Assembly (NCBI GenBank): GCA_951406725.2
Contig: OX597830.1
Coordinates: forward strand, 51,150,001-51,214,000
Direction of reading: 5' to 3'
From: Octopus vulgaris
Taxonomy: Eukaryota
DNA length: 64,000 bases
Of the stretch, positions 1-64,000 are shown piece after piece. The translations under genes were made by a program, and so were the position numbers. The notes under the pieces were generated by a model. It worked only from the letters and a program-made list of their open reading frames with translations. It was not told the origin of the DNA and did no database searches. Within the stretch, counting starts at the first letter, position 1. Each line of letters opens with the position of its first letter.

Positions 1-400
1 TCCTACGAAGGAAGTAAACTATCATTACATTAGCTTAGGTAGTAACGCTTTCAATCGTTACATGCTGAAATTATCATAATCGTTTTTTGGGGTTTTATTT
101 TTAATTTTATACTTGTATTTTCAAGGTGCAGAATACTTAGAAGACATCTTCTTCTGCACCTGAAGAGAATTCAGTGCCTGAATATTTAACACCGTTTAAA
201 CATATTTTAAAGAAACGACAACATCATTACCGATTTCTGGTTGCTAATGTGAACGTCTTTGCGCATTTCTATAGATGTATGATGAATTACTACATGTGTC
301 TATGTGCGCTTGCATATATATGTGTGTGTGTGCGTCTGTATATGTATATACATGTTTATACACACACATACATATATATAAATGCATGCATGTATGCATG

Positions 401-530
<130 letters not shown>

Positions 531-726
531 AACACATAAATGCAATAATAATGGGCTTTAGACATTCATTTATTTACTTATTTACTTAATAAAAATTTAG
601 CAATTAAGGACAACTTCTTAATAAGGAAAACTTAACAAGAAATTATCGGGTAGATAGCGTCGTTGATGTTGATCAGTTGGTTGCCCGGCTTTGACGATGT
701 AGGGTCGTTTATTTATGATACGTCCA

Positions 727-773
727 GACTTGCTGATGAATACATAGGTATGAAATCACAGGTGATACAAGTC
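727..773 (+). ncRNA. Type I hammerhead ribozyme, copy 1
   Basis: GACTTG-CTGATGA-ATAC(ATAG)GTAT-GAAA-TCAC(AG)GTGA-TA^CAAGTC. All three stems pair, the core is canonical, and the AUA cleavage site lies after 767. Confidence 0.88.
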
Positions 774-1185
774 CATATTTTAAATGTCTTACTTTGAAAA
801 ATTGCATTCGGTGGGATTAGTAAAATTTTTGGTAGAAATGACTAATTTTGTCCCTCTTAGCGTGTGGCATGTATGTATAATAATGCCCTCTATATATAAA
901 TTTAATATGTTCAATGAGAAAGAATTATTTTCGAAATTTTTTCTCTTATGAGGTTTTTCACGCTATCTACCCGATAATTTCTTGTTAAGTTTTCCTTATT
1001 AAGAAGTTGTCCTTAATTGCTAAATTTTTATTCCGAAAAAACTTTTCCTTTCCCGAAATGCAATTCGTAAAAGTCTGACATTTACCGGATGTAATATATG
1101 TAAACTAACCCATGTGCGTCGTTGATGTTGATCAGTTGGCTGCCCGGCTTTGACGATGTAGGGTCGTTTATTTATGATACGTCCA

Positions 1186-1232
1186 GACTTGCTGATGAAT
1201 ACAGAGGTATGAAATCATAGGTGATACAAGTC
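1186..1232 (+). ncRNA. Type I hammerhead ribozyme, copy 2
   Basis: GACTTG-CTGATGA-ATAC(AGAG)GTAT-GAAA-TCAT(AG)GTGA-TA^CAAGTC. Differs from copy 1 only by a loop change and a C-G to U-G wobble. Confidence 0.85.
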
Positions 1233-1478
1233 CATATTTTAAATGTCTTACTTTGAAAAATTGCATTCGGTGGGATTAGTAAAATGTTTGGTAGAAATGA
1301 CTAATTTTGTCCCTCTTAGCGTGTGGCATGTATGTATAATAATGCCCTCTATATATAAATTTAATATGTTCAATGAGAAAGAATTATTTTCGAAATTTTT
1401 TCTCTTATGAGGTTTTTCACGCTATCTACCCGATAATTTCTTGTTAAGTTTTCCTTATTAAGAAGTTGTCCTTAATTG

Positions 1479-1532
<54 letters not shown>

Positions 1533-1883
1533 ATCAGCAGTTTTGTTCAGTACGCGCATTGGATATAATTGCATTGCATTGATTGAACTTTAGATACCCC
1601 AATACAGATCCACTTCAATTGTTTTTATTACATGTTATTCTGTGTTCTGAATGCTTTATTTTAATAGATGTTGCTCACTACAAGTTATGAATGATTCTTT
1701 TATGACTTCATTGCTTTCAGGCTTATCTTAAGGCATTTTCGCGCCCGACATCATAAAATACGTCTGAATAAACGTTGCCGGACAGCTAATAAAAACTCGG
1801 ACATTCCTTTGAAAATACTTTTCATTTTTAACCTTCTGTATATTACGCACTAGTGATTTTGGTCTTTAAATTTTGGGAAAAAA

Positions 1884-1909
1884 TGCGGATAATACTCGAT
1901 GATTTACGG
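1884..1909. mobile_element. Solitary terminal inverted repeat of a pogo/Tc2-like DNA transposon
   Basis: ...GCGGATAATACTCGATGATTTACGG|TA resembles TA-CCGTA-type termini. No partner end found. Confidence 0.35.
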
Positions 1910-1991
1910 TATATATATATATATATATATATACAAACATTTATATGTTCATTTTTCAAGATTCTTGATGCCAATTCATGTGTTGAAACAG

Positions 1992-2256
1992 ATATTGTAT
2001 TTGGGGACGGTCATGTTGCCAGTTTAGCCTATAAAACACACGCACTCTAAATTTGGTGTGCACCTGCTTCATTAGTAAGGAAAGACATACAAAAATGCAA
2101 AGGACCACCGATGAGGTTACAGAAGTGTGACGAAAGAACTTAGGCTGAAATACGATTAATATAAAATAAAACTGAAGCAAGTGAACACCAAATGTATGGT
2201 GCGTGTGATTTTATTGGCTAAACTCGCAACATAACCATCCCCAAATAGAACAATAT
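1992..2256. mobile_element. Foldback element with ~80-bp imperfect inverted arms and a degenerate HHR-like motif
   Basis: 1992-2071 is inverted relative to 2173-2256. The spacer holds CCGATGA-G-GTTAC(AGAAGT)GTGAC-GAAA at 2108-2135. Lies between (TA)n tracts. Confidence 0.6.
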
Positions 2257-2266
2257 ATATATATAC

Positions 2267-2324
<58 letters not shown>

Positions 2325-2658
2325 TTATGTACATATATTCATACATACATGCATACTTACATATATACACACATATAGATATATATGTGTGGAAGAATGG
2401 TTGTAGAAAGTTGAATGCCTATGCGACGTTCTATCAGATTTGCTAAGACTTTTTTTTTATTCAAAGTATTTCACAAAATTCTTTTCATGTCGGAACGTTG
2501 CGTTGTGCTTTTTGGTAAATTTGTTGGTGTACGTACACACACACACACATATAATTTTGTGTGCGCATTTATGTGCATATGCATTAGAGATGTGATATAT
2601 AAACATATACAAGTGTGCATGTAGATATATAGACACACACACACAAACCCACATACAC

Positions 2659-2699
<41 letters not shown>

Positions 2700-2732
2700 C
2701 ATACTTATATATATATATATACATACTTATAT

Positions 2733-2766
<34 letters not shown>

Positions 2767-2767
2767 C

Positions 2768-2805
<38 letters not shown>

Positions 2806-2835
2806 CATATGTATGTATGTGTGTGTGTATGTATG

Positions 2836-2879
<44 letters not shown>

Positions 2880-3312
2880 GTGTTGTGATTATATTTCAGT
2901 GCAAAAGCATTTTGGGAGATGTGTGTATGAAAGCGTGCCTCTCTATCTATTTCTCTATCTTTATTCCGCTCACTCTCTCGCTATCTATCTCTCTATCTCA
3001 CCCCGCTCTCTCTCGCTCTCTCGCTCCCCCCTCTCTCTCTCTCTCTCTCTCTCCCTTTTTTTGTGAAAGTGTTGAGGTGGGCAATGAATGAAAGACTGTT
3101 TTGAAAGGAATGTTTTGCCGTTCTCTTTCTTCACTTCGGATAATACTTTAAAATATATTTCTTCAAATGGTGGGAATCCTTATCTTTTATTTCTAGGTGT
3201 GTTCAGTGAGTTGGGTTTTTTAAAAATCTTCTCATAATGTGTTTTTTTTTCCTTTTTTCTTCTATACGATTATTATTATGATCGTTATTGTTGTGTGGTG
3301 TTTTTGATTTTT

Positions 3313-3339
3313 ATCATCATCATCGTTTCCACATTTATT

Positions 3340-3388
<49 letters not shown>

Positions 3389-3413
3389 CCATCATCATCA
3401 TCACCATCATCAC

Positions 3414-3452
<39 letters not shown>

Positions 3453-3468
3453 TATCATCATCATCATC
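3313..3468. repeat. (CAT)n microsatellite
   Basis: Directly visible trinucleotide run; source of the poly-D/H/I/M ORFs. Confidence 0.95.
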
Positions 3469-3621
3469 GTCTATGTTTGGCGTGGTTACTATAGCAGGAA
3501 GCAACCATGTAGCCAAAGTTTTATATAACGATTCTTATGCATGACAATTTTTTTTGCATTCTCAGTCTCTCCCCTCTTTTTCTGTCTGTCTGCCTCTCTC
3601 TCCCTCTCATCTCTCTCCCTT

Positions 3622-3659
<38 letters not shown>

Positions 3660-4018
3660 CGTGTAAATGTCTGCATGCAATTATACATTTAAATATAAAG
3701 AGGCACTTCACAATTTACATTAGTAGATATTAAATTCAATATCTATTATAATGGCTCCAGACATCAGGCTTAAACGTCCATGTGTTTACAATGATATTCA
3801 GTGGAAAACAATTAATCTGCAAGCAGCCAACTGCTATAAATAGTTGGTCAAGGTGGTGTGTACTTTGGAAGAGAGACGGAAATAATGCATTGCTTTTCAA
3901 CACAGCTAGAAACCAAACAATGTGCGGCAGAAAAAATATAATGAGCAAACTGTGCACTTAGAAATTCTTTCGTTAGAATAACTGCAAATGATTTACCGTT
4001 TGAAAGTGTTCAAAAATC

Positions 4019-4146
4019 AACAGAATCAACAAAGTGATTCAAGTGCAGAGAGTTTCGTGTATTGGCACTTATCAAACTTGATATGAAGTCTGATAAGTGC
4101 CAACGCACGAAAATCCCGGCCCTCGAGTCACTCCGTTGTTCCTGCT
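4019..4146. ncRNA. Inverted pair of hammerhead-like motifs (YTGATAA core)
   Basis: Plus strand: AGT-CTGATAA-GTGC(CAAC)GCAC-GAAA-ATC..GAG-TC-ACT. Minus strand: AAGT-TTGATAA-GTGC(CAAT)ACAC-GAAA-CTC..GAA-TC-ACTT. Confidence 0.65.
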
Positions 4147-5154
4147 AAATATTAATGTGTGTGTGTATGCGCGCATGTGTGTGTGTATACATACAGACAT
4201 ACATGCATACATATGAGAAGCTGAAAATGCAAAGAGAATATATATAAAGAGTTATTTAAATTAAGATGAATACACTTAACCGGTTCCATGTTTATTTGAT
4301 TTTCAAAAATGCTAGTTCAGGAAGGCAGAGCTATATTGCAAACTGCGTCGTTTCTAATCTTTCTTCTAAAAGTCGTTTGTGGCTAAGATCGCTGTCAACT
4401 GACGGGAAGATTGATTGATTAGGGATGGTTACGTGATAAGGTTACAGAATTTTAGGTCAGTTCTCTGCTACGTCAGTGTTCACGGAAACCGTGGATGGCT
4501 TATAATGTGAAAAGAAATGAACTGCGCAGGTTTTCGCTGTCAGTGTTCTTATTCCTAGATATACACATAATACCCAAGTGAATTTGGAATAACAACATTA
4601 CATTCTAAATTAACCTCAAAATGTGGCTCACTGAATGATAATAGTATTACTCTTGGTTTAAATTAAAAAGTTCGTAGTTTGTACCTAATCAGATACTATA
4701 CACAAATATAAGAAAATATATGAATCCAAACGGAGATCAACTCAATTGAAAATCTTAAGATATTTGGCTTTTTTTTTTTCACTATTGATGCAGATGTGGC
4801 CTTGTTGTAAGAAGTTTGGTTCCAGATACAAATGAACAGCCAGATAATATAAAAAGAAACTTGTGGATTTAGCGATCAAGCATGGTGACTGGTTTGGAAA
4901 TAATAGGTTTGAAAGAAGAGGAAATAAAGTATTGGTGATCCCAGAACGAAGGTGCATGTGTGTGTATGTGAGAATGTGTGTGTGGGGGGGATAGAAGCTA
5001 GTGACTTTGACGTGTGGCTGTGTGCGTCTCTAATGTGTGGGTGTGTGGATGATGGTGTGATGTGGTGTGCTGGTGTGGTAGTGTGTGGTGGGATGTGGGC
5101 TGGGGCGTGGTGGGGTATGGTGATGTGGGGGTGGAGGCGTAGGAGTGGGATGAG

Positions 5155-5255
5155 GATGTGGCAGAAAGAGCATGAAATGCAGTAAATGACGTTGCTAGAA
5201 GTGCAGTAAAAGAGTCGGTGATATGATAGGGATGATGATGGGTGCCTGTGACATT
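5155..5255 (-). pseudogene. Penelope-like element GIY-YIG endonuclease fragment
   Basis: Translates, with one frameshift, as ..HITDSF/CTSSNVIYCISCSFC, matching the PLE endonuclease motif FTCTSSNVIYCIxC. Confidence 0.7.
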
Positions 5256-5290
5256 GAACCAAGAGACCTATTATCAGTGTGTTCCACTCG

Positions 5291-5400
<110 letters not shown>

Positions 5401-5510
5401 GGTAGGTAGGTATGCATGTATGTATGTATGTATGTATTATATGATATGGACTTATTTCAATTTCCGTCTATCAAATCCACTCGCAAGGTTTGTATACATA
5501 CATATATATG

Positions 5511-5566
<56 letters not shown>

Positions 5567-5888
5567 ATGGAGGTGGAAATAGCACAGAAGTAAGTCTAAG
5601 ACATATAGTCTTCTATGTTAAAAATTTGACTCTGAGGAATTCCTAATTACTTACATGTCTATCTCACATGTAAATCTTTATAATCCCTATTAGCAAATAA
5701 TACACGTGTAATGGAAATAAACAGCATCAAAACATTTGCAATTTTCTGTTTTATTATACTCTTAGTCAAATGCTGAGATTGATTCATATTATTGACTCTC
5801 CCCAATTCTTAAAAGTGATCCTTGTGCCTCTATGATAAATCATCATCATCATCATCATAGTTATTGTTGTTGTTGTTGTTGTTGTTAA

Positions 5889-6045
5889 GGAGGCTAGCAG
5901 GCAAACATCGTTAGCACGACAGGCAAAAATGCTTTTGTCTGCCTTTTCCTTGTAAGTTCAAATTCCACTGACATCAACATTGTTTTTCATCCTTTTGGGA
6001 TCGGTGAAATTAGTTTGACTAGCCCCCTCTCCAAAAAATTTCAGA
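5889..6045 (+). mobile_element. Degenerate tRNA-derived SINE, family A
   Basis: GGAGGCTAGCAGGC...GTTCAAATTCCAC...TTTCATCCTTTTGGGATCG resembles the intact copies. Confidence 0.6.
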
Positions 6046-6087
6046 CATTTTGGCTACAGTAGATAAAATGATTATTAATATTTGTCA

Positions 6088-6110
6088 TAGTAGTAGTCGT
6101 AGTAGTAGTG

Positions 6111-6156
<46 letters not shown>

Positions 6157-6189
6157 CCAGTATGTTAATAATGATAATAATAACAATGA

Positions 6190-6224
<35 letters not shown>

Positions 6225-6237
6225 ATAGTAGTAGTTC

Positions 6238-6268
<31 letters not shown>

Positions 6269-6270
6269 TC

Positions 6271-6301
<31 letters not shown>

Positions 6302-6330
6302 TCTAGTAGTAGTAGTAGTAGTAGTAGTAG
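6088..6330. repeat. (TAG)n compound microsatellite
   Basis: Direct observation. Confidence 0.95.
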
Positions 6331-7012
6331 TTACTTTTGTCATTGTTGCCTTTGTTGTTGTCGTTGCGGTGGGGGTGGGGGGTGGGCTATTGTATGGTTG
6401 AACGGTTGAATAATCTAGCACTTCCGTTTGTTTACTCTGTATATCTTTCCAATATGTCTCTTTTCATCGAAAACGGAAAATATTCCTTTATGGTTTTTTT
6501 TTTCCTTCCTTTTTCCCTCCGTTTCCATTTTCATTTTGATTTTCCTCATCCTTTTTTTTTTTTTTTATCTCTCTAGCTAGTATTTCAAAACGTCTTTTTT
6601 TCAAGAGACACATCAATCTCTTTATCTTTCTCATTCACTTTTCCTCTCCTTTGCCCCCTCCCCTTCGCCCCACTTTCCACCCTCTCTCATTCTCACTCAT
6701 TCAACGATTCTATTATCTACCACTCTCTCTATTCTTTGGGCTTGTTCACCTTACATTCAAGATATTTCTTTTTATTTTTTGGTCATAAATCTAAGACGTT
6801 CTAAGCATTTTATTTCCTATTCCATTTCTTTTAAAGTTCACGTTCATTTACATACATACATGCACATATATGCTTATGTGTATGTGCATACATGCCTATA
6901 TATGTATATGTATGTGTTATGTATAAATATACACATATATATCTGTGCATATATATATATATACATATATATTCATATATATATGTCGGTGTGTGTACAT
7001 ATATATTTATAC

Positions 7013-7060
<48 letters not shown>

Positions 7061-7504
7061 GTATATATATATATGTATTTGTATTTATGTACGTATGTCT
7101 GTGTATAGCTGCATATATGCTTGTATATGTGTATGTGTGAGTACCTATACAAAAAAGGCTTTCACTTAACACAACAAACGCATTATTTTTGTCTGTAAAT
7201 TCTAAATGTAAATGTAACCCATCAGATGCAGTTTTCATACACTCTTCTTATACCCTTAACGCAATATCCTGCCCTACACTCTAATTCTTCTACATTCTCA
7301 TCGCTCTCCATAAATCTCCAATACAAAGTGGTTTCCGGTCACGTCACAATTTTTTTCTTCAGATTCCATTTTGGTTTTGACGTGATACACACGCACACAC
7401 GCATGTGCACATATCTACAACTGATACATGGATACATACATACACACATGCATACATACATACATACATACATGCATGCATACATGCATACATACATACA
7501 TACA

Positions 7505-7535
<31 letters not shown>

Positions 7536-8017
7536 GTTTCTCGTGTGTGTCTGTGTATCTATCTGTATATAATACATACAGTATGTATGTATACATCAAT
7601 CTATATACATGTACACAAACAAATATGCACACAAATACACCAACCTAACTATGTACGAATGTATGAATGAATGTATGCATGTATATCTATGTGTGTGTGT
7701 GTATCGTGGGGTGGGGAAAATTGAGAGAGAGAGAGAAACGGAGGAACAGAGAAAGATTTGGTGAGGCGGTATAGCAGTACTTACGACTGGACTACTAATA
7801 TGATGAATTACTTCAATTTGGGAGTGGCAAGTTCAAATCTTAAATTCGGTATTTAGGTGAAAATCTAAGTTACTACTGTGTATACCATATGTCTATAAAA
7901 TGACCATAAATTCTTTAGAAATACGAAGTAATGATGAAACAATAGACAAAGTGAACAAGATCGTTAAAGCACCCATAAGAAAGCAACAACGTATTATCTG
8001 GAGAGATTTTGGTTCAG

Positions 8018-8200
8018 CTGCTTGACAACCGGTGTTAGTGTGTTTATGTCCACGTAACACTAGCTGTTTGTCAAAAAGATCCTGATAGAATAAGTACCAG
8101 GCTTTTAAAAAAAATAAGTACTGGGGTCGAATAAAAATTCTTCAAAGTGGTGCCCCAGTATGGCCGCAGTCTAATGACTGAAACATGTAAAACTAAAAAA
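8018..8200 (+). mobile_element. 3' half of SINE family B
   Basis: GCTTGACAACCGGTGTT...GATAGAATAAGTACCAGGC...TGGCCGCAGTCTAATGACTGAAAC matches 56215-56400. Confidence 0.75.
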
Positions 8201-8637
8201 ATGTCAAAGATAGACAGTAAGAGTGAGTAGAGTTGCCAGTGAGTTAAATAAAGGGCTTGGCCTTATTTTGTTCAGATGTTTTGCGCTCTGTGTTCAAATC
8301 CCACCAAATTCGTCTTCGATGTTTACCCTTTTAGATACTCCTGAGGAAGGAAAAGTTTTTGTACCAATATCCAGCAATCAAGTCTCTTCATGATACTTCT
8401 CTAATAAGTCTCAAGAATATCAGCACAGTGTGTTGGATGTAACGTAGAACAACATTTCTTTTTGAATTTCTTTTCGCCTTGCTATATCTTCCTTAAATTC
8501 CTGCCCATCACTCTGGATTTTATTCATTAATTAATGTGTATCTTCCTAAGAAGGGATAACTGTGATATTTATGGACTGCCTTCTCATATGTCTGCAAACA
8601 TTCTGAGTGGTTTCAGCTGAATTTCTTAATAATTATA

Positions 8638-9200
8638 TTGGGTTGTCCGGAAACTTCGTGCCGATTTATAGTAGATTACCTTTCGACTTATTTTAGAACA
8701 TGGTTGAGTCCATAAAATAGGATTTGACTACACCTCTATTTAAAGCGCAGTTTAAGCTATCTTTTCGTGGAAAGTTTATGTTCCTATAACCTGTGTTATT
8801 TCTGTAACCCTTTAAAATGGAAGATAAGAAAGTTCATTTTCGGCACTTGATGCTTTGGGAACCAGACAAAAATTGCTGCAGCTCGGCTTGGATGTGTTAC
8901 CCCACCTTCCATATTCACCAGATATTGCTCCTTCGGATTTCCACTTACTCAGGTCTCTGCAGAATAGTCTTAATGGTAAAAAGTTCAATTCCCCGAACGA
9001 CGTAAACAGATACCTTGATGAATTCTTTGCCATGAAACCACCTCAATTCTGGTAAAAAGGTATTTTCAAGTTAAAGGAAAGATGGGGACGCATTGTGCAA
9101 CAAAATAGTTCATATTTGGTTGATTAAAAATGTAATGGCAAGTATTTATTGACCTTTTTGTTTCCTTTAAAAATCGGCACGAACTTTCCGGACAACCCAA
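8638..9200 (+). mobile_element. Internally deleted mariner (DD34D) transposon
   Basis: TIRs TTGGGTTGTCCGGAAACTTCGTGCCGATTT / AAATCGGCACGAACTTTCCGGACAACCCAA flanked by TA. N-terminus MEDKKVHFRHLMLWE is joined to C-terminus HLPYSPDIAPSDFHLLRSLQN; most of the ORF is missing. Confidence 0.93.
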
Positions 9201-9676
9201 TATTTGTTTAGGCTCTTCTGTTCCGATGCGAGAGGCTTTCCTTGACAGACTCTTACTCCTGTATCAGGCTCATTAATTCTCTCCTCATTTTACCATCTCC
9301 AAACGTTCTTTCTATTTTATTTCCCCCTTTCCTGAAGGTAACAAGCGCAGCTATCTGTTTATTTATAAGTGATAAACAACACCACTTAAATTATAGTCTT
9401 TCACTGATCAACGATCTTGTTCCAAATCAATGATGGCTATTGTTTTCCATTAATTTTGCTTTCTTTTACTTGCTCCGTACCTTCAAGGTAGGACTTGGCA
9501 TTTGATGAGAGGGTATATAATCAAGCATTTATTTGCCATAATCAAGGCGTATTATTTTGTCGTAAGAATTTCCCCGGTTTCTTTGATCACATCAACACCA
9601 GCTCAGTCATACTTCCAATAATGCTAATTAACTGAAACCCTTTATAGCAGGTGTTTTCAAAATGAAGTAAAAATAC

Positions 9677-9874
9677 CGCTGCTTCCAGCTCGTAGCACAA
9701 TTATTATCATCATCACTACTGCTACTGATGCTGTGCTGTGGACGGTCAGATTGACTACTGGGTAATATAGTAGCAATAGGAATCTGGTCTTTTGTTATGT
9801 GTTGCATCATCGTTGTGATCGCAAATGTGTGTTTTGGAGTATTTTCACGTAGTTCTATTTGTGCAGTATTCACG
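9677..9874 (-). other. Candidate host exon (198 nt, symmetric phase), product unknown
   Basis: Acceptor ATTTTATTTCCCACAG, open frame VNTAQIELRENTPKH...SWKQ, GT donor. No recognisable homology. Confidence 0.25.
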
Positions 9875-11593
9875 CTGTGGGAAATAAAATCGCGTTCTTT
9901 AATTTTCGGAAAAAGTTACAATCACCAACCAGTCTCTTCTTGTGTTCCAAAAATGTAGTGCTTGACGTGATTGTTTTGTTGTGGAATAATTTAGTACTAG
10001 CTGAAATTCTTTCTGATATATTTTTATTCTACTCATAGAGCCAAGAGAGGAATCTTTTTTCGTCGTTTTATAGTAATCAAATAAGTCACTGCTGAGTGTA
10101 TAACTCTAACAAAAATACAAGTAATACATACGTACAACATATAAATACATTTGTTAGTATATATATTTACTTTGGTATATGTGCGGATGGGGTTTTTTCC
10201 ACCAGAATTCTTCATTGAAAAATGGTAATTTGTAACACTGAAAAAGAAACCCCGTCGTTAGAAATTGGATAAGAAAAACGATGTTACATGTTGAAGTTTA
10301 GAAAAATCTCGCATATATTTATTGCTCCTCTTACAGATTGTGTCTGCAAATATGAGTTTGTGGATTTCATTTCTTTTTTTTTTTTTCTTTCTTTTTGTTG
10401 AAAATTCTAGTTTTTTTCTTGCTTGACATTTAGATGTTTAATAACATAGCTAAGCGAATCAGTAATTATTGGTATAAATGTGAATTTGTAATCATGGTAA
10501 AAAAGTGCAAGTTCTTAGAAACCTTCCCATAAACATACTTCTCCTCGCTGGGTCTGAAAGAAATGCTTACATTTATAGGGCAGCTGACCTCTATGACTAA
10601 TAATTATTTTTACCTTCTCTCTCCCAGAATATATGTACAAATCCCGATTTAAGTTTGCCCTTTGTCACTTGCGCAGCGCATGTCATCTTCCGTATTTCAC
10701 CTAATGTTATCGGCCTTACACAAGACTTTGCGTCATTCGACGTGAGTCATTAGGAGGTAAGCACTTGATTTCACCACCGTCTACAATCCATCACTCCTTC
10801 CAGACAGTCGAGCAAAGTGCAGCCACATTCATCTACTTGGAACCGAGTGGCACATGCGTGCGTTGTCCATCAAAGGCCGATTTGTGGCTTTCTAGTCACA
10901 CCAAGCTTCCGTCACTAGAGTCCATCAAACGGTTTTGCTTTACCTCTTGTTTTATTAGGCTAAATGTTTTGAATTAAAGAATTCGTTGAGAGTTATTTCC
11001 ACCATTGTCACATAAATCTTGATGCAATTTCCAATTGCTCATTCTACCTTGCCAACTATACCCCTGTAAGGCTATTCCTCTCTGTCATTGGATCTTGTAC
11101 TAGATATTATCCGTTTTAGACTTAATCACAGATGGTATGGCATTGAAAAGTACTACACTACCGATTTATGACGATTACGCAAAAGTCCAGAAACCAGAGC
11201 TTAAGAATTGGTCGATTATATCGATCCCAACACGTAACTGATTCTTTATATATCGATTCTGGAAAGATAAAAGTCAAAGTTGATCGCTGTGAGATTTGCA
11301 ATCAGAGCGTGAAGAGCCGGACCAAATACCGCAATGATAACATCAATGATATTTTTTACTTCCAGGGGGCGCTGCTGAATACAGACTGCGCATAATGCAG
11401 AAGTTTTTCTTTTTTCTTTTACATACCACGGGATCGCAGTTGAAAATAGGCTGTTTGTAGTGCAGAGGTTTAGATAAAAGCAGATGAAGACAGACAAAAC
11501 AAAGGACAAGAAGAATACATACTATACAAATATGTCTGGATATATAGATACTAGAGTATTCGTGATACAGGTTTACATATAATGAAATGAGGG

Positions 11594-11629
<36 letters not shown>

Positions 11630-12059
11630 GAATGCAAAAATTGGGACAAGAATGCAAAACATCCAGGATGATGATACAAAAAAGGGACAAGAAAAAACAA
11701 GGACGGATCATTCGGGGCTTTCTTTCCCCAATCAAGTCCCAGATTATCTTTGCAATTTCAGTTTGTTATACTCGAGATTGCTCCAATCTGGCTAGCGTTC
11801 TTCGCTTTGAAACCAAAAGAGTTTTACATTGATGGATTAAAAAGCCTGTAAATAGATGGAAGGAAGTAATAGATAATCAGGGAAACTGCATTGATGATTA
11901 AATTTCAATTAAATATAACATTCGATCACTTGTTTTCTTTATTCACAATTCGGACAGAACTTATGGGATGACCTAATAATCAATTAAACTGAGAAAAGAA
12001 TATATAGTATACAATAGTAAAAATAAAATTAAATTAAAAATAATAATTTTAGTAATAAT

Positions 12060-12496
12060 TCCAAGGTTTGGCAAAAGGCCTGTAATTTTGGAGAAGAAGG
12101 TTAAGTCGATTAAGCTGTCTCCAGTGCGCAGCAGGTACTTATTTTATCGACCCTGATAAAAAATAAGGATGAAATGCAAAATAGAAAGGATGAAAGACAA
12201 AATCGACCTTGGTGGAATTTGAACTCAGAACGGGAAGACGGACTAAATGCCGTTAAGCATTTCACCTGACGAGCTAAAGCATGAGATCTGCAGTTTTTGG
12301 TGAGTGGTACAGTCGATTACGTCGATCCCTATTACTTGACTTGGACTTATTTTATCGACCCGAAAGAATAAAATCCAAAGTTGACTTCGGAGGTATTTGA
12401 ACGCAGAATGTAAAGGCAGATAAAATGCTGCTAAACATTTTTTCCGGCGTACTAACGATTCAGCCAGTATGTTAATAATGATAATAATAACAATGA

Positions 12497-12552
<56 letters not shown>

Positions 12553-13045
12553 ATAGTAGTAGTAGTAGTAGTAGTCTTTATATAATTTTATTGGTTCATT
12601 CGTTGGTTGATTTATCCAGATAACGTAATTGTTGCTATCAAGGTGGCAAGGTGATAGAGCAGTTTGCATGTTGAACAAAATGACGAATAGAAATTTTCTG
12701 GTTCTTTACGATTCTGAGTTAAAAAAAAGAAACTGCCACGATCAACTTAACCTTTCATCCTTCAAGGATCTTTAAAATAAAATAACCAGTCAAGTTTTAG
12801 GGGTCGATGTAATCGACTTAGCCCACCCCCTTAGATTATTGGCTTTGTGCTAAAATTTGAAACCAAACACTGCGAACTAGTTGAATCGTTAGCTCTTTGG
12901 AGAAAAACGCTTTGCAGTATTTTCGTCCGTCTTTACGTTCTTAGTTCAAATTCCGTCGAGGTTGACTACGATCTTCATAGGTACCAGTTGAATACTGGGG
13001 TCGATGTAATCGATTATGAGCTTCATCACAAATTTCAAGAATTGT
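12060..13045. mobile_element. Cluster of four degenerate family A SINEs: two minus (about 12060-12465), two plus (about 12640-13045), around a (TAG)n tract
   Basis: Repeated TTATCGACCC/GGGGTCGATGTAATCG and GGAATTTGAAC/GTTCAAATTCC motifs. Confidence 0.7.
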
Positions 13046-13054
13046 GAAAGGATT

Positions 13055-13620
13055 ATTGTATTGTTGTTAGAGTTGTTGTTGTTGTTGTTGATGGTGGTGA
13101 CGGTGGTGGTGGTGGTGGTGGTGGTGGTGGTGGTGGTGGTGGTGGTTGTGGTGAAGCTGTTGATGTGATTGGTGCTGCTGTTGTTGTTATGGGTGTGGTT
13201 ATTAGTGTGGTGGGAGGGCTGATGATAACAGAGATGATTATGATGATCGTGGGATGATGGAAGTTATGGTGCTGGTAGCGGTAGTGGGGATACACAATGA
13301 TGATGGTGATGGTAATGATACTACTGCTGCTGATGCAGTGGCTCCTACTGCTGCTGTTGCTGCTGCTGCTATCGCTGCTTCTGCTGCTGCTGTTGCTGCT
13401 GCTGATAATGATGAAGATGATGAGGATGATGATTATGATGATGATGACAACGATGGCGATAACGATAACGACAATTATGACGACTACTCGACGACGTCGA
13501 TGATGATGATGATGATGATGATGAAGAGGGGGAGGAGGAGGAGGAGGAGGAGGAGGTTAACGTTGACGATTATGATGATGGTCGAGGTGATGAGAATAAT
13601 GATGGCGAAGTCTGAAATGG

Positions 13621-13655
<35 letters not shown>

Positions 13656-13920
13656 GTAATGATGATGATGATGATGATGGTAATGATGATGAAGAGGATG
13701 ATTACGACACAAATGGAGGAGGCGAATTACGATGGTGGCGTTAAAGATATATGACCGCGTTGTTAACGATGATGACGCTGACGACAACGACGACAACGAC
13801 GACGACGTCGACGCCGACGACGACGATAGCAACGACGATGGCAACGTCGATGGCAACGACGATGGCAACGACGATGGCAACGACGATGGCAACGACGATG
13901 GTAGCAACAGCAATGGTGAT
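13055..13920. repeat. Compound trinucleotide repeat field (GTT/GGT/GCT/GAT/GAC)
   Basis: Direct observation; low-complexity ORFs in several frames on both strands. Confidence 0.9.
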
Positions 13921-14641
13921 TATACATACTGCCGTCAATCCAAATCTCTGCGGAGATAAAAATAATGGTATTAACTCTTTTATCGCTTCCATTTGCCTCA
14001 CATCTATCGCTGCTTGCTCCGTTGACTCTCCCACCCCCACCACCACCACCACCGCCAACCTTCCTCCATTTCACACAGGTATTATCACCAAAAATGAAAC
14101 AAGAAAAACAAAACAAAACAAAAAACAATAAAACCATAAACATTGTAACTAATATAAGTAGAGAGATATTGACATGGAGATAAGTTCATTCATCTAATCG
14201 ACTTTCTTCAAAAGGTTTCCATTCTATTTGCTCCCCATTCTATTTGATATCCATTGTCCATTGGATAATTGGCATACATCAAAGACAGCGAAAGAGAGAT
14301 AGGCAGAGACAGAGAGGTAATATAGGCTGAGGAAGAATAGCTCAGTTGATATCAGCTGTATATGATATGTTTTATATCAACCGGTCTTCGATTGGATTCT
14401 GCTGATGCAAAATATATACCACCGACAACAGAAAAAAAGGCTGCAATTGATAAACATATATGCATGTATTGGAGACGTGTGTATAAATACAGGTACACAC
14501 CCTAACACGCATGCACATATATATATATATACACATAAAGGCATACACAGCTATAATTTTCCTATATATTTACACTCAAGCTAATACAAGCAACGCAAGC
14601 TGTTTCCAAGTCTCTCTCTCTCCCTTTCTCACTTTCTCTCT

Positions 14642-14694
<53 letters not shown>

Positions 14695-14912
14695 TCATTC
14701 CCTCCACACACATATATGTGTGTGTATGTGTGTCCCTGTATGTACGTAAACACATACACATGCGCAAACACATACACATATATAGGTATGTATATACATT
14801 TACATACACGTATACACTTAGAGCTTTATGTATGTGTGTATGCATACATACATATATATGTGTCTGTCTGTGTGTCGTGTGTGTGTGTACATATAAATAT
14901 ATATGTATATGT

Positions 14913-14972
<60 letters not shown>

Positions 14973-15646
14973 CAGATAGATAGATATGGGGGGGGGAAAG
15001 CGCGTCTGTGTATATACAAACACATACACACTCATATACAGAGTGTGTAAGTGCTTATAAGTGAAGAATTATAACCTACTTCTATGATTCTTTGCATTCA
15101 GGAGAGAATCAAGATTGGTATTTTATTAACAATGATATTGGTCAGCCAGGAATTCATACTGAGAGGAACTAATGCTTCGCAGTTATTGCTGCCGTCTATA
15201 ATCCTTGCCGTTGTTCGTCGAAATTCTGCTGGCGACAGTTTTGTCTTTTACTACTTCAGTGATCCAGAAAATAGGTACCATCGATTTGCTGGGTTCCATT
15301 CATTCCAATGTACTCTTCATTTCGAAATTTAAACTTACGAGGTACTTAGAGAATAATTGAATATTGATTTATTAACAGCGTTGAGAGAGAGCAAGATGAT
15401 GTGACACAGATGCCCATGTTGTTCTTGTTCTTTTGGCCGTAGATCAACACTGATCCGAGAGACCTATTATCAGTGTGGCGCTCGGGATCATCTCATCTTT
15501 CAATATATCCAGAACTGATTTAATCTGAAATTTATTATTTATTTTTTTTAAAAGGCAAAACAATAAGTAACATGGATTACGCTCCAAAACAGGAAATTGA
15601 CCAGTTTTGATGATGATGTTGCTGTTGTTGTTATTGTTGTCCCTTT

Positions 15647-15787
15647 TCTTCTTCTTCTTCTTCTTCTTCTTCTTCTTCTTCTTCTTCTTCTTCTTCTTCT
15701 TCTTCTTCTTCTTCTTCTTCTTCTTCTTCTTCTTCTTCTTCTTCTTCTTCTTCTTCTCCTTGTCCTTCTTCTCCTTGTCCTTCTTCG
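15647..15787. repeat. (TTC)n microsatellite
   Basis: Direct observation. Confidence 0.95.
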
Positions 15788-16189
15788 TTTTGCACTATTT
15801 GTTCCGGCTTTTTTACGTTAAGAGTTCTAAGCCAGCCGATGTAGATACTCAGAGTACCAGTCAAACATTGGAGTTACTGTCATCCACTTTACCCACCTCC
15901 CTCAAAATTACAGTTATATAACTCCTGGTTCGATTCCATTGCACAATTTCCTGGGTAACTATCTTTAAACACAGCCTTGGAGCAATCAATATTTTGTGAG
16001 TGCGATTTGTAGGTGGAACCTATACAGAAACCTCTATACATACATTACACACACACACACATCAAATTAAATACACAATCGAAAAGCTGCTAATAGTTTC
16101 ATGCTATTATGATACTTGAACAGGCATATTTATAAAATACGCCATGTATCTTAAAACAATCCTTGAGGCTTTGTTTATGTGTTATATTT

Positions 16190-16890
16190 ATAAAACCAGG
16201 GTCTCGTCGTTGTACGACCCTGCGGCGTCGAAAATCTTATTCGAAGGTAGGTTGGAAATGCAGATGACCAGATTCCGGAATACTATATCTAGGGGGCAGG
16301 AGCCTACGTTAATTTATGTCAGCTTCTCGTTCATTTTTTTCTGTAAGATACCAGGGTTTCCGTCTAATATTAAATCCAGGAAATCGATCAATTTCTAATT
16401 GATTTCTATTGTAAACTTGCTCCCAAGAGAAATTAGGATATGCGTTTGACTTTTTACAAGAATCTATCGAATCTGTGGCTGTTCGCCCCGTCTCGATAGG
16501 GCCAAAGCACCGTCCTTATAGAAGCCAAAGATAGTTGAAAATTTCTTACTAAGCTTATCTAGAATGAAAGGCCTATAAGGTAACATACAGTAGAATGGAA
16601 CGCTCCCAAAAGGAGGCTCCAAGAATAATTCGCATTACTCAGACCATCAACGATAGGAATTTTTTCTGGCTTGTACGACGATGTTAATATCCTCATTGCT
16701 CAAATTCGGCATGTAACCATCGAAATTTAGCGCCATTTATAATAAGCGCCACGAGATGGATAGGTAAAAATTCTACTATATAGAACTGGGTAAACATTGC
16801 TCTACCTCAGCCGGTGTTGGTTAAAAACTATGAGATGACCTTATTGGAGTTACGGTATAGGGAGACGCCCCAGACTATGACTACGAAATA
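16190..16890 (-). pseudogene. Decayed Penelope-like reverse transcriptase (Naiad-like)
   Basis: Minus-strand pieces YRNSNKVIS*F, FTQFYIVEF/YLSIS, IGLFILDKLSKKFSTIFGFYKDGALA, KFTIEIN*KLIDFLDL are collinear with PLE RT motifs FDIVEFYPSI, GLYRDDGLA, VDFLDV. Stops and frameshifts present. Confidence 0.75.
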
Positions 16891-16913
16891 TCTCTATTCC
16901 TAACGCTAATATA

Positions 16914-17147
16914 TATTTCTTTACTACCCACAAGGGGCTAAACACAGAGGGGACAAACAAGGACAGACAAACGGATTAAGTCGATTGCATCGACCCCCAG
17001 TGCGTAACTTGGTTCTTAATTTATCGACCCCGAAAGGATGAAAGGCAAAGTCGGCCTCGGCGGAATTTGAACCCAGCGCATAACGGCAGACGAAATATGG
17101 CTACGCATTTCGCCCGGCATGCTAACTATTCTGCCAGCTCGCCGCCT
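16914..17147 (-). mobile_element. tRNA-derived SINE family A (octopus OR-type), full length
   Basis: Head GGCGAGCTGGCAGAATAGTTAGC, B-box GGTTCAAATTCC, tail TAAAGAAATA. 17-bp TSD TTCCTAACGCTAATATA (16897-16913 / 17148-17164). Confidence 0.92.
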
Positions 17148-17561
17148 TTCCTAACGCTAATATAACAACAATTTATATTTGTGTGTATAAATATGCATGT
17201 GTATCTATGTATGAATATATGAGTGCATGTGTATATGTATGTATAAATACGTATAAGTACATCTGTGGATCAATGGATTTTGTGCAAAAATATACGATTA
17301 CGAGTGTATAAAGGTATTTGTACGTACAGATGTGTATCTGTGTCACATAGAAACATACACGCATGTGGAAACATGGATGCGTGGATGCATGGATGCATGG
17401 ATGGATGTAAGAATTGTGTGCATGTATGCATGGGCATGTTATTTCAGTGTGCAATTATGCTAAACACCTGCATGTGCACATTTGACTACATACACACATA
17501 ACTATATATTTATGTGTGTGTGCGTGCGTGTATATATATATATATATATATATATATGTAA

Positions 17562-17658
<97 letters not shown>

Positions 17659-17706
17659 TATACATATACATAGATAGATAGATTGATAGATAGATAGATA
17701 GATGCG

Positions 17707-17744
<38 letters not shown>

Positions 17745-18329
17745 CACACAGTGGAAATGAGATACATAACGGATTAAGACATATATATAGGTGCATGTGT
17801 ATATATACACATATATAATCACACACGCGCACATATGGCATGAATGCGTGTTCAATATATTTCTAACGATTTCCAAATATATATCCCACTCTCCCCCCCC
17901 CCACTTTTTGCCGCTCCCGTCCCTGTCACTTCAACACTCCTTTTCCTCTTCCTAACCCCATCTCCCTCCTCCTGCCCCCTTTCAAACTCCCTCTTTGTGA
18001 CAATATAAGATAGAGATGTTTTCCCATTCAAACATCCAACAACGCAAAAGACAGCAAAAACAGACGTATAGATAACGAACAACAAAACACTATCAATTTC
18101 ATTAACTTTCATAAAACCGTTTCTAAGCACACGAAAACTCTAAAATCAATAATTGAGGTATAACGGATGAATATTTTTGTCTTGTCTTTACACACTTTAA
18201 ATCCACTCCAATTGCTGTGTTCGCCAAAGCCTTATATATTTACATATGTATTCTTAACTTGTTTTTGCCACATTGGGTTTTACATACATACATTGAAACA
18301 CACACACATATAAATATATTTGTTGTATG

Positions 18330-18427
<98 letters not shown>

Positions 18428-18535
18428 ATATATATATATGCATATACTCATATGTAGGTGTATGTATATGAATGCATATATACATTTATATTTGTTGTAA
18501 TTTGTATACATATGTGAGTATATAAATGTTTGTTG

Positions 18536-18571
<36 letters not shown>

Positions 18572-18606
18572 ATGTATGTATTTGTATATATATATATATA
18601 TATATG

Positions 18607-18673
<67 letters not shown>

Positions 18674-18964
18674 GCATGTGTGTTTAAATCAATAGGGTTT
18701 ATTGTATGATTCTCGTGAAACACTTATCTTTCCCTCATGAAATATTCAAACAAACCAGCAGTAAAATATATTGTTATTTATTAAAGGAATTACCATATCA
18801 TCCATCAGATGTTTGCTTCAGATACACACATTTTCGTAATCATGCTCAAAATTCAGAGCTGCACTTACACTCATACAGCTACACTCAGAGCCACCGTCTT
18901 GGTAAATTTGCTTTCTTTTTATATCGAATGTTTGACCATAAACTTCACTTATATTACAGGATAT

Positions 18965-19368
18965 ATTTTTTTATTCTTTTATACTTTTGCTTGGTTCAGT
19001 CACTTCCCTACGGCCATGCTGGGCACCGCCTGTAGTCGAACAAATCGACCCCATGACTTATTATTTTATCGGTCTCTTTTCCCGAACTCTTAACTGACGG
19101 GGACGTAAACACACAAATATCGGATGTCAAGTGATAGTGGTAGGACAAACACAGACACACAAAGATATATACGTGTGTGTGCGCGCGTTTGTGTGTGTGT
19201 GTGTGTTACTGTGTGTGTGCAACGGGCTTCAATTTCTGTCTACCAAATCCACTCACAAGGCTTATGTGGGCCCGAGGCTATAGTAAGAGATACTTGCCCA
19301 AGGTTCCACGCAGTAGGGCTAAACCCTGTACAAAATGGTTGGGAAGCAAGCCTCTTACTATACAGCCA
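18965..19368 (-). mobile_element. SINE family B with internal microsatellite
   Basis: Reverse complement of the 55931-56405 element, including CCTTGGGCAAGT. Confidence 0.85.
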
Positions 19369-19371
19369 TGC

Positions 19372-19540
<169 letters not shown>

Positions 19541-19702
19541 TCTTAGTTAATTATGATATTTATTCAGCATATTTTCGTCTCAGATTCACACACGTACTGT
19601 AGCAATCTTAAGTTTTTCTAAACTCTGTAATATGATTCGGACACCCTTAAAGCCAGGAACTTTTCAACACTTTCTCGTATGTCTGTATGTGTGTCTGCAT
19701 GT

Positions 19703-19752
<50 letters not shown>

Positions 19753-20184
19753 TTTCTAATTTTGGTATGAATCCAACAAATGGAAATGAAGTCGATTACA
19801 TCAACTCCAGTACTTGTTTAGTACTTTACTTTATCGGCCCCAAAAGGACGAAAGGTGAAACAGACCTTGGAGAATCTGAGTCGGGGGGAAATGGTGCTAA
19901 GCATTTTCTGCATTGTGTTACCTTTATGTGTGTTTTTCTGTATATGTGTGTGTATGTGTGTGTATGGGCGGAAATGTGCGCACGTGAGCGTGAGAGCGTT
20001 TATATCTTTGTGTGTGTCTGTCTACACATACATGTACATATATATATATACATACTTATATATATATACATATACATATACATATATATATATATATACA
20101 TATACATATACATATATAAATATAAATATACATTCATATATTTATACATATATATATAAATATGTATATACACATATATGTTTT

Positions 20185-20235
<51 letters not shown>

Positions 20236-20433
20236 ATATATATGTATATATATATATGTATATATAAATATATATATGTATGTATATATATATATATTAT
20301 ATTATATATATACATATATATATATTATATGTTCATATATATGATGAATGAGCAAAAACAAGGAAAAGCACAAGGGAGACGAGATTTCAAAAAGAGCCAT
20401 TAGTCGCACGCTTGAGCAGAGAAATGAATAGAA

Positions 20434-20474
20434 TCTTTGATGTTTCGGACATTACAGTCCTTCATCAGTAAAGA
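20434..20474 (-). ncRNA. Minimal hammerhead-like motif of the PLE pLTR type
   Basis: TCTTT-A-CTGATGA-A-GGAC(TGTAAT)GTCC-GAAACATC-AAAGA. Stems I and II pair; stem III is reduced. Confidence 0.65.
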
Positions 20475-20982
20475 GAAAAAAAGATTGACGGGAGAAAGAA
20501 AGGAAGACAGAAAGAAAAAAGAAAGAAAGGAAAAAATGAAGAAAGCGGGAACTGTTTAGTGATTAATTGGAAATGCGGTTCTATAGGGGAGATAAGAAGG
20601 GGGGAAGAGGTAGATTTGTTTTGTGTATATATAAATGTGTTTGTGTAAGGAGATGGAGACTGGGGGAAAGTGCATAAGTGGTGCATTGTGTAGGCGGTTA
20701 GCTAGGCATGAGTGGATTTGTGTGCTGAAGATGAGAGAGAAGCGTGAATTGACAGGGATGAAACAGCGAACACAACGGTGGAAATATAGTGTTCGTTATT
20801 GAAGGGATTAACAAAAAAATGTACTGAATCAAGTGGGAGATAAATATCACTTACTGCACAAAGAACTTAAATAAAAGCTGCTATTTGTCTCATACCTCTG
20901 TCCGAAGTTTCACTTTTGCGTTCAATGGGTCTTCAGGCAAGTTATAACAACAGGCAAAGCAGTCAAACGGCCAGAATGCGAT

Positions 20983-21026
<44 letters not shown>

Positions 21027-21027
21027 C

Positions 21028-21085
<58 letters not shown>

Positions 21086-21149
21086 AATTGATATGTTGAT
21101 ACTAGATTGATAGATAACAGAAAAGAGTTAATATTGATGCTCAAATGGG

Positions 21150-21270
21150 GTTTTTTTAATATCCATAAAAACCATATGTTTTTCAACATAACTAATATAA
21201 ACGTTAGCTACAGCTGCACCGATAACACCATCTTCATAGCAAGAATAAGTAAATCAATTACACAAGAAAG
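21150..21270 (+). pseudogene. Penelope-like ORF fragment
   Basis: HKNHMFFNITNINVSYSCTDN resembles the HKIFNRNxVKVSYSC motif also seen at about 26.0-26.1 kb. Confidence 0.55.
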
Positions 21271-21357
21271 ACATGCACCTATTTTATTAGCTATATGCAT
21301 AAACATGTAATTGTGTGTGTGTGTATATGTATGTATACACTCGCATATATATAGATA

Positions 21358-21433
<76 letters not shown>

Positions 21434-21639
21434 GTTGTTGTTGTTGTTATTATTATTATTGTTATTATTATTATTATCTAAAGCAGTGTGATTCAGTCCT
21501 ATGCATTTTACCTCCGTAGGCTCGTTAGAAGCACCTAACTTGTTGGGCTCGGCCGGCTGAGCTCGACGAGCAATGTTCTTGTAACGAGCCTGCGAAACTT
21601 TATGCCTTATGGGGCCGAAATAAACTGTTTTCTGGAGGA

Positions 21640-22068
21640 AGTCTTCTACTAGAGCCTTGTGAATGTATTTGGTAGACGGGAACTAAAAGACACCCGCTCT
21701 ATATACATATAGCAAATGCCGGTACTAATGTGTACCTTTGATATAAACTTGCCTTTAGGTTTTAATTGTTAAGGGGCTACATATATTATAATATATTTAA
21801 TGTATTATATTATTCATCGTAATTGTGTGTGTGTGTGTGTATGTGTATTCATGTGTTTGTGTCTGTGTTTGCCCCACCACTACCGCTGGACAACCGATGC
21901 TGGTGTGTTTATATTCCCGTAACTTAACGGTTCGGCGTAAGAAACCGATAGTATGAGTACTAGGCTTAAAGAAGTAAGTGCTGGGTTCGATTTGTTCGGC
22001 TAGAACCCTTCAAGCCGGTGTCCCAGCATGGCCGCAGTCAGATGGCTGAATCAAGTTAAAGATAAAAG
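21640..22068 (+). mobile_element. Degenerate SINE family B
   Basis: GTCTTCTACTAGAGCCTTGTG..GGTAGACGGGAAC plus 3' half ..CCAGCATGGCCGCAGTCA. Confidence 0.75.
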
Positions 22069-22649
22069 GCAATGAGTGTGTGTGTGTGTATGTGTGTGCG
22101 GGTGTGTGTATGTGTGTTTGCGTGTGTGTGTGTGTTTGCGTGTGTGTAATTCATTTTTCTTATTGCTCGACCTCCTCTTCTTCCTTCTATCGAAACTCTT
22201 TCATCGAGTCACTATTTGTTTTCTTTAGATAGAACAGAAATAATCTATAAATTAATTAGCACATGTCGCTCTTGTTCTGCATGCATTGAGTACTATATTT
22301 ATTTTGCGGATATACGCGTTCTTAGGAAGGAGGAACTCAACTTTGAATTATTTCTTGTTTTGCAGAGTCATTTACTATCAAAGTATTGAAATGTTGACAT
22401 CACAAATTGATTTTTCTTAGAATGCCTTGGCAATACCTCCTTTTCAAATACTTAACTGAGGGGGAAATATTTATATGTGAACTACGATGATGACGGTGGT
22501 GACGATGATTATAATAATGATGTTGTTAGTGGTAATAACGAAGATGATTTTCATGATGGTGATGATGATGACTCCACATGGATGACAAGTTTGTTGATAA
22601 TGTAAATGTTGATGGTTATTAGAATAACACTGTATATATATGTGTTTTC

Positions 22650-22681
<32 letters not shown>

Positions 22682-22683
22682 GT

Positions 22684-23064
22684 AAATTTTTTTCGTAATT
22701 AGATAAAAAAAACCAAGGCTGTGTACATTTTAGAACATTTTAGATAGGTATTACAGCTGTTTCCAGGATATTTGTTATATCCCTTCATCGGAGACGGAAT
22801 GGTATACAGAATGGTATACCATTCTGGCTAAAAAAACTGGATCTACAAATACAATATCTCTACACATCTCACATCTATTTTCTCTCCTCCAAGTCACTCT
22901 TTATTTTTTATCTAATCTAAATTTTCTATCACTTGACCATCCTCTCACACCGTCTCCGACGAAGGGATATAACAAATAACCTGGAAACAGCTGTAAGGCC
23001 TTCTATCTATAAATTTTCTAAAATCTACACACCCTTGGTTTTTTCTTATCTCATTACGAAAAAA
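22684..23064. mobile_element. Inverted pLTR-like pair; each arm carries an HHR-like motif
   Basis: 22684-22797 is inverted relative to 22950-23064. Motif GTCT-CCGAYGA-AGGGATAT(AACAA)ATAWCCTG-GAAA-CAGCTG-TA, followed by AGGC in the plus-strand copy. Confidence 0.65.
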
Positions 23065-23260
23065 GGTTTTTATATACACACGCTGACATATGACCAACGT
23101 TGAACCCCTTATTCGCATAATCACCGAACCTGGAACTTAACTTTGGTCTATTTATAGCACCTATTCAGCATTACCTGACACCTTTGGATCTCAATGATAC
23201 CATTACCTCTCATAACCTCTACACGTGCGTGCGTGTGTGTCTGCGTGTGTGAGAGTGTGT

Positions 23261-24147
23261 GGAAATCTGATCAATAAATATCCGAACTGTTGTTATATAA
23301 TGAAGCTAAAGCATGCAGAGTGAAGCTACTTGGCACAGATTAACCTAGAATTCTGCTCTCTCATGCGCCCTAAGGTTGAACTTTCTAACTCACTGCCGTG
23401 TTTACAGCAGTACTTGGAAGGAAGGTGTGTAGTGTGTAATCGTCACATTGACCATGACAGAGCAAACTGTCATGGCGATACCTGCTCGGAGGCCTACGCA
23501 AAGTTGCAGAAAGTGTATGTAGAGGGGTGTATGAGCCGCACACAAGTGTACGAGTCGGCCAGATGTTTTCAAGATGACCAAAAGAATGTCGATATTAACG
23601 AACGTTCTGTGAGACCTGCAACCAGCAGAAATGAGAATAACATCGCAATGTTCATGCAGCTGTGAGGATAAATCGTCAAATTACTATCCGTGAGTTATCA
23701 GGGGATATGCAGATTAGTTACGGTTTAGTGCAGTCCATTATCGCTGAAGATTTGAATATGAGACGCGTGCCTTCCAAGTTTATGCCAAAATTGCTTTCAG
23801 CTGATCAAAATGACACTCGAGTTTCAGTTGCACAAGATCTCCTTGATTGTGTCGAGAACGATGAAAACATTTTAAAAATTTACGTAGGCCTCTGAGCAGG
23901 TATCACCAAGCTTTGGGCAAAATTTAACGCAGATTCTCTGCTCAACTTTCTCTGCTATGGTCAATGTCAACCCTACACACGTTCCTTCAAATCACCGCTG
24001 TAACCAGCAGCAGAAGGGAGCTAGAACGTCAAAACTTAGTATGCCTGCTCAGCAATGTTCAAGGTTAATCTATGCCAAGCGACTACACTCTGCGTGCTTT
24101 AGCTTCTTTACAACGGCAACAGTCCGGATACTTAATGATCAGACGCC

Positions 24148-24148
<1 letters not shown>
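23261..24148 (+). mobile_element. Non-autonomous mariner derivative with an inverted duplicated 5' end
   Basis: HTH region CMSRTQVYE..ERSVRPATS..RQITIRELS..MRRVPSKFMPKLLS. 23261-23505 is mirrored by 23878-24148, which ends in TA. No catalytic domain. Confidence 0.85.
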
Positions 24149-24206
<58 letters not shown>

Positions 24207-24432
24207 TGTATGTGTGTGTGTTTTGAAACATGGCCTTCACAAAAAACTTAAGTACTGTCTGTACATTCTATTAAATATTGTAATGTATTTTAATAAACAC
24301 TGATTTTATAATCATTTAATTTGCTTATATATATTTTGAACACTCTGCATTCATACATACGTACATCTGTGTGTGTGTGTGAATGAATGTATGCATGTAT
24401 ATATATATATATTTGATATATGCATATATGCT

Positions 24433-24475
<43 letters not shown>

Positions 24476-25529
24476 ATGTTTGTATATGTATGTATGTATA
24501 TACATATATATATGTGTATGCATATATATATAAATATACTCATGCATACACACATACATACATACATACATGTATATGCATGTATGTGTGTATGATACAT
24601 AAATATATATATATGCATTTATGCACACACACACACACACATATACTCAGAGATAGAGATACATACATACATCTATATTTACACATTGTCATTATGTATA
24701 TAATGGGATGCGTGAGAGAGAGAGAGAGAGAGTGTGTGTGTGTTAGAGAGTCCTACACACACTATCTCACATACACAAGCAAATACACAAAAACGCATGT
24801 ACTCACACACACACACACATACGCATACGTATGTACATACACACAGTGTTACATATCCATCAACCATTCGCTAACAAACATTGACATTTTGAAATGAAAT
24901 GTGCCAGTAAGTTCCGTTTCTTACAGCTGAAATTTCACATAAAACACCAAACACGGCAGAATACACATGGAATCCAACAATTCTTCCTCATCTAATCACA
25001 GTATTTCAAACTTACCATTTTGATGGGTTTTTTTTGTTTTTGTTTTTGGTTTTTGGGTTTTTTTTTCTAAAAGTTCTCTTAAATTTAGAGAATCACAAAT
25101 AATCGACTTTCTCTTCCACTCATTAACGAGGCATCTGTATGCTCACGTATCTCTTTTTTTTTGTTTGCTTATTTGTTTGTTTGTTTCTTTCTTTCTTTAT
25201 TTTTGTGGAGTCAGTTATTAGTATGTGGCCATGCAGGGGCAGAGACACAGGTGGAGATTTAGTGATTAAATCGAACTCTGGATATTCCCTGGTAATCACT
25301 TACGTTCTGTAGAAGGAACAAAAGATAAAGGAAATCAACACCTAAGTTTTGACAACTTTCTGGAATTCAACAGTGTTGCATACATTCAGGTAAAAACCCC
25401 TAGTCTGGAAATAGTTGTCTTAATTCTTCCAGGTGTGACATGGATGTAGTGAACCTTTAACTAAAACAGTAACTAAAAGTTTATTTTGAAAATGTTAGCT
25501 GTAGCACGAAATTAGTTCCAAGACCTTGG

Positions 25530-26460
25530 AGTGGTACATAACGAAAATGGACATAACATGGATGAGATAAGGAAAAAAAACTATGCAAAATATTTAGACA
25601 ACAAAATCTAAATTAAATTAACACTTGCCTTAAAGAAGTTAACTTCCTATATATTAACATGAATCTCAATACAAGACAAATTTAAATCCTACAATAAACC
25701 AAATGAGGAGACCTTACACATTGCCTTAGGCTTCGACCACTCACCGTCAGTCATAAAGCAATTAGTAATTATCATAAACAGACGCATTTTGCAACCTAAC
25801 TTCTGAAAAAGCCACTGTCTAAAGGTTGCCCCGTTCTACAACACCGCTTAAGAAAAGTCCAACTTTACGAGCATCATAATTTATTTTGAACCAAATGTAA
25901 ATAGACCAAGAAAACACAGGCAGAGAAAACTTTTATGGCACAATCCCACATATAGTGTGTTCGTAGCCACTAACATAGCTACAAATATTCTTAAAACTAA
26001 TTGATTACCCCTTTACATACTCACAATAAGATCTTCCATTAAAATACGGTTAAAATTAGCTATAGCTGCTCCCCTCCCAATATAGAGCCGATTATATTCA
26101 ACCACAATAAAGAAACAATATTAAAAATACACCACGAAGACCATAACATTATAGATATCTATAATTTTATAAAGGGTTTCTATCTCTTAAACTACAGGTG
26201 CTTGGAGAAGGAACTAGCGTACGAGGCCGACATCGCCGATTCGAACGGACTAACAACAACGTATATCGGAAGACGAGTAATACCTTGAAAGAAAGATACA
26301 CGCAACATTTGGTTTCATTCAGAGACAATAACAACAAGAACAACAACAATAAAAAAAAGAAACATTTAGCATCCCCGTCCAGAACGGTATGGATATTAAA
26401 AGAGAGAGGTGTGTGCAACTCCAAGATAACCTGGAGCATTATTGCTAATTTCGACAAATA
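25530..26460 (+). pseudogene. Decayed Penelope-like RT C-terminus plus GIY-YIG endonuclease (Naiad-like)
   Basis: LKEVNFLYINMNL, YNKPN, HSPSVIKQL, RQRKLLWHNPTYS, NTVKISYSC, KTSNTLKERYTQHLVSFR, VWILKERG, ITWSII occur in the expected order. Confidence 0.8.
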
Positions 26461-26479
26461 ACAGGGCACCGGGCAGCAA

Positions 26480-26896
26480 TTGCGAGCTGAAAAATTAAAC
26501 ACTATTATATCAAAAGCGGACATCTTAACATTTGTAGACCTGCTGGAAATCGTGGTTAAAAGCTTGCTGGAGAAGGTTGCTGCTGGAGGGCCATATGTGT
26601 GACAGCAGGAACCAGCTCCTTTCCGTACACGCGGAAAAATGTTGGAAGTGATCGTCGGAGTATTTCTACTTTGCCAGTCCCATTTCTGGCCTACTGATTC
26701 TTCCGATTGATTGCAACCCCACGATTTATTATATGTGGGGGGCACGGTTGGGGAAAACACCAACGACCCTGTCTGCAACGCTAAGATCAAGGAGGTGTTC
26801 GAATATCTTTCAAGCAACACAGTGAGGAATGCATGTACCAGGTTCCGGAGCCACCTTGAAGCCATGGTGGAAGCTGAGGACGGTTACTTTGAGTAA
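26480..26896 (+). pseudogene. Tc1/mariner superfamily (DD37D/maT-like) transposase C-terminal remnant
   Basis: GPYV*QQEPAP, FWP.., NPHDLLYVGG..AKIKEVFE..TVRNACTRFRSHLEAMVEAEDGYFE*. Confidence 0.8.
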
Positions 26897-28054
26897 ACTG
26901 TTATCTCTCAGTCATATTAAAGGTGATATTTTTTTTCAATTTTTAAGGATGGTTTTAGGTTTGGACGGGATTTTGTGGTTCCACTTTCCTTTACACACTG
27001 TCCAATTTAGCCTCAATACTTTGGATATGTGCTTGTGTGCTTGTGTGTGGGTGGGTGCGTGTACACGTTGCGTGGGCCTGTGTATGTGTTTTGTGTGTGA
27101 GTATGTGAGTATGTGTGTGTATTTGTCTGAGTGTGTGCGTGCGTGTTTGTGTGTCTTTGTATGCACGCGTGTATATGCGTGCGTACGAGTCTACGCGTGT
27201 ATTTGTGTGCATGCATGTGTCCGTGTGCGTGTGTGCGTGCATGTGTGTGTTTGTGTTTGTGTGCGCGAGCGTCTGTGTGTATTTGTGTGTGTGAGTGTTT
27301 GTGTGCGTTTGTGTGTCTGCGTGTGTTTGTATGCGTGTGTGCGTGTGTGTGTTTTTGTGCGCGTGTGTAGGCGCGCGTATGTGTGTTCTATTTTACATTT
27401 TTTGAAGCCTTCTTGTAAGGAACTGGTTTTAAAAAAGGATACAAGGTTCCATTGTTGCAATGTATATAGCAAAAGCAATGACATATGTTGAGCTTCGGAA
27501 AAGGCTTGCTTATTTTTATTGTTCCGCTTACCGAATGGATTTGTTATGTGCGTCTACGTTGGCTGATTTCAGTTTCTGAAGACCCTAACTTTTCCATATT
27601 ATCATTCAGAAATTCACTGATTTTATAGTATGTGCGTATTGATGGATGGATGTATAGACACCTTACAAGGGGCGTTTACACAGTTACCTTCAAATAAATT
27701 CAACTCAGAAAAACATGGAACCCTCAAGAAATTAAATATGATAATCGTATTAGCTAAAATTGTCTGTAGAATCTTCTTGTAGGTTGCTGCCGTCAGTGGA
27801 TGCCAAACATGATAGATTTTGCACAGCAGTGTCATCAACTGTCTTCCATTCAAGGAATTAGTCACGTAGTTGATGTGTCATAAAACCGTTAACGAAAGTG
27901 CTTTCAATATTCTCACATGAAGCATGCATAAGCACTCGCATACGCATATAGAGAAATGGACGCACACACATACACCCACAAACATCCGCACACGCACATA
28001 AACACATCCACACACATAAGTACACACATATATATATGCATACATGTATATACA

Positions 28055-28375
<321 letters not shown>

Positions 28376-28399
28376 TCTATATATATATATCTTGCACGC

Positions 28400-28559
<160 letters not shown>

Positions 28560-28988
28560 CCACACCATTATAACTATTAATGTTGGAAAATATATATAGA
28601 GATACTAATACAACCTATTTCAGAATCGGTAGAGCATCGCATAATATATCTTGTACTAATTATTAACGGCTCTTAACGTACAGATTTCCAATATGCTGAG
28701 ATCATCTTTGCCTTTCATCCTTCTGAGGTCGATAAAATCAAATACCAGACTTAATCGATTCTGCTGGTTGATTGACATCGTATTTAAAAGACTAAACAAT
28801 CCGCCAAATTTCAGGATTTATGTACACGTGAGAATTCGACGGTTATTTTGAACATGTATGATGAAATTGTATGTTTTTCAGAAACATCTGATTCTTGAGG
28901 TGTAAAAATCTACATTGATTGTATTGAAGGAGCAATCAATCAGTCAATCAATCAATCACTCAATCAATCGATCAAACAATCAGTCTGG

Positions 28989-29051
<63 letters not shown>

Positions 29052-29336
29052 CCCACCAATCTACCTACCTATCTAACTATCTATCAACTTACCTACCCAC
29101 CAATCTACGTGCCTAACTGCTTGCTTACCTATCTACCTGCCTACCTACTTACTTACCAACCTATATACCTACCTACCTACCTACCTACCTACCTACCTAC
29201 CTACCTACCAACTACCTAACTACCTATCTACCTATCTACCTACCTACCTACCTACCTACCTGCATGCATGCATGCATTGCATACGTACGTACATACATAA
29301 ATACATACATACAAATACATATACATACATAAATGT

Positions 29337-29876
29337 AGTACCATCAGTGGCCCTCGTGGCTTCTGATCTTAACTGATTGGAAGTGTTATCATGTACATTG
29401 TTTTGTCTTGGTATAAAAGATAGGCTACAGCAAATATTCTGCTCAATACCACAGATTTGCTTGTCAGTTGTTTGACCTTAACCAGTGGAGCATGTCCCTT
29501 AGTGGCTGACAGTATGTGCATCTCTGATCACGAGCAGAAGTAGTAGGGGAGCATCATAGCTATGTGTTGAAAGGAAATCTTTGGATTAGGATAATTCATC
29601 TCTGGAAGCATGAGTGTTTTGTTCAACATCCTTAAACAACCCTTATTCAGGGACCTTTTGAGCGGGATGGGCTACTCAACCTGAAGAAAATTCTAACTGG
29701 GCCCCACCTGCAAGGTCATGTGCTGTTTATCTTGATATGAGATCACCATGTCGCGCACATATGGTTGTGATGCATGTGCCTGGTGTACTCTTATCAGACG
29801 GGTAGTCATGATGGGTATACTGGGCTTCGTATATTTTACTCCAGTGTTACTTTGATGGCATGCACAGCTCTCTCAT
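29337..29876 (+). mobile_element. Probable interspersed repeat (LINE 3' UTR-like)
   Basis: Sharp-edged, higher-GC non-coding block inside a (CATA)n tract. Recalled as an octopus repeat; no second copy in this window. Confidence 0.4.
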
Positions 29877-30424
29877 ACATACGTATCTATCAATCTTCAT
29901 ACCTACCGACCTACCTATGCATCTATTTATCTAATTATCAATCTGTTTAGGTATCTATCTGAAAAAATTGTTGAAAAAAAAAGGTCCATGGAACAATGAA
30001 AAGTTCATACAAAATGCAATGTTTTGCAGCCCTCTTTTGTCTTTTCTTCGGAACTATAAAAAGTAAACTCGAGCGCGAGCCGTGTGTTCTTAAAAAGAGA
30101 GTGCGAATGTACTCAGTCGACCACTGTACTTAACTTTCACTGATGGTTATCTTGTCAGTATGAAATGCATTGTTGTTAGATAACGTGCAGTATTATGTGT
30201 GAATTATTTGGATATGGCAGAACAGAACAAGGAGTGTTATGATAGGGGAATAGTCTAGACGGAAACCTTCTACACTGAGAGTTTCTTGTCTACCCTGAAT
30301 ATTCAAAGACAGATACGACTCTGCCCTGTCACATCCATATAGAGAAGTGACTGAGGGGATAATAGAGCTGCATAGACTTTATCACTCACACCAGGCTATA
30401 TGAAATAGTAATGGTGTGATTCAT

Positions 30425-30658
30425 AGGGCGGATAGCTGGCAGAAACGTTAGCAGGCCGAGCGAAATGCCTAGCGGTATTTCGTCTGCCGTTACGTTCTGA
30501 GTTCAAATTCCGCCGAGGTCGACTTTGCCTTTCATCCTTTCCGGGTTGATAAATAAAGTACCAGTTTCGCACTGGGGTTGATATAATCAATTTAATCCGT
30601 TTGTCTGTCCTTGTTTGTCCTCTCTGTGTTTAGCCCCTTGTGGGTAGTAAAGAAATAT
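30425..30658 (+). mobile_element. SINE family A, full length
   Basis: Matches the other copies; imperfect TSD GTGTGATTCAT / GTATGATTCAT. Confidence 0.92.
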
Positions 30659-31072
30659 GTATGATTCATCTCTCTCTCTCAGAAGTTCGCGTGCACATCT
30701 ATTTCTCTTCCCTTCCCTTGAACGAGTAATTTACTGTTGTTCTGACTTACAGGCACCAAAAAGTAAAACAGTTGTTCCCCAAATACAAAACTATACTGAA
30801 ATGATATTGTCTGCAAGTGAGAAGAGAGAGAATACGATATCCTCTTCGAGAACTGCACACTACGCTTACAAATGCAACTCAAGCGTGTTCCTGAAAAGAG
30901 AAACATATCAGAAGTGGTGTTACGACAGTGAGTTGGGTGGCGAAATGGGTTGGAGGATTAAATTGCATGTTCAGTTAAATTGTGAGGGAAGCAATGTATT
31001 GGCAATTGATAAGTTGATTTTCTTTTTGGACAGACTGTACGTAGGTATAGATAGAATATATACGTACATATA

Positions 31073-31603
31073 CAGGCTGGTGCAAAAGTAGACTTATAGT
31101 TGTATAGTTGTATATTTTATTTTTTGATTTAAAAACCTTGTACAATTTTAGTTCCGTAAATGCTCAAAATGTCTGCCCTGAACTTTGATACATTCTTGGA
31201 GTTTATCAGCTACACTGCGACACAGATGATGATACAGGTCCAGGCCAGTGTTGATTTCCAGGCAGGCCTCTATAATGGACCAACGTAGTTGAGGCAGAGG
31301 GCATAGTTTTCTCTGGAATCCCTTTCATTTCACTACACCCTGAACCCGTCTCTTCGAATTTGTCTCATATTTTGTAAATCGTTCGTCGTGAAGGCGGCAC
31401 AGTGGGAAAGGTTTCTCTCCACATCTGGTGCACTGTTTCTGCATTTTCAAATTTCCAATAATTCTTTAGGATCAATATTCTTTCCTCGTCTGTCAGCATG
31501 ACCTCCATTATGCTTCACTGTCCTGTAAAAATAAAGATATACAACTGTTAACCTACTTTGCAGTAAGAATATACAACTGTTCACCTACTTTTGCACCACC
31601 TTG
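31073..31603. mobile_element. Tc1/mariner-type MITE
   Basis: TA|CAGGCTGGTGCAAAAGTAG ... CTACTTTTGCACCACCTTG|TA terminal inverted repeats. Confidence 0.85.
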
Positions 31604-31764
31604 TATGTGCATATATGCTTGTGTGTATGTGTATGTATGTGTGTGTATGAATATATGAGATGTACAAAGATATGCGTTTACTTGCAGCACGTTTTTCATA
31701 CATATACACATGCATACATACATACACTCGCATCGGTATCATTCTTTCAACCAGTGCCTTATAT

Positions 31765-32092
31765 GTGGCATTCCGTCGGTTCCGACGACGAGTGTTCCAG
31801 TTGATCCGATCAACGGAACAACCTGCTCGTGAAACTAACATGCAAGTGGCTGAGCACTCCACAGACACGTGTATTCTTTAACGTAGTTCTCATGGAGATT
31901 CAGCATGACACAGAGTGTGACAAGGCTGGCCCTTTGAAATACAGGTACAACAGAAAGAGGAAGAAAAAGTGAGAGAAAGTTGTAGTGAAAGAGTACAGCA
32001 GGGTTATCCACCCCGCCCTGCCGGAGCCCTGTGGAGCTTTAGGTCTTTTTGCTCAATAAACACTCAGAACGCCCGGTCTGAGAATCGCGCCA
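31765..32092 (-). mobile_element. SINE family C body, head missing
   Basis: GTGGAGCTTTAGGT..AATAAACAC..CCCGGTCTGAGAATCG is shared with 28280-28335. Confidence 0.65.
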
Positions 32093-32245
32093 CAACGGTG
32101 CCTTATACATATATAAGTAGTGAAGTTTGTCAGTATATAAGATGGTGCGTTACTACTCTTATTTCTAGCAATGCTGGTGCTGAATGGTGACCTCGGTCGC
32201 TTTAGTGACACCCCCCACACACACACACACACACACACACAACAC

Positions 32246-32317
<72 letters not shown>

Positions 32318-32510
32318 TTAACAACAAACAAGATGAGGACAAATATCAGTCAAATGTAAATAATGTGACTAAAGAGAGAGAGAGAGAGAGAGTATATATA
32401 TATATATTTATATAGATATATATAAAAATATATACACACATATATACATACGTATGTGTGTGCGTCTGTATGTGTGTTTACTTACGTATATAGATAGATC
32501 GACAAATAGA

Positions 32511-32566
<56 letters not shown>

Positions 32567-33181
32567 AATGATAATGATGATAATGAAATTATACGTTGAA
32601 GATGATTATACAGTTGCGTCAAAGGAATTCTGATCTTCACATTCCCTTGCGGAACTTTCTTAGCAATAAAACCTGCTAAGTTCTCTCCATGTCTTTACAT
32701 CTTTACATCATACTTCAGTTATATTTCCTGGCCTAAGTATAGTTACACTTGCTGTTTATCAAAGACAGAAATTGTTACCTTTCGTTTTGTTAAAATATGA
32801 AGAGTTTATTGCAAGTGAGAGATAGCAAGCATCTTTATCAAATAAATATATATTACTATACATATATCTATATATTATAATACATCTTAGGATACACATA
32901 AGGACATGTAACAGTTTGTATGTTTAACGGTTGCAACGCATGGGAATTAATGATATCTCGCTAATAGATTGTGAAGAAATGTTATTCACAACGTACTTGT
33001 GAGGGTGAGTATATACACACATACAATTGTGAATGAAAAATACGCACAAAGTTTTCTTCTTTTTTTCTTCACCTATTTATTGATTGAACAACATAACAGA
33101 CTATTTTGAAAAATATGGATTATCCACATGATATTGTAATTCTCACCAGCTATATAAACACAGAGCTCATTGACCTTCAAC

Positions 33182-33250
33182 TAGTTTGATAAGTGCCAAC
33201 GCACGAAACTCTCAGCCCTTTTGGGTCACCCCGTTGCTTCTGCTAAATAA
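33182..33250 (+). ncRNA. Hammerhead-like motif, U3-A8 core
   Basis: GT-TTGATAA-GTGC(CAAC)GCAC-GAAA-CTC..GGG-TC-AC; homologous to 4087-4150. Confidence 0.6.
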
Positions 33251-33275
33251 TAATAAACACATATATATGCATATG

Positions 33276-33327
<52 letters not shown>

Positions 33328-33394
33328 CATATATATATATATATATATACATATATATACATATACATATACATACATACACGTATATATATAC

Positions 33395-33438
<44 letters not shown>

Positions 33439-33545
33439 GTGTGGTGTGTGCGTGTGTATATTTATACATTATATATATATATATATATATAAGTATACAT
33501 ATACACATATATATATATGCATTCATACATGTATGCGTATGTACG

Positions 33546-33586
<41 letters not shown>

Positions 33587-34009
33587 ATCCAAAGGAACTG
33601 TGATTTTGCTGCTGGCAAAGAACATCTTATCATGGCAAACTGTGCGGTTCTCTTCCTCCATAAACAGTTTTAAGTTCTTATAGAACCCCAACAAAACAGA
33701 CATGTTCTGAGATTAATGGAATAGCTTTCCACCTTTTTTTCTTTTCTTATATATATTTTTTTTTTTGCCATTTGTTTACTCAAAAATCTTCATCGTCACT
33801 TTTCAATTTTGTAGACATACGTTTTTTTACTCTGTTTCCGACTTAGTTATCGATCACCTCCCAATGTTTTCGCCTTGGGAAAAAGTTTGCCTTGATTTCT
33901 GTGACCACGTGCTCTTCAGGAAACCATTGATAAAAAATAATATTAAATGTAAATACAATAATAATAACAACAACAACAACAACAATAATAATACTAATGA
34001 TGATAATAA

Positions 34010-34989
34010 GAGTTGGTAAGTGGATGTGAGAGCTTTGCACCAAAAGAATACAAGCGTCGCCACGATAAAGTATGTGTGTCTATCTTCATTGGCTCTTATG
34101 CCGTAAACACCAATATGAAGTAATAGAGAACTGGCAGAAACGTTAGCAGGCCGGGCGAGATGCTTAGTAGTATTTCGTCTGCCGTTACGTTGTGAGTTCA
34201 AATTCCGCCGAGGTCGACTTTGCCTTTCATCCTATCGAGGTCGATAAATTAAGTACCAGTTATGCACTGGGGTCGATGTAATCGACTTAATACCTATGTC
34301 TGTCCTTGTTTGTCCCCTCTATGTTTAGCCCCTTGTGGGTAATAAAGAAATAGGTATGAGCATGTACCAAGTGAAGTTAAGCTGGAGGACGGAAAACTAA
34401 GGATACACTGGGACTATGATTTTCAGGAGGATCGTGTAATCGAACAATGTCGGCCGGATATTGTCATATGTTATAAGAGAGAGACAAATACTGTCAGATC
34501 ATTGATGTAGCCATACCAAATGACATGAACGTTGTGAGTAAAAAGGTTGAAAAAATCACCAAGTACTCTGAATTAAAGGTGGACATTGCAAGACTGTATG
34601 GAATGCGAAAGGATAATGTAAAAGTGATACCAGTGGTGATCGGAGCGTTGAAACTTCAAGACTTCTAAAGGCAACTGGAAATCCCATGCAAGGTGGATGT
34701 CTTGCAAAACGCAGCCCTTATTGGGCACAGCGCACATTTTAAGGAAAGTACAATCTGCCTGAGGTCCTTGTTGTGACTTGACGGATGACTAAAGACTCCA
34801 GTGCATTTTTGCCTACACTGTGCTACGAAGGAATAGGAAGAAGAAGAAGAAGAAGAAGAAGAAGAAGAAGAAGAAGAAGAAGAAGAAGAAGAAGAAGAAG
34901 AAGAAGAAGAAGAAGAAGAAGAAGAAGAAGAAGAAGAAGAAGAAGAAGAAGAAGAAGAAGAAGAAGAAGAAGAAGAAGAAGAAGAAGAA
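34010..34989 (+). mobile_element. 5'-truncated R4/Dong-type non-LTR retrotransposon (REL endonuclease) followed by (GAA)n, split by a SINE
   Basis: LVSGCESFAPKEYKRRHDKV, IHWDYDFQEDRVIEQCRPDIV, IIDVAIP, KKVEKITKYSEL, VIPVVIGAL. (GAA)n at 34838-34989. Confidence 0.85.
34126..34352 (+). mobile_element. SINE family A
   Basis: Near-consensus copy nested in the R4-type LINE. Confidence 0.92.
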
Positions 34990-35839
34990 CCGATAAAGGA
35001 TAAAAGGAGCGAAGTTTCAGCTAAAGATAATACTACTGAGGAAATAATTACAGACCAACCCAGGTCTGATAAAAATGCCGTAATAGTAGAAAGAGTCAAA
35101 TATATCTAATAAACCAAGTGAAATATTTCTGAACTGGCCATACATACCAAGGAAGATGAAAATCAAATAGATGAAGCAAATCACATGGAAATTGATCCAT
35201 CTGAACTACATGATCTAAAAAATCAAATTATGGCTGAAAATTTAAGAAACCATTATGAATGAACGTGACACACTCCCAAAAATTCGCAACTCTAACCAAA
35301 ACCTGAAAGTAATTGGCTAAATCCGCCTTGCACTTAAAGATATAATTTCAGCTAATAATTTCGATATTACAAATCTCAATCACCTGTACTATGCATCGTA
35401 CTGCAGAAGGTACGAGAAGATCTTTAAGCAAGATTGCAAATCATAGCCGGACGAACAAAAAGTGAGATTGTTATCGCGAAAATTAGCTCCATTAGAGCAT
35501 GAACGCTACTGTGATTTCATATTACCTCAAAATTCCAATGAAATTTGCTTTAAAGAAACAATAAAATTCGGTGATAAAACTTCTGAATGGAGTGTTGGAA
35601 TATAAGGAAAAAAGAGTATGATGATTTTATGACATACACAGAAACTCAAATAACTTCCACCTGACAACTAAATAAATTACAATGTTTATTCTTAAATTGC
35701 CTTCTGATGTTATTTCGCCTGCTTCTACATTGACCAACCACATTGCTTATCCATTGCTTTAGTAACTCCCTAAATCTTTTTCGAAATTGCTCGATGATTT
35801 ACAATATGGCTAAAAAACTTTTGATAAAAGTATAAACCA

Positions 35840-36670
35840 TCTCTCTTACATGGGTGTTTTAAAACTCTTTGCAAAAAGGACCAACTCTCTTTTCTTGGTA
35901 GGGATTACTAGCAATTGTTGAACAGTAAGTGATGACATCAAGATAGAATTTGGCCTCGACAAATGTGTAAAAACTAGCTTTATCAGAGGAAAAACGATAG
36001 ATACATCCAATGTTAATCTTAACTAACAGAATATCATAAAGGTGTTACAACCAGTGGAGAGCTACAAATACCTAGGAGTATTTGAAGGTGATGGAATCAA
36101 ACATTCAACGACGAGGGAAAAGATCAGAAAATAATATTATCGCAGGGTAAAAGCAATACTCAAGACAGAGCTGGATCCAAGAAACAGGATCGAAGTGATC
36201 AATACTTTAGCCATACCGATCGTGACTTACAATTTCAATATTATCAACTGGTCAATTACTGAAACTTGTAATCTTCACAGAAAAACAAAATTGTTGACGA
36301 TGCAGTGAATGCACCACCCTAAGGCAGATATAGAACGACTTTACCTGCCAAGAAAAGAGATTGGCTATGGACTATTTCAACTGAAAATAACAACGAAGAC
36401 TGCCACAATTCACGTAAATAACTACCTAAAAATCTCTGATGAATGGACGTTAAAATTTGTCTTAAAGCAAGAAAACATCATACTCAGTTACAAAGCAGGT
36501 AAAGAAATATCTAAGTGTATTTCAAATTCAACGAATCCCAGAATTAGACGTACTGAAAGCAAGCACAGAAAAAGCTAAGTGTACGAAAACCTGTGCTAAA
36601 ACAGCTGCCTTAGATATTCTTACTGATAAATGGCAAAAAAAAAGACCTCTCTCAATGGCAAATACCCAGA
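35840..36670 (+). pseudogene. R4/Dong-type LINE RT fragment
   Basis: DIKIEFGLDKC, SYKYLG, HHPKADIERLYLPRKEIGYGL, with stops. Confidence 0.85.
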
Positions 36671-37948
36671 GAGTTTGAGTTTGGAGAGAAGAAGCCCCTC
36701 TTTGAAGAAGTAAATTCAGATAAAATTTTATGCACTTTTACATAAAGACGAGTTTATGAAGAACTGTTAATCGAAAGGTTAGGTAAAAGTACTCATGGAA
36801 ATAGAGACAGAAAGAAAGTGACAGATTCCAAAACACAAAGAGATAGAAAAAAAAAAAGAATTTACTTGTTTTTTGCAGAAAATGTTCCAACTGTTTAAAA
36901 TGTTTTCAACATATAATATCATTATTATACAATATATAATATCCATTTTGCGCAGCCATAAAAAACTTTTTGATAGACCAAATACATGTCTGGGAAATCG
37001 ATATTTTAGTGCCATTTCTTTGTATATGGTTGAAACTAAAGTGAAGATAGTAATCTTCCAAGAGATATGCATTTGTGTAATTGCATCATAAAGATATGTA
37101 TCACTGTTTAATATGCTCCCAGAATAGGTGAAGAAAGTTCTTAACATATACCATTATTTTGGGCTTTCTAGAGAAGTGTTGATAAAGAATAACAGTTTTA
37201 TAACGGTTTATTCTGAGGATTGCATGCTACATGCCAATATATAAGGAATCGACGAAGTTTTTCATTGCTTGCGACAGTAATTGTAGCACAATCACCAACA
37301 TACAACTTGTACGATTTAAGGTGAAGTAGCATTAGTATGCAGTAATTATTCAATCGCTTTCAAAGACTGTCTCTTGGCAACCTTTGAAAGTGACTGAATA
37401 TATGTTATTGTGAAATATAGAACAAATAAAGGAGACAGTTATATCACCATGTACATCATCACTAATTGAAAATATGTCTGCGCATTTTCCATGAATTAGA
37501 ACACGCTCTCATATCATCATGAAAAGAGTTAGTAATATTTGTAAATATATCAGGACAACTAACTTTTCTAAAAACTACCTAATATACATCATGATTCCCT
37601 TACCGAAAGGCTCTAGTGAAGTGAATGAAGCAAAATGCCAAAGACAAAGGGCAAGTCTTTCTCCAATGCATTTCTGATGTAGTTGATCAACGGAGAAAAT
37701 ACTGTCTGAGACTCAGGAAGAAGAGATGCTTCGCCATATTAAATGAGTATTTAATGAATATTTCTATTCAATACTTTCCGTATGAGACTCAGGTGGCAAA
37801 TTGCTCGACATTTCCTACTTATATTTTTACTATCCTTCTCTTTCTAAAACACCTTCTGCAAAACATTTCTCCAATTTTAAGGAACTTTACTAATTTCTCA
37901 CAGACTACATATAGTACATTTAACAATCCCACTGGCTAATTGCGACAT

Positions 37949-38545
37949 CAGCGCTTGTTCTGACACTGTTTTGTTCTATATATCGCTGGCGGGAGATGAG
38001 TCACTGCTATCTTTAGCAATCGTGTGTCCATCCTTGACGAGGCCAAGAAAGGTCGAAATGACGTGACTTGGTTGTCTCGGCGCTGGATATTGGAGAATTT
38101 ACCACTCCGCTGGCGATATAAACAAGAGTACATTTTACACCAAAAGCTAATATGAGAAATTCTCTCATGGTATCTACCGCAGTATAGTTTGTTCTAACAG
38201 AACATCCACATTTAAGTGGGGATAAATACCACCGCATGGTGTTAATACTGCCTCCGTCGCTAATATACATACTTTAATAAGCTCATTGTATAATCGTAGT
38301 ACCAGCACCTGCTCTGATACTGCTTTTTCTATATATATCGCTGGCGGGGGATGAGTCGCAGCTATATCTAGCGGTCGAGCGTATCACGGGATCTGGTGGT
38401 CTCAGTGCTGGAGTTAGTGGGGGTTTATCTCCTCACTAGCGATATAAATAAGCGAGCATGTTGCACCAAAAGCCAGTATGAGAGTTTCCCTCATGGTATC
38501 TACCACGGTATAGTTTGTTCTTACAGAACATCCACGTTTAAGCAG
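37949..38545 (+). repeat. Diverged partial tandem repeat (~354-nt period) with an HHR-like motif in the first unit
   Basis: 37949-38217 resembles 38303-38543. TTGACGA-GGCC(AAGAAA)GGTC-GAAA at 38034-38058. Confidence 0.7.
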
Positions 38546-38622
38546 GCATGCATATAATTCTGGACAGAAAATCAAGGATCTTATTCCCCCTCCCTTCTTC
38601 TGATCACTTCTACTGGAATACC

Positions 38623-38854
38623 TATTTGTTTACTACCCACAAGGGGCTAAACTCAGAGGGGACAAACAAGAACAGACAAACGGATTAAGTCGATTATATC
38701 GACCCCAGTGCACAACTAGTACTTAATTTATCGACCCCGAAAGAATGAAAGGCAAAGTCGACCTCGGTGGAATTTGAACTCAGAACGTAGCGGCAGACGA
38801 AATACCGCTAAGCATTTCGCCCGGCGTGCTAACGTTTCTGCCAGCTCGCCACCT
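38623..38854 (-). mobile_element. SINE family A, full length
   Basis: Near-consensus; 19-bp imperfect TSD 38604-38622 / 38855-38873. Confidence 0.92.
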
Positions 38855-39052
38855 TCACATCTGCTGGAATACCATCAATCTTAGGTTTATGTTAAGTAAT
38901 TCTTGCTTCATAGAAAATAGGTGAGTCGGTAACACACCGTTTTATTGGAATTTTGTGAATGAGTTCGAAAACAGGGACCAATCGATGCTGGAGGAGGAAA
39001 TTAGGAAGTCAAAAGAATATTCTTGCCACCTTCAGCGATAGGAAGAATGCGT

Positions 39053-39084
<32 letters not shown>

Positions 39085-39571
39085 ATGCACGCACGCACGC
39101 ATTTAAATGGCTAAGTATAATCTATGTGTGTGCAAGTGTGTACGCACAAACGCACACTTATACACACACAGACACATAAGCGCATATAACAGGAAAAAGA
39201 CGAGAGGTTGAGATGGATAGAGATGGAGTTACTAATTGATAGAGTATCAGAGAAAGAGAGATCACGGAAGCAAACAAAGAGGGAGAGAGAGAAAGAGACA
39301 GACAGACAGACAGACAGACAGGAGAGAGAGAGAGAGAGAGAGGTGGAAAGAGAAAGAGGGGCTGAGTGGCAGATAGATTGAGACAGAGAAAGACGGAGTA
39401 AGAGAGAGAGAGTGAGCGAGAAAGAATGGGTTCTGTGTAAAGTTTTAGTCTCTCCCGCCCCCTTATTCTCCGTTGACACTTCTTCCTAAATCAATGAAGA
39501 TAGCTTTTAAATGAGACAGCATAAAAACCCTTACAGAAGTCAAAATCATGTCACACACCATTCAGTAGAAA

Positions 39572-39954
39572 TCTCTCTGTATATATAAAGCTGAAGTTGT
39601 CTGTGTATGGCAGGTTTGGTAGCCTTCAACTAACAGTATCTCCTCCGAGACCCTGCGGCGGAAGTTGACCAAAATTGAGAGTATGATAGAAGGCTTGCTC
39701 TTCCTTCGGTAGAAGAAAAAATTCAAATCGGACCAACAATTATTTACATCAAAAAGGTCCTTTTTTCCTATGAAAATCCCTATTTTTTTACGATTTTTTG
39801 ACTGCTGCGTCACCATTTTTCGATGTATTTCAACCAGAAAAATGTTCACTCAAAGAGAATAAACAAGCTACCTAATGCAAAATTTTTACTTTTCAAAAAT
39901 ATCCAATCCTAAAGAGTCGAAACAAGCCCGAGCAACGCCGGGCGATACTGCTAG
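39572..39954 (+). mobile_element. Non-autonomous Helitron
   Basis: A|TC..TATATATAAAG start, subterminal hairpin GCCCGAGC..GCCGGGC, CTAG|T end. Confidence 0.8.
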
Positions 39955-40325
39955 TTAATAGCTAATCCTTTTGTCAAATAAAGCAGCCATTTGCTTATTT
40001 GTCATTTGCTTATTTTAAGAAGAAAAATAAAAAAGTAGGCGACGTATACTCCACTTGCTTCTTCAATTCATATAAAAGAATAACGATTTCACGGTCCATA
40101 TATTGCCATAAAATTGTGCGTTCTTTCAGGGGAAGTAACTCCGTAACAATCCTTCTTTGTTATCTCCCGTGAAAATTCGATATAACTTGCGAAAATTATC
40201 CTCAGATATGTATACTTTTATACAACTGATAAGTGCAGGTGTTGTAGTGAGTTGGATAATATTATCCTTGCGGGAAGGGTTCGAATCCGGTGGCTGAAAA
40301 TATGGAGAAATATTATTTTATACTA

Positions 40326-40488
40326 GGCGCAGAAGTGGCTGTGTGGTAAGAATCATGCTTGCCAACAACATGGTTCCGAGTTCAGTCCTACTGCGTGGCA
40401 CCTTTGACAAGAGTCTTCTACTATAGCCTCGGGCCGACCAAAGCCTTGTGAGTGGGTTTGCAAGACGGAAACTTGCAAGAAACCCCTC

Positions 40489-40549
<61 letters not shown>

Positions 40550-40623
40550 CATACATGTATATATTTATATATATACATATATACATATATATATATATAC
40601 ACATAACACACATTTGTGTGTGT

Positions 40624-40678
<55 letters not shown>

Positions 40679-40890
40679 TGTGTTTGTGGCTGTGTTTGTT
40701 GTCCCCACCACCCATCGCTTCACAACCGCTGTTGGTGTGTTTAAGTTCTCGTGACATAGCAGTTCGGCAAAAGAAGCCGATAGAATAAGTACCAGGCTTA
40801 CAAAAACTAAGTCCTGGGATTGACTCGTTCCACTAACGGAGGTGATCCAGCATGGCTGCAGTCAAACGACTGAAACAAGTAAATGAAAAT
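40326..40890 (+). mobile_element. SINE family B, full length, with internal (TA)n(TG)n
   Basis: Head GGCGCAGAAGTGGCTGTGTGGTAAG; 3' end CCAGCATGGCTGCAGTCAAACGACTGAAACAAGTAAA. Confidence 0.9.
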
Positions 40891-41164
40891 CCAAAACAAA
40901 TAAGATGAAGCAAATCTGGCCTTTTACCTAAGGGTTTCCTTTCGAATCGTGTTAATTTCGACTAAATTAATTTTACATGTTTTGAAGTTTTCTTTCCCCC
41001 CCCTTTTTTTATGGCAAATTCACGTTCAATATTACCGCTGCGTTGTTATATTTCAATTCGGCACATCGGACTTTTATTAAAGAATTGATATTTCTCGTGT
41101 GTCTGTGTGTGTTTGAGGCAGTGTGCATGCAAGTTTGTATGTATATAACTGTGTGTGTATATAT

Positions 41165-41497
41165 ATATTTCTTTATTGCCCACAAGGAGCTAAACATAGA
41201 GAGGAAAAACAAGGACAGACAAACGGATTAAGTCGATTACATCGACCCCAGTGCAAAACTTGTTCTTTATTTATCGACCCCGAAAGGATGAAAGGCAAAG
41301 TCAACCACGGCAGAATTTTAACTCAGAACGTAACGACAGACTGCTATGTCGCCATTTTTTTGTGTATTTCAACCAGAAAAATATTCACTTAAAGAGAATA
41401 ACAAGCTACATAATGCAAAGTTTTTACTTTTCAAAAATTCCAAAATACCGCTAAGCATTTCGCCCGACGCGTTAACGTGTCTGCCAGCTCGCCGCCG
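41165..41497 (-). mobile_element. SINE family A containing a ~100-bp Helitron-derived insert
   Basis: SINE consensus is interrupted at about 41342-41442 by sequence matching 39800-39906. Confidence 0.88.
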
Positions 41498-41544
41498 TCT
41501 GCGTGTATATATAATGATAATTCTTTATACATAAATGTATGTAC

Positions 41545-41595
<51 letters not shown>

Positions 41596-41618
41596 CATAT
41601 ATATATGTACCTATATAT

Positions 41619-41661
<43 letters not shown>

Positions 41662-41763
41662 TTAATCAATATAGGGTGGCAAAAAAAATTTTGTAGAATT
41701 CTTTTGCCACCAGCGGCCTAGTGGGAAAAAATTAAATAGTCATAAACCATTTTTAAGTTCAAC

Positions 41764-42071
41764 ATCACAATCAAGGAACGGCCATAATAGGCCATTCACC
41801 CACTAGAAATAACAGCCAAAAAGCTTTAACCGCAAAATAACGTCAATTCCGTAAACCAGGAGAAAATTAAAAAATTAAAAAAATTAAAAAATTAAAAAAA
41901 TTAAAAAAAAATTAAAAAATTAAAAAAATTAAAAAATTAAAAAACATTTACAGGGTAAATGTTTTTTAATTTTCTCCTGGTTTACGGAATTGACGTTATT
42001 TTGCGGTTAAAGCTTTTTGGCTGTTATTTCTAGTGGGTGAATGGCCTATTATGGCCGTTCCTGATTGTGAT
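41764..42071. repeat. Near-perfect palindrome with (AAAAATTA)n expansion in the left arm
   Basis: 41955-42071 is the reverse complement of the left arm; 3-nt loop AGG. Confidence 0.93.
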
Positions 42072-42100
42072 ATATATACATATATATATATATATATCTG

Positions 42101-42167
<67 letters not shown>

Positions 42168-42175
42168 GTCTATCT

Positions 42176-42409
42176 ATTCTTTTATTCTTTTACACGTTCC
42201 AGTTATTTGACTGCGGCCATGCTGGAGTACCGTCTTAAAAGGTTTTAGTCAAACAAATCGCCCCCAGGACTTACTCTTTGTAAGCTTAATAGTTATTCTA
42301 TCGTTTCTCTTTTGCCGAAACGCTAACTTAGGGGGGCATAAACACCCCAACATCGGTTGTCAAACGATGGTGGGGAGACAAACACACACACACACACTCA
42401 CACTCACAG

Positions 42410-42462
<53 letters not shown>

Positions 42463-42873
42463 AAATTAAGAGGAATGACCAAAGTGGACACCCTAAAACC
42501 CTATATGGTAAACATGGACGTCAAATCGCCATTACTACGAAGAATGTGTTCTTCAGAACACATTCTTCGTGATAATGGTGATTTGACGTTTATGTTTAGC
42601 ATATAGGGTGTCCACTTCAGTGGCCATTACTCTTAATTTGGTATGTAACACAATATTTAATCTTCGGATTTTTAAATGTGCTAAGCCACCGGTTTTAATG
42701 GATTAACATCAATTTCTACTCTTGTTATTTACTTATATATATATATATATATCCACTCACAAGTCTCTGGTCGACCCGAGGCTATAGGTTGAAGACCCAT
42801 ACCCAAGGGGCCACGCAGGGGGACTAAATGCGGAACCATGCGGTTGGGAAGCAAACTTACCACCACACAGCCA
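42176..42873 (-). mobile_element. SINE family B split by an insertion in its internal microsatellite
   Basis: 3' half 42176-42385; 5' half 42751-42873. Confidence 0.8.
42458..42644. repeat. Foldback palindrome (~90-bp arms, 2-nt centre)
   Basis: ..ACGAAGAATGTGTTCT tc AGAACACATTCTTCGT.. extending out to AATTAAGAG / CTCTTAATT. Confidence 0.9.
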
Positions 42874-43659
42874 CGTGCGCGCGTGTGAGTGCGTGTGTGT
42901 GTGTGTGTGTGTGTGTGTCTACACACATACATAAACGCTTGCATGCATACACACACACACACACACACACACAACATATATTCAAAGGTAGGCGCAGGTA
43001 AGCGGGGAATGATGTTACTTCTCTGTTGTCATTACATTTGGTTATTAAGACTGCTACCCCACCAAAAGAAGTTGTTTTGTTGTACCGTTGGTTATTGTTG
43101 TTATCGCTGCTGCTGCTGCTGCTGTTGTTGTTGTTAGGCAACAAGACGGGTAAGGGTGAGTAGATGATGGTCTAGTGCTTAGGGGCGGGGACCCCTGACC
43201 TTGGAAAAAGAAAGAAAACTTTGGTCGTCTTGTTGTAGTCGAGGGCTCTTCGTTGACGCCCGACACCACTGGGAGGTGGCCCTCAAAGTCGCTGGTAATA
43301 GAGATCTCCAGGTCCAAATTCTTGAACGGCTGCAGCTGCTGTTGCTCGCGATGGTATTCCTAAAGAACTTCCAGGTCTTAATTCCAGTTTAAGTTGCGGA
43401 ATGGTTTCCATACTTTCCTGATTCGAAATTTGTAAGTTCGCGGGGAAGAGTTCGATAATGAAGATTTTGCTGCCGCCAGGTTTGGTTAAAAAATTTCTAT
43501 TCATACGGTACAAATTTCCACGGTAACCAATTGCTCTATTGGAAGCCGCTCAATCTGCCAAAAATAACAGCCAAATCAGCAACCTTTCTATATTAAAAGT
43601 CACCAAACACATGCAGCATCACCCTAGATAGAGATACGAGGATAAAAGAATTTGCACCT

Positions 43660-45200
43660 CAGGGTAGTTATAGGCACCTGGGGGTATATGAAGGAGATGG
43701 GATTAACCACTGACTAATGAGAAAATGGATAAAGAAGGAGGGCTACTGAAGAGTAAGAACCATTCTGAAAACCTAATTGAATGCTAAACACAAAATTGAG
43801 GCCATAAACATGCTGGCCTTACCTGCAATCACATACAACTTCAATATTATAAACTTCTCCCCTCTATGTTTATCCCCCTTTTGGGCAATAAAGAAATAGA
43901 TATTATAAACTTTTCTCTCTCTATGAAATTAACAGGGTTGATGTATCAAAATACGAAAGCTCATGACAAAGCATTGTGTGCATCACCCAAAAACGGACAC
44001 TGGCCGAGTATACCTTCCGAGAAAAGAAAGCAGTCCGGGATTAATACAGTCTCAACTCTCAGTGAAAATTACAACATGGAACGTTTTGCCTACTTGCAAC
44101 AAGTAAACGATTGGATGATAAAACCAGTTCCGAAGCACGAAGATATCAATAAGTTGCAATCATTGACGGAAAACTAGAAAGTATACCTCTGAGAAATGCA
44201 ACTTAAAGAATCAGTACCCGAAGAAATTGTGTTCCCAGTAGACAAGGAGAAACACTTAAAAACATTAGCCAAAGAAACTAGCTTCCAATATATTTATTTC
44301 TTTACTACCCACAAGGGACTAAACATAGAGGGGACAAACAAGGACAGACAAAGGGATTAAGTCGATTATATCGACCCCAGTGCGTAACTGGTACTTTATT
44401 TATCGACCCCGAAAGGATTAAAGGCAAAGTCAACCTCGGCGGAATTTGAACTCGGAACGTAACGACAGACGAAAAACGGCTGCGCATTTCGTCCGGCGTG
44501 CTAACGTTTCTGCCAGCTCGCCGCCCTAGCTTCCAATATATTAAGGGTACATTCGAGCAACGGCCACTACATGACAAATACCCGAGTAGAATCAGGGACA
44601 TTGATTTAGATCAAGCTCTTACTTATCAGTTGCAGTGATGCTCTATTCTCAAACCAGAAACTGTGGGGTTAATCATTGCTGCTCAGGACCATTCCCTTAC
44701 AGATAGGAATTACCAGAATAACGTCCTGAAATTTGAAAGAAGCTTATCATGTTACATATGCGGAAAACACCCAAAGACACTCGACTGCATTTTCTCTCGA
44801 TACTGCAGACTGGCAGCAACGGAATATTTGCAAAGTCATGACAGGGCTGCTCAGTACAGACACAGGTTAATATGCCACACATACCACCTCACTCACAAAA
44901 ATAATTGGTGCAAACACAAGTCACTACAAGTTGCCCACAATGCTGATGTTACCATCCTTCGGAATTTCAATGTTCAGATCGATCGGGAAATACAGGCAAA
45001 CCGACCTGATCTCATAGTGAAAAATCACATCGTAAAGATTTGTTTTCTGATTAATGCTACAGCTCCAGCCGACAGAGACATACCTCTGAAAACATTTGAA
45101 AAACTGAGCAAATATAAGGACCTGAAGATTGAAATCAAAAGAATGTGACATGTCAAACCAACAACATTCTCTATTATTATTGAGGCACTTGAAATATTTT
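43660..45200 (+). pseudogene. R4/Dong-type LINE remnant (RT C-terminus, zinc knuckle, REL endonuclease)
   Basis: YRHLGVYEGDG, GLIIAAQD, CYICGKHPKTLDC, IQANRPDLIV, EKLSKYKDL. Interrupted by SINEs. Confidence 0.85.
44295..44525 (-). mobile_element. SINE family A, full length
   Basis: Perfect 17-bp TSD CTAGCTTCCAATATATT (44278-44294 / 44526-44542). Confidence 0.93.
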
Positions 45201-45514
45201 TTCCTACATCAATGTTTTCAATTGTATGGTACCTCACCTGTTAGGATTTTTAGATGCAAAAACCTAGTTATATCTTCATGTCTCAGATTGAGATTTGGGT
45301 GCAACTCGTATAAATTAAAGCAAAACCAAAAACACAACGTAATAATGATAATAATCCTTTCTACTACAGGCACAAAATCTAATTTCCTTTTTTTTTTTCT
45401 TTTGCGAGGGGCTTCTCGATTACAATGACCCGAGTACCCAACTGGTACTTATTTTATCGATTCCGACAGAAAAAAAAACAGCAAAACCGACCAGAAGATT
45501 GGTCATTTTTTGCA

Positions 45515-46380
45515 AAGAAGATTGCCACAGTTGACCTAGACACTTACCTGAAAAACTCTGATGACTGGATGTTAAAACTTGACTCAAAGCAGGAAAATAA
45601 GAACAACATTACGCTCAGGAACAAAACAGGCAAAGGAATATCTAAGTGAATTCCAAATACAACAAATTCCAGAATTAGACATACTAGAAACAAGCACAGA
45701 AAAAGCTAAGCATATGAAAACCCGTGCTAAAACTGCTGCTTAGATATTCTTACTGAATAATAGCAAGAAAAACCTCTCAATGGCAAATACCCAAAGAGAG
45801 CTAATAGTGCCGATGTTGCCAAAGCGCTTACCTATCAATGGTAAGTGGCTTGCAGCTTAAAGTCAGAAACAGAAGGGTTTATCATAGTAGCCCAAAATCA
45901 ATGCCTACCTACAAGAAACTACCAGGCTAATATATTAAGGAACGGCAGTAGCCCAACATGTCGTATATGTCAACAACATAATGAAACCATTGATCATGTT
46001 GTCTCCATGTGTAGTCTTCTTGCACCTAAAGTGTATCTCAACAGGCATAATAGAGCAGCACAATATATTTACAGGGTCATTTGCAAAAACTTGGACCTGC
46101 CCCATGATAAAAGCTGGTGAGAACACAAACCACCTCCAGTGCTTGAAGATGATCCCATCTCACTCCTCTGGACCTTCACCATTCAAACTGACAGAAAGAT
46201 GGGTGCGAATAGGCTAGACATTATATTGAAAGACTTCAGACAAAAATCATACCTCCCCATTGATATGACTGTCCCAATTGATATAAACGTATCTGTCAAG
46301 ACCTACAAAAAAACTGAGCAAGTATAAAAATCTTGAAATAGAAATTGGCAAAATGTGGAACATCAAAGCTAAAACAATAA
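45515..46380 (+). pseudogene. R4/Dong-type LINE remnant
   Basis: LKSETEGFIIVAQNQ, CRICQQHNETIDHVVSMC, ANRLDII, IDMTVP. Its 5' part is similar to 36400-36670. Confidence 0.88.
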
Positions 46381-47199
46381 CTGAATAAAGTTTAAAAGAA
46401 AAAAAATAAATTAAGCTCGTTGCAGCTGAGAATCGAAACCGTACAAATAGATCAGTTTACCGAAATTTTATCTCCTAGCCATAAGCCACCCACCCCAATT
46501 GTCTTAACGTTTGCTTCCACAGTCCTCTTACTTATTGATTTTATTCTCGTTTACAAGATTTCATTTCGTGATTTTTCTTTTAATAATATTTTTATTGAAT
46601 TTATTTTATTCCATTTCATTTTACATTTTAGTTTTCATATTGACCGTAATATCATAAAATTGTAATACTTTCGAATTGGTTATCTTATCATTTCTATTTT
46701 ATTTCATTTCATTCATTCTTCTTTTCTTTCTTTACTTTTCTTTTTTTTTTTTTCTTTTTTTTTTTTTTTTGGCGACGAAATATATTTAGATTTATTCAGT
46801 AGCTGAAGAATTATATATTTGGAATTTCCATAATATCGCTAGCAATATATTCTTTAAAATATTCTTTTGTAATTTTGAATACGAAACCAACTCGATATAT
46901 TCTATCAGAAATAATTTCTATACTTTATTTTATTATGTATTTCCGTTTTTATTCTTATGTTTTTATAAATTTATTTATTTATTTTTCGGTTCTCCGTTCC
47001 GTCAATAATGCCAACCTTAAAGTCGCCCACAGTCTGTTAGTCACATTGAGTGTTCACCAAAAATATTATCTTCTTTACATTAGAGAAAAAGGACCTGTAT
47101 CTTAAGAGAAGGGATGGGTGTAGTGTTGTGGAGTTCATGTCTTTCTAAAGCAGTGCTCCGAAAACTGAACATGGAAACTCAGAGTTTAAAAGAACAGCT

Positions 47200-48035
<836 letters not shown>

Positions 48036-49465
48036 CCATTCAATATCTTTTTTTTTATTTTGCCACATGGACAGCAGTTTTGAAAGGGGGGAGGGGTTAA
48101 TCGATGATATCGATCCTAGTATTTGACGTTTTCTTTATTTTATCAAATCCGAAAGAAAGAAAACAGAATTAACCTCGGCGGGATTTGAAGTCAGTGGGTA
48201 GAAGGTCGGAAGAAAATACCGCGTAGCATCTCTTCCGATGATCTGATCAGGTATGCAGTAAATAATGCGGTGTTGGATACACTGCACGCGAATATACGGT
48301 GTGTTAGTCACAGCTGGAACGCCTTTGACCGTAGTTGCACCATAGTTGTTGAGGGTGTTGTTATCGTGTCTGACACTAAACTTCACCACCACCGACACCA
48401 ACATCACCAACACCATCACCACCAGCACCATCACCATTACCACTACTACCACCACTAAAAACAACAACAACAATAAATAGAATAAGACTAAGCAAAACTA
48501 AATATAATCTGAAATATATTTTTAGATACTTGTTTCATTTTTGTTTGCTTCTTCTTTGCCTTCCATTTCGGATCAAGTTGTAAAACTTACCGAGTCACCT
48601 GAGCGATGTCCTATCAGATTACTACATATCATCACAATAGATCAACATTCCTTGTGTTTCAGACATGTCTAAGCTGAAAATGAAATACCGACCCACAACA
48701 CCGTTTAGTGACTAGTTAGAATTTTGAACTTTACCAACGTTTATTCTCGTCTGTAGAGCTGACAAAATATAAACAAATATTTACATCTAAAATAAGCTTT
48801 GATCGTTTTGGTCTCTACTCGACATCAGATGTCTTATTCTTGGATATAAACGCTTTACCAGAATAGATAAGAACTGGTTGTCTTTAAAGCTGGATGTAGA
48901 GGGCTCATTGTTGCTGTTGTTGCCAGGCTTAACTCATCATAAAGCAAATACCATCATGAATGATATCCAGACTGTAGTGAAGAAGGAGGCAAGCAACTGG
49001 ATTTGGTTAAATAGAGACGATGAGCAATGGTGAGAAGAATATTGAGGGAAACCTAGTAACCAGCTGATCTATCAAGCGAGGCTTCATCTCAGTGAGGGAG
49101 TGGGCCGTTGTGCAATAACACCGTCGAAAGGAAGGGCCCGGAATGGTGTGCATTCTCTTCTGATGACCCCACAAACTTGCTAGCATCCGATATGAGGAGC
49201 TTTCAACTGGTAGCACTTGCAGCTGCAAGTTGTTTTCAAAAACTGTGATATCTACATTGCATTTCGGTCGGTTTCAATACTCGTCATCAAGAGTATTACA
49301 ACTGGACCAACATACATAAATAACATCCTAGATCGGAACTAGATCTCTTTATCGTGTATATTTGAAATATTTACATCTACAAGAGTTTTAATCAGCATCG
49401 TTACGTACCTTATTCACTAATGTCAACGAAAAAGATGAGAACTCATTATCCTCACAATGTGTTCT

Positions 49466-49823
49466 CTTATTCTTTTATTTGTTTCAGTCATTAGACTGCG
49501 GCCATGCTGGAGCACTACCATTTTTAGCCGAATGAATTGACCCTAGTACTTATTTTTAAAACCTAGTTCTGATTTTATCGTTAGGTTTTTGTCGAGCCGC
49601 TAAGTTACAGGGACGTAGACACACCAACACCGGTTTTCAAGCGATGGCGAGGAATAAATACACGCACACATACATAAACGTGTGTGTGTGTGTGTGTGTG
49701 TACACGATGGGCAGTTTTCAGTTTCCGTCTGCCAAATCCACTCCCGAGGTTTTGATCGATCCGATGCTATAGTAAAAGACACTTGCCGGAGGTGCCACGC
49801 AGTGGGACTGAACTCGGAACCAT
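49466..49823 (-). mobile_element. SINE family B
   Basis: Reverse complement of the family B consensus, with internal (TG)n. Confidence 0.85.
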
Positions 49824-50009
49824 GTGTTTATATGTATATAATTTGTATATACATGTGTTTATATGTATATAATTAAGAGAAATAACATCTATTAAGCAAG
49901 TCAATAATGAAAGATATCCATATTAAATAGAAAAAATTTAAATATATTATAATAAATATTATTTTTTAAAAATCAATAAATTAAATAAACATTAAATAAA
50001 CATATATAT

Positions 50010-50512
50010 ATTACATGGAGAATGAGAGCATGAAAAGCAATATAATTAAGATTATATACCTGGAAAGATATTACACCTGTGAACGTATAGGACAAGCTAT
50101 TACTTCCAGTAAAGAATAAGAAAGTTTTTACTTAAACTATTGCAGCAAAGAATGCCAGTTCTTCTAATTTATCACCCTTTACAGTTCTCAACTTTTAAAT
50201 TTATTTTACAAAACTGTTCAGCTAATCGGTAAGTTTGTCTAATTAGTCACTTTTTTCTGTATTTAAGATAGTAAATTAGCCAAATTCTACTTAAATAAGT
50301 AAGTGTTATTTGTAAACTATAATAAAAATAAGTTTTATTATTCAAATTTTAATTTTAGCTGCAATGTTTTTAGTAAAAAATATCTTATTCTTTACATTAC
50401 TAGAAATAATAGCTTATCCTATACTTTTACAGGTGTAATTACTTGTCCTGTACTTTTCCAGCTTTATAATCTTCAGAATATTACTTTTCATGCTCGCATT
50501 TTTCCATGTAAT
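50010..50512. mobile_element. AT-rich foldback/MITE-like element with ~140-bp diverged inverted arms
   Basis: 50010-50147 is inverted relative to 50358-50512. Confidence 0.7.
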
Positions 50513-51169
50513 CCATGATTTTTCCGGGCACTGCTCTTATAAGATAATTAACAATGTGTCAATTAATAATTTAAGAGTTTACCTTATAAGATACTGAAAG
50601 ATAATATTTCAGTTTTTCCATGTAAGTGATAATATTTCATTTTTTTCATTTTTAATTTAAATATATGTTGGGATTGAATTATTTGATATTACCCATCAAC
50701 ACCAAATTAATGGCAAATTTTTACCGTGTTGTTAGTTGCACCATGGCTCACCAAAAGTTACAAACAACACACACACCTAATTTTTTTCCGAACCAAAATG
50801 AGGGATTTGAAGCATATTAGGAGGTCAGTGTACTTGATTCCACGCAAAAAATCAAATTTGTATTCTTTTTCTCAGCGAAAACCGTGCGGGAGTTAATATA
50901 GAAATTTACTATAATGTTTGTATTTAGCCTCAGATCAACCCTGATACTGCAAACCTGTCATCAAAGACATTCCAGCCTTCAGTAAACTGTCTTTTTAAGG
51001 ATAATCTAGGACATATCATACAATGGGTGTGTGATTTAAGTAGGGGGATACTTTGGTTGCTATTTTTAGCGTGTCGAGCGACTAGATAGATTCTCTTTGA
51101 TTGGTTCGATTGCGTGATGAGATTTTTTTTTTACACATATATGAAATATGTATATATTTAAGGATTTAA

Positions 51170-51215
<46 letters not shown>

Positions 51216-51217
51216 TC

Positions 51218-51303
51218 GGCAGAAGTTACAAAGTAAGTCAAAAATTTCGTGCATTGGCACTTATCAAACACGAATTTGTCCATTGTTACTCTGTAACTTC
51301 TGA
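51218..51303 (-). ncRNA. Degenerate U3-A8 hammerhead-like motif within short inverted repeats
   Basis: Minus strand GT-TTGATAA-GTGC(CAAT)GCAC-GAAA; flanks CAGAAGTTACAAAGTAA / TTACTCTGTAACTTCTG; next to (TA)n. Confidence 0.5.
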
Positions 51304-52386
51304 CGAAATAACTTGTAAAATACAAAATTTTGTCAAAAACGTTATGTGACACATTCTAAGGGATACATTCTACCAGTATCGGGAGCTTGAAAGCGTTTAG
51401 TTAAAAAAAAAGTTAATTAAATAATCTTTACGTCAAAGTTGAGCTCGGCTGAATTTGAACTCGAAACGTAAAGACAAACGAAATACCGGTAACCATTACG
51501 CCCTGCGCGTTAACATTTCTGCCAGTGTGTCACCTCAGAAAATAAGTCTTCATTTTAGAAATATATACTTTATCTTATTGCTTAAACGTTACTTCTTACT
51601 GCCTAACTTGCTGACATAAAATTTCGTAATATTTTACCTCATAACTGTTTTTCTACTAAATTTTGTTTAATGCGACTAACGATCCTGAATTCCTCATGCA
51701 TTTTTCTATCATTTAAATCTAAGAAAAGTATATGTTTAACTTAAAATTTTTTAAAAAAATGTTAATTGAAGATGAATATCTGCCTTACTGTCCAAGGTCT
51801 GATATATTTTGATGTAACTTTTTTTTCTACTGAACCAAATCTCAAACTATTGATGCCAAAGTGTAGCTGAGGAGGTGTCCTCTTTAAAACTATTAACAGT
51901 TTGTAATTATAATTTAGTTGAGAACTAAATTAGTGGTGAAGCTTGGAATCTGCTGCGAACGACGAAATGGTGGACTTAAGAATATATTCAACCACTACCG
52001 TGGTTGAATGATATGTATGTGTGTGTATATATATATGTGTGTATGTGTGTGTATAAATATATATATATATCTTTATATATATATACATACGCGCGTGCAT
52101 GCACACACACACACATATGGCGTTTGGGTCTTTGGCCTTTTAATCAATTCTGGTAAGATTTAAATCTAAAGGGAAATAGCTAATTATTACATTGTTGCAT
52201 TTCATTTTAATCCGTCGGTCTACCACGGATTAGCATTGTATATGATATCCTCTCGAAGGGAGAAGAATCGCTGAATCTGTAGAGCAACAGAGTAAAACCT
52301 CTCGAATATTCAACTTAATTTTGTCTCTTCTGTTTTTTTAACTTAGTTCAAACCCTGTTGAGGTCACTATCTTTCATGTTCCTGAG

Positions 52387-53110
52387 ATCATCATCATCAT
52401 CATCATCATCATCATCGTTTAACGTCCGTTCTCCATGCTAGCATGGGTTGGACGGTTCGACCGGGGATCTGGGAAGCCAGAAGGCTGCACCAGGCTCCAG
52501 TCTTATCTGGCAATGTTTCTACAGCTGGATGTCCTTCCTAACGCCAACCACTCCGTGAGTGTAGTGAGTGCTTTTTACGTGCCACCTGCACAGGTGCCAG
52601 GCGAGGCTGGCAACGGCCACGGTCGGATTGGTGTATTTTACGTTCCACCGGCATGGAGGCCAGTCGAGGCGGCGCTGGCATCGGCCACGAGTCGGATAGT
52701 GCTTTTTACGTACCACCAGACCAGGGATCCTGGCTGGTTCAATTCGATTTCGATTTCGCTTGCCCCAACATGTCTTCGCAAGCAAAGGGGGTTGGCATGG
52801 GTGCCTGTCGTCGGATGAGGTTCTATATCGACTTCGCTTGCCTCAACAGGTCTTTGTGTCCAAGGGAGGAAAGGCATGCATAAGTTGGCTGGGCTCACTT
52901 GACCTGCCTGGTCTTCTCACGTACAGCATATTTCCAAAGGTCTCGATCGCTGGTCATTTCCTCAGTGAGGCCTAAAGTTCGAAGGTCGTGCTTCACCACC
53001 TCGTCCCAGGTTTCCCTGAGTCTACCTCTTCCACGGGTTCCCTCAACTGTTAGGGATTGGCACTTTCTCACACACCTATCTTCATCCATTCTCGCCACAT
53101 GACCATACCA
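52387..53110 (-). mobile_element. 5'-truncated RTE-clade LINE with (GAT)n tail
   Basis: WYGHVARMDEDRCVRKCQSLTVEGTRGRGRLRETWDEVVKHDL..DRDLWK, then 3' UTR and (GAT)n. Inserted into a decayed SINE. Confidence 0.9.
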
Positions 53111-53500
53111 AATAAATACCAGTTATATATTGGGCTCGATTAAATCGACAGTAGCTCTTCTTCCACATAAATTTGGACGTTCATGAAATGAAGTTAAAAG
53201 TAATTATCACTTTTTGAATTTTAGGAGAACATCAGTGTGTTTGTCTGACTTACTAAAAAGTAACATCCAATTCTTATCATACAGAATTCTGTAGACTAAA
53301 AAGAGAAGAAAAGACGATTTAGTACATTCAGTTTTCCATGATGTATTATCTCTGAATAAAAAGCAAATGATGTGTTGGTCACCACTAGTATATTGCTCAT
53401 CTCGATCATGATCTACTCGATCAAGCCTGACTTGGGGGCTAAACTACAATTTTAAAATTATATCAGCACCATCACCAAGTAGTAGTAGTAGTAGTAGTAG

Positions 53501-53658
53501 TCATCATCATCATTGTTCGACCGTGGTCGAGACAATGGAATTTACCATGCTACGCCAGACTTCACGGTCCATCATGGCATTACGGAGGTCCTGTTGCTGG
53601 ATGCCTGTATCCCTGGAGATTACATCAGGGTAGGAGAGTGTGCGCCCTCTGGTATTGC

Positions 53659-53660
<2 letters not shown>
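53501..53660 (-). mobile_element. RTE-type LINE 3' fragment inserted in (TAG)n
   Basis: RGRTLSYPDVISRDTG..DLRNAMMDREVWR followed by (TGA)n. Confidence 0.8.
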
Positions 53661-53691
<31 letters not shown>

Positions 53692-53787
53692 GTGGTGGTG
53701 GTGGTGATGGTGGTGGTGGTGGTGGTGGTGGTGGTGGTGGTGATAGTAGTAGTAGTGGTGGTGGTGGTGGTGGTGGTGGTGGTGGTG

Positions 53788-53833
<46 letters not shown>

Positions 53834-53906
53834 TGGTGGTGGTGATAGTAGTAGTAGTAGTGGTGGTGGTGGTGGTTGTGCTGGTGGTGGTAGTAGTAGA
53901 AGTAGA

Positions 53907-53990
<84 letters not shown>

Positions 53991-54035
53991 TGTAGTAGTA
54001 GTAGTAGCAGCAGCAGCAGCAGTTGCGGCAGCAGT
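53661..54035. repeat. (TAG)n/(GGT)n compound microsatellite
   Basis: Direct observation. Confidence 0.95.
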
Positions 54036-54808
54036 AACATCAGATAAGATAACCTAAGACAGTTCACCGGATTTCATAACAATCAACAGGCATTAAATAA
54101 GCGCCACCTTGCTGTGATTAATATCATATTTTCTGGTCTGCCAGTAACACGATCGAATCTCGCTGTGACATTTGAGATGTAGTTTTAGTTTAATTACTGC
54201 AGTGGCTGCTGTTAGTGAAGTGTGACTAAAATACTGTGAAGTCGTCTTTCATGTGACTGTGTGACTAGGATTTTTCTTAGCTGATTTCACTGAGAAATTT
54301 ACAGACAAAAGACAAAATCAGACTTCGTAAGCCACCATATTGGATAGAGGTAAACATTACACAAGGACAGACATTTCAGGATATGAACAATAAGACATAT
54401 AAATCATCCACTCTATAACAAAGATCTGCATACTATTTACAAGATGTAGGAAAGATCTATATACTATATAGTGAATGTAGGAGGTATACAATACATAGGA
54501 GAGGTCCACATATGATATACACTATATGAGAGGGATGTATGTACATATATATATATATATATATATATAAATATTCCTTATTCCTTCGCAATTAGGAATA
54601 TGCAGCCTTCGAAACATATGTCGAAAATAAAGGAATTTTGTTAATTCGTCGTTCAACTCCATTCTTTCATATATTTATATTTTTAAAAATAATATACAAA
54701 TTTCCACACGAAAGCACGTAACTTCAAACGTGTCTTCTCTGATGTGAATTTGCTACCCAGGTATCGGTTAACCGAATTATCCATAACAAGATAATTCATT
54801 CTACTACT

Positions 54809-54855
<47 letters not shown>

Positions 54856-54902
54856 GCGCATACACACATATGATATACACTATATGAGAGAGATGTATGT
54901 AC

Positions 54903-54960
<58 letters not shown>

Positions 54961-55263
54961 GTATGTCGGTTAAACCATTAGGAGTGAAGGACTCCTAGCC
55001 TTTGTTATGGCATCCTTCTAGGAGAAGGTAACTCAGGTAACTGAGATAACTCCGACATAAAACCTGCAGCTCAGCGGTTACCGATGATGTTGATTTGTTC
55101 TTCTTTTCGGATTATGCTGCTGTTGCTTAGTGAGTGGCATTGGCTCAGTGCACAGCCTTTCCTCACTTTAAAACATATCTTCTTGCACAGGCATTGCACG
55201 ATAACATCATTGATTAAGCTTCGTGCAATGGTCATACTCGATAACGAGGGGGCAGCCACCATG

Positions 55264-55310
<47 letters not shown>

Positions 55311-55318
<8 letters not shown>

Positions 55319-55800
55319 GGCATTATTACACATATTTTTTTAATTTGTTCCGAAGAAGCACGTTGTGACCGAAATGCAATTCGAAAAAGCCCGCCATTTA
55401 CATAGATGTATGAGGGGTGAACAGTTCCATATGCTACGATGGAGGCGACGGTTGCCTATCTGGTATGTTGATTTTGTTTATTCATGATATATCTTGAGTT
55501 CGCTTCATTGAAGAGCAAGGGACGCGGATACTGCGTTGATTGCGAAATCACAGGTGATCTGGAGCTAAATTCTGTTTTTAAATTACTCGCTTCGAGAATT
55601 GTATTCGGTACGATTTGTTTATATTTGGTAGTTATGACTTTAAAAGTCCCTCCTAGCGTGCGGCATTTATGTGTAATAATGCCCTCTATATAATATAAAT
55701 AAATATTTCCAAGTGAAAAAATTTACAGATTTTTTCTCTTATGAGGTTTTTCACGCTAACTACTTGATAATTTCTTATTAAGATTTTATCCTATTTTTTA
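55311..55800 (+). mobile_element. Diverged relative of the 588-1481 element: about one unit plus a short inverted 5' segment
   Basis: Shares CCGAAATGCAATTCG, GAAATCACAGGTGAT, TAATAATGCCCTCTATATA, TTTTCTCTTATGAGGTTTTTCACGCTA. 55311-55334 is inverted relative to about 55669-55692. (TA)n on both sides. Confidence 0.85.
55502..55565 (+). ncRNA. Type I hammerhead ribozyme with extended stem II (C3 changed to U)
   Basis: GCTTCA-TTGAAGA-GCAA..ACGCGG(ATA)CTGCGT..TTGC-GAAA-TCAC(AG)GTGA-TC^TGGAGC. Confidence 0.8.
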
Positions 55801-55930
55801 AATATATATATATATACGCGCATACACACACATACAAAATATAGGTCAGATCGATGTACCACACAGTGTGTTCGAACAAAGATTGATATTTTTCATAAAA
55901 GGAAAAGAATACACAATATCACTTCCAAAA

Positions 55931-56090
55931 GGAGCGGCTGTGTGGTAAGTAGCTTGCTTACCAACCACATGGTTCCGGATTCAGTCCCACTGCGTGTCAC
56001 CTTGGGCAAGTGGCTTCTGCTATGGCCTCGGGCCGACCAAAGCCCTGTGAGTGGATTTGGTAGATGGAAACTGAAAGAAGACCGTTGTAC

Positions 56091-56168
<78 letters not shown>

Positions 56169-56405
56169 GTGTGTGTGCGTGTATTTTTGTGTGTCTGTGT
56201 TTGTCCCCCCCAACATCGCTTGGCAACCGATGCTGGTATATTTAAGTCCCCGTAACTTAGCGGTTCGGCAAAGGAGACCGATAGAATAAGTACTAGGCTT
56301 ACAAAGAATAAGTCATGGGGTCGATTTTCTCGACTAAAGGTGGTGCTCCAGCATGGCCCCAGTCAAATGACTGAAACAAGTAAAAGAGTAAAAGAATAAA
56401 AGAGT
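55931..56405 (+). mobile_element. SINE family B (octopus OK-like, CORE-like domain), full length
   Basis: tRNA-like head GGAGCGGCTGTGTGGTAAG..GATTCAGTCCC, CACCTTGGGCAAGT, internal microsatellite, (TAAAAGAG)n tail. Confidence 0.92.
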
Positions 56406-56417
56406 AGATTATTGAGG

Positions 56418-57110
56418 TTAGTAACCCACCTGAGCCGCCACCAAGGCCTCAACACGGCTCCAGCGTCTGGCGCATACGCTCCTCACTGTATCTCTAGAAA
56501 GATTTTCGAGCATCTCCTCGATCTTGACCACCAGTCCGACATTGGTGATGCAAGCAAAGCTCTTGGTGCCTTGTAGAACGGCACCTCACACTTAGTAACC
56601 CACTGGATTAAAATCGTTGGAATTAGGAGGCCAGAATTTGGGTTGAAGGAATTCTCTGACAAAAACTGCTGACTCATTCCGGAAGTATGGCAGAGAAACG
56701 CATCCTATTGCTACACAGAGGTTTCCGCTTCCAGCATCAAGTCTCGCCAGCCAGGGATTGGCCACAGTCTGCAGCAGATTCACACAGCCGTGTAAATTAG
56801 CCTAAGGCCCTATTGAAATACGTGTCGATGAATTCCAGCGTATGGACTTAGTCAGAACTCTTGCCGTGTTCATTTCTGCTGATCACAGCTTTGTATTCTC
56901 CATTGCAACTGGCCATATGGTATTTACGGAGCATTGAGCCCTAGTCATGATGTCGGCGTTTTGACACCCGGCGCAAATTATCATGTTACAAGTAACTCTT
57001 TTCCAATATCCAGATTGCTTCAACCTTAGCCAAATTCTTTTCAGCTATAAACTTTAATCTTTATGCTGTCCAACGCTATTGGCTGTTCACCAATTCATCA
57101 AGCTTCTCCT
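56418..57110 (-). pseudogene. DD37D/maT-like transposase remnant
   Basis: SQQFLSEN, FWPPNSNDFNPVGY, KIEEMLENLSRDTVRSVCARRWSRVEALVAAQVGY; related to 26480-26896. Confidence 0.75.
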
Positions 57111-57252
57111 GAAGAAAGGAGACATAAAAACATCGTCAAATTCCAAATAATGTATACTCTATATAGAAAAGAGTTTACTATGTACATATAGGTATCACTA
57201 ATCTATGCGTATATAGTATGTAGAGCTCTCTTTGTTTGTAGTTTATATTAGA

Positions 57253-57619
57253 CTAGCACTATGACCCGGAAAAGCCGGGTCATAGTGCTAGTGCATGCAT
57301 ATACAGCTGCGTGAGTGGGCACATACATGCGAGTACTGTCCAAATCTCTGACCAATCCCATACAGCTAGCTGGCATTCAATTGGCGTATCAAGTTTCGGG
57401 CATATTGATTGGGTTTTGGATAGAAAATTCACAAAAAAGTCACTTCTATTGATTTTTTAATGGCTTTGCGGGGTGACTGGGGAATGTAAAGATGTGCACG
57501 ACCACCCTTGGACGGTTTTGAATGACCATAGAAAATGCGAGTCCTCTAACTGAAGAATTGTGGATTTGTATAAAGGACACGCACACAGACAGACATTTTG
57601 CCGTTTATATATATAGAGA
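57253..57619 (-). mobile_element. Non-autonomous Helitron
   Basis: Minus strand A|TCTCTATATATATAAACGG start, terminal hairpin, CTAG|T end. Confidence 0.8.
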
Positions 57620-57802
57620 TATATAACAATTGTTTAGATAAGTTCGTTGGATCAAAGTTTTCCATTTATTTATCAATAGAATTACTTAATATATATTAAA
57701 GTTTACCTAACTGTAGATTCCATAGTGCTGACCCTGAGCAAATCATCTAACTGTCAACTGCCTAGTTTACCTAGCTGTGCGTAGACACCACAGATTGATA
57801 TA

Positions 57803-58031
57803 CAGTAATTCTTCGCCATATTACGATTCGCCTATCGCAGTTTATTATTTAAGCTTACCTCGACTCCTTCCTTCGTGGTGTTGTTTTGTATTCACAATAA
57901 AATGAATATATAAAAATTATAAAAATAATTTTTAAAAATATATACAGTACAGTACTGTTTCTAGTTCGCGGATTTTCATCTATCGCGGGGTGTTTTGGAA
58001 CGTAACACCTGCGATAGTCGAGGGATTACTG
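57803..58031. mobile_element. Tigger/pogo-like MITE
   Basis: TA|CAGTAATTCTTCG ... CGAGGGATTACTG|TA termini. Confidence 0.8.
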
Positions 58032-58579
58032 TAGTTCCCTGTATTTTATCCATGATCAAGACACTTAACTGTAAACAGTCCATCCTATTTAGTTTTATGT
58101 TGGTACCACACTATATCATAGTTCTCTGCAAAGAGTCCTTGACAAAGACACCTTAATTTCAGGCTACATAGCTGTATGTAGGAACCACGGTGTGGTTGAG
58201 TTTGTGACAGTGTGTATACGACCAAGTGAGTTAACTGTCAAGAGTCCAGTCTATCTATCTGTAAGTAGGTACCACAATATAATATAACTGGGAGCACTCA
58301 ACAAGAAACATTTTAACAAGTGTCACAACTTACCAAGCACTGACATTCACACACACACTCATCTGCACACATACACGCTCACACATGTATATACACACAC
58401 ACACATATATACACACACGCATATATAAACTCACATATAAACACATACACACACATATATACACATAAACACACACATATATGTATATAAATATAAGATC
58501 CAAGAATCGAGGTGTAGGAAGAAAGTTAACTTCAAGCAATCCCTAGTAAATATTTTTTTAAATATATATATATATACAC

Positions 58580-58625
<46 letters not shown>

Positions 58626-58687
58626 GTATGTATATATGTGTGTACATACATAAATACATACATATATTTACACATATACATACACAT

Positions 58688-58733
<46 letters not shown>

Positions 58734-58904
58734 ACATATATATATGCATGTACATCTATATATGCATATATATATTGTATAAAGATCGTGGGTAAGGCTA
58801 AAACAATGCGAAGTAAATGCAAGATAAATCACAAGGAAACAAATATGTGAATTAATGAAGAAATTGACGAATGTTTCCGATTCTACACAATGCTTCATAG
58901 CAAT

Positions 58905-59008
<104 letters not shown>

Positions 59009-59805
59009 CTCACACGCACATACACAAACAGACAAACACTTTGTACTTGCCAAGTCGTGGCACTAGCTGGGTTTTTACTTGTTGAGCATAATTAGCTGCT
59101 ATTTGCAGCTATAGTATTGCAGAATTGGCAAGTCATCTGCAGTGTTTCTGTGCGAATTTAACCTCAATGTTGCTGGTTCACAGTCATGTTCCTATGAACA
59201 CGACACTTAACAATCAGCAGTCCAGTCTATCTGTTTGTTTTCAGGTACCACATTATAGCATAGTTCACTGTACACTGTCCAATGCACTTTCATTGCAACA
59301 GTACGGTCTCCCTAACTGTAAGAAGGTACAAGAGGGTGGTGTAGTTCATTGTACACTGCCCGACCAAGACTCTTCACTGTCAAGAGGACAGTCTGTGTAG
59401 CTGTATGTAGGTTTAACTGTATAATATAATCAACTGCTGTATGCAACGATAATCTTTGCCAAACTGGCAAATTATCTGTGTGAAGCGAAGTTAAAATCAT
59501 CTTGCATAAAAATCAGTCTTCGAGATACTAGCATCCTTTTCCGCTAAAGAATCATTTATTTACTTCATACTAAAAAAGCTATCTTGGCCATCCCAAAAGA
59601 TTAAGAAAATATTGTGATGGGTTAATTTAATTTACATCGCCTCAGTTATATGAAACTATATATGCATTTATATACAAATAAATCGAACGTGTATTCAGTA
59701 CATTCGTTACATAATCGAGTTTGCTATATGATATACATACATATATATATATATATGTATGTATGTATGTGTGTGTATTTGTGTACATGTGCGTATATAC
59801 ATACA

Positions 59806-59852
<47 letters not shown>

Positions 59853-59899
59853 ACACACACACATTCAGAGTACACAGATTCACGCAATTATACGTATAA

Positions 59900-59954
<55 letters not shown>

Positions 59955-61371
59955 GTGTGTGTGTGTGTTAAGAATATACCACATTAACAAAGACGCAGGT
60001 TTTCAGTTACTTAACACAGCCTCTACTAAAATGTAATCGTACCTGGTCATTGCGCCACCAATACGATATGTCGCATTAATATGCCATAAATTTTTACCAT
60101 AATTACCCCAGGCCCGAGATATGTGAATACCAGTTGCTGTAAAGTATAGAATTACCGAAAATTGAATTGAAAACATATAAAACAAAACAAAAACCGAAGA
60201 AAAACAGTGAAAAAAGAATATCGTGCAACACCTATATTTATTGCTTTAAGAAATATCTTGAAGGTTACCTGTAGATTTTTCTGACAGCTAATAAATTTTG
60301 TCAGTGATATAAGTATCAGCCAGAAGCACTTTAAAAAAGATATTTCAATATATTTATGAGAACAATGGTGATGGAGGAACTAGCGGAGAAGAACGCTAGA
60401 TAAAATGTCAAAATGCCCAAAATTCCAAAGTACCATGCTGTGTGTAGTTACGCCATTGTTTTCTGTCTGGGTTCAAATCATCCCCCGTATGAGGCGATTT
60501 GCATCACTGCATCTAGTAGTCAGGCTCCAGTTGGGGAGTTTAGAGGTTGTAGGGAGTATGGAGTTACCTATTAGTCATCCAAACCCTTGCTTGGAGTGGT
60601 AATACTCGTTAAAGGCCATACTTAGAGGTCAAATATCTGAAGATAATCCAGTGGCTAATACATACAGAACTTGGGGACGATCGACCCCCCAAGCATATGT
60701 CACGCAGGATTACCTGTGTGCTAACATTCATTCATGGCACATGAATCAGTACCTTTTGCTAAGGGTTAAAATAGGCCCTGTACCTCAAGGGTAAAATTTA
60801 TAGAGCAAGAGAGTAGCAGAATAAGCTGTAAATAAACTGGTAGGATGTAATGGGGGAAAACATTGCTAGAAATATATTTTCGAAGAAACACAGATAGGAG
60901 CCACAGAATAAGTCGAATCTCACCAGGGTCAAGAATTCAAGGAATACCGAGAATCAGTTTGGCTTTCACCCTTTCAGGGTCGCTAAAGAAAATAGCAATC
61001 GGGGGTGTTATGGGATAACAGTATTGTCAGAATGTCAAATAACTTGTGGTGTTTGTTCAAGTTCTAAGTCCTTGGAGGGTAGACTTAATTCGCCGTTCTG
61101 TTTAATGCCATCACCTGCTCCTTTGATATTTTTAGCAGAGCAGATTTAACTGGGTAACAACAATTAGGACTAAGTTTCCAGTTTACGGACAGCATCTTGT
61201 CTTTCTTCCATACGTCTCAAGACAAAGTGTCTTTTGCACTGACCTTCCGTTATCCATTAACCGCTAAAATGTAATCATAAATAATGGTATGGGATATTAA
61301 TTAAAATTAGAGCTGGCTGACGCTTAAATTCACATCTACTTTGCAGGCGTTGCTGTTTATAGACACAGGTT

Positions 61372-61790
61372 TGATTGTGCAGTTAAGAAGCTTGCTTCCT
61401 AACCATATGAGCTTGGGTCTGTCCCCACTGCTTGGTACATTAGACAAGTATCTTCTACTATAGCCCCTGGCCGACTAAAGATTTGTGAGAGTATTCGGTT
61501 GACGGAAACAGTGGCCTGCGATACACACATACACACACACACACACTCACACACATACACACAAAATATTTATGTTTGTGCATAAGTCTGTGCCTGTGTT
61601 TCATTGGTTCCAAACACTGTCTAGTTTTGTCTTATGTCCGCTTAACCAAGCTTTTCATAAAAGAAAACCGATAGAATAAGTACCACGTTTCAGAAATAAG
61701 TACTGGTATCGATTTGACTGACCAAACTCTTCAGGGTGGTGCCCTACCAAGATCGCAGTCCAATGAGTGAAATATGTTTAAAGACAAATG
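61372..61790 (+). mobile_element. Degenerate SINE family B
   Basis: TTAAGAAGCTTGCTTCC..TCTTCTACTATAGCC..ACCGATAGAATAAGTACC. Confidence 0.7.
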
Positions 61791-62516
61791 ATCTACAGTA
61801 AAGGCTCTGTGACACAATTCTTTATGTTCGACGTCGTATATTTTCTCGGTTGACAAAGAGAAACTGCATCAAAAAGTTAACAGTCCGAAAAAAAGTATTT
61901 GAAGTTTGTGCTATTCTGACTACGGACATCGATGATGGGAGCTCGATGTGGTGGTCATTTTCATTATTCCATAGAAGGAACGAATTTCCATGTTGTATCC
62001 TAAAAATGTATGAAAAAATTCAAGTTAAATAAAAATTGACTACGTCGTTAAATGTGTAAGGGTAAGTTGGATAGAATACTCATTCACAGTGGTAGGAGAC
62101 TCCGTCGGTTCCAGCGATAAGAATACAGTTGTTCAATCTATCTCCTGAACTTAACATGTAAGTGGTTGAGTATTCCGCAAGTTAGAGCTTTGAAACGTGT
62201 CATCCGGAAGGAAGTGTTTGTGTGCGCGTGTGTGTGAGAGATAGAGAGGGGTGGGGTGGAGGGGTTTAGGGAAAAAGAAACAAAGACAGAGAGAAGGAGA
62301 AAGGGAGAGAGAAATGGTGACAGACAGACGGATAGGCCGAACGTAAGATTAACCTCAGTACTGGAAGGTACTTTATTGATTCCTGAAAAATAAAAAATAG
62401 AACTGGCCTCGGTGGAATTTAAACTTAGAGTGCAGGGAACTGGAATGAGCCCCGCAAAGCCTTCTATCCGCCGCTTTACCGACTCTGCCCGCCAATTCGC
62501 TACTTTTTCGTTCCCC

Positions 62517-62575
<59 letters not shown>

Positions 62576-63646
62576 CCCTATCTCTATCTCTATCTCCCTC
62601 TCTACCTCTATCTATCTACCTATCATTTGTAACTATGAATTTAGCTATCTATTTGATTATTTTCTCCTGCCAAACTATGGAAATAAGAAATGAGGGCTGT
62701 CAAACTCAACCGGACTGCACCGTAAGCTAATATTTCTACTCTTATCTTCATGTTTCTTTCTCACCAGACACAAAGGGTATATATCTTAAAGATGAAATAG
62801 AAGCTGTGATAGCCATGCATTTCCATAGAATCTTCGATGTACGAGTGACTTGAACTGTCAGACAAACTCAAGAATATTAACATCATATTTAAACCTATTC
62901 TACGTTTCTACATAATTCATCCCAAACACATAGGTCATCCTAACTTACGCTTTCCACTCTCTGGTTCCACAACCATTCCGATCATACCTGAATCATTTAC
63001 GTTTCTCATATTTAAAAGCGATGACAATTTCTCCGCGATTCTGTAATCCAAAGACAAGATGGTCTTCTTGAAGATGGCACATGTTTTCTACGACCATCAT
63101 CGGTTCGAAATTCCAATCCCATGCTGCTCAAAACTAGAGCTGTACCACTGCCGACCTCATGATCCATTCAGCCAGCCAGCAGGGGAGTCCTGCGTGGTCA
63201 GTTGAATGCTATAAATAGCTACGAAATCTTCCTCAAAATATACCTCTAAATTTTCCCCAAAACAATGGGCGCATAGAAAAAAAACCCAGAATGGTCATGG
63301 TTGAAATATTTTTGGTCGTAGGTCTGCATGGTCAGGGTGGTTATGGAGCTAAAGAACATGAAGAATGTGTTTACCCAATTTAAAATTTCCTCCCTCTCAC
63401 TCATAATTGTCCTTCACATTCTTATAAACCTTTTTTCCCCAATGTCGTCTGAAACATTTATAAATTCCTCTCTGCCTCCGATTAGGTTTTCTACTCGAAA
63501 CATCTATCGCGTTCTTACTCCTGAACTTAACATATATAAGTGGTTGGGTATTCCGCAAGTTAGACCATTGAAATGTGTCATCCAGAAGGAAGTGTTTGTG
63601 TGTGTATCTGAGAGAGAGGGGGGGGGAGAAGGAAAAGAAGAAGGAG

Positions 63647-63742
63647 AAGAAGAAGAAGAAGAAGAAGAAGAAGAAGAAGAAGAAGAAGAAGAAGAAGAAG
63701 AAGAAGAAGAAGAAGAAGAAGAAGAAGAAGAAGAAGAAGAAG
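63647..63742. repeat. (GAA)n microsatellite
   Basis: Direct observation. Confidence 0.95.
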
Positions 63743-63905
63743 ATTTGAACTCGGAGAGACGAGAAGCTGAACAACAAATACGGCTCAGTATTGCATCCGA
63801 CATTCAAACGACTGCGCCAATATCTGCCATTAATATTTCCGCTGGAATGTTGAAAAAGATGTGATTTATTGTTGATTCAGTTGAGATTGGAACTAAAGAG
63901 AAGAA

Positions 63906-64000
63906 AGCCATTTTGATTTCTCAGCCATTTTGATCTCTCAGCCATTTTGATTTCTCAGCCATTTTGATATCTCAGCCATTTTGATATTTCAGCCATTTTG
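63906..64000. repeat. 17-bp tandem minisatellite AGCCATTTTGATnTyTC, running off the window
   Basis: About 5.5 head-to-tail copies without spacers. Confidence 0.95.

Follow-up and report, generated by a model that had tools for sequence, protein, structure and literature searches.

A 459-nt hammerhead repeat of the retrozyme kind in Octopus vulgaris, likely inserted by a Penelope-like enzyme

We read the element at 55310–55802 (copy B) as a non-LTR retrozyme: one unit, with slight decay, of a non-coding 459-nt repeat for which a type I hammerhead ribozyme is predicted. A Penelope-like endonuclease and reverse transcriptase likely inserted it into a (TA)n microsatellite, and the subfamilies likely diverged by insertion or deletion of a paired helix. 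We give this reading as a whole a probability of about 0.68. Positions are those of the window, the entire 64,000-nt stretch analysed here, which is AT-rich, microsatellite-rich, animal-type DNA.

Family membership and insertion layout

By BLASTN, copy B and copy A (588–1483) are the sole family members in the window, and both insertions are readable end to end. The match spans 55344–55786 in copy B and 1027–1452 in copy A, with 67.7% identity over 458 columns (E ~1e-48). Together with a MAFFT alignment in which 295 of 432 columns are identical, it bears out an earlier note that had placed copy B in the same family as 588–1481. The unit is non-coding, has 33–36% GC and measures 459 nt in both subfamilies (55344–55802; 1023–1481) despite many indels; the ribozyme of copy B is about 29 nt longer than that of copy A, which is offset elsewhere in the unit.

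Neither copy matches an Rfam hammerhead model at E values up to 10. Across the whole window, the 150 Rfam matches listed out of 311 come from microsatellites that resemble miRNA and snoRNA models; the best sub-threshold ones to miRNA models lie in 47404–47589, a long inverted repeat with a (CA)n/(TA)n/(TG)n centre and unique flanks that are complementary. Exact motif scans returned 0 loci in JGI metagenomes (two patterns) and 0 loci in GTDB genomes. A 16-nt helix III pattern hit 120 viral loci, which we rejected as candidates: they are without extended homology (longest BLAST piece 42 nt, pattern included), and an upstream core-like heptamer in 4 of the 120 was judged by eye to be chance. The element holds no frame of at least 110 aa and no reverse transcriptase plus GIY-YIG ORF of an autonomous Penelope-like element (PLE). 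Pfam gave no match for the five long ORFs scanned out of 70, and an autonomous PLE partner was not found among them. Elsewhere in the window, a 169-aa frame at 44639–45148, with no Pfam match, resembles by eye the C-terminal part of a non-LTR retrotransposon protein. Directly downstream of copy B, 55920–56400 holds what we take to be SINE-like repeats.

The two insertions read as follows:

55268–55315, no strand: (TA)n microsatellite, left flank of copy B; its final bases are also the first of the inverted arm
55310–55334, minus strand: inverted 5′ arm of copy B, 25 nt, exact reverse complement of 55668–55692
55333–55802, plus strand: direct arm of copy B, ~470 nt, one 459-nt unit plus ~10 nt of terminal overlap; 36% GC, non-coding
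55802–55817, no strand: (TA)n, right flank of copy B, read from the sequence
588–660, minus strand: inverted arm of copy A, 73 nt, exact reverse complement of 960–1032
657–1483, plus strand: direct arm of copy A, 1.8 units with a period of 459, short hammerheads at 727–773 and 1186–1232, followed by (TA)n

Copy B thus has the short inverted 5′ segment of its own that had been ascribed to it, sharing ~2 nt with the start of the direct arm, and it runs for roughly one unit, as had also been described. The repeated part of the copy A direct arm shows 4 differences in 366 nt. Both flanks of copy B are (TA)n, which bears on target-site duplication; the right flank of copy A is (TA)n and its left flank is not. 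About 60 nt of AT-rich sequence (528–587) lie between an upstream (TA)n and the inverted arm of copy A, and within them 545–572 is 75% like unit positions 877–904. PLE insertions are described, in the available text of PMC8557442, as partial tandems with an adjacent inverted 5′-truncated copy and a TA bias. Here, copy A is a partial tandem, both copies (2/2) have an adjacent inverted 5′-truncated copy, and the target is a microsatellite (both flanks of B, right flank of A). By this analogy, the layout of copies A and B is the usual one for a Penelope-type insertion. In vitro, the protein of an anole PLE cleaves both strands of AT-rich DNA, extends each of them, and initiates at internal RNA sites (PMC11167929).

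A different account, which we consider quite unlikely, is that helices I and II changed base for base by compensation and that the copies are different circular permutations arising from different entry points on a circular RNA. Its second half does not fit the direct arms. Copy B is collinear, in one piece, with the last full unit of copy A, and the ends of the two direct arms fall no more than a few bases apart on the unit when a 15-nt indel near the end is allowed for, so copy B is not the different permutation it had been taken for. Likewise, the supposed spacer at 1023–1115 is a part of the unit missing from the truncated first unit of copy A. The 3′ register is common to 2/2 copies, only two insertions being at hand, and the copies differ in 5′ reach (1.0 unit in B versus 1.8 in A) and in the inverted arm. 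The idea of different entry points is accordingly not supported for the direct arms but survives for the inverted arms, which start at different unit positions (1032 versus 55692). A direct arm of almost exactly one unit, with ~10 nt to spare, also fits a single turn of a circle.

The hammerhead and its divergence between copies

A relaxed scan for type I hammerheads on both strands gave three matches in the window (733, 1192 and 55508); the same scan on dinucleotide-shuffled windows gave none in 10/10. In copy B, the predicted parts are:

55496–55572, plus strand: extended type I hammerhead, predicted by motif scan
55496–55500/55568–55572, plus strand: helix Ib, GAGTT/AATTC, an outer helix absent from the earlier note
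55502–55507/55560–55565, plus strand: helix Ia, GCTTCA/TGGAGC, all pairs valid
55508–55514 and 55544–55547, plus strand: hammerhead core, from the motif scan
55508, plus strand: U at core position 3, where relatives read C
55515–55518/55540–55543, plus strand: helix IIa, GCAA/TTGC, all pairs valid
between helices IIa and IIb, plus strand: internal loop GG/GA, from the motif scan
55521–55527/55531–55537, plus strand: helix IIb, an extra 7-bp hairpin (55521–55537), pairs valid
55547–55558, plus strand: helix III, near-palindromic, 12 nt, identical to 755–766 in the first unit of copy A
55559–55560, plus strand: predicted cleavage site after C17, from the hammerhead consensus

Stems I and II of copy B are therefore present as first described, together with the extra hairpin, and three predicted helices surround the core with helix I open. 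The core block said to be unchanged, GAAATCACAGGTGAT, is indeed identical at 752 and 55544; the second unit of copy A differs from it at one letter. All type I core positions agree in copy B except position 3, a U opposite G8, and both units of copy A have a full type I core. Copy A carries two hammerheads in its 1.8 units, and copy B is itself a monomer. The predicted cut site lies 243 nt from the 3′ end of the copy B insertion and coincides with neither end.

Copy B has G10.1-C11.1, a U at 1.7 (U55566) and G55519:A55539 at the base of loop 2, where copy A has A-U, C and A:G. The letters of the loop 1–loop 2 contact, a 5′ U of loop 1 and R:A at the base of loop 2 (PMC2632901; also PMC11875169, available text), are thus present in B and absent in A. 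With these three features, the hammerhead of the copy B subfamily looks, from its sequence, like a more canonical form than that of copy A. At position 1.7 and at the last base of loop 2, copy A (774, 744–747) reads C and G where copy B (55566, 55538–55539) reads U and A; with n = 2, this may be chance or a tertiary contact that covaries.

The departure at position 3 is private to copy B. A search of sequencing runs listed 24 runs, 20 of them containing part of the stretch (10 studies, four organism labels, best word share 0.53); no RNA run was listed among these, which has no bearing on expression. Relatives were aligned at 80% likeness from four DNA runs, X1, X3, X5 and X6, with 944–2427 contigs per run. 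At 55508, C makes up 707/736 of depth in X1, 3584/3584 in X3, 265/265 in X5 and 153/153 in X6, or 96–100% in 4/4 runs; the subfamily thereby retains the type I core. The U that the earlier note saw at this position is real and, because relatives read C, specific to this copy. The usual partner of C3 is G8, with U3-A8 as the covariant found in nature (PMC3088659; PMC4209133, available text). In the anole ribozyme, C3G or G8C abolish activity (PMC11167929), and the available text of PMC7151607 mentions natural U3 with G8 only together with a 2-nt insertion in a halophile variant. By analogy, U3 likely impairs the ribozyme of copy B, and the suspicion already voiced to that effect gains support from the U opposite G8 and from C3 in the relatives. 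Eight of the 40 variant positions listed out of 124 differ from copy B in each of the four runs, the other letter making up at least 75% of depth, which puts the private change of copy B at about 2%.

The same contigs contain tandem units. Nine of the 12 joints listed (14 exist) return from unit end to unit start, the three others being left out, and give unit lengths of 459–463 nt (six joints), 473 nt (one) and 494 nt (two). Head-to-tail relatives therefore exist as DNA, and copy A has tandem units that each have a predicted type I hammerhead. Seven opposite-strand joints, at scattered places and with one contig each, may be inversion junctions or self-complementary matches and were left out of the evidence. 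Depth over helix III and 3′ of it exceeds that over helix II by a factor of 10 to 40, and we do not take these ratios as copy numbers.

How did the two ribozymes come to differ? The base-for-base account holds that stem I changed by compensation, but the copies differ there in length. Counted from conserved flanking anchors, copy B has 18 nt before core position 3 (12 in A) and 16 nt after H17 (10 in A), i.e. six extra nucleotides on each side of the core. Stem I of copy A (GACTTG/CAAGTC) agrees with the outer helix Ib of copy B at 8/10 letters (binomial P 0.002 at p = 0.3, for one hand-chosen register), as against 3/12 core-anchored letters for the inner helix Ia, far below the unit average. 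The stems I that had been compared are, on this showing, probably non-homologous, and the simplest reading of the difference is likely a paired gain or loss of a 6-bp helix, unpolarised in direction. Between the likely homologous helices, stem I of A and helix Ib of B, one pair changes on both sides. Helix II is more favourable to compensation, since three of its four pairs, read from the core, differ on both sides; its homology is uncertain because the stem-loop of copy B is 17 nt longer. Over the whole unit, double changes are not in excess (8 observed versus a shuffle mean of 7.7, with 32/60 shuffles reaching 8). The 'wholesale compensatory change' proposed for this hammerhead is not sustained by these comparisons.

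A conserved structure in the family is nonetheless supported, with selection on the structure of the unit being plausible. The two-sequence consensus fold scores −57.7 against a shuffle mean of −31.7 and is more stable than 60/60 column shuffles. Among the 40 listed variants (out of 124, unphased), pairing is preserved at 13 and broken at 10, the other 17 being at unpaired positions; 14.2 breaks are expected (P = 0.06), a weak bias against breaking. Position 55562 in helix Ia is often C or T in relatives, which breaks the pair unless its partner 55505 changes too. The earlier claim of selection on ribozyme structure is thus plausible, while compensation as the route for stem I is not supported, given the paired 6+6-nt difference. 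At the core, helix I has 6 bp and helix II 4 bp in either hammerhead version.

Folding, the 3′ domain and the route of insertion

The units are highly self-paired when folded (z −3.7 and −7.9). Three features stand out:

55369–55608, plus strand: predicted long-range helix, CCGAAATGCAATT at 55369 with 55596–55608, in the fold predictions of both copies
55654–55758, plus strand: most conserved domain, predicted multi-helix fold closed by TAGCGTG/CACGCTA
55741–55758, plus strand: ATGAGGTTTTTCACGCTA motif with an 8-codon frame, its 3′ part being one strand of the closing helix

The long-range helix (1053–1270 in copy A) is predicted to enclose the hammerhead and a long hairpin that differs in sequence between the copies. 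For helix III, a self-dimer of −11.2 kcal/mol is predicted and no monomer hairpin. Helix Ia has a probability of 0.00–0.01 in the copy B unit and of 0.24–0.28 at best with family letters. Enforcing helix III raises it from 0.01 to 0.68 in the whole unit; with the same constraint, the truncated context 55344–55580 still gives 0.02. The monomer of copy B is predicted to adopt the hammerhead only when helix III is enforced. This modelling makes dimer-assisted cleavage through helix III the likely mode of cutting, as described for metazoan type I motifs in the available text of PMC4209133 and PMC7229834. With the eight near-fixed family letters, the folding energy drops by 0.9 kcal/mol on average, compared with −0.06 for other letters at those sites and +0.9 kcal/mol for random changes, n being small.

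A monomer fold that does not favour the hammerhead could also mean that the ribozyme is a non-functional relic in a dispersed repeat amplified at the DNA level. Copy B has U3, eight of nine tested Xenopus retrozyme dimers were without cleavage (bioRxiv 10.64898/2026.07.22.740005, available text), and anole hammerhead mutants still inserted in vitro (PMC11167929). Against this, relatives keep C3, and the core and helix III are intact while the ribozyme periphery is the most diverged part of the unit (bins of 30–42% identity). The inverted, truncated arms in TA tracts, moreover, match described retro-insertions. We regard the relic as very improbable and a retro-inserted retrozyme as the better account.

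The domain at 55654–55758 comprises the two most conserved bins of the unit (0.90 and 0.88 identity), contains a predicted GGCAT/ATGCC hairpin and has z-scores of −3.6 in copy B and −3.4 in copy A. CACGCTA pairs with the upstream TAGCGTG with probabilities of 0.64–0.99 in B and 0.88–1.0 in A. We infer that the domain is a candidate protein-recognition element. As reported earlier, both members keep ATGAGGTTTTTCACGCTA followed shortly by stops: the occurrences at 948 and 1407 run for 9 codons before a stop, and the one at 55741 for 8. Because its 3′ part pairs in the closing helix, the conservation of this ATG motif is partly explained. It may be a vestigial PLE ORF start, an origin that is possible because the anole enzyme begins reverse transcription 111–118 nt into its ORF, where a protein-binding region has been proposed in the first 172 nt (PMC11167929).

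Were the motif a real or decayed ORF start bound by the enzyme, the unit would be the pseudo-LTR (pLTR) of an autonomous PLE and both copies its 5′-truncated ends. The 3′ ends of A and B fall ~60–75 nt past the ATG, the anole enzyme likewise starts inside the ORF (PMC11167929), and retrozyme families resemble pLTRs in Xenopus (bioRxiv 10.64898/2026.07.22.740005, available text). We nevertheless think this unlikely, given that the frame stops after 8–9 codons in 3/3 occurrences, that base pairing accounts for part of the conservation, and that the hammerhead sits ~180 nt upstream of the ATG, whereas in the anole element it overlaps the start codon. Past the unit end, furthermore, copy A and the DNA contigs go back to the unit start and not into an ORF.

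For the non-LTR retrozyme that we favour, the following route would account for both copies. Tandem copies would be transcribed, and their hammerheads would cut mainly as dimers via the palindromic helix III, yielding monomers that could circularise. A borrowed PLE enzyme would bind the conserved 3′ fold and begin reverse transcription ~45–60 nt downstream. Its template, uncut tandem RNA or a circle, would be read through the ribozyme up to a variable stopping point. A second, inverted arm would then be added from the other DNA end, giving a two-ended insertion in (TA)n. A circular or tandem template, as suggested before, is needed to explain a direct arm that runs across the predicted cut site and the 1.8 units of copy A; an uncut tandem RNA and a ligated circle are not separable from this pair. 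For the anole element in vitro, uncut RNA is the main substrate (PMC11167929). Divergence of the subfamilies would have affected the periphery of the ribozyme, where the 6-bp helix would have been gained or lost on both strands together and helix II remodelled, with the 6-bp/4-bp geometry at the core kept throughout, and U3 would have arisen in copy B along with about seven other private changes.

More speculatively, these strands could be joined into one proposal, which we put forward as possible though doubtful. The hammerhead would evolve by whole-helix swaps (the paired 6+6-nt indel, from extended to short, with the unit constant at 459 nt); the invariant palindromic helix III would be a shared dimerisation handle through which diverged subfamilies could trans-activate cleavage; and the conserved 3′ fold, not the ribozyme, would be the address for the Penelope enzyme.

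Comparison with known elements

A link between retrozymes and PLEs is in print (PMC7229834; bioRxiv 10.64898/2026.07.22.740005; available text of both). Families of hammerheads within one genome that show compensatory changes had already been described in 2014, along with a model based on a circular template (PMC4209133, available text). Our literature search found no cephalopod retrozymes described, though the supplements of the cited papers, which lie outside that search, may hold such families; neither 'hammerhead' nor 'ribozyme' occurs in PMC13282606. Penelope-type mobilisation of retrozymes has been proposed in print, and a biochemical demonstration was not found in the literature consulted.

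Like EN+ Penelope-like insertions and their non-autonomous derivatives (Craig et al. 2021, PMC8557442, available text; Frangieh et al. 2024, PMC11167929), copies A and B combine a partial tandem with an inverted 5′-truncated copy, a microsatellite target and, in 2/2 copies, common 3′ ends consistent with internal initiation. Unlike EN+ PLEs, they are without a reverse transcriptase or endonuclease ORF, and their hammerhead is not at an ATG. The PLE hammerhead variants in the available text of Cervera and de la Pena (2014, PMC4209133) are mostly minimal, with a short helix I and a long helix II, unlike copy B; their natural U3 variant is U3-A8, whereas copy B has U3 with G8.

The closest likeness is to metazoan non-LTR retrozymes (mussel, 350–390 bp, coral and axolotl, in the available text of Cervera and de la Pena 2020, PMC7229834; also Li, Clavereau and Pollet 2026, bioRxiv 10.64898/2026.07.22.740005, available text), and by its sequence the family, which shares their testable features, is a known kind of element. 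Both have a short non-coding unit of less than 50% GC with one type I hammerhead per unit, a self-paired fold, and monomers as well as tandems. Dimer-assisted cleavage, predicted here, is likely common to both, and the two hammerhead versions in one genome recall Amex1 and Amex2 of axolotl. The 459-nt unit is slightly above the 150–450 bp given for metazoan retrozymes in PMC7229834. It differs from them in that helix III is a 12-nt near-palindrome and that helices I and II of copy B are extended. Inverted arms and TA targeting are explicit here. Copies A and B thus add a further retrozyme family in an invertebrate genome, and the pair, which places an extended hammerhead and a short one on a common scaffold with an identical helix III, is a convenient natural system for testing dimer and cross-subfamily cleavage and the 3′ fold as a possible cis signal for Penelope-type enzymes.
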